Positions 1 through 64,000 of a DNA stretch of 64,000 nt are shown in pieces (the stretch's first letter is position 1; the number at the start of each line of letters is the position of its first letter). A program made the translations under genes and the position numbers. This DNA is from Anthoceros angustus (lineage: Eukaryota; Plantae; Anthocerotophyta). The stretch covers positions 558,001 to 622,000 of the forward strand of contig VJWM01000117.1 of NCBI GenBank assembly GCA_010909165.1. Direction: 5' to 3'. Under the pieces are notes generated by a model. That model saw nothing but the letters and a program-made list of their open reading frames with translations. It ran no database searches and was not told the DNA's origin.

Positions 1-203
1 TTCAACCTGTGGTCATCACAGTGAAAACCATCGAACCAGTCACCTTCTCCCTAGAAGTGGTCTGCACGGCATCCTTTCCAGACTCCTATGAAATTCTACC
101 TGCAGTCCCAGGGATTCCTCGCATTGAAAGGAACTATGAAGCCCAAACTGATTCAGTTGACTTTGACTCTTGCTTCTCCGTTGATGCCATTGCGAGTACC
201 CTG
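1..203 (+). repeat. Near-exact copy of CFAP65 coding segment 1693-1896 (end of a probable ~1.69 kb tandem duplication that starts before the window)
   Basis: 1-196 matches 1693-1888 base for base by eye. One G is missing at GCGAG(G)TACCCTG, and the sequence then jumps to the upstream part of the same gene at 204. Confidence 0.85.
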
Positions 204-3200
204 TGATCAAAGTCTATGGTGCTCCAGTTCAAGCTAAACCAGAAGAAAATGATCCTGTCTTTCAAGTTTTCCTCGCCGAGTTGACATACCTATGGGTGCC
301 GCATTCACATTCAGTGCTACTTTTGCACCAATAGATACGAATGCTTATTATTCACAGCTGTTGACCGTCTTAGTGTATGATAACTGTGATCTGGGTGCCA
401 AGCAGTGTGCAATTTCACCACCTTGGTCAGGAGCTGTGCAAGCTTCTGGGCACAGCTTTCATTTCAGGTCACAAGAGTTTGTACCTTTGGGTGTCAGCTT
501 TCATCCCGAGCATATCTTCTTCCGAGCTGTGCTGATTAGCCATCCTGTGTACCAGAATACAACACTATACAACAAAGCCAAAACTCCTCTGAGGTACTAG
601 TAATTATGATATGCTAGTGCCCCTCCACGATCTGCTTCGTGTATATGGCTGACGATACCGGTGTTTGAAATGCATTGGACGACTTCTGTGACCTTTTAGA
701 AGATTTGTTGCAAGATGGTCAGATAGTGATAATCCCTCTAGGCTTACGGAGGTTGGTGGGCTGGGTGCTCTCAGATTTGCGTTCAACTGCGATGAACTTC
801 TTCCAGAGTTTTCCTGGTCCCCAGTGAAGGCGTCATTCCAGGAGAGAGTCTGCGGATAATAACTTTCAAATTCGAGTCAAAGACAGCAAAGGTTTACAAA
901 AACAAGGTGACGTGCATTTTCAACAATGCCGCAGGGACTTTCTGGTGGTGTCTCTCACCGCAAGCACCCATTTGCCTAAGGTGTTTCACTCAAAACAATC
1001 AAATTTCCATTTCGGCATGCCATCATTCACCTTGACTGCCTCAAAAAACGCTGACGTTTGCAGAAAACCTGAATTTTGTATATCAATCTGATATGTGGAA
1101 GCCTGATGAAATGGCCAGGTGAAGGTTGAAGATGACTCTTGCATGTGCTTCAAACCAACGAGTATTGGAACCAGAGTTCTTCAAACATTTGTCATGTATA
1201 ACACTTCTGGGATTCCTTCTCAATATCAGTGGGACATTCCTCCCAAGTACAAAGACATCTTTGCTATGGACAATCCTTCGGGGTTGATCCGCGGGAAAGA
1301 AAAGATATATCTGAACTGCTCTTTTTCTCCGCGCAAGAAGAAACACTACACATGTAACATCTCATGTCTTACAGCAGCATGCACAGAGAAAGCGTACTAT
1401 TCGAACAATGCCATAGCTCTGCAAACCATGCCAAGCACTGAGTATTTTGACACCATCAAACTGGTAGCCCACGGAGAAGGGATTGTGGACACAATACGAA
1501 TCCGACCCGAGGTCGTGGATCTCGGGATCATCGTGGTGGGGATTGAAAAGAAGGTAACAGTGAGTCTTTACAACCCCAGTGAAGGAGGCCTCCAGTATGA
1601 GCTGAAATTGAGAAGCCCTGAGGACGAGTCCATACAGAATCTAGTGTGCATTATTTTTGACACTCCAAGCGCCTTCATTCCTGCCAGATCCTTTCAACCT
1701 GTGGTCATCACAGTGAAAACCATCGAACCAGTCACCTTCTCCCTAGAAGTGGTCTGCACGGCATCCTTTCCAGACTCCTATGAAATTCTACCTGCAGTCC
1801 CAGGGATTCCTCGCATTGAAAGGAACTATGAAGCCCAAACTGATTCAGTTGACTTTGACTCTTGCTTCTCCGTTGATGCCATTGCGAGGTACCCTGCACT
1901 TAAGATCGTAGGTGTGAAAAGTGAGGACATGAGCGGGGCTCAGCTATGGAGAGAGATCCGAGTCAGCACCTTGAATCACATCTTGTCGACGGACAAAGTG
2001 AAAGGGAAATCTCTGTTTTGTATGGGTGCAACACTGACTACAATGACACCATTTATTCTGGAGTTTGGTGCTCGGAGTATGGGATCAAAGCCTACAACAG
2101 TTCACTTTGCAGTGAAAAGTCGGGGTGGGCTCCCAGCAAATTGGAAAGTTAGGATCTGGAACGATAGGGAGGCGGACACTGAGAACTGGGTGAGAGAAGG
2201 CGATCCAAGCCCAGAGGAGACAGAGTTTCTGGATGCAAAGGTGAACAGGCTATTCGAAGTGGAGCCACGCGAGGGCCGACTGAAACCTGGAGACGTCCAG
2301 TTCATTAAGTTCACATACAAGCATAGCATAGAGGGAACACATATTCTGCCCATTCTTCTGGAAGTAAAAGATGGTCGGACCACACCGATAAATCTCTCAG
2401 GAAAGAGCTTGCCTAACCCACCACCCGTCTGGACTTGGGAGAGTGCGAAATACAGCCATGCCATTGCCCCAGCTGATACTCACTATCTTCAGCCAGTGGT
2501 CCTTGGGGACAATGATCCTCCCTTGCAGACTGTGGAACTCCGGAATAACGGTGACTCTGACATATGCTACACCCTGGACTTGGGTCCTTTGGATGACGTG
2601 GAGGAGCAAAACTGGGGGTTCCAGGTTTTGTCTTGTCTCAACCCTGCTGGCTCCATCCCTGCCAGGGAGTTCATTCTACTCAACTTCCTCTTTCGGCCTC
2701 TTGAAGCCATGCAGTATGAAGCCAGAATTCCTGTCACGGTCGAAGGTCACGAAGCAGGTTTGATTTTCTTGAAGGCAATAGGATATCATGGTGGCGAAGA
2801 TTGCCCATGCCCCCCAGAAAGAAATCAACCGAAACTGTCTGAAAACACGACCTTCGAGTGGCCAGGTGACTGTGCAAAGCTATCCACTGAGTTCATCAAT
2901 TTTGGTAGAATAGAGGAGCTATCCTGGAACAGGAAGCTGGTGGCCGTGAAGAACCTACTGCAGGAAGAACGGATCGCCTTCTTCTGGCAGAACAATATGG
3001 CTACAGAGGCCATGGTGCATGGTGAGTTTTCTGTGGTTCCCTCCTACGGTGTTTTGGAGCCCGGGCATTCCTGCATTTGTAAGGTCATCTTCGGGGCTGG
3101 CGTGCGTGCTCAAGTCTTCCAGACCACTCTCCGGTGTGACATTGAGCTGGTGCCACCGGAGATAATTGCTGAGCCAAAGGTGGTAGAGGAGCCGAAGGAG

Positions 3201-4040
3201 GAGATCATTGTGAATAACTGGAAGAGGCTGGGCAGCAATTCCTACAACAAGGCCTTCGCTCGGAAATCGTCCCTGGTGGCGTTGACAGAGAATACAGCAC
3301 GTAGGCTTCCTCTGCTAGCTGAGAGAATTATGGCAAGGGAGCAGCTGGAGCTGTCGGAAGCCAGCAGGGAGCGAACCTATAGTGGTGCCCTGGCTCTGAA
3401 GAGTGTGCTCTTCCTTACCGTGGCCGCTGAAATCTTCATCAAGGACCAGTTTCACAGAACTGCAGACGAGAAGCTGACAAATGCTACTGCAGATGCTCCA
3501 GAACAAACTTCTATTCAGCTCCAAGATGAGCTGGTGCAGAAATGCTTGCTGGAGTTGCTACAGGAATCGTTGGAGAAGGAAATGTTGGAGCCGGGATTTG
3601 AAAACATTGACCCCCATCTGCACATGTTCAATGAGGAGCTTAAAGCAAGGCCTAATTTGAGTGCACCACCACAGGACCCTATTGATTGCCTGAAAGTAAC
3701 AAAGCCGGAGGCAAGGGTTGCTGCTGGTGGGGGGACACCCAAATCACCTAAACTTCATCCTTCTTTTGTCAAACCAAGTGATGGCAAGGCCGGGACTCAA
3801 CACGTTGTTATTGAGCAGTTGGTCCACAGTCTGGACAAAGCAGAACCAGGAAATCTGTCTTCCTCCCCACTTGCTGCTTCTGCGTCTAGTTCTGGTCGGC
3901 TAGTACCGTGGAGCAAACATGGTCGGGTCCACACTGATGATGATCCGATCTCTAGCGTGGAGACACTAGAGATGGTTGATTTTCTACTTGAGGGAACACT
4001 CTTCAATCTTGTAAAGGAGATCTATGAGCACGACCAGTAG
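204..4040 (+). CDS. CFAP65: 3' part of a cilia/flagella-associated protein 65 (CFAP65/CCDC108)-like gene; 5' end outside the window
   Basis: 973-aa terminal-exon ORF 1119-4040 has repeated ASH/PapD-like Ig folds (P..G.I.., L.N). Upstream coding pieces (FTFSATFAP..NAYYSQ; PSEGVIPG...FNN) are separated by putative introns ~594-807 and 991-1118 (AAG|GTGTTT...GGCCAG|GTG). Two homopolymer frameshifts lie near 260 and 940. Family call is from motif recall, not a search. Confidence 0.7.
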
Positions 4041-4634
4041 GTATACAACTTCCAGCCAGAGTCAGGAACCTGGAGCGGTGTAGGGTTTTTTTACTATGTA
4101 ATGATCCACTGCTGTTCAAATAACTCCTCCTTGTCTTGGTTAGTTTTATGTCTGATCTCTGCAACAGGAGTTTGTGCATCCATCCCGTGTTTTAACTCAT
4201 TGCTCGGAGTAAATCAACAGATTGAGCCTCAGCGTTTTCCCTCGTCCTCCACTTGCCTCCAGGTGCATTTAGAATTCCAGCTAGGTATCTCCCTTGTGAT
4301 GCATGACCTGGACTTCACCCGGCCAAATGCACAACCCAGTAATTGCATCTGGCGTGAATCTCCTTTCAGTAGACTCTTTTTTCACAGAGGCCCGCATGCA
4401 ATGACACCGTCTGGGTCAGCGTGACGAATGTACAGTCGACTGTTTCGGTTCTGTGCCTGTGGACTACGGATACCGATGCTAACCAAGAAGAAGCGTCTCT
4501 AAAGCGAGTAATCTTCAAAACTGACGTTGTAGCAGCAAGTTTACTCTTGTTTGCCTCCGTCAGTCCCTGCTGCAGCAGAATCAGGTGTGTCCTGTGAACA
4601 GGGCTGTCAAGACGAGAAGGTCCCAAATTGTGAA

Positions 4635-7600
4635 ATGCTCAGACCGATTGTTCCAGTTGGGAATCGCCAAAGGTGGCAGTATGCTACTCAAAGCTCTGGG
4701 GTCATGGCAGCAGACGGCATTAGTGAGACTGCTCCGGGCTTAGAGAGCTTATGCATCGAGGGACGGGTGGAGAAGGCATTGAATATGCTGTGTCACATGG
4801 ACCAGCAGGGTATTGCAGCCCCACTGCACATTTACCGCTCCCTTCTGGAGACTTGTATCAAGAGCAGAGCCACGGCGGAGGCCAAACAAGTGTGTGGTCT
4901 CATGTCTAAGAATGGATGTCCATTGGACAGCAGTTTGGGCGAATCTGTGGTCATCATGCTCGTCCAAAGGGGGAGCCTCTCAAATGCAATCGAAGTATTC
5001 AATGAATTACCACATCGGTCAGCTGCATGTTGGACAGCTATTATCTCAGGATACAGTAAAGCTGGACAAGGACAGAATGCTATCAGACACTACTATCAAA
5101 TGCGAGCAGCAGGCGTGGAGCCAGACAGTCAGACGTTTGTTAGCACACTCCAAGCCTGTGGCAGCTTGGCAGATCTCGACATGGGTAGGAAAGTTCATGC
5201 AGCACTTGTAAGGTATGGGTATGACTCTAACTTGTTTGTGGGCACAGCTCTTATTGGTGCGTATCTAAGATGTGGGGCCTTAGTGGATGCGCAGCATGTT
5301 TTTGAAAGCTTGTCTACCAAGGACACCGTACTGTGGAATTCCATGATCAGGGGATATGCTCAACATGATCTGTGTGAGAAGGCCATGCAACTTTATTCCC
5401 AAATGCAGGATTCTGGAGTGAGGCCAAATGACCGAACATTTGTGAGTGTTCTTAGAGCATGTGGTGGCCTGGCAGCCCTGGAGAACGACACAGTAATTAG
5501 TGGTCAGTCGATGAAAATAGCGGCTCTGGGTTTGGGGAAGGCCATACACAGTCAGATCATAAGCAGTGGCTGTAAATGTGACGAGCTTGTGAGTAGTGCT
5601 CTTATCCATATGTACGCAAGCTGTGGGAGCATCAAGGATGCTCAGCAGGTCTTTGTTACCTCGGCACAAGCCAGTGTGGTGTCATGGAATGCCATGGTTG
5701 CTGGATATGCCCAGCAAGGACATGGTGACAAGGCTCTGAAACTGTTTGCCCAGATGACAAGGGATGGTGTGAGTGCTGATGATCGAACTTTTGTGAGCTT
5801 GCTCCAAGCATGTAGCAGCTTGGCAGGCAAGGAAGAGGATATCCCTTTGGATGGCCAAGAGTTGAAACTGAACGCCCTACAAAGAGCAAAGGCAATCCAT
5901 GCTGAAGCTGTGCGAAGCGGTCATGCGTCTGACATGTTTGTGGGCAGTACTCTGGTGCATGTGTATGGGAAGTGCGGAAGTGTTGTGGATGCAAAGTTCG
6001 TATTCGACAAGCTCTCCAAACGCAACGTGGTTACATGGAATGCGATGATTGCAGGTTACGCAAGCCACAAGCAGGATCACGAGGCTTGGAAACTGTATGT
6101 GCAAATGCAAACCGTTCGGGTGAACCCTGACGAAGCTACATATCTTTGCCTCTTAAAAGCTTGCAGCAATGCTGGAGACCTGGAAATGTGTGCCCAAGTC
6201 CATAAAGACATCACTGACAGAGGACTCCAGTGGAGAGTCAGTGTTGCAAACACACTTATCCACACTTATGGCAAATGTGGCAGCACGGTCCTGGCTCGCT
6301 CCCTGTTCGATTCCATGCCCAACCGGAACGTGGTTACATGGAACGCCATCATCTCTGCATATGCTCAGCAGGAAGAGGGTGACCAGGCTTTGCAGCTCTA
6401 TGCTGAAATGCTTGAGCACAGCGTCAGGCCGAACGATCGCACATTTGTCAGCCTGCTCAAAGCATGCAGCAGCCTGGCAGACTCAGAAACAGCCATCTTC
6501 TCAGGTGGTCAGACATACAAATTATGTTCCGCCCAAAAGGGTAAAGCCATACATGCCGACCTTGTTCGAGCAGGTTACGAATCTGACACCTTTGTTGGTA
6601 ACACATTGGTGGACATGTATGCAAAATGTGGATGCATCGAGGAAGCACAGCACATCTTCGACACCATGTTCCAGCCCGATGTGGTTTCATGGAATGCCCT
6701 AATCGTTGGATACGCTCAGCAAGAACAAGGAACGCATGCTTTCCTACTTTATGACCGTCTGCGGCAAGCAGGTGTGAAACCGGACGAGGCCACGTTCGTG
6801 TGCACCCTGAAAGCGTGCAGCAATTCCGGGGCTCTCAGCATGTGCAGGCGAGTTCATCACGATTTGAGAAACTCCGATTTGCAATGCAGCTTGGGCTTAG
6901 GGTTAGGGAACTGCCTTATTCACGCGTACGGCAAATGTGGGAGCATGGCGGATGCTCGGGCCGTGTTCGACTCGTTGCCCGCGCGAGACTTGGTGTCCTG
7001 GAATGCATTGATCGCCGGGTACGCCCGGCAAGGAGACAGCAAGATGAGCTTAGCGTCGTATGAGGAGATGCAGGAAGCAGGGATGAAGCCGGACGGATTA
7101 ACGTTTCTTTCGATTCTTGCTGCCTGCAGTCATGCTGGTCTGGTGCGTGAGGGCGTTGTGTTCTTCAAGGCCATGAGCGTGGATCACAGCGTCACTTGCT
7201 CCGCACAGCATTACGTGAGCATCATCGACATCCTAGGTCGTGCAGGGAAGTTCGAGCAGGTGGAATCTTTGCTCTCGCAGATGCGTGTGGAGCCTAATCT
7301 GGCGCTATGGCTGTCCTTGCTCGGAGCGTGTCGGAAGCATGGTAACGTCGAGTTGGGAAGACTCGCCTTTGAAGGGGCTGTGAAGCTGGATGCAAGACAA
7401 AGCGCACCCTACATGCTCATGTCCACGATCTACGCGCATGCCCGCATGTTCGATGAAGCAGACGCAATTGAACAACAGAGACAGCACGCAGGTGCGTGGA
7501 AGCAGCCGGGGCAAAGTTGGATAGAGTATCGGGACAAGGTGTATTTGTTCAGAGCAGGAGATGACAGCCACCAGGATCACGACAAACTGTACGCTTTACT

Positions 7601-7640
7601 CGACACGCTATCAGCAAAAACGGGACGCCATCGGGGGTAA
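4635..7640 (+). CDS. PLS-class PPR protein ending in E/E+ (no DYW), intronless
   Basis: ORF 4551-7640 (TTG start); first ATG at 4635 (MLRPIVPVG..., transit-peptide-like). It has P-L-S triplets (WNAMIAGY / TFVSLL.AC / L..MY.KCG), E motifs and the PG-box KQPGQSWIE, then stops shortly after E+. Confidence 0.93.
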   Translation: MLRPIVPVGNRQRWQYATQSSGVMAADGISETAPGLESLCIEGRVEKALNMLCHMDQQGIAAPLHIYRSLLETCIKSRATAEAKQVCGLMSKNGCPLDSSLGESVVIMLVQRGSLSNAIEVFNELPHRSAACWTAIISGYSKAGQGQNAIRHYYQMRAAGVEPDSQTFVSTLQACGSLADLDMGRKVHAALVRYGYDSNLFVGTALIGAYLRCGALVDAQHVFESLSTKDTVLWNSMIRGYAQHDLCEKAMQLYSQMQDSGVRPNDRTFVSVLRACGGLAALENDTVISGQSMKIAALGLGKAIHSQIISSGCKCDELVSSALIHMYASCGSIKDAQQVFVTSAQASVVSWNAMVAGYAQQGHGDKALKLFAQMTRDGVSADDRTFVSLLQACSSLAGKEEDIPLDGQELKLNALQRAKAIHAEAVRSGHASDMFVGSTLVHVYGKCGSVVDAKFVFDKLSKRNVVTWNAMIAGYASHKQDHEAWKLYVQMQTVRVNPDEATYLCLLKACSNAGDLEMCAQVHKDITDRGLQWRVSVANTLIHTYGKCGSTVLARSLFDSMPNRNVVTWNAIISAYAQQEEGDQALQLYAEMLEHSVRPNDRTFVSLLKACSSLADSETAIFSGGQTYKLCSAQKGKAIHADLVRAGYESDTFVGNTLVDMYAKCGCIEEAQHIFDTMFQPDVVSWNALIVGYAQQEQGTHAFLLYDRLRQAGVKPDEATFVCTLKACSNSGALSMCRRVHHDLRNSDLQCSLGLGLGNCLIHAYGKCGSMADARAVFDSLPARDLVSWNALIAGYARQGDSKMSLASYEEMQEAGMKPDGLTFLSILAACSHAGLVREGVVFFKAMSVDHSVTCSAQHYVSIIDILGRAGKFEQVESLLSQMRVEPNLALWLSLLGACRKHGNVELGRLAFEGAVKLDARQSAPYMLMSTIYAHARMFDEADAIEQQRQHAGAWKQPGQSWIEYRDKVYLFRAGDDSHQDHDKLYALLDTLSAKTGRHRG

Positions 7641-7829
7641 CGTTCTCACATCTCCTCTGGAAAAATGTGGTCTCTGCAGGAAGAAAGTGGTCTTTGCCCA
7701 TATCCAGGTTTCCCTTTACGTTGTACAAAAAGAAGGTCAAGTGGTGAGTCCAAACAGAGGAGCTTGTTAGGCTGGCGCGCTCTCACGACATCCTGTGCCT
7801 TGCCTTCCATACTTGCTTTCATGGCTAGC

Positions 7830-10819
7830 TCACATACGACTTGAATCCCTCCCAAAAATGAATCGCTTGGTCCAGTCAAACAACACCAGGCATTTTGTTC
7901 GCCAGCTGACCTGCTTGCTGCGAATCATAACGACGAACAAGAAAATGAATTACCTCCAGACGTGGCGAGTGTTCAACCTGACCGAAACACAACCACACTG
8001 CAGGCAAGGGAAGAACGTGTCACCTCAGATATACTGAGTACCAGAGCCACTGAGTACTTCGACCAATAGAAACCCAGTCTCCAGGAAGTTCGGCGGCCGT
8101 CTGCTCCCCTCCAAGTGGAGCAAATTGTCCCAAATGCTTGTACCTGCGTAGAGATGAAATTTTTTGTAACATTCACATCATGGGATGAAGTTACCATGCC
8201 TGCTCAATCGAGACAACAGCTGTATTACACATGAAGTGGGTTACGTACTGGAAAGGCTGAAAGCGATGGCGCCCTGTGCCTCTGATCCTCATTGGACCCT
8301 CTGGCTCTTCACCTACTTTGCCCAGGTGATTGAAAACATGTGCTAAGTAGTCACCCTGTTGAGCTGCAACCTAAAGGACCAAAAACACACAAGTATACAA
8401 GGAAGTTTAAGCACGGCGGTGTGTGCCATAAACAGGCACGTAGACTGCAAAAAAAACCGGGCACAATTCAACCTGGGCAGTGGCTGGAAAAGCTTTCATT
8501 TGAGAGTCTGCATGACAAAGGGCCTTCTTGAAGGAAGCTATGTCCAGCTTCACGGAATCCTCCTTCCGATCTTCAATAGCGCCATCCAGCAGATCAACTA
8601 TGCTCTTCAAGTGCTGGCGCTTCAGATAGATGTCGATCTGAGGATATCTGGATCGGATTTTGTTCACAACATCACGGAATTCATTTAAATCCAGAAAACC
8701 GTCCCGGTCCTTATCAGCCAGTCCGAAAAGAACAGACACGTCTTCCTGCAAGAACAACAGTCACCTGTCAGCTCCCTTGCAAGCCAGAGAGACCTGTCAA
8801 ACTCGCAGAAAAAAGTATGCAAGACAGTTGCGAAGACAAACCGCAATCTTCCGATGTTCCACAGTGGCACAGTCACCGATGGCAAAAGCACCCTGGCACC
8901 CTTTCACTCGTAACCACTCATCCGTTGCCAAGGCACGCCTATCATGCTAAACGTTGAAAACAAGTAAACCCATGTTATTCCCATAACGATAACCCTGTTC
9001 GAAATACTTGACCCAGAGAACAAGAGAAGGGAAACTTTCTGTTCGGTTGCAATGGCAGCAGAATGCACCTGACCAATCTGCTCCATGAAGTCAGAAATAA
9101 CTGGTCGTGTCCCAATTCCCGTTGACCACACCACCAGTCCATATGGCACGCTATGAATCTCTCCGGTAGATTTTTCCAAATACTTGAAATCAGTCTCACT
9201 AACCGCCAGGACACGACAAGCTGTCTTTACATCCACACCATCTCTCTTGAATTTTCCCTCCGCAAAGTTGCTGATTCTTTCGTCAAACCTGCACACAGAC
9301 CACATGATCAGTACAAAAAGGTGCAATGTCAGGCTGCCCTATAGACCGATAAGGAAAATGCACCTAGCAGGGATTCATACTCAGAACTAATGAACTTAGA
9401 GAGCAGAGCAGTCCATGCTACAATGAGGACTTACGTGTTGAGTATGTGATCACCAGATTGGACAAGCGTGATTTTGACAAACTCCTTCACCTCTGGATAA
9501 TATCTGACTAAATCTTCATATACAAGATCATGCAACTCCGCAGCAAACTCCACCCCAGTTGGACCACCACCAACAATGACAAAATGTAACAACTTTTCCT
9601 TGTCCTCCTTCGAGAGACCAGGTAGGCATGCACTCTCAAAGCAGTCTACAATGTCTTCATGGATTTTCTCCGCATCTTCTATCTCCTGCATCCTAAACGA
9701 GCTGTATATCAGACCAAAGACCAATCAGACATGGAGGAGAGAGCTGTACATGAAATCCCTACAGCTCACTGCCAAGGCTGCATTCAACGTTGGTGAATAA
9801 AACGAGAAATACCTTCAGAAAATGACAGTACTCCTTAACGCCGGGTGTCCCAAAAGTATTTGCTTCAGCCCCAACAGCAATAACCAGATGGTCATAAGCC
9901 AGAGCAAAGTGGTCTTTTCCCTTGATCTTAATGTCAGTGGTGTCCTGGCAGATGACTGCCTTATTTTCTGCATCTATCTTCACGCACTCAGATTCCAGAT
10001 AGGTGACCTCCTTTCGTTTCTGCTCAAACCATACTTCGACCCACGCATTAGACACTTAACATTCCAAAACTAGCAAAAGACAAGCCAGAAGCAAAACTCA
10101 TTCTTACCTTAAAGACAAGCCTTCGGATGGGCTCTGTTATACTGCGCGCTTCAACTGTGCCAGTTGTCACACTTGGCAACAGGGGAGTGAAAACAAAATA
10201 ATTGCGAGGTGAAATGACGTACACATCATACAAACTGGTATCCAGCCCCTTAATAAAACTGATGCCCCCCCAACCCGTCCCTAGAACCACCAGCGTTTCT
10301 TTCCTTTTCTCCTCCCTCGGCTTTTGCTCCTGACCCGCATTTTGAGGCGGGCTTGCATCTGCTTGAGCTATATAGCCGCCGGCGCATCCACTGCGGGGAT
10401 CACCAAAGCACAAACGCACTCAGTCGAGCGTGAGCTCAATCACAGCCGCTGGTTGCAAACCAGCATCCACGCCAACAATGCCGCGATGCTGCTTATCCAC
10501 GTAAGTTCCGAGGTGATCAGCCTCGGATCCCGATCGCAACCTAAAGCATTCGCACTCACCCGGCAGCCAGAAGCCAAGGAAGAACTGCTACAGACGGCCG
10601 AGCACGCTGCCATCGTCCCAACGCAGCATTTCCTGTTCCGCGTCCAGCTCCAGCTGATGCCCCTCCTACAGATCCTGCTCCAGCTGAGGCCCCGGCTTCA
10701 GATCTCACTCCAGCTCCTGCGGCTCCATCGCTGAAGCTGCGGATGGGAGCACCAGGCGGCTGGTGGAGCAGGCAGGCTGCGGCCCGCGCCCAAACGGACG
10801 TAGCCCGCCTGTACCACAT
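7830..10819 (-). CDS. NDB: External alternative (type II) NAD(P)H:ubiquinone oxidoreductase, NDB type with EF-hand; multi-exon
   Basis: Exons encode VVLGTGWGG, SPRNYFVFTPLLPSVTTGTVEARSI, VIAVGAEANTFGTPGV, VIVGGGPTGVEFAAELHD, EF-hand DKDRDGFLDLNEF, PATAQVAAQQG, LGQFAPLGGEQTAAELPGDW and the C-terminus FIFGRDSSRM*. ATG at 10819, stop at 7830-7832. Confidence 0.95.
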
Positions 10820-10995
10820 CCTGCAACTGGCAATCCTCCGATTTCGGGGTCACACAGCTTATCGCCTAGACTGTGATGGCAGGACAAGTGGGAGCAGAAG
10901 AGCCGGGCACGCTGGCATCCCCTGGCTGCTCGCTGCGAGGCGTCCGCCCACGTGAATCGGCCATCCCGTCGAATTGGCTACCTGCCTTTCACATG

Positions 10996-11775
10996 GTTCT
11001 CTCCCTTGGAAGAAGTGGATTTTCTATGGTTGCTAGCAGACTCATTAGCTCTGGGAGTCATAGTGAGCAAAAAGTCAAGTCAGGATGACCCACCCATGTC
11101 CCCTACGGAGTGGAAGGCTCATTCACACGGCCCCTCCTCCCGTCCCGTGTTTAAAAACCGCATTCATAAAAGTAGTATGGCTGAGAAAATAAGAAAAATA
11201 TAGGAAATGATGTCTACTTGTAAATAATAAGAAATACAAAATCAAGTTTGAGGGAAGAGAGATGATGGAGAGAGTCCATCATAAAAAATGATGAGTAAAT
11301 ATATTATGTTTTATTGAGAGAAAAATCGATGGAAAAAAATCCATACAGCATAGGGCAATGAAGGTGGACCTCGGGGGTCAAGGTGAAAAAGAGCGACCAA
11401 GTTCCTTACCTAGAGTTACCTACTGCTCGTAGAACAAATACAGGAAGAACAAATGCATGCAAATGATGGAGGAAGAGGAAGAAGCGTCACTTGCTGTTCG
11501 CTGCCTTGTGAAGGATTGTCCTCGAGAGGGCCCTTTGAAAGGCAATGGAGACTCGCTATATGAAGTAAGCTGTGAAATAAGAAAGGGATAACCCCGCGCC
11601 ATGCCTGCGGGCGTGGTAGGATTTGGCACAGGACTTGAGAAATTGATTGAAGTCCGTAGCCATTGCCCCATACATCTCGAGTATGAGCGGAATAAAGAAG
11701 TTGCCCGCTTACATCCCATTATACTTTCTAACCTTAAGAACTGCAGCACCCGCAGCAGCCCAATAAGGACAGTTA
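10996..11775 (-). mobile_element. 3' remnant of a non-LTR retrotransposon with a restriction-like endonuclease (CRE/NeSL/R2-type); inverted relative to the 13935-18127 copy
   Basis: The minus strand reads AAVLKVRKYNG..GNFFIPLILEMYG..FNQFLKSCAKSYH..RVSIAFQRALS with internal stops. The 3' non-coding tail is homologous to the reverse complement of ~17480-18127. Confidence 0.75.
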
Positions 11776-11856
11776 GTGAGTAAATGTGATGTAATATAGT
11801 ATATTTAGCTATAAATAGTAAGAATGCTTAGCCAGAAATAACAAGGGACGAGATAT

Positions 11857-12808
11857 TCTTTATTGTAAGGAGGAGATGAGGGTGAAACCCTGAACGCTAA
11901 AAATAGTAAGTAGGTATAGTATTTATAAAGTTGAGCACTAGGATGTGAGTACTAGGAAGTGAGCCGTTAGCCCCAAGGTAGGTTCGGTTTGTTTTATTTG
12001 TTGGTGGTTTTGTTCTTTTTTTCTTTGATAATACATCTTTCTTTATTTACAAAAATGATGTGTTAACAGATCTTTTTATCATTAATTAACAAGCGATCTC
12101 GCGCTAGCCTTTGGAACTCAAATCACACCGAGGGAGTTATGCATGCCAAAATGTTGGACAAAATGTCTGCGTATACGAGCAACTGCATTCACTGCTTAAT
12201 ATCGTATCACATTGATAAGATGCTATGTGCAACTGAAGAGGTTTTCAAGGTAGCTGAAGTGTCTAAGCACTTTGTTGTAATACATGATCAAGTATTACAA
12301 AAAATAAAGCAGCATTACTTCGAATGACGACGAAAAAATATTGTATTTTTATACCAAGCAATATTAGATATCTCTAGAGATAAATTTAAAAATCTCAAGA
12401 GACAAGAGCAACTATCTACTTCCTCTAAACATAAAGACCGTTGTCTGGTTCACAAAATCATATTAAGCAATATCATAGAACACACAAACTATGAGTGGGA
12501 TAACTTGGTGCAAGATTCAAGTGCTCCACACTGTGAAGTTTTAAATATTGGTTGCCATCGCAAATTATATATAGATGTTATGACCAACATTATTCATCAA
12601 CTTGATAACAAGATTCAAGTTGTTCATACACATAATATTTTAACATCAATTGCTTCAAGAAAAGCTCCAACCAAAAGATTATTGGCTCCAAGAAGTAGTC
12701 AAGGTGCTTTTAAGAAGAGAAAAGTACTACCAACCATTTCAAGGGAGGCTAAAGCCAAGCTAAAAGTTGCAAAATGCATCGAAGCAAACAAAACTGTGTT
12801 TCATTTCA
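11857..12808. repeat. Left arm of a ~0.9-kb imperfect inverted repeat (partner 13035-13931)
   Basis: For example, 12120-12270 (CACACCGAGGGAGTTATGCA...GTGTCTAAGCAC) is the reverse complement of 13515-13662. Homology continues with scattered substitutions to ~12808. Confidence 0.9.
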
Positions 12809-13034
12809 CAAAATCTTCAAACAAAACCGTGATAGATTCTAAACATTGAATCAAAAGCCAAAAGATGAAATAAATTTGCTTTTACAGTCGACATCCAAAC
12901 ATGTGAGCTCATTGGAACTACATTGTCGCCAATGGGGTGCCACCCATCCTCTCATTCATGGCCCTACGGGGCCACCTGTTGTAAGAGCCCTATGAGGCCG
13001 CCTGTTGTCTAGCACGGCTACGGAGCTACTTCTA

Positions 13035-13931
13035 CATGAAATGCACGATACAAATTCTATTGCTTCAATCCATTTTGCAACTTTTAGCTTAGCTTTAGCC
13101 TTCCTTGGAATGCTTGGTAGTACTTTTCTCTTCTTAAAAGCATCTTGACTACTTCTTAGAGCCAATAATCTTTTGGTTGGAGCTTTTCTTGAAGCAATTG
13201 ATGTTGAAATATTATGCTTCAGAGCAACTTGAATCTTGTTGTCAAGTTCAGCTAATGTTGGTCATAACTTCCATGTATAATTTGTGATGGAAACCAATAT
13301 TTAAAACTTTAGTCTAAAAGTGTGGAGCACTTGAATCTTGCACTAATTTATCCCATTCATAGTTTATTTGTTCTATGATATTGCTTAATATGCTTTTATG
13401 AACCAGGCAACGGTCTTTACGTTTAGAGGAAGTAGATAGTTGCTCTTGTCTCTTTAGATTTTTAAATTTATCTCTAGAGATATCTAATATTTACTTGAGC
13501 ATGAATTAGAACAAGGTGCTTAGACACTTCAGCTACCTTGAAAACTTGTTCAGTTGCACAAGCATCTCATCAATATGATGCGATATTAAACCATGAATGC
13601 GACTGCTCGCGTATGTAGACATTTTGTCCAACATTTTAGCGTGCATAACTCCCTCGGTGTGAGTTGAGTTGAGTTGATAACAAGCGATATCCTAGCACGA
13701 TATCGCTTGTTAATTAATGATAAAGTGATCTGTTAACACACCAGTGTTTTAAAACATAAATAAACAAAGATGTGTTATCAAGGAAAAAGAAAAAAACCAC
13801 CAACAAATAAAACAAACCAAACCTACCTCGGGGCTAGCATCTCACTTTCTAGTGCTCAACTCTATAAATACTACCTACTTGCTATTTCTAGCATTCAAGG
13901 TTTCACCCTTATCTCCTCCTTACAATAAAGA
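13035..13931. repeat. Right arm of the ~0.9-kb inverted repeat
   Basis: Reverse complement of 11857-12808. Both arms carry the same Lys-rich degenerate frame (APRSSQ.AFKKRKVLP.I.R.AKAKLKVAK.IEA). Confidence 0.9.
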
Positions 13932-13934
13932 GCA

Positions 13935-16900
13935 TCATCTTCGAGGAGCTCAGGGACACTAGGGGTGTTATGGGGAGCCTTATCCCTTTTGTTTGTTCCT
14001 TCTACGGGAGGTCTTCCTAACTTTACTACCACTATAAGAACGCCTCTTCGGGATTTGCCATTTCTGTCCTAGTATCGGCCACAAGTACACAGCAAGGCGA
14101 TCCTCTGGGCGGTGCTCTCTTTGCTATCGCTCACCACAGGGCCCTATACAAGGCAGCTTCCTCTGCGTGTGACTGTGTGTTCTCGTCGCTGGCAGATGAT
14201 TCTCACATCCTTGGGCCTCGAGCCAAGGTCAAGGAGGGGTTCGAGCTCTTCTCCAACAAGCTTTCTTTGGTGGGCTTAAAGGTCAAGTTGTCCAAGTGCC
14301 ATGCCCGGTCCCCGTCGGGGATCCTCCCCACACTGCAATTCCCTGTGGGGGAAATTGCTATGGCTTCAGGTCTTCGGATTTCTGGGATCCCCTTCGACTC
14401 GCTTGACTTCATGGACTGTTTCTTTGACCAAACTCTCACGGAACACCTATCCTACGATAAGGATCTCCCTTAGCTTGGGGATGCTCAGGTGGCCTTCGGA
14501 ATTTTTTCCTCTTGTTTTGCTAGGCGCCCTAGATACCTCATCCGCACGTTGCCTCCGTCTCCGATCCTGCTGTCTCGGCTGCAAGGGTTTGACAGGAAGA
14601 TTATGGATACTCTAGGGGACATTATGGGCCCAGGGGCCTTCGAGTGCCCGGCAAGCGATTTAGCTCGCTGGCAAGCGTCCATGCCAATGCAATTTGGGGG
14701 CACCAGCCTACTTTCAAAGGAGCTTTCTTCCTCGGTGGCTGTTTTAGGCAGTTGGGCCCTCTCAGCCCCTGCTTTTGCCTCTCCCTTCATCCTTTAGGAT
14801 AGGCCCTTTTTGGAGGATCTCGTCTCCGTGGGAACTACCTTCTTTTTTGACCTTCATCGTTGACGGTTTCAAGGGGTTGCAGGCATCGCTGCTCGAGAAG
14901 TAGCTTGGCCAGGCTTTTTAGTTTGTCCTCCTGAACTCCTCCATCCCTAGGTCCACAAGAGCTCGGGCTTCGCTCTTGTTCTGGTAAGGGGGCAAGTGCT
15001 TGGCTCTTGGCTCGTCCATGCACACGGGATTTTATTATCGCACCAACCACCTTCATCACAGCGATGCGATTCCGTCTTGGCCTGCTCCAGCCTGTGGCGT
15101 CTTCTCTCCTCACCTGCGAGTGTGGCTCTGCCCTTGATGACTCTAGGGTACACCTTGCTCGTTGTCTCCACGGGGTTCACCGCATCGCCACCCATGACAC
15201 CATGTGCGATGTCATGTTTGCCATCGCTCGCGAAAGTGGTTACATGGCCTCGAGGGAGCGGGGTTACTCTCTTCGTACAGGTCGCTCAATCCGAGCCGAC
15301 CTGTACCTTGTCCACGGTGACCAGGTTCCGGTGGCGGATGTGGTCGTTACAGACCCAGCTCGTGACACCATCTCCGCTTAGGTCATCACCAACCACACTG
15401 GTTGGGCTGCTACTAGGGTTGCAGCTCTCAAGGTCAGGAAGTACAATGGGCTACAAGCGGGCCACCTCTTTATCCCGCTCCACTCGAAATGTACGGGGAA
15501 ATGGCCGAGCACTTCGATAAATTTCTAACACCATAATATTTGAAGCGGCTGAATATACGAACCCACTTCCGGAAATCAAAAACCCTCTTGCGCAAATCTT
15601 GACAGTAACTATATTGCATATTTAAGCATTTTTGATTATTTGGGGTAGGTGGTATTCCTTCGATTACAATTTCAATCCATTTGTAAGAGCACACTGCCTA
15701 GGTATGGTGGTTGGCGCCGGCTTACCAGTGCCCATACCGAACCCCTCCGACATGTTTACAATAGGGTGTCATGGACGGATCAAAAATCGGCCCTGAAGGC
15801 GTTACTCGTGAAAGGATTCAGAAGTCGGCATGCCGGCGCCCTTTGCACAACACAAAGTTCAACATAACAGTATGTAACCCTCGACCCACAGAAGTGCGCC
15901 CTAACCCGCACGCTCGTCAAAACAAGGTTGAGACCCTAAACTCTAACCCTAGGGTTAGGGTTATACTAATGAAGGCACCAATATGCTAGCACCCTATGCT
16001 CTTATGCTCCTTCCATAGGGCGCCGACATGCCGGCGTCCTTAGATAAGTTTTCTGTGAGCGCCGGTGTGCATGCATCCGCATTAACACTAGAGCTTGCAA
16101 CCACTTGTCGTGCACCCATGCACATTATGACTTACATACATTAGGCTATGTGTCGCTTGCTCGCGCAAGAGAATGAGAAAGAACACACCACCTTTGACAC
16201 TTCTAATGACGATGCAGCCTTGGTCGCTCACAAAGATGGTGTCCAACACACAAAATACGTGTTCAATTGCTATGACCTCCATCGAAAGATAGTCACGGCC
16301 TGCAGTGACCTCGAGAAGAAGGAACACTTGGCCGTGTCATGTCTCTCTTCACCGTTCCGATTCCAGTACAATTTGCAATCATGAATATTAGGGCATGGGT
16401 AATTTCAAACAGCATGCTTAGAAAACCGTTGAAATTTGAAAATAATTTCCATGATTTTGAGTCCAAGATTACGAATTATTAGAATAAGGGGATTTGAAAC
16501 CGAACCAATTATCTATCACTTTTAGGCCAAAATAAAGAAGCATGACTTGAACTAGTAACCTCAGATTTTAATCTCTCTCATTTCAATCCATATTCCCTAC
16601 ACACAAGGAAAAATTTACCTTTGGGATTTTGAACCCAAGACCTCTTCATTATAACCCTTTAGTCTAAAGCTTCACTAACTTTCCCATACATTCAATGCAA
16701 TACAAAGTATATTATCAATAAAGATGCCGGCATACCGGCGCCCTCATGCCGTCATCTTTCTTCTTCTTCTTCTTCATGCCCTTATGCTCCTCCATGCTCC
16801 TTGTTTTTTATAGCCAGTCCGGAGAAGCCGTCACGGTTCACGTGGTTTCTTAGCCACTAGCTTAGGTGTCTGTCCGACGTTGAGCAGTCCGGAGAAGCCA

Positions 16901-18127
16901 TTACGGTTCTGGTAGTTTCTCAGCAGAAGGAGGGTGTCTGTCCGACGTCTAGCATTCATTGCCAAAGACCATGAATCTTGGGCGCCGGCATGCCAGCGCC
17001 CAAGGCACGTAGCCATTGGGCATGACTTGGGCGCCGGCAATGCCGGCGCCCAAGTGTGTCACTTATGGTATATTTAGGGTCTTCATACCCTCGGCTGTTG
17101 TGCACAATGACGTCGACCGTATCTGGATGGAATGTATAGCACGACTATAGAAATAGCCATATGCATTCCCTTCGATGCTACTGCAGAGATGGTCGTCCAT
17201 GTTCATTTACTGTTGTTTAATGAATCGCATGGACTAACAACATGGGCATCATTTCCATCGAAAACAATGGTCGTCCTATAGGAGGAAACCTTTTGTCTAC
17301 CACTGTGGGCCGCTAAAAGATGTAAACTTCTCTACGACACCCTAATTGTGTGCCTTCTTCTGCAGGGTATGCTCAAATATGGCATTTCAATGCCCATAAA
17401 AAACCCCGTTCGGCGTATATTCACGTCAAAAGCCGCTTGATGTATATTCAGCCGCTTCAAATATTATGGTGTTTTCTCAAGTTCTGTGAAATCCTACCAC
17501 ACCCGTAGGCACGGCGCAGGCCTGTCCCTTTCCTACTTTGCAACTTCCTTCCAACAGCGCGTCTCCATCACCCTTCAGAGGGCCCTCTCGACAGCGATTC
17601 TCCACAAGGCGGCAATTGTAGGTAACGCTTCTTCCTCGTCCTTTGTGATTTGCAAGCCCTTTGTTCTTCCTGCTTATGACATTTTGGGACCAGTAGGTAA
17701 GGAGCTTATATGCCCCTTTTCACCTTGACCCTCGGGTCCTTTTTGGTTGTCCCCTGCTAAATGGGCTTCTTCCCATGGTTTTTATCCTAAATAAAATACA
17801 CTCATGCCTATGACATCACATTTACTCATTGTTTATGATGGACTCTCCCCATCATCTCTCCTCCCTCAATAAAACTTCATTTTTTATTTCTTATTATTTG
17901 GAACTAGACATCATTTTCTATGTTTTTCTTGTTTTCTCAGCTATGACTACTTTTATGAATGCGTTTTTTAAACACGGGACGGAAGGATGGGCTGTGAGAA
18001 CGGGCCTTCCACTTCGTAGGAGCATCGGTGGGTCATCTAGACTTTACTTTTTGCTGACACGATGACTCCTAGAGCTCATAAGTCTGATCACAACCATAGA
18101 AAAACCACTTCTTACAAGGGAGAGAAA
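13935..18127 (+). mobile_element. Degenerate, 5'-truncated REL-type non-LTR retrotransposon (RT, Zn knuckle, PD-(D/E)xK endonuclease), split by a TIR element at 15527-17473
   Basis: RT motifs TQQGDPLGGALF (~14090) and SLADDSH (~14185); CECG...D...HLARC and THD; RADL...ADVVVTDP; KVRKY; FIPL. The frame resumes after 17474 (KSYHTRRHGAGLSLS...QRVSITLQRALS). Multiple stops and frameshifts. Confidence 0.85.
15527..17473. mobile_element. Non-autonomous DNA transposon with perfect 32-bp TIRs and an apparent 4-bp TSD (TTCT)
   Basis: TIR AACACCATAATATTTGAAGCGGCTGAATATAC at 15527-15558, with its exact reverse complement at 17442-17473. TTCT sits at 15523-15526 and 17474-17477. The empty site AATTTCTCAAG is seen in the paralogous retroelement copy at ~11640. 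Confidence 0.9.
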
Positions 18128-19309
18128 CCTAACAAGAGTTCTCAGACTAACTACTAAAAAACTATCAAGACTTCTGTGTCCGAGTCGCCTTGGACCTTTG
18201 GAAGCTTGCAAGCTTGAAAGCCAGTAGGCCTAGACGACATCCTAGGAGGTTGGGAAGCTAGCAGGCCTTGATGACATGTTTACAATGCTTTACTTAACTT
18301 AAGAGAAAGTAAAGTCTCGCGTTTTGAGGACTCGCACGAGCGAGACCAACGTACCCCATTCGATTAATTGTTGATTTTCGATGATCTACATGTTGACTTA
18401 GTCCAAGTTTTACTCTTTCGTGATTCCCTTATCGCCATCCTTGTTCGTGTTACCCCTGTTATAAGAAATAGAGGAAGCAAGAGGCACAATTTTCTTACGA
18501 AAGTTATGAATCCACCGCTATGAACTAGTTAGAGCTCGCTCTTTAGCTTAAGCTGAGTAAAGCTCTTTAGATTTCCAGCATTGGCTAGGTTGGTCCTTGT
18601 AAAAAATCCAAACTTGAAATCAAAAATCAAAAAGTTGAGCCACAAAAGCAAATAAGAGAAATCAACAGCTCAAAAACAAAGATCGAAATCCTAAGTTGAA
18701 TATAAATAAAATCAGCTTACATATGTACAATATCATTTACAGTGCACAACATTAATTTTTTACAATGTACAATGCCATTTACAATGCACAACACCAGTTG
18801 TAAAATTTTCAAGTTACGAATGCACGTTACATTGAAAAAAGAAAAAAGATCTTAAACATGTAGTTCGACCATATTTAAACGTCCTATATATTTATACACA
18901 CATAGATACATAGAATTATCATCAAATATATTATTATATATCCACTTAATAATTACTAACCATGTTTAATTAAAATTAATTAAAAAAACTTGAGTAGTTG
19001 AGGGCCTATATGAAGCTCCTTGCAGTCCATCGATTTCCTTGGACTAGGTCACTACCGGATGCATGGCAAGACCGCGGCTTCCGGTCACCTCCCGGTACGC
19101 GTCTGGCACGTTGTGATGGGGATGTATGACGAGGCACCCACTTGGTGGAGGTCGCTGTTTATTAGCCCGGTTTGTTGCTTTCACATTGTTCCGCCCTCAG
19201 ACTCAGACCAGACGGCATGGCCTGTCTTGTCTTGTTCGGACCACGAGCCGCTCCATGGGTAGTCTTTTAAGACAAAAGCATGAAAAGGGAAAGCCGTTCA
19301 ACAGTCGCT

Positions 19310-19391
19310 GCCAGCTTAGGTTCGCGAGGCAGCCTTGGACAGCTATATTAGCCAGCTTAGGTTCGCGATGCAGCCTTGGACAGCTGCATTA
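19310..19391. repeat. 41-bp tandem duplication downstream of the IQD gene
   Basis: GCCAGCTTAGGTTCGCGA(G/T)GCAGCCTTGGACAGCT(AT/GC)ATTA x2. Confidence 0.8.
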
Positions 19392-19719
19392 GCCGTCGTT
19401 GACTGGCCTTGCACAGCCTGACTAAAGCCAACAACATAGAGTTAGCTCCCTTCAGGTCCCACATTCAAATGTGTGAGAGGAACAGGGATGACATACTGGA
19501 AATGAATCTCCAGATCGCGAAAGCAGATAAAAGATGATATAGAAGAAAATCCACACCGCCTGCAACTGAGGTGCTTTGGCAAGCCGTTTCTCCGATAAGT
19601 TGCCAAAGTTGGGTGTCGCATAATTTAGACTCGGGATGTTACAACCATATACAAGTGCAGAGAGGCGGCACTTGCATGCATGGGGGCAAGGTTCTGGAAC
19701 CCAGGGAAATGGATGTTGA

Positions 19720-21836
19720 TCAGCGGAAGGGCCTCCTTGCATCCCCATTGGGTGTGACAGAACCGGCTTCAGAAGTCTTGAGGGGCCGCTCCGTTTTCGC
19801 AGCTGAAGAGACCGTCTTCTTGGCTGAGTCAGGACTGCTGCTGGTCTTCGCAGGCGGAGCAGGGAGTGAGAGGCGCTTCTTCTTGGCCTGGGCCTCCTCG
19901 CCAGCAGGTCTCTGCTTGGGCTGGCTGGAGGACCTGGCCTTGGCTCTGGCTGATTTGGTGGCGGCCAGGTAACGGGGCTTCCCAGTTACCTCGTCTATCC
20001 GGGCGACGACCACATTGGCCTTCGGAGCTGCTGAAGTAGGCTGCTGCTGCTGCTGCTGCGGCTGCTGCTGAGGTTGCTGCTGTTGCTGAGTGCTGAGCAC
20101 TGGCCCTGAGGATCTGGGGGTGCCCCGGCTGGAAGATGTTGGGCTGCCCTCGGACTGCTGTTCGGAGCTGTAGACGGAGGAGATGCGGACGCTGGCAGTG
20201 GCGCCGGCACTCGACTTGTGCACGGAGGCGGTGAAGGCTGTGGGAGAGGTTCTCGAGCTGGGAATGCTAACCCGCCCAAGGCTCAGCCTGGACTTGACGC
20301 CTCCCTTCCCACTGAGACAGTCGTCGTAGCTGCTGTGGTCGTAGCTCTTGAGAGACAGAGTATCAGAGCCGTCCTTCAGGCTCTGGTCCAAAATGCGGTT
20401 CTCCCATGGCCTGGCTGCCATCCATCTCTCCAGCCAGCTCCAGCCCCAGTGCGGCTTGTCTGTCTCCGAGTTGTTGATATAAACCGGCACGTTTGCTCTG
20501 GAGTTGGCGCGCCACTGCAGCAGCATTTGAGTATCAGCAAGCAATTGCAAGCAAGCGGGCACATGGCGTTGCCGTCAAGGAACGGATTATGGACGACGAA
20601 TGGCTAAGCAAGATGAACGGGACGTCCTCGTACCTGATGGGAAAAGGCATATGCCATGGCTCTCTCCCGCTTGATCACACCCTCCTGCCTCTGCTGCAGC
20701 TTGGCTTGGATCTCCTGCACGCTGCCATGGCTTCCGCACCAGCCATCCTGCCTCCATCGCCTTCCTGGTCAGCATACTCGAAACAAGAGCAACAACAATA
20801 ACACCATCCTGCACCCTACATCCAGCCATGGACAGCTGACCCAGCGTCACCCTGTATTATTCAAAACGTGCGCACCTCAGACTCCCGCAACACCATCTCC
20901 TGGCTGCGGTGCAGCTCGAGCCTCCTCTGCACGGCCTGGCCCTCCTTGGACATCCTCACCCGCCGAGCACGCACACGAGCCTGCACTCTCACCAGCGCTT
21001 GCATACAACGCAGAGTGATGGCGGCCTGCCTCCGCACAGTGTGCCCCCGCACCAAGGCCTGCAGCCTAACCAGCCCCCTCAGCGCTCGCAACGCTCTCCT
21101 AGCCTGCACGTCCACAACGCCACACCATCACTTCCCGAGCTCAGCTCAGCTAAACTCTCAACTCCCATTCCATCTCCCAGCCAGCAACGTGAACGCACCA
21201 GAAATCCCCGAAACGCAGTTTGGATCCGCACAGCGGCCCACTCCTCCTTCACAGACTTCAACGACAAGGCAACCTGAGGCGCATTGCTCTCCAGCTCCAC
21301 AATCCCGCCTCCAACAGGCGACTCAAAACCGGCGCCATAATCCGGCACGCCGTCTACAGCCTTGCCAACTCCACCGTTCCCTTTCTCCCCCTCCACCTCC
21401 TTCCGCGCCTTGCTTCCCTTCTCATGGTCCTCATCGGAGGAGAACTTCCACAAGCCCCACCTCCTAGACTTCTCGTTCTCCTTCCTCCTCTGCCACACCA
21501 AACCACACCACACCTCACCACACCTCACAGCCATGCTGAGCCTCAGCCGCAACCCCCCCTCCCAGATCGACATCCTTCAAACCCCATACTCCACCGGAGC
21601 ACAAGAAAAACACTCCACGCTACTCTACACTCCATGATCCTCCAAACGCACCAAATTTCCCCTCCCGTCCTCCTCCACCAATGCCAATGCCAATGCCAAT
21701 GAACGCACCGCAACCTCACCTCATCCTTGGATTTCTTCCCGGCATTTTCCTCCTTGTCGGACGCAGGCGAGCCAGAGCCCTTGGCTGCCTTCTTCACGCC
21801 GATGATCCCCCGTAGCCACTTCCCCGATGCCCCCAT
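19720..21836 (-). CDS. IQD: IQ67-domain (IQD) calmodulin-binding protein; multi-exon, with a polyQ tract
   Basis: [14 protein letters not shown]-terminus; [16 protein letters not shown]|[48 protein letters not shown], with the characteristic phase-0 intron; [16 protein letters not shown]; Ser-rich C-terminus; stop at 19720. Confidence 0.95.
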
Positions 21837-23799
21837 GCTTCCGGCAGCTCAGTCCTCCGCCTCCTCCACCACAACCCGAGCTTGAACTTTCGGGGAAGAT
21901 TCCGGTGGAGCGTGGCGGATTCCGGAAGACATAGCCAGCTCCCGCCGAGCCCCCCGCAGCTCTCCCGCCAGACCCGCCGGCGGGTCGTGACACTGTAGCT
22001 GCGATGGCGACGGCACAGCAGCGGCGGGTCGTGAAGCCGGCCGAGCGAGGGGGACTGGATCCTTCAACCTCAAGCGCTCAGTCTGGAGCTCGGCTCATCG
22101 TCTCATCGTCTCATCGCGGCAGCAAGGAGAAGAGCGCGGCAGAAGAGAGAAGAAAAGGCGGGCTCCGGCGGGGCCCGTCGGGGCCGGTCGGGAACATGGC
22201 CCTTCCACCTGGTGCTGCCTGCTCTTACGTGGATGCCACCTGGCACCCGCCTTGGCTCGCGTGGCAGCGAGGGCGCCAAACGCCAGCCCAAATCAAGGGC
22301 CGTGCAATTTGAATCTGGCCTAAATTATAAGTTCAAACTTCGGCCGCAGACGCGCCAGCCTTGGCGACCATTTGTGCCTCTCCAGCCGAACCTCCTCTCA
22401 AGTTTGAACCATCAACGACTGTCCTAAAGTTGTTGGATCCTTACTCCGCGCTTCTGGACCTCCCCTTCGCTACCTATTACAAAATCTGACGTTGTAGGTT
22501 CTAAACTTCAATGTTTCCTTTCAAAAATTCAAGTGTTGCTCTCTCTCCTCTGAACTCATGGACGAATTAAGCTGATATCCTCATATCATTTAAAATTGTT
22601 CCATTTGTGAGCTTGCACGGTCACTCCCTAATAATTTTAGGTTGTTTGTCCTGAATTGTTTGTGTAGTTATGTTTCACACTTGAGATGCTTGTAAGATAG
22701 CTATTATGTCCAAGTAAAGAATACACTTGAGGTAGTGATACCCTTCAACATCTACACTCCCGGCACACATTGTATACAACACACCACATGTCAGGAGCAC
22801 AGCAAGGCATGGGCTCTCACATTTGCAAGGTAGTTAGTTTCCTCAATGAGGACTCAAACAATCAGCTTGGTACTTGTTTCACGCTGCAGATACTTGAGAC
22901 TATGAAGCCTTCGACAAGGAATCACCTTTGAAGTTTATAGGCCACAACAACTCACGATGATGATCACCAAGAATCCTAAACTAGTCCTTAATAAGCTCTC
23001 TAGGCCAGACGCAAGCCTGTCCAAGGCTTTTACCCAATCCACACCCTCTATAAAAATATATTCCTTATCATTTTAATATCCCTTATTTAATGGTTAAAAA
23101 CAATAACATTAAGGTTTGTCTCTAACAGTTGACTTCTAAACCTTGATAGGAAGATGGCCTCATCTCAAATTTGTGTAAAAAAAAGGGCTAGGGACTTAGG
23201 TAGCAATGTGAATGGATGTGAGCTAACGCTATCTAAATTCAAGCATACACGAAGCACGCAATCAATCAATGATGAACAAAAAAAAATTATTAAAGATAGT
23301 AGGATATCAATGTAAGCATGTGGACAACAACTCATTGTTTTACGTAAGTTTTGAGTGTATCTAATTTTTAAAATATTATATACAAAAAAATATGCACAAC
23401 CATTTAAAGCTCATTGTTAACCCCAAAATGGCTATTTTTGTGTTGGTATCCTAGGCCTCTATGTCTTCTTCATTAAGTTTAAAGTTTTTAAGAAAGTAAT
23501 TTGTTTAGAGGATAGCGAGTTGGATCTTCATTTTTCGATGGACGACATCCATCCTAGTTGGTTGGGAGGGTTTCAGGGGTTGCTTCTCAAATTTCCTTTC
23601 ATCCTTTCATCTTGGAGTACTAAGCTGACTGGGGATCTGGCTGTGAAGCTTTTGAGCTGAAACTGGATTGAGCCCTTTATTTCCTCATAGGGAAGTTTTT
23701 TTTTTGTGATAAAGTGCTCTAGATGGGTGAGGCTTCGAAGCTGGGTTGGTGGTCGCATGTGTCAGCCAAAGAATTTGTTGGGTATGGTCACTTGTGTTC

Positions 23800-23910
23800 C
23801 AGGTTTGGCAGCAGATGGTGACTTGCGTCCTAGGTTTGGTAGCAAATGGTGACCTGGGTCTCAAGTTTGGCAGCAAAATGTGACCTGGGGCTAGGGTTGG
23901 GTAGCAATGT
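23800..23910. repeat. Degenerate ~30-bp tandem repeat (~4 units), intergenic
   Basis: (A/G)GTTTGG(C/T)AGCA(G/A)ATGGTGAC(T/C)TG... repeated. Confidence 0.5.
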
Positions 23911-25396
23911 TCCACCGACAATCTTGACAACTCAAGATTGTCAACCGGTTGATTGAATATTGAATAATGGTCTCTTGCATAGAGGTCGCATAGAGAAACC
24001 TAGTTGCACCGTATTGTACATTGAATGCACATTTGCTTTGTTTTGCAAATGGATATCCCAACTACATGCAGCTAACAGTTCCTTCTTCTGAGCATGAAGG
24101 CTGCGAAAAGGCGTATCTGAAGTGGGGCTTGATGAGTATAGCACGAAAACCAGTGCTAACTGCCAACTGTGGTCACCAAAAGAAACGTAATGAAAGAAGT
24201 GGTGCATGGTTCAGCTTACGGCCTTCATGGATTTTGGTGCTAAAAAGCTCAAAGTGAAGGGTGTGGAGAGGCGCATACACATTGCTTTGCTCGAGATTCA
24301 ATGGTGCACAACCGATTTCACAAGGTGTGTTATTTTTTGCTGAGAAGAAAGAGCCCCCAAAGAAGGTAGTCATTTTTCATGAATACACATCACGTTAAAC
24401 AAGAAGAACTAGAAAATTGGGCACTGAATAGCTAATTGCAGCTAGTAGTAGTGAGATTGCTGCAACTAAAGCTAGGACTAGAGATCCTCTGAACATGGTC
24501 AGAATTAAGCCAACAAAAATGTTCCCAACAAAAGACCAGACAATCCTTGTACAGGAGCAAAGATTGAGGAGGGAAGCTAAGCCGAGGGCAATGGAGAGGT
24601 CAACATACCAGCAATAGACCCTGCTCGGTTAAAAGTAAGATTTATTGAGAACCTAGGACAGCTCCAAGGGGTCCTCAATTGGGGGCAAAAAGTCCTCATC
24701 AATCACATTTATGAAGTGCCAAACAAGGACTAGGTTGGTCATGAGACGACCCATACATGACTTTTATCAGCAGAAAGTAGGGAATATTGCAACAAGTGAC
24801 TTAGAATTTTCCTGGATGACAGATAAATTACTGTTATAAAATATACACTCAAAGTCTTGAAAGGAGCTCCGCAGCCAATCTGAGATTTTAATAACCAGAT
24901 AAAGCTGCGGGGGAATCATAAAGCAGCGTATGTACATACTTCTAACAGTACCTAAAGTGCCTTCTATGGTACGCCGTTAGGGACACTTTGGTACCCTGGA
25001 CTCTGCCCTTCTGAACATGATCCGTTTCTGGGCAAAACACTTGCGAGTGTCGTACAAGTGCCCGCATGCTGGTGGATCCCGTACAGGAATTTTCCACCCA
25101 CTTCAGCTCACCAGTTGCCACCACCGGCACGAGCTGTCTTGACGTCGATACGTTAACTTCACATGCAGTGGAATGCAAAGAAACACCCTTGCTAGTTTCG
25201 ACAACTGATACTGATTTCCAGCGACAGGTTGACAGCATCCGTCGTACTAGTTTCAACCGTCGGGAAGCTACCTCATCTCTCGTGAAAGCAGTAAAGTGTC
25301 TGTCGAGCGAACAAACCACTGCTAACGGATTACCATCGCCAGCGAGTCCTTCCTGAAGGCCGTAAATGCCAAAAGAAGGATCTCCTGCTTGCAATA

Positions 25397-27719
25397 CTAC
25401 ACTTCTCCAGGAGTCCAATGTCTGTGGTGTAGCAGGTAGGCCTTGACAATCTCCTGGTCAAGCTTGAAATAGTACGGCATCTTCTTTAATGGCTTCAAGT
25501 CCAGGTCTAGAAAGAACATCTGCACCAGATAAGAGCGTGGAAGGTAAGATGACAGAGCGGAGGGCACGTTACAAGCTTGTCATTCAAACAGTATAGTTAC
25601 AGGGCGCTGGAGAAGATGTGAAAGGGCACCTTGTAACGGAACTTCTGCTTTGTCGGTGCAAACTCTAAGATACTATGGTGGTCACCGTCATGGCCATCAT
25701 CAGAAAGAGGTTGAAAGGTTAGCATCAGACCGCAATCCTTAGCAGTGGCAGAAATAAGATAGTCTCTAACCAGTTTCTCTGTGTCTTCCCGGGGTAACGA
25801 GTGGATCCTTTCTGCATCCAGTACCTGTGAGGTTGTGCCTGTTTCCTCCTGTTGGGCCTCACAGATGTTGCAAGATTTGCCCAAAAATGAGTAATAGGCA
25901 TGAATGCACCCCTCAATGTCCAGGCAATCACGCCTCTGAACAGCTAGCAATCGCTTCAAAATGTCTTTGTGAAGAAGCATGTCTGTCACTAATCCCTGTA
26001 ACAACTGCACCTGTTGGCCACTCGTAGCAAGTGTGGAGGCTCCTAGAATGCTTTCTAATTTGCTCACAGCACTTTCACCCTTGTCTGCCTCCAGAGCATT
26101 GGCGTAAACTTTCATACCATTGACAAAGATGGCAAGGTTGTTCTGTGGAGTTTCAAATAGGGCCTGAAGGGCCTTCAGTACCCTAGCCCTTGACCCAGAA
26201 TACAGATCCAGGGGGGAGTACGTACTTTTGGTGCCTACCTGTACACATCGCCAAAACAAAGTAGCAGAGTGAGCTAAAACATGCTGAGCAGCTTCTCAAC
26301 CAGTATGTGCCCAGGTACGAGAAAGTTGCCACAGTGAGGGGAATGAAAAACACTAGCAGGGGACCTCATACTTTTAAAAATTCAAGCCTGCATACCAGGG
26401 CAGTTTACTTCCAGAATAAAAACTTAATTACTTCGCATACTTGCTGATAATCGCACTGTTCAAACGATAGCGCAAAAGCGATGAAAATGCTGAAAGCAGC
26501 CTATCGGTGCAGGGCACACTGCAGAAAGGGGGAAACAATTTTCAGGGACTACATGGCAAGCCACAAGTTAGTGAACATGACACTGGAGGAACCAGATTAA
26601 GGTCACCTCACCTTGCCCTGCGAAAGCTTCATATGCTGGTGAATAGCAAAACGCGGAACGGTTGACTTCACCAAATTATGCTCCCCAAGGAGTCCAGCCT
26701 CCGGCAAGAAGCCACATTTCGGCTGCAAGTCCCACCAGAGCACTTCAAAATTGCAATGATAACATACTGGGGAATGAACGGGCCATGCCGTGTCTAATTT
26801 TTCTGATAAACAGTTGTGATGCAGAACATTGCTAGGGGCTGACAATTACCTTGATCTCCACAGAGATAACTGGATACTTCTCCTGCACTGATCCTGTAGA
26901 AATAAATAGTGTCATAAACGACAGACCTTAAGGAGACCACTATCTTCTCATTAACCGTAGAGAATCAACCTGAACTAGGCCGATTCCTCCACCTCAGAAT
27001 CCGCAGTCCCTGCTAAGCCTCGGAACACTGTAACGGAAAGCACAGGAAACGATGTCGCACATACTTGAGATAATGGGGAACTCTGAATGATCCGAGACGA
27101 GGAGTGCCGTTGTACCCACAAGGTGCAAACCAGCTTCCTCTCTTCTCCACAATGGCCGCTGATCTGCGACCTTCTCATTGACTGCTTCCAGAAAATCACG
27201 TGAAGCGTAGACAAGAATCTACAGACACCAACATCTCTCCCCCGTTATCAAGGAGCACTTGAGCAACATTTCCACATTAAAGAGAGAAGAGCAAGAGTGA
27301 ATGCACCTCACCCCAGGATCCACATGCTCTGATCCAAGCAGCGGGCAAAGAACATGCCGAGCATATGCATGTGCCAGCTCTGCAGCTGAAGTGGCGTTTG
27401 CAATGTCCGGCCACTCTGCCCACAGCTTCCGCTCATCGTCCGACAGCACGGGACCCACACCCCCATCCTGTAACGCATGAGCATCACTCTTCCGCAGCCG
27501 CAGCACCTTGCTCATCTGCCATAGCAGCAACGGTTCTCATCCCGCACAGCCAAGCAAAGCAAGACCAAGCCCAATACCCAAACCAACCCACCACAACCCG
27601 CCACACAGACTAACCAGAGCGGGATCAGAACCACGGTAAGCCAGCACGATATTAGCAGCGCCCTCTCCCCGGTACTCCCACCACACCACGTCCAGGGACC
27701 GGAGCTCCATCACCGCCAT
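25397..27719 (-). CDS. IPK1: Inositol-pentakisphosphate 2-kinase; multi-exon
   Basis: WEYRGEGAANIVLAY, LRLRK, PLLGSEHVDPG, ISVEIK|PKCGFLP, YSPLDLYSGS, PQNNLAIFVNG, RDYLISATAKDC, LDLDLKPLKKMPYYFKLDQEIV; stop at 25397-25399. Confidence 0.95.
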
Positions 27720-27984
27720 CCTCGTCTCGTGTGTGCCTCGTCTGCCCTAACACACTCTCTTCTGCCTCCCGACAAACCTAAAGCAGAAGCAGCACTCAAT
27801 CGAGCGACAGACCAGTCTGCCGCCTAGCACAGTTAATTCACCTGCTCTGCTGCAGCAGATCGGCTGCACACGCACCGGCAGCGGCGACGGCATCCGCATC
27901 TACATCGGTCCCTCCCCCTCCTTCCCGTGAGAAGGCTTCATGTGCGCCAGCGTGCTGCGGACGCGGGGGAGGCTCGGAGCCGGG

Positions 27985-28484
27985 ATGGGATCGTTGCTGA
28001 AGCAGCTGCAGAGCAAGGCGTCCGTGGCCACGGACCTGGCTACCCGGCATGGCACCAAGTACTACAGGCAGCTGCTGGAGCAGAACAAGCAGTACATTGT
28101 GCACGAGCCGACGGTGGAGAAGTGCCAGGAGCTCTCCAAGCAGCTCTTCTACACCCGCCTCGCCAGGTTCCTGCCTTTCCCTCATTCCTTCCCTTCTTCC
28201 AGATCCTTCTCTTCCATGCCCCATCTTCCTTCCTTGTGCTCCTGCTTGCATGATCTTCAGCTAGGTCGTGAGATGCCTGAATTCCCTGTGCTTGCAGCTT
28301 GCCCGGGCGCTACGAGACCCTGCAGAAGGAGCTGGATTACGTGAAGAAGAAGCTGCTCAACAGGCAGGATTTGAAGCTCGAGGAGGTCGGGATCGCTGCA
28401 TTGTTCGTGGGGGAGTGTTACTGCTGGTTCTGCGTGGGAGAGATCATAGGCAGAGGTGGCACACTGACAGGGTACAAGGTGTAG
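27985..28484 (+). CDS. ATP5L: Mitochondrial ATP synthase subunit g; two exons (27985-28166, 28298-28484)
   Basis: LKQLQSKA...YYRQLLEQNKQYIV.EPTVEKCQELSKQLFYTRLAS|LPGRYE...CWFCVGEIIGRGGTLTGYKV*. The GT-AG intron restores the frame. Confidence 0.93.
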
Positions 28485-28978
28485 ACTAGCCCGTGCTCTC
28501 CTTGCAATTCCTGGCACTCACAATTTTTGCTGTTTCTGGTGACCGAATTTTGAAGAACTCTGGGATGGTGGAGATAGATGCTGGCTGTGTCTGCTCTGGC
28601 TCCTGCTCATGCTCTGCTCGCTCTCTCGTGGGACGCTTGTGTGATAGAAACATTGTCTGAGCTTGATTTGCAAGCACGCCACCTGTGTGGCCCCCCATAT
28701 CCGGACTGTATGATTCGCGCTACCTAGAATTTGTCTTGACTGCAAAGTGCAAACTCATAGAGGCCGCGGCTGTCTGGACTGCGGCCGTGTGAGCAATAAA
28801 GGGGATACTCGCCAGTAGTTCGATTCCTTGGACGACCAAAAGAGCTTATTTGCTTCAACGTATAGAGAACGATTCTAGCTGACAGTCCACTGAATCGCAT
28901 AATGTTACAACGTGTAGACCACACCAAGGAGGACCATAGCCTTCAGAAGGTTCCATTCAAACTACATACAACTGGCTA

Positions 28979-30859
28979 TCACAACTCGTCCTTCGGCTGG
29001 TCTACCTCTACCGCTACCTTCTGAGCCGCCTCCGGATGCTCCTCTGCCACCGGGGCGGCTGCCTTGGGGGCCGCCTTGGGGGCCGCCTTGGGGATTGTGA
29101 AAGGAATGGCAGCATGCTTCTTCAAAAACTGAGCAAAGGCCTTCACGGTCCTTTCGGCATCCACAGGAATGGGATCAAAACTCTTGTTGCCGGCAGGGAA
29201 AAAGAGGAGAGTGGGGAATCCATCACTTTTAGCCCTGTAATGCTCGTTGGTTGTGCCGTCCATCTTGGCGATGACTAGAGAGTCCACTCCTTTCAACCGC
29301 TTAGCCAGCTTTTCATAAATCGGCTCCAATGCTTGGCAATGGCCGCACCATGGAGCATAAATTTCCAGGAGCACGTCCTTGGTCTCGTCCAGCACAATCT
29401 CATCAAAATTGTTCCCCACCACAATCTTCACATCACCGTCATTCACCTCTGGAACAGGATCCGACTTGAGGAACGGCTTCAAAGTGCCTGCCAGAAAGCC
29501 TGAGGCAAACTCCTTCAAGCTTTCAGTAGTGACCACGCCAGAAAACCTGAACTTTCTACCCCCTTCCTCAGCTTGAAAAGCCACAATAATCATGCCATCC
29601 CCGGACACACCGAAGAACTCCTGGACAGGCCCTGAGGATTCCGCATCAGATGAGTTGACGTGGATGAAAATAATCTTCCCCTTGAAGTCCTTGGCCGCTT
29701 CTTCGAAATGCGGAAGCAGCCTCTCATACTGCTCAGACGAGACAAACCAGAGAAGCTGCTTCTTGATATCACTGTCGAAAATAGAGGACGATGTGTCCAT
29801 GCTGAACGTGATAACGAGCGGAAGCCTGTTCTGAGCCACAAAGTCCCCGATCGTGCTCCTCTCGAACTTGCCATCGAAGACCGACACTCTCTCCTTCTCC
29901 TTCTTCAGGAGTGCCAAAGCCGGGGCCTTAGCACCGTCCCCGAACTGGAACGCGGCAGCAACCTCAGGATCGGTTGTCTGGCCAAAGAAGACGCCGTCCA
30001 CCTGCCTGGCGGCCGCTGCCAGCTCCTCGGCGTCCGCTCCCTCGAGGCTTTCCAGCAGAGCAACAACCACGACGCTCTCCTCCGACAAAACAGTCTTGGC
30101 TTCCGCCGCGCTGGACACAGTCACAACAGCAGGTCCAATTTTCTTACGAATCCACTTCACGATCTCATCACTGGACCGGTGGCCCGTATAGGGTTTGCTC
30201 ACTCCGTCCACAAAGAAGAGCAATGTAGGGTAGCCTTGCACGTCGAACTTCTCTGCAAGCTCATCGTGCTGCGTGGCATCCACCTTGGCCAGAGCGGCCT
30301 CACCTTTCAACACCGTGGCCGCCTCTGCGTAATGCGGAGCCAGGGACTGGCAATGGCCGCACCACGGCGCATAGAACTCCACCAGCACGTAGCTATGGCT
30401 CTCCACAAACTGCGTGAAGTTCTTGCCCGTCAGCACCACAACGTCCCTCTCATCCAGCGCCACATCCTCCTCGTACTCCGCGCCTCCAAACCCCTCCTCC
30501 TCATCGTCATCCTCATACTCCTCTCCCTCGTACTCCGCATCTCCTCCTAGCCCGTCCTCTTCCTCCTCGTACTCGCCCTCTTCTTCCTCCTCCTCTTCCA
30601 TTGGGTCTCCTTCGCCTTCCAGCAGATCGGGCCGGTTCGCTTTCAGGAACGCCAGCTCCAGATCATCATCCAAATCCTCGAGCTCCGCCAGCTCCTCCGG
30701 CAGCAACTCCTTCCCGGATTCCGAGACGGAATCCAGATGCAGCTCTGACGCACCGCATTGCAGCGGCAGCAACCGCGACATCAGCAGCAGGCAAAGCGAG
30801 ACAGCCAGCACTGGCAGCGATAGCGGGCGCATCCGCCATTGCTTCCCTGACCCTGCCAT
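28979..30859 (-). CDS. PDIL: Protein disulfide isomerase (PDIL1-3/1-4-like, with an acidic N-terminal extension), single exon
   Basis: Continuous 626-aa ORF with a signal peptide, an E/D-rich segment, two WCGHC sites (a-b-b'-a') and C-terminal KDEL. Confidence 0.96.
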   Translation of the reverse strand: MAGSGKQWRMRPLSLPVLAVSLCLLLMSRLLPLQCGASELHLDSVSESGKELLPEELAELEDLDDDLELAFLKANRPDLLEGEGDPMEEEEEEEGEYEEEEDGLGGDAEYEGEEYEDDDEEEGFGGAEYEEDVALDERDVVVLTGKNFTQFVESHSYVLVEFYAPWCGHCQSLAPHYAEAATVLKGEAALAKVDATQHDELAEKFDVQGYPTLLFFVDGVSKPYTGHRSSDEIVKWIRKKIGPAVVTVSSAAEAKTVLSEESVVVVALLESLEGADAEELAAAARQVDGVFFGQTTDPEVAAAFQFGDGAKAPALALLKKEKERVSVFDGKFERSTIGDFVAQNRLPLVITFSMDTSSSIFDSDIKKQLLWFVSSEQYERLLPHFEEAAKDFKGKIIFIHVNSSDAESSGPVQEFFGVSGDGMIIVAFQAEEGGRKFRFSGVVTTESLKEFASGFLAGTLKPFLKSDPVPEVNDGDVKIVVGNNFDEIVLDETKDVLLEIYAPWCGHCQALEPIYEKLAKRLKGVDSLVIAKMDGTTNEHYRAKSDGFPTLLFFPAGNKSFDPIPVDAERTVKAFAQFLKKHAAIPFTIPKAAPKAAPKAAAPVAEEHPEAAQKVAVEVDQPKDEL

Positions 30860-30906
30860 GGCAGGCGTCCAAATGCAACACCGCGTCTAGTGCATCAAGA
30901 ACTAAA

Positions 30907-30928
30907 TACATATGTACGTACATATGTA
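30907..30928. promoter_or_regulatory. Perfect 22-bp palindrome with clustered GTAC cores ~50 bp upstream of the PDI ATG
   Basis: TACATATGTAC|GTACATATGTA. The palindrome is seen directly; a regulatory role is inferred only. Confidence 0.3.
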
Positions 30929-31619
30929 CAATTTTCATCCAAAACACCTAATGAGCTGAAAATAACTTTGGGGTTCCACTTGGTTTAGGTTAAGTTGGGG
31001 GATATGGCATTGCAAATCTTTGGTCCACGCTGACTCACCCAGTTAAGAACTTTGGCAGATACTTCATATAGCTCCTGCTGGATATGAGCGAACTTAAGAC
31101 ATCAGTGGTGCGTTGCTTTAGCAGTGGAAGTGTGCACGTAAATTGCCTTTACAAACTACATATATTCGGATTCATGTTGTCCGTAGTTGTCCTTAGTTGT
31201 CATATGTTCTAAGTAGGTATAAGAATTTTGTAATGGGAAAGAACGAACAATGTTTATGTGTTTGTAAGATGTGAAGATAACTAATAAATTATCATCATAT
31301 TTTGTGTGAGTAATGATGATGGTAATGGCAGCGTACACGACAACGGACACAATTCTCCCTTGGCTTGTGGCCAGATGCGTGTAAGTGCTATAAAGTTATC
31401 GTTTTTCCGTCGACCTGACAGGAACATTGCTGGAGGGACTGTCTTGGGAAAGGGATAAAAAGTGAGGAAGGAGATGAGTAGGATCTTTTGGTGACCCCCT
31501 GAATGGATGCGTTGGCGGCTATATGGCTCAAGCAGATTCAAGCCTGGCTGAAAATGCGGGTCAATATTTTCCCACGCTTGGGAATTGCTTAGGAGCGCTG
31601 CTCAATTTTCGTTGACAAG

Positions 31620-31850
31620 CGAGATTAATAAAATTCTCCACACAACATCACAACTACCTTTAAATTCTTTCATTTTATCTCATCAACTTTTGTTGATAGG
31701 GTAGATTAATAAAATTCTCCACATAATATTACATTCACCTCAAATTCTTTCGTTTTATCTTACCAACTTTCGTTGAAAAAACTAATTAACAAAATTCTCC
31801 GCACAACATTACATCCACCTTCAAATGTTTTCATTACATCTACCAATTAT
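31620..31850. repeat. ~81-bp unit x3 inside the gypsy integrase remnant
   Basis: ATTAA(T/C)AAAATTCTCC(A/G)CA...CA(T)CACC... at ~31623, ~31705 and ~31785. Confidence 0.7.
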
Positions 31851-32247
31851 AATACACATTGGATAAAACCACTGCCCATCAGGCACTGCATCTAATTGAG
31901 GTTCCATGCAATAGATATGCCAACCATCGTTGCACCATCAATCAAAACTTCTGCACAAGCTCCAAACACACTTAGTACATGGTTGAGGAATGCTTCTCTT
32001 ATCTCATTGGACTTCTTGTCCCTTAAAGCTACTAGAACTATCCATTATGAAAAATGTTCTATCACTACTAAAACATATTTAAAACCCCTCTCCTTGGTTA
32101 AAACTCCTTGGTTGACAACCAAATCCAAACTACATCTACAAAACATACCTCTGATTGATAGTGGGTGAAGCTCAGATTTTTTGTTGGACAAAATTGCTTT
32201 AACTCTATTGCAAACCTCACATGTGGATACCACCCTCTCCACAACTA

Positions 32248-33815
32248 ACAGCGTCTGAGTAGAAAGGGGTTTCTCCATGAACCCTTTTTTGCACACGGAG
32301 TTCCACAAACCTCAAACTGCATGCTGAAAAATCCGCACTAAAAAAGGCCGTTTTGAAGAGTTTAGGTCTTGTTTACGCGTGCCCAAACGTATTTGATTTT
32401 AAACTTTATCCAATTCCGAGCCTTCCTAAAAGAAGGTCATTCTTACAACTGGCACGTATACAAACATTTAGAGTGTTTAGGGCTTGCTGTAATTTTGGTG
32501 CGCAAACTTGTTTTCCTTGTTTGCGCACCAACCTTTCATTCATACCAGTCAATCCTAAGACTATACTCTCGCTTTGGGAATTTTACAGGACTTTGTTTAT
32601 TAGACATTGGGAAAATAATGTCTTTGTTGACTTGATGCTCTTGATTTGCGTGCAGTGCGAGAATGAGAGTGGTATGGTCCGCACTTGGAGCTGGGCTCAC
32701 GCCAAAAGTCTCAAGATTCAAAAGATGCAAAAGGTTCTCACTATTAGTTCAAAGTTTTAATCACAAGAAAAAAGATAGGGCTAAATAAGGATAAGAACAT
32801 ATCCACATTAGGGAGGTGCACAAAAAAGGTTGAAAACATCGAAAGGAACTCTTTAAAACAACAAAAATATCAAAAAAATACCAAAAAATATCAAAATTTC
32901 AGGGCAAGTGCGCGCACTTGCCCTGAAATTTTGAAAAAGTTCAATTTTTTGAACTTGCCTCAAAAAATTGAACTTTTTTGGGAAGTTTTTGGGAATTTTT
33001 TTATTTTTTGCTCTTTTTTTCTTTGGATCAACCATCTGGGAATGCACTATGAGGCATGCACTATATGGGTTCATGCTCCTAGACCCTTCTTGACCTTGGG
33101 TGCGCGCACTTGTGTGCACAGGCCTACCCCAGTGCGCGCACTTGTGTGCACTGGCCCTACCCCAGTGCGCGCGCATGCACGCCTCCTGCCCCCGGTGCAT
33201 GCACTTATTCACCCAGCTGGCTCCCCTAGCATGTTTGATGATAACCCGGTACTAGGTCACCGCCGAAAGAGACGGAAATACCATAAAGGATAAAAAGGGG
33301 ATAGGGTGTTCTTCGTCGCATCAGAGCATAGGATAGATATATGAGAGCGGTCTAGGTGAACCTCCGCCGATGTCTGCTACTTGTTATTTCGCTGGGAGTT
33401 CCGGCACATCCATCAGACCTCCAAAAGAAGATTATTTTTGCACAGTGCGCATACAAGTTTGCGCATAGCGTTGTACTAGGCGTGCACTTGTGCGCGCCTA
33501 GGCCCCTATGGAATACAAAAGCATAGAGAACCACACAAAATGTAGAAACTACGGATATGACGAAATTATGGAACAATGAGGTTACTGATCCTTCATCACG
33601 CCGACTAAATCGCCATGAATTTGATTAGAAGGCGCCATCTCGGTGTAAATGACTTGGCAAGTAGTGGCACCGGAGCTGAGAATGCTAGAAACCGATGGAT
33701 GAACACCTACAAAATACAAAAAAAACCAAACCAACTTAAATTTTCGGCGAAATAGGGTTGAGATTTTTTCAAAACCCCTTTTGACAGGAGAAACCCCTTT
33801 CTACACAAACGCTGT
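32248..33815. mobile_element. Non-autonomous Tc1/mariner-like TIR element (TA TSD) with internal hairpins
   Basis: 29-bp TIRs (27/29 identical): ACAGCGTCTGAGTAGAAAGGGGTTTCTCC at 32248-32276 and the inverse at 33787-33815. Flanking TA at 32246-47 and 33816-17. Removing the element rejoins the integrase frame. Confidence 0.85.
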
Positions 33816-34419
33816 TAACTTTATCAATCCTCTCTAACAATAATTGTTCATAAGCAAATTTAATGTCCTTTTTGTTCCAAGGTATCCAAGTTCCTCATGA
33901 ATTCTCCGCCTCAAACTTATCCTATCTTCTGGTCTAGGCACAATCTTCATGTTGTCCAAGAAAAGTAACTTATCATGCACCCATCTATACCTTATATTCC
34001 TTTTTCTCACTCTATCATTCTCCTTCAATGTCAAGATATTCCTATTCCCCCCAGTTTGTACTCTCTCCAGTGTATTCGTATCTTCCCAAATATCAACACT
34101 CATTGTAGTACTAGAAGGTATTTCAATCAGATTCACCAAATATGAGCTTGGTGTCCACTAGACACCACTAAATTGCTCTCAAGTTCATCACTCTCATCAT
34201 AATCTTGTCTAGCACCCATTTCGTCCTTATTGGATCTTTTAACAACACATCTGCATTAGCATGCTTAACTCCTGCCCTATGCTCAATTGTAAAGTTGTAC
34301 TCCTACAATATAAGTTCCCACCTTTCTAACTTGCCTGTGAGCTTCTCACTTTTTATTAGCCACTTCAGAGGTTGATGATCAGTTATCAAATTAAATTGTC
34401 CGAGACGTCGTGTTCTCCA

Positions 34420-34830
34420 TATGATTGTCAGCGAGGGCGGATTCATTCTTTTCAGGGAGCGCCCATATGCTTTGCCTAATGGCGTTTCTCTTGAGGGTTG
34501 ACCTATTTTTGACCTGAGGGACTAGGTCCATGTAAATGTAACAAAACTACTCGGCACACCGTTTGCCATCATCAACCCTCCGGTCTGGATGGCTACGGCC
34601 AAGGTTCACAAGTATAGCGGCATGTTGGAAGACCATGCTTTCATTTCCTTTGCTATTGAGACTCACCGGGGCATGGGTAGCGACTTATCGAGGTTTATCA
34701 AGGCTTGTGCAAAGGCATACCACATCCATTGAGGTAGGGCTCCCTCTTTTCTATGTGGTGGCTTTCTTCCGGCAACGGGTATCTATTGCCCTGTTGAAGG
34801 CATTCGCAAACACAATTTTGAAGACGCTTT
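34420..34830 (+). mobile_element. Fragment of a second, more distant REL-type non-LTR retrotransposon
   Basis: AKVHKYSGMLEDHAFISFAIETHRGMGSDLSRFIKACAKAYH and FFRQRVSIALLKAFANTIL resemble the C-terminal REL region at 15400-17700. Confidence 0.65.
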
Positions 34831-34891
34831 GAACGCAGGGGACACATCATCTTTAGTTCTGGCGGGAAATAGACTTTTCCTTTCTCCAGAT

Positions 34892-35005
34892 TATGACATC
34901 TTGGGAGTGATAAGTAGCTTTAGGATAGACAATCCAGGAGTGGAGTCATATGACATCTTGGGAGTAATAAGTAGCTTTAGGATAGATAGTCTAGGAGTGG
35001 GGTCA
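34892..35005. repeat. ~57-bp tandem duplication
   Basis: ATGACATCTTGGGAGT(G/A)ATAAGTAGCTTTAGGATAGA...AGGAGTGG x2. Confidence 0.75.
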
Positions 35006-35655
35006 GTCCGTGGTTACACAATTTTCATATGATTTGTGAGGAAGTAGCATTTTCAGCCCCGGGGCTCTTCCTTATTCGAAACTAAACATCTCTTACGAGC
35101 TATGTAGGTAGCTTCCGGGTAGGCAATTGGGCTAACACCCCTTGGCATGGGCCTCTAGAGGATTGTTTCCATCACCCCGATGTAAGAGACTCCCCATCCT
35201 TGCATGAAGTCTCATCATTGCATATTTTTAAGTAGGGTTAAGTGGGGGTTAAAGTTATCAATACATAGATACTATGTACCGCGGGGCTATGAGGCATCAC
35301 GCTTAAACCCGGGAAACCTATAATGGCCACCTCTTAATAGGCGGCCATTTAGAAGTGGGTGTAACATGCATCCCAACACCATGTGCAAGACCAAGCTCCA
35401 TGAGAGTGACATTAAAGGCTTACATGGTGCCAGGCGAATTGCCCTCCGTCAGTAAAAGGAGCTCCACGCTTTATTGAACGAAAGCCTGGAACCTGACGAA
35501 ATCTATCTCGATGGCCTGGCTCAAATTCTGGTACATACGCAGGGTAAGAGGGGGAGGTTTACTTGTTAGACAGCGTTGACAATCTGGCCATGTAGCTACC
35601 AAAAATTGTTCGCGGAGTATGAAAGCCAGTTAATGATGAGGATTGACTCCAGGGC

Positions 35656-37460
35656 TTATCTGTACAATGGGGGTAGAACTGCATGCAGGTCAATATCCAG
35701 TAGCTCTGGGGTCCTGCACAACATGCAAGAGTGAAATCGAGGTGTGAGCGAAAACCGGAGCAGCTTTGAGGTAGAAGAAAATGTCACTTTTCCTGGACGC
35801 ACCTGCAAACTGATCTGCCCTTCTCTGTTGAAGAAGGAACGAACCATAGCCTGCGTGCAGTAGACGATTCTAGCTGCACAAAAAAGCCATTCGCGTGGCC
35901 TGCTTTCCATTTTCTGGTTCCCTGACCCTTCCACACCTGCAGGAGTGCGCATATTGAGTAACAGGTTTCTGTACCAGCTTAATCTTGTGGAGAGCACGCA
36001 TCCGGACCTAGGCCCGAACTGAATTGACTCCTTAAGCTTGCTTTTACCTGAGGGAATGCGATGTTCTTTTTGGGTACAACAAGGCAGGCTGCTTTTGATG
36101 ATGAGTCAACAGCATATTGCCTCAGAAATGAAACACAGCTTGAGAGGGTGTCAGGAGATTCGAAAGCCTGGACACACCCGCCAGTCGCGAAAGACGATCA
36201 CTGAGTGTCAGCCAGCAGATACAAAGGCAATAGAAAAGCTAGAATATTTGGTAAAGGTACCTTATCAACTGCAACAAGCGGCAGGAATTCCTTGGAAGGA
36301 TTCTCTAAGTTTCCAAAGAAAAACCGAACACCGGCATCCAACTTGCCATTGTTTGCATTCCAATCCCTAGTGGCGGAATCGATAATGTCCTTGGTGAAAG
36401 CGGTTAAATCACTGCCAAGGCCTTGGAAGACTCCTCCTTGACTCTGCAAAAACCAGATGCAAACAACATATAACACACACACGCATAGAGGCCCAGCTCA
36501 GTGAGGAAACCGAAGAGTGCACCACACATACAATGTCTGCTTTTGTAGGCTCGGAATCACCACTCTGTTTGTCCCCATTTGCTTTGACAGCCTTCTTATC
36601 TTGAGCTCTCTTTTGATCTCGCACCACCTGAGAGAGCCTCCTTATCTTCGTCGAAACCTCAGAGCTTTGAGGATTTTGTTCCAACGCAGATCGAAATGCA
36701 GCCAGTGCCTGCATGAACGTCCACATGAGGACCAAGTAAGCACAATGAACTGCAACAGACTGTTTCGAATTCCTAAAATGGACAAGAAAACAACCAGCAG
36801 GTGCTTCTGCCTATGAGGAGTAAAACACGCTAGCTACCTCTTCATGTCGTTCCATGGCTTCCAAAACGCAGCCCTTCCTGAAATAGCCCTAGCAAGCAAA
36901 CCCGACATTATTACTGCTGTTATCTCGCGCCGGTGCAAACGTACTCGCATTCACACATCCGAGACCGCTCAACGAGCAACACTGCCAATCAGCACCTTTT
37001 CCCACGCCGGGTTCAGCTTTATCGTCATCTCTGCGTCTGCCAGAGCCTTGGTCACTTTCAGGAGGTTGAGAAAGGCAGCTGAACGATTGCTGCCACACAC
37101 AACTCAAGATTACATCCCGAATCAGAGCGGCAACAACACCTTTCCTCACCACTGCTCGCACTGTCAGATGCGAGCACTCCCAAATTCTGCACTTCCAGCT
37201 GAAGTTAAGCCTGAGGCAGCTTCACAGAGAAAGCATCGCAACGGGCACGCCAGGGCAAGCCCGAGCAACACCTGCTGCTTGCATGCGACAGCGCCGCGTG
37301 AGCACACAAGGAAGAACCTGTAGAGCGCTGCGTTCGAAGAGTCAGCCTTGATGGCCTGCGTGTACACGGCGGCGGCCTTCAGAAAGTTGCCTTGCTTGAA
37401 CAGGGCGTTGCCTTGCTCCCGCAAAGACAGCGAGGGAGACGTCTCCTCCCCGTCCGCCAT
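35656..37460 (-). CDS. TPR-repeat co-chaperone-like protein (STI1/HOP-type TPRs; resembles Arabidopsis TPR3/At1g04190 as recalled); multi-exon
   Basis: SLREQGNALFKQGNFLKAAAVYTQAIKADSSNAALY|NRAAAFLNL.KVTKALADAEMTIKLNPAWEKGY; ALAAFRSALEQNPQSSEV; AFESPDTLSSCVSFLRQYA; ends DIDLHAVLPPLYR*. Confidence 0.88.
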
Positions 37461-37539
37461 AGTCACGCTGGAGCCGCGCTCTGCTGCTGGTTCTCGTCTG
37501 TGTGTCTTTAGGCTACGAGTCCACGACTCAATGAAACGT

Positions 37540-38340
37540 CTCAAAAACGTTTCCCCCTTCGACCAAGCCTTTCCTCATCGTGAGACGTCTCAATAATTTC
37601 TCACTTCGGCCCTGCCGTTCTCCTCATTGCGAGAAGTCTCAAATTTGTCATTTCGGCCAAGCCTTCCCTTTCTCCTCGTCGCGAGAAGTCAGACAGTTAC
37701 CACTTCGGCCAAGCTTTTCTCCTCATCACAAGAAGTCTCAAATTTCTCAATTCGGCCGAGGGTTTCCTCAGATTTCTCTCCGGGGGCAACCCTTTCCTCA
37801 TCGCGAGAAGTCTCGATGTGCTCACTTCGGCCATGCCTTTCCTCATCGCAAGAGGTCGCAATGTCCTCACTTTGGCCATGCCTTTCCCCATCGCAAGAGG
37901 TCGCAATGTTCTCACTTTGGCCATGCCTTTCCTCATCGCGAGACGTCTCAATTTTCTCACTTCGGCCCTTCCTCTTCGCGAGACGTACAATCTACGTCTC
38001 CATATTTTTTCACCTTGACCAAGCCTTCGTCCATATACCGAGAGCAGGAAGTCGAGTCGCTAGGACTCTCAATGAAACGCGCGATTCCAGGTTTCCCTTG
38101 TCGGGCAAGCCTTCCATCATCGCGAGACGTCTCAGGTTTCTCGGTTCGGCAAAGTTTTTTTCGTCATCGGGAGAAAACACAATTTTCTCCCTTCGGCCAA
38201 GGCTTTTTCCTCGAGACGTGTCAGTTTTCACCATCGCGAGACGTCTCAGTTTTCATCATCGCGAGACGTCTCAGTTTGCCTCCTCCGGCAAAGCGTTCCT
38301 TCCTCTACGGAGAGCAGCAGTCTAATCGAGACGTCTCGTG
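37540..38340. repeat. Degenerate tandem repeat (45-bp core period) rich in TCGCGAGA/GAGACGTCTC, between divergent genes
   Basis: TTTCC(T/C)CATCGC at 37793, 37838, 37883 and 37928 (45-bp spacing). Seven exact TCGCGAGA copies lie between 37679 and 38266. Confidence 0.85.
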
Positions 38341-38386
38341 TGCTTTCCCGGGCGATGATCTTAGGTTTTCGGTAGCCTGCGGCGCT

Positions 38387-39988
38387 ATGTCGGAAGATGC
38401 AGCAGGTCGCAAGCCTGGCAAATTGGTTCTCCTGATCCTGGTTGGAGTGCCTGGCAGCGGCAAGAGCACGTTCTGCTCTGGCCTACTGGACAAGCCGTCC
38501 CGCCCTTGGGTGCGGATTTGCCAGGTTTTGCTGCCTACTGTCCTCGCATATGGAGTTTGTGTGAAGCTGGCGAGCTATGTGGGGATTTTGCTGGTAAGCG
38601 GATTTTGGATGTGTGTGCGAGGATGTTGCTGGTAACCGGATTTTGGATGTGCGCAGGATGTGATATCCACTGGGAAACGGGGCCGGAGTGAGGATGGAAG
38701 TGAAGCAACTCCAGCAGGGAAGCCTGGAACCAAACAGCAGTGTCTGAGGCAGGCTGCAATAGCGCTCGCTGAAGGATCCAGTGTTGTGGTGGATCGGTGC
38801 AATATTGACAAGAAGCAGCGGGTGGAATTTGTGGATCTGGCTAGGAAAGCTGGTGCAGAGATGCATGCCGTGGTGCTGAGCTACCCGGCGAAGGTTTGCG
38901 TGGAGCGTGCTATGAAGCGGGTTGCGCATGAGGGAGGCTTGAAAGGTCCTACTGCAGCACCGGTGGTGTATAGGATGGCCAAGGGGCAGGAGTATCCTGA
39001 TAGCGCCGAAGGATTCGTTCGGGTAACGTTTTGCTCTACGGATGGTGAGGTAGCGGATGTTTTGGCTCTGTACAATCAGCTTGAGTCTGCTGGTTGTCTG
39101 CCTTTGGGAGTGTTTGGTACAGTGCCTTTGCTGCCGGTGAAGAAGCAGGACGCCTCCGCACCTGGACAGAAGAAGCTCCAGGCTTTCTTCCAGAAGAAGG
39201 CAGAGAAGAAGGAAAACAGCTGCAGTGTGGGGGAAGATAAGAGCTCCTGTGGTGCAGCAGATGGGGCGGAGTCATTGGCCTTCCCTTCGCTGTCAACCGG
39301 TGACTTCAAATTCGATCATGCCAGAGCCGCAGAAGTGATTGTGGAGACGGTGTCTGAATTTCTGGGCCAGGCTGAGAACAGAGGGCTAAAGCTGGTGCTT
39401 GTGGATGTCTCACCTGGCTCTGACATGCTCGCACGTGTCCGGGAGAAGGCAGCGGAGACGGGGTTGGACAAGGCAGGGTTCTCCACGTTTGTTGGTGATA
39501 TCACCAAGCTGAAGTCCAAGGGAGGGATTCGATGCACAGTGATTGCAAATGCTGCAAACTGGTAAATTTCGGCTCATCTGATGGTGTCTGGCTTCGTCGA
39601 TATCCCATGTTTACTCCCTTCTGATTCGGAGTGGGACTTTTGCAGGCGTTTGTCACCAGGCGGCGGGGGTGTCAACGTTGCAATATACAAAGCGGCTGGC
39701 AAGGAGCTAGATACTGCAACGAAGCAGAAGGCCAAAACACTCAGTCCGGGAAAAGCACTTGCTGTCCTTCTGCCATTATCGTCTCCACTGCGTCGGGATG
39801 AAGGTGTTACGCATGTGATTCATGTGGTCGGTCCCAACATGAACCCCGATCGGCCGAATTGTCTGAATGGGGATGTGGTGCAAGGTTGTAAGTTGCTGCG
39901 AGAAGCTTATCAGAATCTGTTCAAGTGCTTTGCTCAAACAGCCCGGTCTCATCCTCCCAACTTCAGCAAACGGCAGAAGAAAAACTGA
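38387..39988 (+). CDS. Aprataxin/bHLH140-like protein: P-loop kinase (AAA_33) plus macro domain; HIT/zinc-finger part absent; introns ~38525-38656 and ~39563-39645
   Basis: LILVGVPGSGKSTF (Walker A), VVVDRCN, LAFPSLSTGDFKFD, FVGDIT, VIANAANW|RLSPGGGGVN.AIYKAAG, HVIHVVGPNMNP; stop at 39988. Confidence 0.85.
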
Positions 39989-40832
39989 ACAGATTATGCC
40001 AACAAGATGGCGAACCTGCGGCTTCCAACTGGCCTCCTCGGATATGGTGGATACTTTTTGAAGACAAGATGGCCCAGTCCGGAGGGAGTCCCATCTTGCT
40101 TGGGGTGCCCATCAAGCAAGATACCATTACCTATCCCATATTGTTGACGGAAGGAGGACAGGTGAAGTGTTGATAGAGATGCCCACAGGAAGATACTGAC
40201 TGGATGTCGGTCGTTATAAGACTGCAGACTTGACGCTATGTGAGGAATCCTACGCCGGTGGGTCCGGAATGCGACTATTCCTGGCTGGGTCATTCTTTGT
40301 TTCTTTCGGGGGTGCACTGGGAGACTTCCCTTCCATCCCACATCTTGGGCACCAAACGGATATTCATCAGACTGTTGCTGTGACAGCTTGCCTTGGGCTG
40401 GAGGCTATCTCTCTGTGTGGGCTTTGCTTCAGTTCCGTGGGCAGATTCTTTGTACATAGCCGACTCCTGCATTTCTTGGAGATCTCTCTGATCTTCCGCA
40501 GCCGTGTGGATATCACTCTTGAGCCTATTTGTCATCCAATCTCTTAGAAGACGTCCCTCCAGGTGGTTGATGGATTGGGGTGCAGATTGAGGGCGGGAAT
40601 CGGGACACTTCCAAGGAGCGGAAATCGCAAGGAGATTGTGCGACATAGCTGGGAGCCGCCAAGGGAGAAAATATCTTTTGCGTTGCATCAAGTTTGCATG
40701 CTTCAACATCAGGAGAAGTGCGGTATCTTTGTGACGAGAACAGCGTCGTAGATCCAGATCTCAAGAGCAACGTAGGAGGTGCAGAGATGGGTCGGCTGTT
40801 GGTTGTGGATCCCAGCTAGGTGGTGTGCACAA

Positions 40833-41879
40833 ATGGACCGGCTCTTGGTTGTGGATTCTAAGGAATTGACACTATGGTTCGAGCTGGGTAGGAAGTCAAC
40901 GGGAGTGTTCCGCATTAGCAATGTGATGCACACCATGCCAGTGGCATTCAAGGTCCACACCACCGCGCCCAAGGCTTACAGCGTGAAGCCGTCAGTGGGC
41001 ATCATCCCTCCCCTGGGCTCCCTGACACTGGACGTGGTGATGTACCCCCAGAAGACGCTGCCGGAATCCGGGTACCCCATCAGCGAGGACAAGTTCGTGG
41101 TGAAAAGCGTGGTGGTGCCAGGGGGTCTGTCGGCCAACCGGTCCGTCTCCCCGGACTGGTTCTCCCCCGGCAAGAAGCATGTGTTTGCAGACGGCCACTT
41201 GCGTGTGGTGTTTGTAGGCGGCGTCATCTTGCGCACCCTGGTGTCGCAGGACACGAAGCACGCCATGGAGCTGGTGAGAGAGGTGAGAAGAGTCCTGTAA
41301 CACACCTCTCCCTCTCCCGTTTCCGTGCCTTTCCGTTTATGCGAATGCAGCAGACAGATTGAACGGATCCGGGAATGCGCAGGTTCTGGATAGGGATGTG
41401 GACGCAAAGGCGCTGAACGGGAAGGACGAGCAGGGGCGTACGGCCATGCACCTGGCCGTGGCCTCAGGCAGGGCGGAGCTGGTGCAAGTGCTGCTGGAAT
41501 TCGGGGCAAATCTGGAGATAAAGAACGCGCGAGGCTACACCGCCCTGCACGATGCCGCTTCTCTGGGGGAGAGCCTTATAGTGGAGCTGCTGCTGGCCAA
41601 GGGCGCGGAACCCAGCGCCTGCAACAGCCGAGGCTGGACTCCGCTGCATCTGGCCATAGCTCAGGGCCACGCGGAAGTGGCTCGCCTGTTACTCGCCAAC
41701 GGAGCCCGTTCCTCTGCCGCCCTCCAGGACGGACGTACGGCTGCCGACATGGCCCGCTCCGACCCCGTCCTCCTCAAGGTTAGTTCAAGATTCCGTTCAC
41801 ATCATTGAACCCGTTCACATGTGACCCGTTTGGCGTCCTTGCGCTCGTGCTTCAGGTAGTGCAGGAATATTCCAACTGA
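40833..41879 (+). CDS. VPYL: VAPYRIN-like protein (MSP/VAP domain plus ankyrin repeats), short form ~289 aa; exons 40833-41282, 41383-41778, 41856-41879
   Basis: MDRL...ISNVMHTMPVAFKV...YSVKPSVGIIPPL...SVVVPG...DWFSPGKKHVFAD.HLRVVFVG matches the VAPYRIN MSP domain as recalled. It is followed by three full ankyrin repeats and one partial (GRTAMHLAV, GYTALHDAA, GWTPLHLAI, GRTAAD). Confidence 0.8.
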
Positions 41880-42496
41880 AAACAAGTAGAGCCTGGCGAG
41901 ACAGTACCTACCACGCCATCCCGTACCGCAGAAGGCCGCCTTCCAATCATGTCTAGGCAATGTGGGCTCTGGAGACGGGGATTGCGGGGGCACGACATAA
42001 TTTCATTATCTTAATGTCATCACCTAATCAGGGGGTTTGCAGTTTGAGGATTGTGGGGGTGGAGAGAGTTACGTACATAGACAGGTTTTGGGAAGGGCAA
42101 GCTCGATTATCGACTCCTTCTGGAGTGGTTTTGAAGTCCACCAGCCCGAGTTCCCAACAGATTTGCTGTGTGTTTATGATGACGAAGTTGTTGATAAGGC
42201 TACAAAGTACTGCGTGTTAGGCAGGGCTAATGGCTCCTGTCAAGGTCTGTAAGTGCATTCTACAATTTGCTTTGGCGTACTTAGACTTGTCGGCAGCACG
42301 CCGACCGACCAGTAGTCTGAAAAAAATGTCCAGCAGTGGCACGGCGTTGTGATGACGGGACGGGTGCGCTGTCGACGACGGAGCCATGTCCATGTTCTTG
42401 CCGTCGGCAACGCGCGATGAGACGCGAATCACAAGTGGTGCGTGCGTTTTATTAGAAGACTTGGTTGATGAGGCTGCTCCTGCTTCTGGAGGCAAC

Positions 42497-44070
42497 ATGA
42501 ACATCTCCCTCACTGTGATGACCTTGAATCTGCGCAGGGACGGCTTGCCGGACGGCGCCAATGCCTGGCAGCACAGGAAGCATGTGTGCATCGATGTCAT
42601 CAAAAAGTACTCGCCAGTGATTGTGTGCACGCAGGAAGGTAGCCTCGCCTAGCTCGTGTGTTGATGCCGCACCTCTGTTTTGCAAGATTAGTTCTTCTGG
42701 TTGGATTGCTGGCCGAGCTCAAGCTCGAGAATTGGCGTTGGCATAAGACTAGTCCAGACAGTTTCTATCACACTCTTGTATCATCATCCCATCGTATTCC
42801 AGGCCTATGTGAAAAACTTCTTCTTCTTTCTTCCTTAGGTCTCAAGTCGCAGCTGGAGGATTTGGAGCAGGGGTTGCCAGGTTTGTGACGCCTGTTCACG
42901 ATTCTGTCGAATTTGTGTTGTGGATGTCGGGGGATTTGGAGCTCGGATTTGTGTCAAATGTGTGTTGAGCATTTCGGAGGAATCGGAGCTTGGACTTGTG
43001 TCGAATGTGTGTTGTGAATCTCGGCATTACCTCACGATCGTATCCACGGGCCTTGGGGATGGATGTTGGCCAAGCCAGGTTACGAGCAGTTCGGGAATCC
43101 GAGAAACGGGCCTGGCGACCCCGTCGATCAGCACTGCACTATCCTCTACGACGCAGACAAGGTGGAGAAGATGGAGGGAGGAACGTTCTGGCTGTCCGAC
43201 TCCCCGTCCGTTCCGGGGAGTAGGGCTTGGGGTTCCAAGGTCCCGTCCATCGTCACCTGGGTGATATCCTCCGCCGGGATCGCTGTTCGCACTTGGCTGG
43301 TCGTGAAAGCAAAGCTTTTGCTTGTGATGTTGGTTTGCCCTTGACACATGAGCTTGGCACACGTTTCTCATCAAAGGTGTGGAGCTTCCCGGATTCTGCT
43401 TCCAGGTCCTTAACACTCACCTGGACTGCACTAACAGCCGAGCTCGGTTGCGCGGGGCGTGTTTGGCCTGGCAGCATATCGAGACGCTGCCTCCATCTGT
43501 GCCGGTCATCTTCTGCGGGGACTTCTGTGCGGACAAGGCTTCACGGCCCGGCCGTTTCCTACTTGGCTTCTCAAGGTGCGCGTTGGTTACACAGCTTCTT
43601 CCTTCGTTCTGCTTTTCTGCTCTCTCACTTTGTTTTGCGCTGCAGGGAACAAGGGTTAGCTGGGGACATGAGGGATGCCTGGGCTGCCGCTCGCCATCGC
43701 CAGAACGCGCATTTGTCCTACACTTATCATGGATTTAAAGGTACAGAGAGGAGTCCACCCCGAGGAGTCCAGTCCATTGAACTTTTTTGTGTGCTCAGGG
43801 TGGGTGGCTGGCTTGCTGTATGCAGGAACGAGGAGGGGAGTCCTAGATGTGATGAAGGCAGTCTTCAGGGTGGTGTTTTTGTGCTGGGAGCGGGTGAACC
43901 AGGAGTTGCATCACGACTGGATCCTATTTCGGGGTCGGCCTCTGAACCCGGTCCACTGTGAGGTGGTGGACGATCACATCCAGGGACGCTACCCGTCCGA
44001 CCATTTCCCTGTATTTGTGCAGTTTCTCTTGCCCCGGAACGTCAGGCTGCAGGAACCAACACACAGGTGA
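42497..44070 (+). CDS. Endonuclease/exonuclease/phosphatase (DNase I-like) family protein; multi-exon (an in-frame upstream ATG at 42386 is possible)
   Basis: SLTVMTLNL, CTQE|GLKSQL, GTFWLSDSPSVPGS.AWGS, NTHLD, IFCGDF, DMRDAW, HHDWILFRG, YPSDHFPVF. Confidence 0.9.
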
Positions 44071-44130
44071 CAGCAACACCACGGCAGGGCCAATTGTGTA
44101 CAGACTTGTTAGGTGTTGAGGTTATAGCTG

Positions 44131-47100
44131 TTATCCTGTACCACCAGGAGTGAAGTTTGATGGTTCAGCAACTGATTGGATTTCTTGTAGCAACCTTGCA
44201 ATCTCTGCATGTATGTCACGAATTTGGGGATGGGATATGTCCTTCGCCAGGAAGGAATGCGTCTCACAGTCCACTTGAATGCGACTCCACCCGGGGAGCT
44301 TCTTCACTTCCCTGTCCTTCATCAGCCTCCGGACTTCAACCCCGTCATCCCACCTTCCGGCCTCCGAGTAGAACTTGGCAATGAGCACATATGCAGAGGC
44401 ATCTTCTGGGTCGAGCTCCAAGATGCGCTCAGCAGCTCGCTGAGCGAGCTCTGCATCGCCGTGGATTCTACAGGCACCGAGCAGAGATGTCCACACGCAG
44501 GCGCCTGGCGGGGAAGGCAGCCCAGCGATGAAGTCTTCTGCATCATCCAGTCGCCCGGCTCGGCTGAACATGTCCACCATGCAACCGTAGTGCACGTCCT
44601 CCGGTACCACGCCATGTTCTTCCACCACCGATCTGAACACCTCTAGGCCTTCGTCCACCAGGCCCTGGTGGCTGCAGGCTGTCAGGATGTTGATGAATGT
44701 GATGCGATCCAGCTTCACGTTCTCTTGCACCATCTGCTCCAGAAGTCTGAGAGCCTCGGTGCCGCGGCCATGCTGCGCAAATGCCAAGATCATGGCATTC
44801 CATGTTGCAGTGTCTCGGGCATGGAGCTTGCCAAACACCTGGCAAGCATCCTCCAAGCTTCCAGCCTTGGCATACATGTCCACGAGCGCAGTGCCCACAA
44901 ACACATCCCTCTCCAGCTCGCTTTGAATGACGAGGTCGTGCACCTTCCTGCCCTGCTCCAGAGCAGGCATGCTTGCACATGCAGCGAGCAAGGACACAAA
45001 GGTGACTGCATTCGGCTTCACATCCTCCTGCAGCATCTGGGGCAACAGCTGCAAGGCCAGATCAGGCTGCCCACCTTCTGCGTACCCCTTGATCATGGCA
45101 CTGAAGGAAACCACATCACGTTTTGGCAGCATGTCCAGGACCTGGCGTGCATCACCTGTGACTCCACACTTGACGTACATGTCCACCAGAGCTGGTCCTA
45201 CCAGGGGATCCAACTCCAGCCCCCATCTCACCAGATCTGCATGGACTCGGCGGCCATCTTCGAGGGCAGCAGCACTGGCGCATACGTTCAGGACAGACGT
45301 GCAGATGACAGCGTCTGGCACCACCCTTTCCTGATGCATCAGATGGAAAAGCTGCAATGCTGCTTGAGCATTTCCTCCCTGAATGTAGCCATTGATCATG
45401 GCGCACCAGGCAACCACATCATGCTTCGGCAGCATGTCGAATTCCTGCCGGGCAAGATCGGTGCTCCCGCATTTCGCATACATGTGCACCAGGCAGGTGC
45501 CCACATACAGGTCCTTGTCTAGCCCACTCATCCTGATCCGGGTGTGCACCTGCTTGCCAAACTCCAGAGCTCCCAGACTGGCACAAGCATTGAGGAGACA
45601 GACAAATGTCACCTTGTCGGGTTCAACTCCTTCCTGATGCATTTGCTGAAACAGTTCCAGTGCCTCGAGAAACAGCCCTTGCTGAGAAAGACCTTTCATC
45701 ATGGCAGTGTAGAGGACAACACTTCGCTTACAAGTGGCCTCGAACAGCTGACATGCATCCTGTATGCTGCCACACTTGGCGTACATGTCGACTAAACTGT
45801 TCTGTACGAACTCGTCCGATTGGTATCCACATCGGAACACCACCTGGTGTATATCCCTGCCCTTCTCCAGGGCATTGACAGCAGCACAAGCATTCAATGC
45901 ACAAATACAGGTGACTTGGTTTGGCCTGATTCCAGATTTCTGCAACATGTCAAAGAGCTCCAGTGCTTCCTCACCATACCCATGTTGGGCATAGGCAGCT
46001 ATCATGGCATTCCAAGATACCACATTGCGCACATTCATATTGTCAAAGACTTTGCGGGCAGCACATACACTGCTGCACTTGGAGTACATGGTTACCAGAG
46101 CATTTCCCACAAAAGTGTCTGATTCACATCCGTGCCTCTTGATGAGATCGTGAATCTTTTCACCCTTCTCCACATCTGCTGAGCCACAACAGGCACTAAG
46201 CAAACAGACAAAGGTCGTTGCATCTGGGCTGATGCCTTCCTCACACATTTTTGTAAACAGCGTCAAAGCTTCGTCTGCACCTCTGCGGCTCTGGGAGAGA
46301 GCACCAATCATGGTATTCCAAGTGACCAGATTGCGCTTTGACATTTCATCAAAGACCTCACGTGCTGAGTCCAGGCTACCACACTTTGCATACTTGGCCA
46401 ACAAGCAATTCTTCACAGAGATGTTTGTATCGCATCGTGATGAGATAATGCACGAGTGAACTTCCTGCACATCTTGCAGGCGATGCGCACAGCGCAGCAC
46501 CTTGAGAAATGTAAAGGAATTAGGCTGAACGCCTCTGTGCACCATGCTTCTAAAAACTTCAAGAGCCTGTGCTGAAAGGCCCTGTTGCTCAAGCCCTGAT
46601 ATGATAGTATTCGAGGACACCAAACTTGGTTCAGGGATCTTTTGGAACAATTCAAGTGCATTATCCACGCATTCACCTTTGACATACATGGCAAGGAGAG
46701 CACTGCTTACAGTAGGATCCAACTCCAAGCCTCTGTCCGCAAGCAGAGCGTGAACTTGCCTCCCTCTCCCTAGGGCTTCTGGGGAAGCACATGCATTCAC
46801 CATAAGGAGAAACATAGAAGTGACGTCGGCTTTTGTACCGTGCATTTCCTTCAGTCCTTCAACAAGCTGAAGAGCCTTGTCCAAGTACCCATGATCAACA
46901 AATGATTTGATGAGAGGCGTCCATGAGAGCAAGCTTTTCTTTGTCATATCGTCAAACACCTGCTGCGCGTCAACCAGACTTCCACAGCTGGCGTACATCC
47001 TGATCAGAATATTCCCCAACAGGTCCATGTTCGAACCACTCCTGATCACATGTTTGTGCACTTGCTTGCCTTCTGCAAGAGCATTCTGTCTGATGCATTC

Positions 47101-47946
47101 CTGCAAAACACGCACATAGACATCGGTAGGACAGCAGTGGCCCCTTTCAGACATGGAATCCAAAACCAGCACAGCCTCCTTCAACTGCCCTCCTTCACAT
47201 AGCCTGGTAACATTCCTGCCCACCCTGCATATGCAAACTCAGGCTTCACACATCGCTACCAATCTCAACAGAACCACAAGCCCTCAGAAATCATACATTC
47301 CAGCCTTCTTCGTACCTCCAACACTCTGCAGCTGCTCCGGAAGCCAAATGGCTGCTGTCCTTCAAACCTTGGGATGACGTGGTATGTGCCTCAGGCATTG
47401 CATCTATCTTAGCTTGAACCCAACGAGGATTCCACCGGCTGTCAATCCACAGCACCTCGTTTGTTTCCTTGTGTCTGAAATCAGGATACCTGGGGTTATT
47501 CTGAAAGAAGAAGGATCAGCAGACTGCCCAACACTGCAACCGTGGCATTCTCCCAATCCAACATCAAGGCTTGAATACCTTCCGGGGTCTGTTATCCCAC
47601 CATAGGCTCGGATTCGAGAAGAAGCTTTTCCAGAGCTGTTCCCTCACCGCCACCTTATCTGCAACAACAAGCCCACATCCAAATGCGTGACAACTGCATC
47701 TCATTCCTCCACCAAAAGATCAACAAACACTATACACATACCGCCAGCCCCCATGCCCAGCTGCTGCTGCTGTGATGGATGGCAAGAAACAGCTTGATCC
47801 TGTCCCTCTGAGCCCCGATCAGCGAAGTAGAAGCGTGGGCTCATTGTTCTCCACCGGCTCAAGCCCGAGTGAGAGACTGCGGAAGATCGTGCCATCAGCT
47901 TTCCACTCCACCTCACAGAAGGGAAGAGGGAAGGAATCCAATTCAT
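44131..47946 (-). CDS. PLS-class PPR-E+ protein with an N-terminal OSB-type PDF motif; predicted exons 47946-47742, 47658-47579, 47500-47316, 47224-44131
   Basis: The 1030-aa PPR ORF begins at a splice acceptor (ATGCAG|G). Three GT-AG introns of 83, 78 and 91 bp with matching phases (1, 0, 2) join a transit-peptide-like exon and LWKSFFSNPSLWWDNRPRK|NNPRYPDFRHKETNEVLWIDSRWNPRWV in frame. C-terminus KKLPGWSRI...SHP, no DYW. Confidence 0.85.
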
Positions 47947-48467
47947 TAATTAGGAAGGCGTTAGTCTGACCTGTGTGCCAAGTGTGTGTGACATTTGGGC
48001 AAACATCCGTTTTCTGGCGTTTTGTGCGGAATGCCATCAAGGTGAAGGATGATCAGATGATGGGCTGGGCTGGACATGGGATGGCAGTTGATGTGCTCAC
48101 TGCATCCCAATCAGAGCCGGTTTCGTTCCCCTGTGCTTGTGCGTCTCAAATCCTTAGGTCCGATGCCTGTGCTCTCCCAGTTCGAGTTGGAACTGGAGCT
48201 CGAGGGATTGCAGCAGGGAGGATCCAGTGAGACTCTGGTTGTGGACTCGGGGAGAGACACAGAAGGTTGCCAAATTAGGCAGGTGGTGCGAACTGCAGTC
48301 GGTGGGCGCATGCGGGGACTTCAGCAGCGCCAACTGTCATGGGCGATGCCCCAGGGACTGCAGTGCACCTGCAGTGGGGCGGTAGCTATGGTCCTCAAAC
48401 CGGCCTCCGATGTGTTGCACTGCCAATTGATTCAGGCTCCAGGAGCGGGACAGGATAGTTCAGGAAA

Positions 48468-50487
48468 ATGGCGTCCCGTGCAGGCTGCACTCGGTTGCCT
48501 CTCCTCTTGCTGCTGCTGGTTCTGCTCACATTCAGTGCTCGCATCGCTGCTGCTTCTTCGGACTACGGTCGCTCGGAGCGTGAGGAGCGCGAGGAGCGCG
48601 AGGAGCGGCGGGAACGGGAGAAGGAACGGGAACGAGAGCGGGAACGGGAGCGACGAGAACCGGAGCATGAGCATGAACACGAGCACGAGCACGAGCACGA
48701 ACATGAAACAGAACCTGGGAGCAACGAGACATCCTCCAATCCCTTCATTCTGGACAGCCCCAAGGAGTTTGCCAGGACCCAGGCTGGCGTCCTCAGGGTG
48801 CTGCCCAGGCGGGCAGATGAAGAAGTGGCCACGCTGAAGGAGCTGGGTCTGGCGTTTCTGACCCTGGAGCCCAAAGGCTTGCTGCTGCCGCACTACCTGG
48901 ACGCTTCTGTGGTGTTGTACATCCAGAAAGGTGCATTCAGATGATCTCCGCCTTTGACAATCTCTACCTGCCTGTGGTCATCTGTGCCTGCTTATGACCA
49001 TCTCTGCTCTGTGACATCCATGGATGCAAGAGTGTGTCTGTTGTGTTTCTGTGGAGTGAGGTGGATGATGGTGTTTGTGGGAGCTCAGGGAGTGCGAGGG
49101 TTGGCTGGGTGGAGGACTACGAATACGTCCACAAAGACCTTGAGGCAGGAGATGTGTACACCCTAGAGGGAGGCACTGTCCATTACATCCTCAACACCGA
49201 CAAGGGCCTCAGGTTGCAGATCTTCTCTTTGATCGATGCCCGGCACAGCCTGACGCCTGGGCACTTCCAGGTAAAAAATTGCATGCTGCATTCTCCTCCC
49301 TCGCTTTCTGAAGGAAAGCGGTCGCTAGTAGTTGGTACCTGACTGCGTGGAGGAGCTAAGGATTGTGCATTTCTTGGGAATGGTGGTGCAGCCTTTCTTT
49401 GTGGCAGGAGGCTGGGATCCTGTGACCATCCTCTCTGGGTTCGATGCAGACGTGGTGGCAGCGGCATTGAAGGTAAGAGATGCTGCTCTTGTATGAACTG
49501 CATTGATGCCAAAGTTTAGGATCCTCACCCTGGTTGTTGCTGATCTCAGGTATCAAGGAGCGAGGTCGGGGATTTTCTGAATGCACAGAGCGCAGGTCCC
49601 ATAGTTTACACAACAGCCAGGGAAGCCAAGCGGGTAACCTCTGGAAAGAGGCCCAGCTTCTTCTCCCCTCAGCCTAACAGTCTGAAGTCCAGGAGCTGGT
49701 GGGACTGGTTCCAGCAGTCTGTGGGCCAGATTCCGCTGCTGGGTCGGACTCGGTCTGATGATGCCTTCAACCTGCTCAAGAAGAACCCTGACTTCAAGAA
49801 CAAGAACGGCTGGAGCACAACGGTGGATAGGTCTGAGTTTCCTCGTCTGAGGAAGCCCGATGTTGGGCTGTTTGCCGTCAGCTTGAAGGCGGTACGTAGT
49901 TGCTCTCCTCTGGATTTCTGACATGGATTGCAGCATGTAGGAATTGGAAACTGCTGAGGCCTGAGTGAGGAGGTGTATTGCTGCAGGGTTCGATGCTGGC
50001 GCCTCACTGGAATCCCAGGGCGACTGAGATAGCACTGGTGACCAGGGGCTATGGTTATGTGCACATAGCCTATCCCAACGGGACCAAAGCTCTTCACGAG
50101 AGGGTGGACGAAGGCACAGTCTTCGTGGTGCCTAGGTATCATCCGGTCTCGCAGGTGGCTTCCAGGGACGGCACTTTTGAGTTCGTGGGTTTCAGCACTT
50201 CTGCTCGCCGCAACAAGCCACAGTTCCTTGCAGGTGGGGCTCGCTGTCATTGCTGCTTGCAGTTTCAGGTGACGATGCTGCTGGCCTCTGACATCCAGCT
50301 TTTATGTACAGGTCGTAATTCGGTGTTGGCTATGCTGGAGAAGGAAAGCGACCATGATATTCTGCCTGTAGCATTCGATATAGACAGAGCCAGGTTAGAG
50401 GATTTCCTGGGAGCTCAGGACGACGATGTCATTTTGCCTGGATTTGTCGAGGAGGCAACTGTAAATCACAGGGTGTCTACTGAATAG
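48468..50487 (+). CDS. Vicilin-like (7S globulin) bicupin storage protein with (ER)n and (EH)n repeats; multi-exon
   Basis: Signal peptide; cupin 1 LTLEPKGLLLPHYLDA...GDVYTLEGGTVHYILN; ILSGFD..VVAAAL; cupin 2 SMLAPHWNPRATEIALVT.G.G...GTVFVVPRYHP; NKPQFLAG|RNSVL. Confidence 0.9.
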
Positions 50488-51124
50488 ATGAATACTGCTC
50501 ATCAGACGGCTACAGAATAGATGAATACGTGCAATATGCAAGTAGCTTCTGAGAAATTTTTGGACAGAACGAAAGTCTAATCCGGAAGGTTTTGTACTGT
50601 AAGCAAAGTGTACAAGCTTAAAGTTTTCAGTGAAAAGCGTCATATTTTTTGGTGTTAATTCCCTTCCAAACAGTTTGGTGTTAATTCCCTTCCAATACCT
50701 GGCATTCACAGAGCAGGTTAGATCATCACACTTGTTTAGGATTCACAGAGCATGGGAGTTCAGCACAATCCAAAGGTTTAGGGGCCAGTCTATTTGCTGC
50801 CATAGTATCTATCATGGTTCCCCAGAATGTGTGCACAAATGTCATACATTATTGTTTCATATCTAGATAAATAAAACTTATAAACCACTTTTATCAGATC
50901 CTGAGACTCTGAAGATTGAATACACTCGGCGGACACCTAATGGAGGTTAGCACATGAAGCTTCTCCTCCCATGGTTAGACCATGGATTTGGATCTCCTCC
51001 TCCCATGGTCCCGCAGGAGGAGGAGACCCAATCCCGTACCAGCAGGCTTCCCGGAAATTAGCCAGGGAACATCCAAGAGATACCAGAGGGAGAAACATCG
51101 CAGATCAGTCACCCCCTGCCGAAA

Positions 51125-54100
51125 ATGAAAAAATTTCAGGGAAGGGGGCGGCGGGAGTGGCCTTTATGGTGCAGGTTGGTAGGGTATGGAGAAGGGAGCC
51201 AACAATGTGAGGAGGGACTGCCTAGTGAAGCTGTCGAAGCGTTGAATCTGCTGTCTCGTCAGGGATCGTATATTCCAGCATCTCTCTTCCGAGAGGTCCT
51301 AAAGGGGTGTACCACAAAGAAGGAGTTGGATGTTGGAAGAAAGATCCATAGTCTTGTCGTATCAAGTGGGTATGAGTTAAACAGATTTTTAGCGAACCAC
51401 ACCATCTGCATGTATGCTTCTCATGGTAGGCTGACTGACGCGTTGGAGGTATTCGCCAAACTGGTTTCTCCAGATGCATACATGTGGTCATCCTTGATTT
51501 TAGCCCATGCCGAACACGGAGAACCTATGCAGGCAATAAAACTGTACTGGCAGATGCGTCAGTCAAGAATTACACCAGACGCTCATATATTTGTAGCTGT
51601 CCTTAAAGCATGTGCAAACGCAGCAGATTTGGCATCAGGCAGGGAGGTCCATGTTGATTTTCTGCGGACTGAACTTGATCCAAATGTGTTTGTTGGCAGC
51701 TGCCTGGTTGACATGTATGCAAAATGCGGGAGCCTAGATGATGCACGCAGAGTTTTTGACGACTTGGCCACAAAGAATGTGGTGACGTGGACTGCAATGC
51801 TTGCAGGATATGCTCAGCATGGGCTTGGGGAAGAAGCTCTTGCTCTTTATGCAAGTATGCAACAGGAAGGCATCACACCAGCTGACCAGGTTACGTTTGT
51901 TTGCCTCCTGAAAGCATGTGCTAGCATCAGAGCGTTAGACCTTGGCAAGCAGCTTCATTCCCAAGTTCAGGATAAAGGACTGGACGGTGATGTAGTTGTT
52001 GGTAGCTGCCTGGTGGACATGTATGCAAAATGTGGGAGCATAGCGGATGCCCGCAGGGTGTTTGATAATTTGCCCTCAAGAAATGTGGTGGCATGTACTG
52101 CTATGCTAGCAGGATATGCTCAGCTTGGGCTTGGCAAGGAAGCCCTTTCGCTTTATGCAGTTATGGAGCAGGAAAGGATGTTTCCAGCTGATTACGTTAC
52201 ATTCTTGTGCCTGCTGAAAGCATGTGCCAGCGCTGGTGCTCTACACCAGGGGAAGCAGCTCCATTCTGAGATTCAGGCAAGAGGACTGGAATCCAACGTG
52301 CTTGTCAGTAACTGTCTGGTGGACATGTATGCAAAATGCGGCAGCTTGGACGACGCCCGCAGGGTTTTTGACAATATGCTGACTAAAGATGGGGTGACAT
52401 GGACCTCGATGCTTTGTGGGTATGCTCAGCATGGTCTTGGTCAGGAAGTGCTGTCTCTTTATGCAGTCATGCAAAAAGAGGGCATCAATCCGACCGATCA
52501 TGTTGCATTTGTTTGCCTCCTGAAGGCTTGTGCAAGCGTTGGTGCATTGCATCAGGGTAAGCAGCTTCACTGTCAGATACAGAAAAGGGGGAGCTGACCT
52601 TGTTGTCAACAACTGCCTGGTGGCCATGTATGCAAAGTGTGGGAGTCTAGACGATGCCCGCAAGGTGTTTGATAGTATGAGCACAAGAGATGTGGTGACA
52701 TGGTCAGCCATGGTCACTGGATATTCTCAGTATGGGCTGGGGCAAGAGGCCCTGCAATGTTATGAGGCCATGCGACTGGCAGGAATTCATCCAGATGCGG
52801 TTACATTTGTGTCCCTTCTCACAGCTTGCAGTCATGCTGGCCTGGTCGAGAAAGGTCTGGAGTACTTCGAATCCATGAGCAAAGACTTTGGCGTGACTCC
52901 GGAAATTGAGCATTATGTGAGCATGGTAGACCTTTTCGGCCGCGCAGGAAACTTTTCAAAGGTAGAGCAGCTCTTGTCAGTGATGCCAATGCAGCCTGAC
53001 CTGGCCACATGGCTTTGCGTCCTAGGTGCCTGTCGGAAGCAGCTCCATTCTCAGATTCAGGCAAGAGGACTGGAATCCAACGTGTCAGTAACTGTCTGGT
53101 GGCATGTATGCAAAATGCGGCAGCTTGGACGACGCCCGCAGGGTTTTGACAATATGCTGACTAAGATGGGGTGACATGGACCTCGATGCTTTGTGGGTAT
53201 GCTCAGCATGGTCTTGGTCAGGAAGTGCTGTCTCTTTATGCAGTCATGCAAAAAGAGGGCATCAATCCGACCGATCATGTTGCATTTGTTTGCCTCCTGA
53301 AGGCTTGTGCAAGCGTTGGTGCATTGCATCAGGGTAAGCAGCTTCACTGTCAGATACAGAAAAGGGGGCTTGGAGCTGACCTTGTTGTCAACAACTGCCT
53401 GGTGGCCATGTATGCAAAGTGTGGGAGTCTAGACGATGCCCGCAAGGTGTTTGATAGTATGAGCACAAGAGATGTGGTGACATGGTCAGCCATGGTCACT
53501 GGATATTCTCAGTATGGGCTGGGGCAAGAGGCCCTGCAATGTTATGAGGCCATGCGACTGGCAGGAATTCATCCAGATGCGTTTGTGTCCCTTCTCACAG
53601 CTTGCAGTCATGCTGGCCTGGTCGAGAAAGGTCTGGAGTACTTCGAATCCATGAGCAAAGACTTTGGCGTGACTCCGGAAATTGAGCATTATGTGAGCAT
53701 GGTAGACCTTTTCGGCCGCGCAGGAAACTTTTCAAAGGTAGAGCAGCTCTTGTCAGTGATGCCAATGCAGCCTGACCTGGCCACATGGCTTTGCGTCCTA
53801 GGTGCCTGTCGGAAGCATGGCAACATAGCCCTGGCAGAACGTGTTTTTGATTGTGCCTTACGTCTGCAGCCCAAGGATGCTGCAGCATATGTTTTGATGT
53901 CACACATCTATGCCGATGCTGGCCTCTTTGACCGAGCAAGGGCACTATTCAAGTGCAGAAGGAGGGAAGGTGTCTGCAAGGAACCTGGCTGGAGCTGGAT
54001 TGAGGTCGAGCAGGAAGCGCACACATTCTTCGTAGGAGACCGTAAGCACCCTGAACATGAGGAAGTACATGGCATTTTAGATAAGGTAACCTTATTGCTG

Positions 54101-54145
54101 AGGCAAACTGGGAATACATCATGGTCTCATAATATGCCCGCTTAG
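51125..54145 (+). CDS. PLS-class PPR-E+ gene (no DYW), broken in this assembly by an internal ~785-bp duplication and small deletions
   Basis: ORF pieces 51125-52597, 52530-53174 and 53171-54145 hold PLS triplets. The gene ends KEPGWSWIE...VGDRKHPE. Confidence 0.8.
52255..53817 (+). repeat. Tandem duplication of ~785 bp inside the PPR gene (52255-53039 / 53040-53817)
   Basis: The copies are nearly identical and differ mainly by small deletions. The junction has GGAAGCA microhomology (GGGAAGCAGCTCC vs CGGAAGCATGG). Confidence 0.85.
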
Positions 54146-54249
54146 TCTCTAGCACCTGTAATCCGCTCGGGATGATATTTTGCATTCAGAAGACCTCACC
54201 TCGAACACAAATTGCGCGCACATCACCACCATCAAGCTTTACCTCTAAG

Positions 54250-54690
54250 TTCCCCGGATGCACCTGAAGAATTGCATCTCGGCAGGCAGCTACATACTGA
54301 GATTGACGGACAAGGGCTTGATGCCGACATTTGTGTAACCGGCAGCTTGATACACAGGTACTCCCAGCAGGTCATGAGCTAGGAGGCCCTACATCTTCAG
54401 ACTGCTCTGCAACACGAAGCCTTGTCTGTACCCGACTCTCTGACGTTTGTCTGCCTCCTGCAGGCCTGTGCGAGTGTGAGTTCCCTGGCCTCCGATAAGG
54501 GGATGCACCACCTCACACGGACTAGAGAAAGAGGACTCCAGACGGATGTGTTTACTACAAACAGTTTGGTGAATATGTATGCAAAGTGTGCAGGCTGCTT
54601 GGAGTACGCTGAAAGAGTGTTTGATCCGCTTCCTCAAAAGAGATGCAGTGACAGGGAATTCAATGATAACAGGGTACAGTACACCTCTTG
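54250..54690 (+). pseudogene. PPR gene fragment
   Basis: LHLGRQLH.EI...GLDAD, PDSLTFVCLLQACAS and VFTTNSLVNMYAKC, with stops and frameshifts and no intact triplets. Confidence 0.7.
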
Positions 54691-54800
54691 ACCATAACAG
54701 AGACAATCAGGATCGAATGAATGTCTCTCGTTCTGGAATAAAAGAAGCGAGGTATCAGTTTCTCTGTCCAAAACGTCGAAACCTTCACGATTTATTCTCT

Positions 54801-54835
54801 GGGTACCTACCCAATAAAAAATCGTCTCCACTATG
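54801..54835 (+). promoter_or_regulatory. Upstream block conserved in all three GRP-PPR copies (also ~58112 and ~61266); candidate core promoter
   Basis: GGTACC...(A/T)A(T/A)AAA...(TCT/ATG)C(C)ACTA lies 120-140 bp before each ATG; copy C has TATAAAT. Function is inferred. Confidence 0.3.
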
Positions 54836-54921
54836 CTTCAGGTTGGTGATGTCATACAAAGGACCTGGGCATCCCGCCACAGTTTCTTGTGGGCTCATGT
54901 TCCGACTGCGGTACCTGAACG

Positions 54922-57844
54922 ATGGCCGTAGTATGGCAATCGGACCCGTTGAGGACCCAACAAATTGGTGTGTGTACAGGAACTCTACTAGGAGCTCCCG
55001 CGCACCTCACTTTACGGAGTCAACCTCTGGCAAACGATGTCTCCAGGAGCAGCAGTGTAAGGAGCCCAGCACTTCCGCTTCTGACAGAAATTGTGGGTAG
55101 GGACGGGTTTTCCAGCAATGATCGTCGCCAGGAGCAGGAGCACTTGTGGCAACAATTTTTTCTGGAGCCTACCATGTGGTGGGACAACAGACGAGATAAG
55201 ATGAGCCCCCGCTCCCCTGACTTCCGGCGTAAGGGGTCCGGCGAGGTCCTGTGGTTAAACAGCATGTTTAAGCCAGCTTGGGTTGATGAACAGCTGGTGT
55301 CCTTGGATGTACAGATGGGTCATGGTGCCTCTCCTTCCGGTCAGCTCTCCGGATAAGCCTGAACCTGGCAGGTGCAGCAGTGTAAGGGCCCAGCACTTCC
55401 ACTTCGAGAAATTGTGGTGGGGACGGGTTTTCCAGCGATGGTCGTCGCCAGGAGCAGGAGCACTTGTGGCAACAATTTTTCTGGACCCTACCATGTGGTG
55501 GGACAACAGACGAGATAAGAAGAGCTCCCGTTCGCCTGACTTCCGGCGTAAGGGGTCCGGCGAGGTCCTGTGGTTAAACAGCATGTTTAAGCCAGCTTGG
55601 GTTGATGAACAGCTGGTGTCCTTGGATGTACAGATGGGTTTTTGGTCCTCTCCTTCCGGGTCGAGCTCTCCGGATAACCATGAACCTGGGGGACGGGCAG
55701 GATCGGGAATGGGCGTCATAACTGCTGGAACCGTGAGCATGTTATGTCAGCAGGGGAAGCTTTCGGAGGCCGTTGGAGTCTTAGAATCTCTGGCGCAGAC
55801 AGACTCTGCCATTTCTCAGTCTCTGTTTTACACTGTGCTGAAGCTGTGTACAGCTAAGAAGGATTTGGTCGCGGGGCGACGAGTTCATGATCTCACTGTC
55901 AAACTTGGGTACAATTCGAATGCATACTTGGGGAACCATATCTTGCGCATGTATGCATCTGGAGGTAGGCTGCAGGAGGCCACGGATGTGCTCACCAGGG
56001 TAGGCAAACCAAATGCCTTCATGTGGTTTTCCTTAATTTCTGCACATGCTAAGAATGGGAAACCTACTGAGGCCATACAACTGTACCATGAAATGCGCAG
56101 GTCAGGAGTGAAGGCAGATGCTCACGTCTTTGTAGCTGCCCTTCAAGCTTGTGCTTTGGCCGCCGACTTGGAATCTGGCAGAAAAGTGCACTGTGATGTA
56201 TTGCACAGTGGTATTCCTCTTAACCTGTTTGTTGGCTCCTCCCTGGTGGACATGTATGCAAAATGTGGTGAATTGGAAGATGCACGCCAGGTATTTGACA
56301 GCATGGAGACAAAGAATGTGGTGATATGGAATGCCGTGATAGCTGGGTATGCCCAGCAAGGGCTCGGACATGAGGCGCTTGTTCTATATGGCCAAATGGA
56401 GCAGGAGGGCCTCATTTTGCCTGACCGTGTTACCTTTGCTTGCCTTCTGAAAGCCTGTGCAAGCACTGGTGCCTTACAAAAGGGCAGGCAGCTGCACTCA
56501 CAGATTGTCGAAAGAGGATTGCTACATGATATCCTGGTGGGCACCTGTCTGGTGGACATGTATGGAAAATGCGGTGAAATGAATGATGCACGCAAGGTTT
56601 TTGAAAGCTTGGCCACAAAAGATGTGGTGACATGGAATGCCCTGATAGCTGGACATGTACAGCAAGGACTCGGCCAGGAAGCGCTCGTTCTGTATGGGGA
56701 AATGGAGCAAGAGGGCGGGCTTGTGGCTAACGATGTTACTTTAACTTCCCTTCTAAAGGCCTGTGGGAGCACTGGTGCCTTACAGAAGGGCAGGCAGCTG
56801 CACTCACGGATTGTCGAAAGAGGACTGCTGAACAATGTAGTGTTGGGCAACTGCCTGGTGGACATGTATGCAAAATGTGGTAAACTGGAAGCTGCACGCC
56901 AGGTTTTTGACAGCTTGGCCTCAAAGGATGTGGTGACATGGACCGCCCTGATATCTGGGTATGGTGCGTGTGATGAAGGTCACAAGGCACTAGCTTGTTT
57001 TGAGGAGATGTTAGTTGCCGGTGTTCAGCCTAATGATGCAACTTTTACTTGCCTTTTTGTAGCATGCAGTCATGAGGGACTGGTCCAAGAGGGTCGCAAA
57101 CACTTTGATTCCATGGCTAAACAGCATGGCATCAGACCTACTACTGAGCATTACAATTGCATGATTGATCTTCTTGGGCGTGCAGGGCATTTAGATGAAG
57201 CTGAGAAGATGCTATTGACCTGCGAGGGCCAAAGTAATGTTGTGGGCTTGAGGTCGTTGTTGAATTCCTGCAAAAGTCACGGGGATCTAGGGAGGGCGAT
57301 GTGGTGTTTCGAAAGGATTGTCAAGCTGGACCCCCAGGAGGCGCCCGCATATGTACTCATGGCCAATGCCTATGCAGATGCAGGTAGATGGACCGATGTA
57401 GCCAGGATTGAAACACAGAGAAGGGCAGCAGGAGCTAACAAGAAACCTGCAGTGGCGACCATTGAGGTGAAGGAGCAGGTACATACATTTCTGGTGGGAG
57501 AAAGAAGAGAGGATATTGCGCTTAAGATAGAGAGCACGAATGCGCGTATGAAGGAGGAAGGAGGACATATACCTCACACAAAGTTGGTGTTGAAGCCATT
57601 GCGGGAGAAGGAAAAGGAAGATGTGCTTTGTGGGCATGCTGAGAAGCTAGCTCTGGCGTTTGGTCTCTTGCACACTCCGAGTGGGACACCTCTGGTGGTA
57701 ACGAAGAATCTACGCATGTGTAGTGACTGCCACAGTTCCACGGAGATCATGTCAAGGATTGAACAGAGAGACATTGTTGTAAGGGATGGGTACCGTGTGC
57801 ATAGATTCGCAAACGGTTGTTGCAGTTGTAAGGGTCGACCCTGA
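54922..57844 (+). CDS. Copy A: PDF-PDF-PPR(PLS)-E-DYW:KP (GRP-type) candidate U-to-C RNA editing factor
   Basis: ORF 54922-55356 (PDF1) and ORF 55283-57844 (PDF2 plus PPRs in frame). KKPAVATIEV replaces the PG box; GHAEKLA, KNLRMCSDCH, terminal CSCKGRP. A small indel separates the two ORFs. Confidence 0.85.
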
Positions 57845-58235
57845 GAATAATGAAGAACCAGCCAGTGCTGAAGGGTGTACGCCAGAAATTTTTGCTTTTC
57901 TTCTTGGAGGTGCATGCGCTTGCTTCGGGGTGAAGGCGCTTGCTAAACTCCACAACATGATGAATCTCATCCAGACGTAACACATAATGTTTCGCTGAGT
58001 CTTTGTCATAATCTGACAACTGGTAGACATAGATCATGGATCTCCTGTCTCTCTGAAGAGAGCCGATAACAGAACAAATATCAGTTTCTGTACAGATTCT
58101 CTGTCTTTTCTGGGTACCCACTAAAAAACCATATGCACTATCCTACAAGGTGGTGTGTGCTCAGAGCATCCTGCCATCACGGGCCGCCCAGCCCATCTGC
58201 ACTGTGACCTAGTTCACGATTGCGGTCCCTGAACG

Positions 58236-61071
58236 ATGGCCACAGTATGGCAAGGACCCGTTGTGGACCCAACAAATTGGTGTGTACAGGGATTCAGAGA
58301 GCTCCGCTCACCTCAGGGAGTCAACCCACCAACCAAGCCAGGTGCAGCAGTGGAAGAGCCCAGCCACTTCCGAGAAAATATGTGGTGGGGACGGATTTTC
58401 CAGCGATGGTCGTCGCCAGGAGCAGGAGCACTTGTGGCAACAATTTTTCTGGACCCTACCATGTGGTGGGACAACAGACGAGATAAGAAGAGCTCCCGTT
58501 CGCCTGACTTCCGGCGTAAGGGTCCGGCGAGGTCCTGTGGTTAAACAGCATGTTTAAGCCAGCTTGGGTTGATGAGCAGCTCGTTTCCTTGGATATGCAG
58601 ATGGGTCATGGTGCCTCCTTCCAAGTCGAGCTCTCCGGATAAGCCTGAACCTGGGGCGCAGGATCGGAATGGGCGTCGTAACGGCTGGAACCGTGAGCAT
58701 GTTATGTCAGCAGGGAAGCTTTCTGAGGCCGTTGGAGCCTTGGAATCTCTGGCGCAGGTAGATTCTGCTATATCTCAGTCTCTATTTTGCACTGTGCTAA
58801 AACTGTGTACAGCTAAGGGGGATTTGGTTGTGGGGCGCCGAGTTCATGATCTCTGTGTCAAACTTGGATACGAGTCGAATGCTTACTTGGGGAACCATAT
58901 CTTGCGAATGTATGCATCTGGATGTAGGCTACAGGAGGCCATGGATGTGTTCACCAGAGTAGGCAAACCAGATGTTTTCATGTGGTCTTCCATCATCTCT
59001 GCATATGCTAAGCATGGGAAACCTAAGGAGGCCATGCAACTGTACCATGAGATGCGTAGGTCAGGTGAAGGCGGATGCTCACGTCTATAGCTGCCTTCAA
59101 GCTTGTGCATTTGGCCGACTTGGAATCTGGCAGAAAAGTGCACTGTGATGTGTTGCACAGTGGCATTCCTGACTTGTTTGTTGGCAACTGCCTGGTGGAC
59201 ATGTATGCAAAATGTGGTGAACTGAAGATGCACGCCAGGTTTTGACAGCTTGGCCACAAGGATGTGTGACATGGAAACCCTGATTGCTGGGTATGCACAG
59301 CAAGGACTCGCCAAGAGGCGCTTGTTGTGTATGGACAAATGGAGCAGGAGGGCCTGATTTTGGCTAATCAACATTTGCTTGCCTTCTGAAGGCCTGTGCA
59401 AGCTGGTGCCTTACAGAAGGGCAGGCAGCTGCACTCACAGATTGTCGAAAGAGGACTGCTGGATGAGTGCTGGCACTGCCTGGTGGACATGTATGCAAAA
59501 TGTGGTGAACTGGAAGATGCACGCCAGGTTTTTGACAGCATGGCCACAAGGATGTGGTGACATGGAATGCCCTGATTGCTGGGTATGCACAGCAAGGGCT
59601 CACATGAGGCGCTTGTCTGTATGGACAAATGGAGCAGGAGGGCCTGATTTTGGCTGACCATGTTACTTTTGCTTGCCTTCTGAAGGCCTGTGCAAGCACT
59701 GGTGCCTTACAGAAGGGCAGGCAGCTGCACTCACAGATTGTCGAAAGAGGACTGCTGATATAGTGTGGCAACTGCCTGGTGGACATGTATGCAAAATGTG
59801 GTGAACTGGAAGATGCACGCCAGGTTTTTGACAGCATGGCCACAAAGGATGTGGTGACATGGAATGCCCTGATTGCTGGGTATGCACAGCAAGGACTCGG
59901 CCAAGAGGCGCTTGTTCTGTATGGACAAATGGAGCAAGAGGGCCTCCTTTTGGCTGACCATGTTACTTTTGCTTGCCTTCTGAAGGCCTGTGCAAGCACT
60001 GGTGCCTTACAGAAGGGCAGGCAGCTGCACTCACAGATTGTGGAAAGAGGACTGCTGGATAACGTTGTGTTGGGCAACTGCCTGGTGGACATGTATGCAA
60101 AATGTGGTGAACTGGAAGATGCACGCCAGGTTTTTGACAGCATGGCCACAAAGGATGTGGTTACCTGGAATGCCCTGATATCTGGGTATGGTGCTTGTGA
60201 TGATGGTCACAAGGCACTAGCTTGTTTTGAGGAGATGTTAGTTGCCGGTGTTCAGCCTAATGATGCTACTTTTACTTGCCTTTTAGTAGCATGCAGTCAT
60301 GAGGGACTGGTCCACGAGGGTCGCAAGCACTTTGATTCCATGGCTGAACAACATGGCATCAAACCTACTCTTGAGCATTACAATTGCATGATTGATCTTC
60401 TTGGGCGTGCAGGCCACGTAGATGAGGCAGAGAAGATGCTATTGTCATGTGAGGGCTCAAGTAATGTTGTGGGCTTGACATCTTTGTTGAATGCCTGCAA
60501 AAGTCACGGGGATGTAGAGAGGGCGATGTGGTGTTTTGAAAGCATTGTAAGGCTAGACCCTCAAAGGGCGTCTGCGTATGTGCTCATGGCCAATGCCTAC
60601 GCAGATGCAGGCAGGTGGGCTGATGTAGACAGGATTGAAACACAGAGAATGGTAGCAGGAGCTAACAAGAAACCTGCAGTGGCGACCATTGAGGTGAAGA
60701 AGCAGGTACATAGTTTTTCGGTGGGAGAAAGAAGAGATGATCTTGCGCTCAAGATGGAGAGCACGAATGCCCGTCTGAAGGAGGAAGGAGGCCATGTACC
60801 CCATACAAAGTTGGTGTTGAAGCCATTGTGTGAGAAAGAAAAGGAAGATGCGCTTTGTGGGCATGCTGAGAAGCTGGCTCTGGCGTTTGGTCTCTTGAAC
60901 ACTCCAAGTGGGACACCACTGGTGGTAACGAAGAATCTACGCATGTGCAGTGACTGCCACAGTTCCACGGAGATCATGTCAAGGATTGAACAGAGAGACA
61001 TTGTTGTAAGGGATGGGTACCGTGTGCATCGATTCGCAAATGGTTGTTGCAGTTGTAAGGGTAGACCGTGA
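58236..61071 (+). CDS. Copy B: PDF-PPR-E-DYW:KP (GRP), one extra PLS triplet; 5' half has many small deletions (pseudogene or assembly error)
   Basis: PDF WWDNRRDKKSSRSPDFRRK at ~58465-58520. Intact 430-aa 3' ORF 59779-61071 with HAEKLA/CSDC/GRP. The GGGCAGGCAGCTGCAC triplet marker occurs three times (~59418, 59716, 60015) versus twice in A and C. Confidence 0.75.
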
Positions 61072-61406
61072 GAACAATGAACGACTAGCCAGTGCTCAAG
61101 TGTGTACTCCAGAGAAAACAAGCAAAACTGAGAGTCTGACGTCTGTGGAACCTAGGTAATGAAATCCAATGAATCTATCTCTGGAATGAAGAAATTCTAG
61201 AGTGATTTAAATCTAAGTGCGGTTCATCAGTCGGTGACCAAAACTTTGTAATCTGTTTCTTGGTCGGTACCCAGTATAAATCTGTCTCCACTAACCTTCA
61301 GCATGGTGTGGTCGTACACTCTCATATACAGTCCCTTCGCTTTATGTGCTGCCTTTCAGTATGTAGTCTGTTGTTGGACTCATCTTCCGACAGCGGTCCC
61401 TGAACG

Positions 61407-63983
61407 ATGTCCACAGTATGGCAACCGGAACCGTTGTGGACCCAACAAAATGGTGTGTGCACAGGGAGTCTTCGGGGTGCTCCCGCCCACCTCACTGTAG
61501 GGAGTCAACCCCTTGCAAACGAAGCCTCCAGCTGGAGCAGTGGAAGGAGCCCAGCACTTCCACTTCCGACCAAATGTGTGGGTGGGTACTTGTTTCCCAG
61601 CGATGGTCGTCGCCAGGAGCAGGAGCACTGGTCGCAACAATTTTTCCTGGAACCTACCATGGGGTGGGACAACAGAGGAGATGAGCAGAGCTCCCGTTCG
61701 CTTGACACCCAGCGTAGGGGTTCCAGCGAGGTCCTGTGGTTAAACAACACGTTTAAGCCAGCTTGGGTTGATGAGGAGCTCGTATCCTTGGATACGCAGA
61801 TGGGTCATGGTGCGTATCCTTCTAAGTCGAGGTCTCCGGATAAGCCTGAACCTGGCAGGCGTGCAGGATCGGAAGAGGGCGTCATAACGGCTGAGACCGT
61901 GAGCATGTTATGTCAGCAGGGGAAGCTGTCTGAGGCCGTTGGAGCCCTGGAATCTCTGGCGCAGATAGACTCTGCTATTTCTCAGTCTCTGTTGTACACT
62001 GTGATAAAACTGTGTACAGCTAGAAAGAACATGGTTGTGGGGCGACGAGTTCATAACCTCACTGTGAAACTTGGGTACGAGTCGAATGCCTACCTGGGGA
62101 ACCATATCTTGCGCATGTATGCAGGTGGAGGTAGGCTGCAGGAGGCCATGGATGTGTTCACCAGGGTAGGGAAACCAAATGCCTTCATGTGGTTTTCCAT
62201 GATTTCTGCATATGCTAAGCATGGGAAGCCTAATGAGGCCATACAACTGTACCATAAGATCCGTAGGTCAGGAGTGATCGCGGATGCTCACGTCTTTGTA
62301 GCTGCCCTTCAAGCTTGTGCATTGGCCGCCGACTTGGAATCTGGCAGAAAAGTGCATTGTGATATATTGGACAGTGGCATTCCTATAAATCTGTTTGTTG
62401 GCACCTGCCTCGTAGACATGTATGCGAAATGTGGTGACTTGAAAGATGCACGCCAGGTTTTTGACAACATGGCGACAAAGAATGTGGTGATATGGAATGC
62501 CTTAATAGCTGGGTATGCACAGCAAGGGCTTAGCCATGAGGCACTTGTTGTGTACGGACAAATGGAGGAGGAGGGCCTGATTGTAGCTAACCAAGTTACT
62601 TTTGCTTGCCTTCTGAAAGCCTGTGCAAGCTCTGGTGCCTTACAGAAGGGCAGGCAGCTGCACTCTCAGATTGTTGAAAGAGGACTTATGGATGACATAC
62701 TGGTGGGCACCTGCCTGGTGGACATGTATGCAAAATGTGGTGAACTGGAAGATGCACGCCAGGTTTTTGACATATCCACAAAGGATGTGGTGACATGGAA
62801 TGCCCTGATATCTGGGTATGCACAGCAAGGACTCGGCCAAGAGGCACTTCTTCTGTATGAACAAATGGAGCAAGAGGCCCTCGTTTTGGCTGACGATGTT
62901 ACTTTTGTGTTTCTGAAGGCCTGCCTGTGCACTGGTGCCTTACAGAAGGGCAGGCAGCTGCACTGAGATTGTGGAGGACTGCTGGATAACATCGTGTTGG
63001 GCAACTGCCTGGTGGACATGTATGCAAAATGTGGTGAACTGGAATGACCAGGTTTTTGACAGCTTAACAAAGGATGTGGTGACATGGAATGCCCTGATAT
63101 CTGGGTATGGTACTTGTGATGATGGTCATAGAGCAATAGCTTGTTTTGAGGACATGTTAGTTGCCGGCATTCAGCCTGATGATGTTACTTTTACTTGCCT
63201 TCTAGTAGCATGCAGCCATGAGGGACTAGTCCAGGAGGGTCGCAAGCACTTTGATTCCATGGCTGAACAGCATGGCATCAAACCCACTTTTGAGCATTAC
63301 ATTTGCATGATTGACCTTCTTGGGCGTGCAGGGCATTTAGATGAGGCAGAGAAGATGCTCTTATCATGTGAGGGCCAAAGTAACGTTGTGGGCTTGACGG
63401 TGTTTTTAAATGCCTGCAAAAGTCATGGGGATCTAGGGAGGGCGAAGTGGTGTTTTGAAAGCATTGTGAGGCTGGACCCTCAGTGGGCGTCTGCGTATGT
63501 GCTCATGGCCAATGCCTACGCAGATGCAGGTAGGTGGACCGATGCAGAGAGGATTGAAATACAGAGAATGGTAGCAGGAGCCAATAAGAAACCTGCAGTG
63601 GCCACCATTGAGGTGAACGAGCAGGTTCATAGATTTCTGGTGGGTGAAAGACGAGAGGATATTGCACTTAAGGTAGCAAGCACAAATTCACGTCTGAAGC
63701 AGGAAGGAGGCCACGTACCTCTCACAAAGTTGGTGTTGAAGCCACTGGGTGAGAAGGAAAAGGAAGATGTGGGCATGCTGAGAAACTAGCTTTGGCTTTC
63801 GGTCTGTTGAACACTCCGAGTGGGACACCTCTAGTGGTGACGAAGAATCTACGCATGTGCGGTGATTGCCACAGTTCCACGGAGGTCATGTCAAGGCTTG
63901 AACAGAGAGACATTGTTGTAAGGGATGGGTACCGCGTCCATCGGTTCGCAAATGGTTGTTGCAGTTGTAAGGGTCGACCTTAG
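61407..63983 (+). CDS. Copy C: degenerate-PDF-PPR-E-DYW:KP (GRP); frameshifts near 62770, 62900-62965, ~63045 and a 7-bp deletion just before HAE
   Basis: 519-aa ORF runs from the ATG through QQFFLEPTMGWDNRGDEQSSRSLDTQRRGSSEVLWL into PLS repeats. The later pieces carry KKPAVATIEV and end KNLRMCGDCH...CSCKGRP*. Confidence 0.75.
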
Positions 63984-64000
63984 AGAATTATGAACTGGTC

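Follow-up and report, generated by a model that had tools for sequence, protein, structure and literature searches.

A spliced gene of the hornwort Anthoceros angustus predicted to place a PDF motif ahead of an E+-type PPR array

PPR editing factors count among the RNA-binding proteins of plants that have been studied most, and what lies ahead of their repeats is usually seen as a transit peptide only. The locus described here raises the question of what precedes the repeats of one such protein, how it is spliced to them and where it came from. The locus lies on the minus strand of the window, a 64,000-nt stretch of Anthoceros angustus DNA in which all coordinates below are given. A first-pass annotation had proposed that a 1030-codon PPR open reading frame (ORF; 47223-44131, minus strand) receives hidden 5′ exons encoding a PDF motif, either gained locally from an OSB gene or ancestral.

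Gene structure and domain composition

The PPR ORF opens, as proposed, at an AG acceptor and not at an ATG. An in-frame stop codon is located at 47241-47239, the ORF start directly follows the AG at 47226-47225, which is the first AG past that stop, and the first in-frame ATG is codon 24, at 47154. Joining the four exons listed below yields a 3564-nt frame of 1187 codons with zero internal stops, and all three proposed introns are GT-AG. The features of the locus are given here with their coverage in the sequencing runs X1, X2 and X12, which are described in the next section.

47742..47946, minus strand: exon 1, 68 codons plus 1 nt, with an ATG at 47946, a second Met at 47895 and a presequence-like N-terminus
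47659..47741, minus strand: intron 1, 83 nt, GTATGT..GCAG, phase 1; skipped in X2 and X12
47579..47658, minus strand: exon 2, 80 nt, encoding the first half of the PDF motif (..EQLWKSFFSNPSLWWDNRPRK); X1, X2 and X12 each have spliced contigs that contain it
47501..47578, minus strand: intron 2, 78 nt, GTATTC..TTCAG, phase 0, within the PDF motif; skipped exactly in X1
47316..47500, minus strand: exon 3, 185 nt, second half of the PDF motif (NNPRYPDFRHK..LWIDSRWNPRWV) and a linker; ends in phase 2 within an AG/G Arg codon
47414..47656, minus strand: PDF motif of about 55 aa, interrupted by intron 2
47225..47315, minus strand: intron 3 in the modelled in-frame form, 91 nt, GTACGA..ATGCAG, phase 2; donor use seen, acceptor predicted
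47101..47315, minus strand: intron 3 in the observed alternative form, 215 nt; acceptor TTTTGCAG at 47102-47101, in the first PPR motif (codons VLQ/EC)
44131..47224, minus strand: exon 4, encoding a PLS-type PPR array followed by E and E+ motifs and a stop codon (44133-44131), without a DYW domain
44275..44463, minus strand: E motif, ORF residues 921-983; PF20431, 65.6 bits
44179..44262, minus strand: E+ motif, ORF residues 988-1015; PF20430, 24.5 bits (cut-off 24)

A TAA stands in frame two codons upstream of the exon 1 ATG. The 68 aa of exon 1 include 7 R/K and 13 S/T residues, the first acidic residue appearing at position 43; judged by this composition, exon 1 looks like an organellar presequence. 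The PPR array is matched by Pfam over many stretches (PPR_2, 2.8e-120; PPR, 1.6e-100). It is followed by a clear E motif and by an E+ motif whose match is marginal, at half a bit above the cut-off. No PF14432 (DYW) match was found in the PPR ORF, and tblastn detected no remnant of this domain downstream of the stop codon, so the proposal that the protein ends at E+ without a deaminase domain is borne out. No exon piece, nor the PPR ORF, matches an SSB domain in Pfam; the gene is thus not an OSB.

The PDF motif has the signature W..FF..P..WWDNR..K..P..PDFKHK....LW.....P.WV, about 50 aa long. The separate exon peptides match no Pfam family, since Pfam has no PDF model, and two dedicated profiles were used. 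Profile A2 is a 59-column alignment of N-terminal segments of PPR homologues, an intronless copy from the same window (55126-55302) and the exon pieces; the OSB-only profile was built from 81 OSB-borne motifs. The joined motif of exons 2 and 3 scores 98.4 bits with A2, which represents PPR-borne PDFs, and 78.3 bits with the OSB-only profile. With the latter, two copies from the GRP-type (DYW:KP) PDF-PPR cluster of the window (54.9-64 kb) score 80.1 and 68.7 bits, and the suggestion that the motif described here is nearer to the OSB consensus than the GRP copies was not upheld.

A search with A2 among 1.84 billion representative proteins retrieved 1287 proteins at E <= 0.001. Ten of these matches were scanned in Pfam. 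The SSB cut-off was passed by P0156, P0157, P0168, P0180, P0243 and P0264 (285-375 aa), P0243 being named ‘OSB1, mitochondrial-like’ (Drosera capensis), and likewise by P0133 (500 aa); the long, multi-repeat P0121 gave a sub-threshold SSB match, P0159 matched no family and P0135 is a PPR protein. Proteins P0121-P0125 (719-1160 aa) carry 9-13 tandem PDF repeats and are apparently PDF-repeat proteins; BLAST sorting gave neither PPR nor SSB similarity for P0122-P0125. Two long angiosperm models with PDF motifs, P0155 (Striga, ICR2-like) and P0165 (Coptis, kinesin), probably result from a neighbouring OSB gene having been merged into the gene model.

OSB proteins such as AtOSB1-4 (Zaegel et al. 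2006, as cited in PMC6963530 and PMC4166229) are reported to prefer ssDNA, and the PDF motif of AtOSB1 is described as sufficient for ssDNA binding (PMC6963530). The gene described here has the same motif, which is about 50-59 aa in length, and the profile of PPR-borne motifs retrieves OSBs with SSB domains. Unlike OSBs, it has no SSB-like OB fold recognised by Pfam; its PDF motif is single, N-terminal and followed by PPR repeats, whereas the motif of OSBs is C-terminal to the OB fold. Its ligand is likely to be RNA, as opposed to the ssDNA reported for OSBs. For a related PPR-borne PDF (P0070 residues 63-121, alignment A2), AF2 predicts a small unit of helix–strand–strand–helix order with a pLDDT of 77. 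A sequence search of the PDB with the PDF profile gave 0 matches, and a Foldseek search of the PDB with the AF2 model returned nothing below E = 3.9.

Splicing in RNA-like contigs

The RNA evidence consists of assembled contigs with a depth of about 5-17 and not of raw reads, so that rare or equal isoforms can drop out; where paths branch, neighbouring contigs share exactly 30 nt. The RNA status of the runs is a guess, but a contig that exactly skips a GT-AG interval is a transcript. Run X1 has zero differences from the window and was taken as the same organism. Runs X2 and X22 represent organism B and X12 represents organism C, about 4-5% different from the window.

Three introns had been predicted upstream of or at the start of the PPR ORF. 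Removal of the first two and use of the donor of the third are seen in the contigs; the predicted acceptor at 47225 is not, the contigs using 47101 instead. Intron 1 is skipped in X2 and X12, where 47656/8 is connected to 47742 and exon 1 is joined to exon 2; the X12 contig extends upstream to 48003, and the two intervening letters at the X2 joint fit a synonymous GAT to GAC change. Intron 2 is skipped exactly in X1, whose record 6 passes from 47315-47500 directly to 47579-47659; the final 12 letters of the X1 contig are unplaced, as expected of a short overhang into exon 1. In X2, unlike X1, the intron 2 acceptor is placed 11 nt further downstream, at 47491-47490 (ccccag/gtatcc; region 47486-47500, minus strand), and, when read in the window sequence, runs straight into a TGA. 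One X2 contig has introns 2 and 3 both spliced to downstream, frame-breaking acceptors. Intron 3 is retained in some X2 and X12 contigs, and intron 2 in one X12 contig.

The donor of intron 3 at 47315 is joined to 47099/47100 in both X1 and X2, with 215 nt skipped (CT..AC on the plus strand). The acceptor used is the AG at 47102-47101 (TGTTTTGCAG followed by G), within the VLQ/EC codons of the first PPR motif. Compared with the in-frame intron, this removes a further 124 nt (215 - 91) and shifts the frame; the ORF stops 17 codons past the joint, with a total of 174 aa that comprise the presequence and the PDF motif only. The joint 47316/47224 is absent from the contigs of all four runs, and the sole X1 contig leaving exon 3 goes to 47100 and continues unbranched.

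A stand-alone 174-aa protein of presequence and PDF motif could be proposed as the main product, made with the 47101 acceptor; the PPR ORF would then be translated from other transcripts, beginning within intron 3 or retaining it, or would be heading for decay. We regard this as unlikely. Although 47316/47100 is the only joint of exons 3 and 4 seen, occurs in two species and is GT-AG, the PPR ORF is intact over 1030 codons, with divergence skewed to third positions. Contigs retaining intron 3 do exist in X2 and X12. The PPR ORF, for its part, lacks a usable start, the first in-frame ATG being within the first PPR motif and preceded by out-of-frame ATGs. The acceptor TGTTTTGCAG is nearer to the consensus than CATATGCAG; it falls, however, in the codons of the conserved VLQEC, so that coding explains its conservation. 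PDF proteins lacking both PPR and SSB domains are found among the profile matches. On the other hand, the 174-aa ORF would be followed by about 3 kb of 3′ UTR, a related locus, L001, preserves the in-frame phase and acceptor, and moss and liverwort genes of the same design are annotated in frame (see below).

For the four-exon gene with an in-frame junction, several features of the contigs are relevant. Record 5 of X1 (47073-47217, depth 5.1) covers the PPR exon upstream of the alternative acceptor; the depth of the alternative-joint contig is 5.9. This record ends 7 nt short of the predicted acceptor, and 47218-47314 is uncovered in X1. A second transcript form, the 5′ junction of which is unassembled, therefore exists in X1. 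All three RNA runs break at 47102, the point where the genomic and 47316/47100 paths diverge. A contig of X12 ends exactly at 47226, where the genomic and 47316/47224 paths would diverge, both ending in AG; this break is an indirect sign, not proof, that the acceptor at 47225 is used in organism C.

The alternative-joint contigs tie exon 3 to PPR sequence at 47073-47099 and overlap the PPR-body contig in two species. With exon 3 and the PPR exon physically linked in this way and the motif scoring 78-98 bits, it is hardly credible that the PDF-like exons are a chance or annotation artefact belonging to no PPR-containing transcript; the missing in-frame joint is all that speaks for it. The alternative acceptor itself could be splicing noise at a consensus-like site that arises from coding sequence, or could be a route to a free PDF protein. 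Diphasiastrum PDF-PPR loci have many annotated isoforms. In the protein collection, the full PPR query gave no match above 55% identity and none from this species; a 200-aa N-terminal query gave one distant match only, again none from this species.

The X2 contigs also break at 47195/47196 (region 47166-47196), where depth falls from 16.7 to 6.0. Another in-frame acceptor was considered for this break, but the window sequence offers no suitable AG; a sequence variant in organism B, or use of another splice site there, may be responsible.

The PPR gene has close neighbours on both sides. A head-to-head gene at 48468-48944 (plus strand), continuing at 49034-49342, begins much like a signal peptide, contains an acidic repeat of Glu, Arg and His and weakly matches Cupin_1 (E = 0.0068, below the cut-off). 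A single 2638-nt X2 contig covers PPR exon 1 and continues without interruption into this neighbour, so the 5′ ends of the two genes probably overlap. On the other side, a plus-strand ORF without a Pfam match (43675-44070) and the PPR gene meet tail-to-tail. A 5164-nt X1 contig with a depth of 34.9, against 6.75, covers 43900-44555, which indicates that the transcript of this neighbour overlaps the last about 400 nt of the PPR coding region. Elsewhere in the window, the PLS-PPR genes at 4734-7595 and 51134-54133 (both plus strand), 34-40% identical to the gene described here, have no adjoining PDF motif according to a pattern scan.

Conservation of the structure and origin of the PDF-PPR architecture

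The best PPR homologue by identity, P0009 (55% over 969 aa), is collinear with exon 4 and is encoded on L001 (1998-5186), a 21-kb DNA contig of another species that can be treated as ortholog-like. P0009 retains a complete DYW domain, ending ..CSCRDYW, whereas the window gene stops about 15 codons past E+. From this comparison of sequences, the window copy looks like a recent DYW-less derivative whose deaminase domain was lost in its own lineage.

Upstream of the called gene, L001 has an exon ending ..WWDNRPCK/GTAACT; the next exon opens with NNPRYPDF.. and ends AG/GTACGG in phase 2. The L001 acceptor, TTACGCAG followed by G, leads in frame into ..NVNLLCQGGRLKEALLVL.., the window counterpart of which is ..NVTRLCEGGQLKEAVLVL... 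The equivalent of exon 3 is 131 nt long, 54 nt (18 codons) shorter than that of the window and in the same phase. In intron 3, the last about 30 nt are conserved between the window and L001 and the rest is not. Several ATG/GT combinations fit exon 1 of L001, none like the window presequence.

In the coding stretch between the two acceptors, window and L001 differ with pN 0.33 and pS 0.64 (27 codons) and, after these, with pN 0.09 and pS 0.52 (10 codons). The residues ahead of the codon-24 ATG are PPR-like and conserved with L001. These residues can be translated only through a junction of this kind. In our reading of the comparisons given here, the in-frame PDF-PPR fusion is the conserved design, and we infer from them that the junction 47316/47224 exists. 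The PDF motif compared with that of L001 has a pN of 0.115 and a pS of 0.79, values indicative of purifying selection. The last 200 codons of the PPR ORF have 28 listed differences from organisms B and C, distributed 9/2/17 over codon positions 1/2/3, and 17 of them are synonymous. Exons 2 and 3 are 2.4-2.9% different from organism B and the PPR body about 4%.

The same structure is found in other bryophytes. Three introns interrupt the annotated gene of the moss Ceratodon purpureus (P0105, KC19_1G285400): a phase-1 intron follows codon 45, a phase-0 intron follows WWDNRNRK and a phase-2 intron (AG/G) follows codon 130. The gene of the liverwort Calypogeia fissa (P0070) has the first two of these. 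Relative to the first W of WWD, introns 1 and 2 are located at -19 (phase 1) and +8 (phase 0) in Ceratodon, Calypogeia and the window alike. The phase-2 intron 3 (AG/G) is common to the window, the Ceratodon gene and L001, the last having introns 2 and 3.

That PDF-PPR is a recurring architecture is confirmed by the occurrence of the PDF motif in about 34 of the 120 best PPR homologues, from Diphasiastrum, Sphagnum, Ceratodon and Calypogeia. In public annotations, the architecture is present only as ‘hypothetical protein’ gene models. These unnamed genes (Ceratodon P0105, Calypogeia fissa P0070, Sphagnum P0057/P0062 and many Diphasiastrum loci) have the same order of presequence, PDF, PPR and E as the window gene, and intron positions and phases as in it. 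Most of the seedless-plant genes end in DYW, whereas the window gene ends at E+, and lycophyte copies carry 1-3 PDF repeats. Part of the architecture is missed by gene callers that rely on ORFs only, as had been predicted: several database PPR proteins begin ..NARYPDF, just past the intron. Proteins P0022, P0034, P0077 and P0085, called from contigs, start with V-N-A-x-Y-P-D-F, at the codon immediately downstream of the intron within the motif; ORF-style calling has thus cut off the first half of their PDF motif.

OSB genes were mapped on genomic loci of Drosera capensis (P0243), Populus tomentosa (P0260) and the liverwort Riccia fluitans (P0240). In each of the three, a phase-0 intron follows WWDNRxxK at +8, and a phase-1 intron is placed somewhat upstream of it, at -25 or -28. 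The phase-0 intron said to split the motif after WWDNRPRK is therefore present at the same site in OSB genes, a comparison suggested together with that proposal. An intron within the motif that is common to OSB genes implies that the split was inherited from OSB-type genes and that the module was transferred in the form of genomic exons and not by retroposition.

A tree was built from 179 PDF domains, 45 of them PPR-borne, on only 59 columns. The window PDF is sister to that of L001 (SH-aLRT 98), and the PDFs next to this pair are PPR-borne without exception. On this tree, the PPR/OSB label changes 5 times, against about 40 times when shuffled. Forcing all 45 PPR-borne PDFs into one clade gave a likelihood better than that of the free quick search (p-AU 0.95). 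One clade is thus not rejected and is the best tree found, although 59 columns do not prove a single origin; with this result there is no need for a separate gain here.

These data bear on the possibility that PDF exons were recently shuffled from an OSB gene into this PPR gene, independently, in the hornwort lineage. Such a gain would account for the intra-motif intron being the same as in OSB genes and for its absence from the GRP-cluster copies of the same window. It is difficult to reconcile with the position of intron 1, which is at -19 in phase 1 in moss and liverwort PDF-PPR genes but at -25 or -28 in OSB genes, and with the phase-2 AG/G intron 3 common to the moss gene and L001; moreover, the nearest PDFs in the tree are all PPR-borne, the one-clade likelihood is better, and many of the closest PPR homologues by repeat region carry a PDF motif too. 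We therefore consider a recent independent gain very improbable. Of the two origins put forward for the motif, the ancestral one is favoured by the shared introns and the one-clade tree, and local exon shuffling is not. The exon layout of PDF-PPR genes probably predates the hornwort/moss/liverwort split, the PDF exons having once been copied, as it appears, from an OSB-type gene as genomic DNA.

The GRP-cluster genes have, as here, an N-terminal PDF motif ahead of PLS repeats. Their PDF copies are intronless and their repeat regions are 30-40% identical to that of the window gene, which has three introns, an open frame and spliced RNA-like contigs. The hidden exons do carry a genuine OSB-type PDF motif ahead of a second PPR gene, as claimed. 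The intronless copies are best read as derivatives that have lost the introns.

Predicted product and significance

Taken with a probability of about 0.78, the locus is one nuclear four-exon gene (47946 to 44131, minus strand) of an old PDF-PPR lineage, encoding an organelle-targeted protein that comprises a presequence, a PDF motif, a PLS-type PPR array, E and E+, without DYW. Organelle targeting and all biochemical roles given below are predictions for this protein. In PLS PPR proteins, the array binds a specific stretch of RNA immediately 5′ of an editing site. The array of the window gene would read a specific organellar RNA sequence, and the E/E+ end would recruit a deaminase supplied in trans. 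The PDF domain may bind single-stranded RNA non-specifically upstream of the PPR footprint, or dock a partner. The pre-mRNA is also spliced at the stronger-looking acceptor 124 nt inside the PPR exon, and this form can encode only the 174-aa protein of presequence and PDF motif.

E+ PPR proteins without a deaminase rely on a DYW protein in trans, e.g. with DYW2 or MEF8 as partners (PMC7076377, PMC9522420). The window gene resembles PLS-class E+ proteins, which act as site-recognition factors in C-to-U editing, in its PLS PPR array, its E and E+ motifs and the lack of DYW; it is unlike other E+ factors in its N-terminal PDF domain and three 5′ introns. As a speculative extension, which we hold to be rather doubtful, the PDF motif might be an ancestral accessory module of seedless-plant PPR editing factors (an ssRNA binder or a partner-docking module) that was lost in seed plants, and the choice of 3′ splice site might be a regulated switch that releases a free, organelle-targeted PDF protein.

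In the literature searched for the phrase ‘PDF motif’, no link to PPR proteins and no paper describing PDF-PPR was found. New here are a spliced PDF-PPR copy with an open reading frame covered by RNA-like contigs, an exon structure shared across bryophyte lineages, an intra-motif intron common with OSB genes, and the alternative splice. The open frame and the spliced RNA-like contig coverage make this copy useful in practice, and ORF-based catalogues of PPR proteins truncate the PDF domain.

In this gene, a selected module of a nucleic-acid-binding type, from the organellar DNA-recombination machinery, precedes the PPR repeats. Module and introns inherited from before the bryophyte split would represent a dated, DNA-level transfer of a domain from the DNA-maintenance to the RNA-editing toolkit, and they offer testable ideas on how editing factors of seedless plants may gain affinity or partners.

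Follow-up and report, generated by a model that had tools for sequence, protein, structure and literature searches.

Why does a run of genes for PPR RNA-editing factors in the hornwort Anthoceros angustus begin with a motif of the kind known from organellar DNA-binding OSB proteins? A PPR editing factor is commonly portrayed as a PPR tract followed by E and DYW domains, with helper functions attributed to separate proteins that are known chiefly from seed plants. An earlier note on this locus, based on sequence alone, had recognised the OSB-type PDF motif at four places in three tandem genes, which it read as PDF-PPR editors. Here, we analyse the three genes (copies A, B and C) and a fourth, gene D, within a window of 64,000 nucleotides of contig VJWM01000117.1, and relate them to proteins of other land plants.

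The motif as an OSB-type PDF domain

The PDF signature spans about 50 residues (LW..FF..P..WWDNR..K..P..PDFKHK....LW....P.WV). An HMM built only from the PDF motifs of eight proteins with a Pfam SSB domain (the OSB-only HMM) was scored on six-frame pieces of the window and recovered the motif at all four places, with E values from 6e-24 to 8e-10. Outside the three tandem copies and gene D, no piece of the window scored better than E 0.6. There is also a weak match (E 0.038) within the leader of copy A, in a different frame. In the reverse direction, a profile of the window motifs matched 831 proteins at E<=1e-3 in an exhaustive HMMER search; 46 proteins with a Pfam SSB domain stand among the best 150 of these, and an OSB3-like protein was matched at E 1e-57.

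The AF2 model of the complete domain of copy A (A1; pLDDT 95, pTM 0.81) predicts a compact fold of helix, short strands and helix, with conserved Trp/Phe and Arg/Lys. Compared with the AlphaFold models of Swiss-Prot, it matched only OSB1-4, in each case at PDF motifs (TM 0.71-0.88, both sides being predicted); the best match was to OSB1 residues 181-243 (TM 0.88, 44% identity). Judged by profile and predicted fold, the window motif of about 55 residues is a true homologue of the OSB PDF domain, as the earlier note had held. Among PDB structures no analogue of the fold was found (none by Foldseek; best VIA-align Z 4.1), so there is no mechanistic lead from that side. The second motif of copy A alone returned no matches in a word-indexed protein search, which reflects the word index and not absence, and the A1 ORF met only chance-level phage clusters in the ESM Atlas (score <=0.79).

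OSB proteins, described in 2006, act on organellar DNA and carry one to five PDFs C-terminal to an SSB-like OB fold (reviewed in PMC6963530 and PMC4166229). The window copies share with them the signature (HMM E 6e-24), the predicted fold and the near-invariant residues. They differ in that the PDF is N-terminal and the remainder is a PPR RNA-editing factor; no Pfam SSB domain, and thus no OB fold, was found in the copy A ORF, the A1 ORF, or copies B and C.

A selected editor frame with a rearranged 5' end

Copy A opens on the forward strand with a 144-codon ORF (54922..55356) that runs from the ancestral ATG through a presequence and a complete PDF to a stop. This PDF (A1, 55138-55308) scores E 5.8e-24 and 80.9 bits with the OSB-only HMM and keeps 13 of 13 near-invariant residues, but its ORF, ending at the stop at 55356, differs in frame from the PPR array of copy A. 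The separate ORF is the product of an internal tandem duplication of about 320 bp, with a first unit at approximately 55047-55373 and a second at 55374..55690 (forward strand). It appears in a three-way alignment as a 319-321-nt insertion in copy A relative to copies B and C, and the sequence was also read directly.

The second PDF (A2, 55469-55627, forward strand) occupies the PPR-array frame, lacks the first helix (LWxxFF), and matches the OSB-only HMM at E 5.5e-20 over profile positions 5-56 only. Its in-frame translation reads ...GAGALVATIFLDPTMWW. The earlier note had placed the whole of A2 in the array frame, which holds from FLDPTMWW onwards; the preceding seven residues, HLWQQFF, belong to another frame because a T run is 1 nt shorter. 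The same T-run change is present in copy B.

The long ORF of 853 codons (55286..57844, forward strand; the frame opens at 55283 and its first ATG is at 55286) encodes a PLS PPR array, an E motif and a DYW:KP domain of the GRP type. Pfam matches are to PPR (8.5e-73), E_motif (1.2e-13) and DYW_deaminase (2.3e-33), and a motif scan places KPAVA at 57443-57457, HAEK at 57635 and the CSCKGRP end at 57821-57841. The zinc centre CSDCH, together with KPAVA, HAEK and CSCKGRP, is found in copies A and B and, across shifted frames, in copy C. These features (with Pfam DYW_deaminase at 2e-33) bear out the assignment of the C-terminal domains to the GRP-type DYW:KP class, whose hornwort members are candidate U-to-C factors with, as in the copies here, a PLS array, E motif, KPAxA, HAE...CxxCH and a C-terminal GRP. 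The subtype was defined together with the designer proteins KP2 and KP3 (PMC9478123); the published descriptions consulted mention no N-terminal PDF, and the designer versions function without one (PMC9478123).

Compared with copies B and C, the PPR-DYW:KP frame of copy A shows dN/dS of about 0.25. Copy A keeps an open, selected PPR-DYW:KP frame, but its 5' end is rearranged and its in-frame PDF is truncated, and loss of the PDF has apparently been tolerated. We do not propose that splicing connects A1 to the PPR frame: the 319-321-nt unit is not cleanly divisible by three, and no joint in support of it was observed. The read layout over copy A is swamped by paralogous contigs, which number in the thousands, and therefore gives no usable evidence on transcripts, start sites or the T run. 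For one run, X1 (flagged 'RNA?'), exact contigs lie at 54653-55147, 56492-56614 and 57817-57957, and depth is similarly low in the flanks.

Decayed neighbours

Copy B (58236..61071, forward strand) is a pseudogene whose PDF lies across two frames, in pieces at 58437-58520 (OSB-only HMM E 2.2e-10) and 58523-58594 (E 1.7e-6). Relative to copy A it carries about twenty indels of 1-3 nt in the 5' half and 288 nt of additional PPR repeats, while its 3' 430 codons, including the DYW:KP domain, remain open, and Pfam on the 3' half agrees with copy A. Copy C (61407..63983, forward strand) is likewise a pseudogene. Its degenerate PDF (61629-61793; OSB-only HMM E 7.5e-10) has lost five of 13 near-invariant residues. 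A single frame runs from the ATG through this PDF into the PPR array, as the earlier note had described; after 519 codons it is broken by 2-, 4-, 5- and 7-nt indels, leaving the DYW:KP end in a different frame.

Both are recent pseudogenes, and no copy at the locus joins a complete PDF to an intact editor. Because the copies are damaged, the locus is a poor experimental example.

A spliced PDF-PPR gene on the opposite strand

Gene D (44131..47946, reverse strand) is a four-exon PPR gene separate from the triplet, established from the sequence with a phase check and Pfam. Exon 1 spans 47946-47742 and exon 4 spans 47224-44131; between them, exons 47658-47579 and 47500-47316 each encode part of the PDF (OSB-only HMM E 9.5e-8 and 1.3e-14), separated by a phase-0 GT-AG intron that follows WWDNRPRK. 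All exon phases match exactly. The product of exon 4 has a PLS array, a PG box and the motifs E and E+, but lacks a DYW domain.

Distribution and origin of the pairing

The fusion that the earlier note had suspected is real: two relatives of copy A, P0136 (locus L001) and P0187, have an uninterrupted PDF-PPR-DYW:KP ORF. Both are intact GRP-type proteins that end in GGRP and share 53-58% identity with copy A. Several close KP relatives have no PDF in their called proteins.

One search returned 105 PPR proteins with one to three N-terminal PDFs. The lycophyte Diphasiastrum complanatum carries the PDF on about 100 of its PPR genes, and the domain is also present in proteins of Sphagnum spp., Ceratodon purpureus and Adiantum spp. 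These proteins combine a presequence, one to three PDFs and a PLS array and are annotated as hypothetical or PPR proteins. These moss, lycophyte and fern genes have spliced 5' exons and share the phase-0 PDF intron of gene D, and they end mostly in a PG-type DYW domain or in E/E+; the tandem copies of the window, in contrast, are intronless, KP-type and partly broken. In the searches made here, PDF-PPR proteins were found only in seedless plants.

Among the 105 proteins, 41 have a PG-type DYW domain, 63 are without DYW and one has a KP box without the catalytic HxE. These counts, with the PDF on the E+-type gene D, speak against the earlier suggestion that the motif is tied to U-to-C editing. 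Comparison of the sequences indicates instead that the pairing is widespread in seedless plants and independent of the type of C-terminal domain. The further suggestion that the PDF makes up for a short PPR array also fails, as carriers reach 1,200-1,400 aa.

In PPR-linked PDFs, 12.7 of 13 near-invariant residues are conserved, the same number as in the non-PPR (mostly OSB-type) sequences. The phase-0 intron lies at the same position within the PDF in moss, lycophyte and gene D, and this common position points to an ancient pairing with a single early origin; the intron was absent from the one angiosperm OSB gene compared. In a tree of 142 PDF motifs, those linked to PPR group together (8 label changes, compared with 28 in shuffles), but the motifs are too short to settle origins, and the tree is compatible with a single one. 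Tandem arrays of 1-13 PDFs are found, on scaffolds that include the SSB fold, PPR proteins and perhaps kinesin. Its presence on PPR proteins shows the PDF to be a mobile domain and not an OSB-specific motif. A literature search found no paper that describes the PDF-PPR architecture, in line with the earlier note's surmise; it is not reported in a recent OSB survey that required OB fold plus PDF (PMC13393729) or in a recent survey of editing-factor domain fusions (PMC13386178).

Possible roles of the PDF domain

The locus is a tandem triplet of intronless PLS-PPR/E/DYW:KP editing-factor genes of the GRP type. The likeliest role for an intact PDF, which we consider somewhat probable, is that of an accessory grip on single-stranded nucleic acid in cis. 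Each copy descends from an ancestor with a presequence, PDF and linker ahead of the PPR array and a deaminase-like domain. In appearance, the intronless KP copies derive from a spliced, retroposed transcript that was later duplicated in tandem. This design is now decaying at the locus, through truncation of the in-frame PDF in copy A and pseudogenisation of copies B and C. From its N-terminal position relative to the PPR tract, we infer that an intact domain would sit on RNA 5' of the PPR footprint, where a sequence-independent grip would raise affinity or hold upstream RNA unfolded, and so influence editing. Designer GRP proteins without a PDF carry out U-to-C editing in E. coli (PMC9478123), and the PDF is therefore dispensable for catalysis. 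Against the RNA grip stand the state of the locus, where a complete in-frame PDF is missing from every copy and copy A apparently copes without one, and the biochemistry of the OSBs.

Recombinant OSB1 and OSB2 prefer ssDNA to RNA (PMC4166229), and two reviews attribute ssDNA binding to the PDF motifs (PMC4166229, PMC6963530). With the near-invariant residues retained in PPR-linked PDFs, this favours the idea preferred by the earlier note, that the domain keeps its ssDNA preference and anchors the editor to nucleoids, at transcription bubbles, R-loops or replication intermediates, for editing on nascent RNA. We regard such a tether as rather unlikely, given that PPR proteins bind single-stranded RNA and the PDF adjoins that RNA-binding tract; the present results are compatible with either DNA or RNA binding.

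A broader version of the cis grip, which we put forward as doubtful, makes the PDF an ancestral built-in helper of land-plant PLS-PPR editors. Such a clamp would either lengthen the RNA footprint on the upstream side of the PPR tract or link editing to nascent transcripts and organellar DNA. A large fraction of the PLS genes of mosses, lycophytes, ferns and hornworts would have retained it, whereas it would have been lost in seed plants, where MORF proteins took over in trans. As accessory aids to target binding by PLS-PPR proteins, the MORF/RIP proteins of seed-plant editosomes offer a speculative functional analogy. They have no sequence or fold relation to the PDF, and they act in trans in seed plants, whereas the PDF would act in cis and was found here in seedless plants.

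The occurrence of 1-13 tandem copies on unrelated scaffolds, the tetrameric state of AtOSB2 (PMC6963530) and the restriction of PDF-PPR proteins to seedless plants in these searches would also suit a protein-protein module, a MORF-like helper that oligomerises or recruits OSBs, other PDF-PPR proteins or editosome parts. We think this improbable, as nucleic-acid binding is the sole activity reported experimentally for the motif and its conserved surface is aromatic and basic. Even less convincing is a functionless passenger, captured once and spread with retroposed PPR genes, for which decay is the normal fate. Copy A, with its selected PPR-DYW frame and truncated PDF, the five lost residues of copy C and the close KP relatives called without a PDF fit such a history. 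Yet a neutral segment of 55 residues would hardly survive intact across such divergence, with 12.7 of 13 residues kept across mosses, lycophytes, ferns and A. angustus, on about 100 genes of one lycophyte, and with a conserved intron position. Finally, the short A1 ORF and the error-prone nature of homopolymer differences might suggest that the motif is part of a different gene lying upstream, or an artefact of assembly. This is barely credible and largely refuted by ORFs that run on from PDF to PPR in P0136, P0187, copy C (519 codons) and many independently annotated genomes, by the T-run change common to copy B and A2, and by the matching exon phases of gene D.

Implications for editing in seedless plants

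If more than 100 seedless-plant PPR proteins carry a conserved nucleic-acid-binding domain, the early editing machinery would have had a component that has so far gone unrecognised. The PDF offers a handle on the affinity and specificity of PPR proteins that work without MORFs and, for the engineering of C-to-U and U-to-C editors, its addition or removal would be a simple design variable.

The leader motif is an OSB PDF domain

The motif that opens the three tandem PPR-DYW:KP genes (copies A, B, and C) is the PDF domain, a stretch of about 55 residues that, in OSB organellar ssDNA-binding proteins, lies C-terminal to an SSB-like OB fold. The earlier note had assigned it to this class and recommended an HMM comparison, which bears the assignment out. 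A profile built solely from the PDF motifs of eight OSB-type proteins with a Pfam SSB domain (the OSB-only HMM) was run on six-frame pieces of the window and matched the first motif of copy A (A1; 55138-55308) at E 5.8e-24, the second (A2; 55469-55627) at E 5.5e-20, the copy B motif in two frames at E 2.2e-10 and 1.7e-6, and the copy C motif at E 7.5e-10. Across the six frames of the whole window, there was no match better than E 0.6 outside copies A-C and gene D, a separate PDF-PPR gene on the minus strand; one weak match (E 0.038) falls inside the copy A leader in another frame. In the reverse direction, a profile made solely from the window motifs was searched against 1.84 billion representatives and retrieved 831 proteins (E<=1e-3). 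Pfam SSB is present in 46 of the best 150 of these, and an SSB-bearing match at E 1e-57 is annotated as 'protein OSB3, chloroplastic/mitochondrial-like' (Chenopodium quinoa).

Predicted structure is consistent with this identity. For the A1 motif (window 55120-55320), AlphaFold2 run on a 142-row alignment predicts, with very high confidence, a helix, short strands, and a second helix (pLDDT 95, pTM 0.81). Within the Swiss-Prot AlphaFold set this model matches nothing but Arabidopsis OSB1, OSB2, OSB3, and OSB4, each falling on the PDF motif with TM 0.88-0.71 (predicted versus predicted). Among solved structures, Foldseek returned no similar fold and the best VIA-align Z was 4.1. On this modeling, the PDF is predicted to be a small, confidently folding domain without an experimental structure.

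Several other proteins recovered by the searches carry the domain in other settings. Five of them (P0001-P0004 and P0007) consist almost wholly of PDF repeats, with as many as 13 stretches along 1,160 aa, and have no other credible domain, P0002 showing weak, sub-stretch Pfam matches only; Orobanche proteins from a Diphasiastrum-seeded search appear to resemble them. A Coptis chinensis protein (P0036, KAF9616283.1) places three N-terminal PDF motifs before a kinesin motor domain and may be a merged model of adjacent genes.

The tandem locus is decaying

The region 54922-63983 holds one gene in three head-to-tail copies that align at 86-88% DNA identity. The Pfam matches in copy A cover an array of PLS-class PPRs, the E motif, and a deaminase domain of the DYW type (DYW_deaminase, 2.3e-33), and a motif scan finds the KP signature, with KPAVA replacing the PG box, then HAEK, CSDCH, and GRP at the C-terminus. 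GRP is one of two hornwort DYW:KP subtypes (PMC9478123). A hornwort source for the window is therefore probable.

The earlier note placed the motif in all three genes, in frame with the PPR array at A2 and in copy C. It is indeed present in all three, but A2 is only partly in frame, and B and C are pseudogenes. The open frame of copy A spans 55283-57844 on the plus strand (853 codons, first ATG at 55286), and its 5' end is broken up by an internal tandem duplication of about 320 bp. The first unit, also on the plus strand, runs from the ancestral ATG at 54922 to a stop at 55356 and codes for a presequence followed by a complete PDF (A1), with 13/13 near-invariant residues present. A2 shares the frame of the PPR array from FLDPTMWW onward only; the preceding HLWQQFF, the first-helix core with a near-invariant Trp, is out of frame because a T run is 1 base shorter. 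This change is common to copy B and A2, and is thus a real mutation rather than a random assembly slip. The 5' half of copy B carries about twenty 1-3-nt indels, one of them within the PDF. Copy C is indeed open from the ATG, across a degenerate PDF that has lost 5/13 key residues, into the PPR array, but for 519 codons only, after which 2-, 4-, 5-, and 7-nt indels break the frame.

Over the PPR-E-DYW part, dN/dS is about 0.25 for copy A against B or C, which argues for purifying selection on this family during the greater part of its existence; copies B and C seem to have been inactivated recently. The locus is, in short, a decaying example of the PDF-PPR architecture. Thousands of contigs from four public runs, paralogous and 93-99% identical to copy A with the PDF region included, map to 54800-57900, so the copy A family and its PDF leader are highly multicopy in related genomes and transcriptomes.

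Two neighboring plus-strand regions were also noted. A further PLS PPR gene or gene pair at 51125-54145 lacks a PDF, has a PG box and a truncated end, and contains an internal repeat (a block at about 52530-53174 similar to 53171-54145); it looks rearranged or pseudogenised. An ORF at 48468-50490, with no relation to the PPR cluster, begins like a signal peptide and contains an extended acidic run of ER/EH dipeptide repeats; it is followed by ORFs that, by eye, resemble cupins or vicilins.

Distribution and origin of the PDF-PPR architecture

The same window provides a second case. Gene D (47946-44131, minus strand) has four exons with all phases consistent and encodes a presequence, a canonical PDF split by a phase-0 GT-AG intron after WWDNRPRK, and a PLS array of 1,030 codons closed by E and E+ motifs; it has a PG box but lacks DYW.

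The closest intact relatives of copy A found, P0187 (58% identity) and P0136 (53%), each combine a single N-terminal PDF with a KP box and a GGRP end, and P0136 reads without a break as one ORF within a genomic contig of 9 kb. One to three N-terminal PDFs occur in 22/120 strong PLS relatives, from Diphasiastrum complanatum, Adiantum capillus-veneris, A. nelumboides, and metagenomic or transcriptomic sequences; none of the seed-plant proteins in this list has one. A second search, started from the PDF region of a Diphasiastrum protein, yielded 177 long proteins, of which 118 were examined. The OSB-only HMM matches every one of the 118, and 105 of them are PPR proteins, with no seed-plant match among these. 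About 100 of the PPR proteins are from Diphasiastrum, with others from five species of Sphagnum and from Ceratodon purpureus; no liverwort example was seen in our searches. The special link to U-to-C editors drawn in the earlier note is not supported, since the PDF also sits on gene D, an E+ protein, and the 105 comprise 41 PG-type DYW proteins, 63 without DYW, and a single protein with a KP box that lacks the catalytic HxE.

A phase-0 intron within the PDF occupies the same place in gene D, both PDFs of one Diphasiastrum gene, and one Sphagnum gene, which points to one early PDF-PPR fusion before these lineages split. It was not found in the four PDF exons of the one angiosperm gene checked, a Chenopodium OSB3-like gene. 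The KP copies of the window and P0136 have none of these introns and keep the exon order, which fits an origin in which a spliced mRNA would have been retroposed, giving intronless KP copies, and then tandemly duplicated. PPR expansions have been ascribed mainly to retroposition-associated dispersed duplication (PMC13386178, a 2026 survey).

Putative role and significance

Near-invariant residues are retained equally in PPR-linked PDFs (12.7/13) and in non-PPR, mostly OSB-type, rows (12.7/13), and judging from this conservation the PPR-linked PDF probably has the same biochemical job as its OSB counterpart. In PLS editing factors, the N-terminal repeats touch the 5' end of the cis-element, so an N-terminal PDF would lie on the RNA upstream of the PPR footprint. 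We prefer to read it as a putative accessory, sequence-independent single-strand grip on that upstream RNA, which would add affinity or hold the RNA unfolded. The main rival is that the PDF would tether the editing factor to single-stranded organellar DNA. According to two reviews, the PDF motifs account for ssDNA binding by OSBs and are sufficient for it in OSB1, and OSB1 and OSB2 bind ssDNA in preference to dsDNA or RNA (PMC6963530, PMC4166229); this reported preference favors such a tether. Less likely are a protein-interaction module and a functionless passenger. Whether as an RNA grip or otherwise, the PDF would be at most a modulator of editing factors, because designer GRP proteins achieve U-to-C editing in E. 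coli without it (PMC9478123) and the frame of copy A has stayed under selection alongside a truncated PDF.

The earlier note knew of no prior description of this architecture, and in the openly accessible literature we likewise found none that joins PDF or OSB to PPR, DYW, PLS, or editing factors. A survey of OSBs from 2026 was restricted to proteins that combine an OB fold with a PDF (PMC13393729), and a kingdom-wide study of domain fusions in editing factors, also from 2026, makes no mention of either PDF or OSB (PMC13386178). The PDF-PPR architecture is real, old, and not confined to U-to-C editors, and it should matter to those who study RNA editing in organelles.
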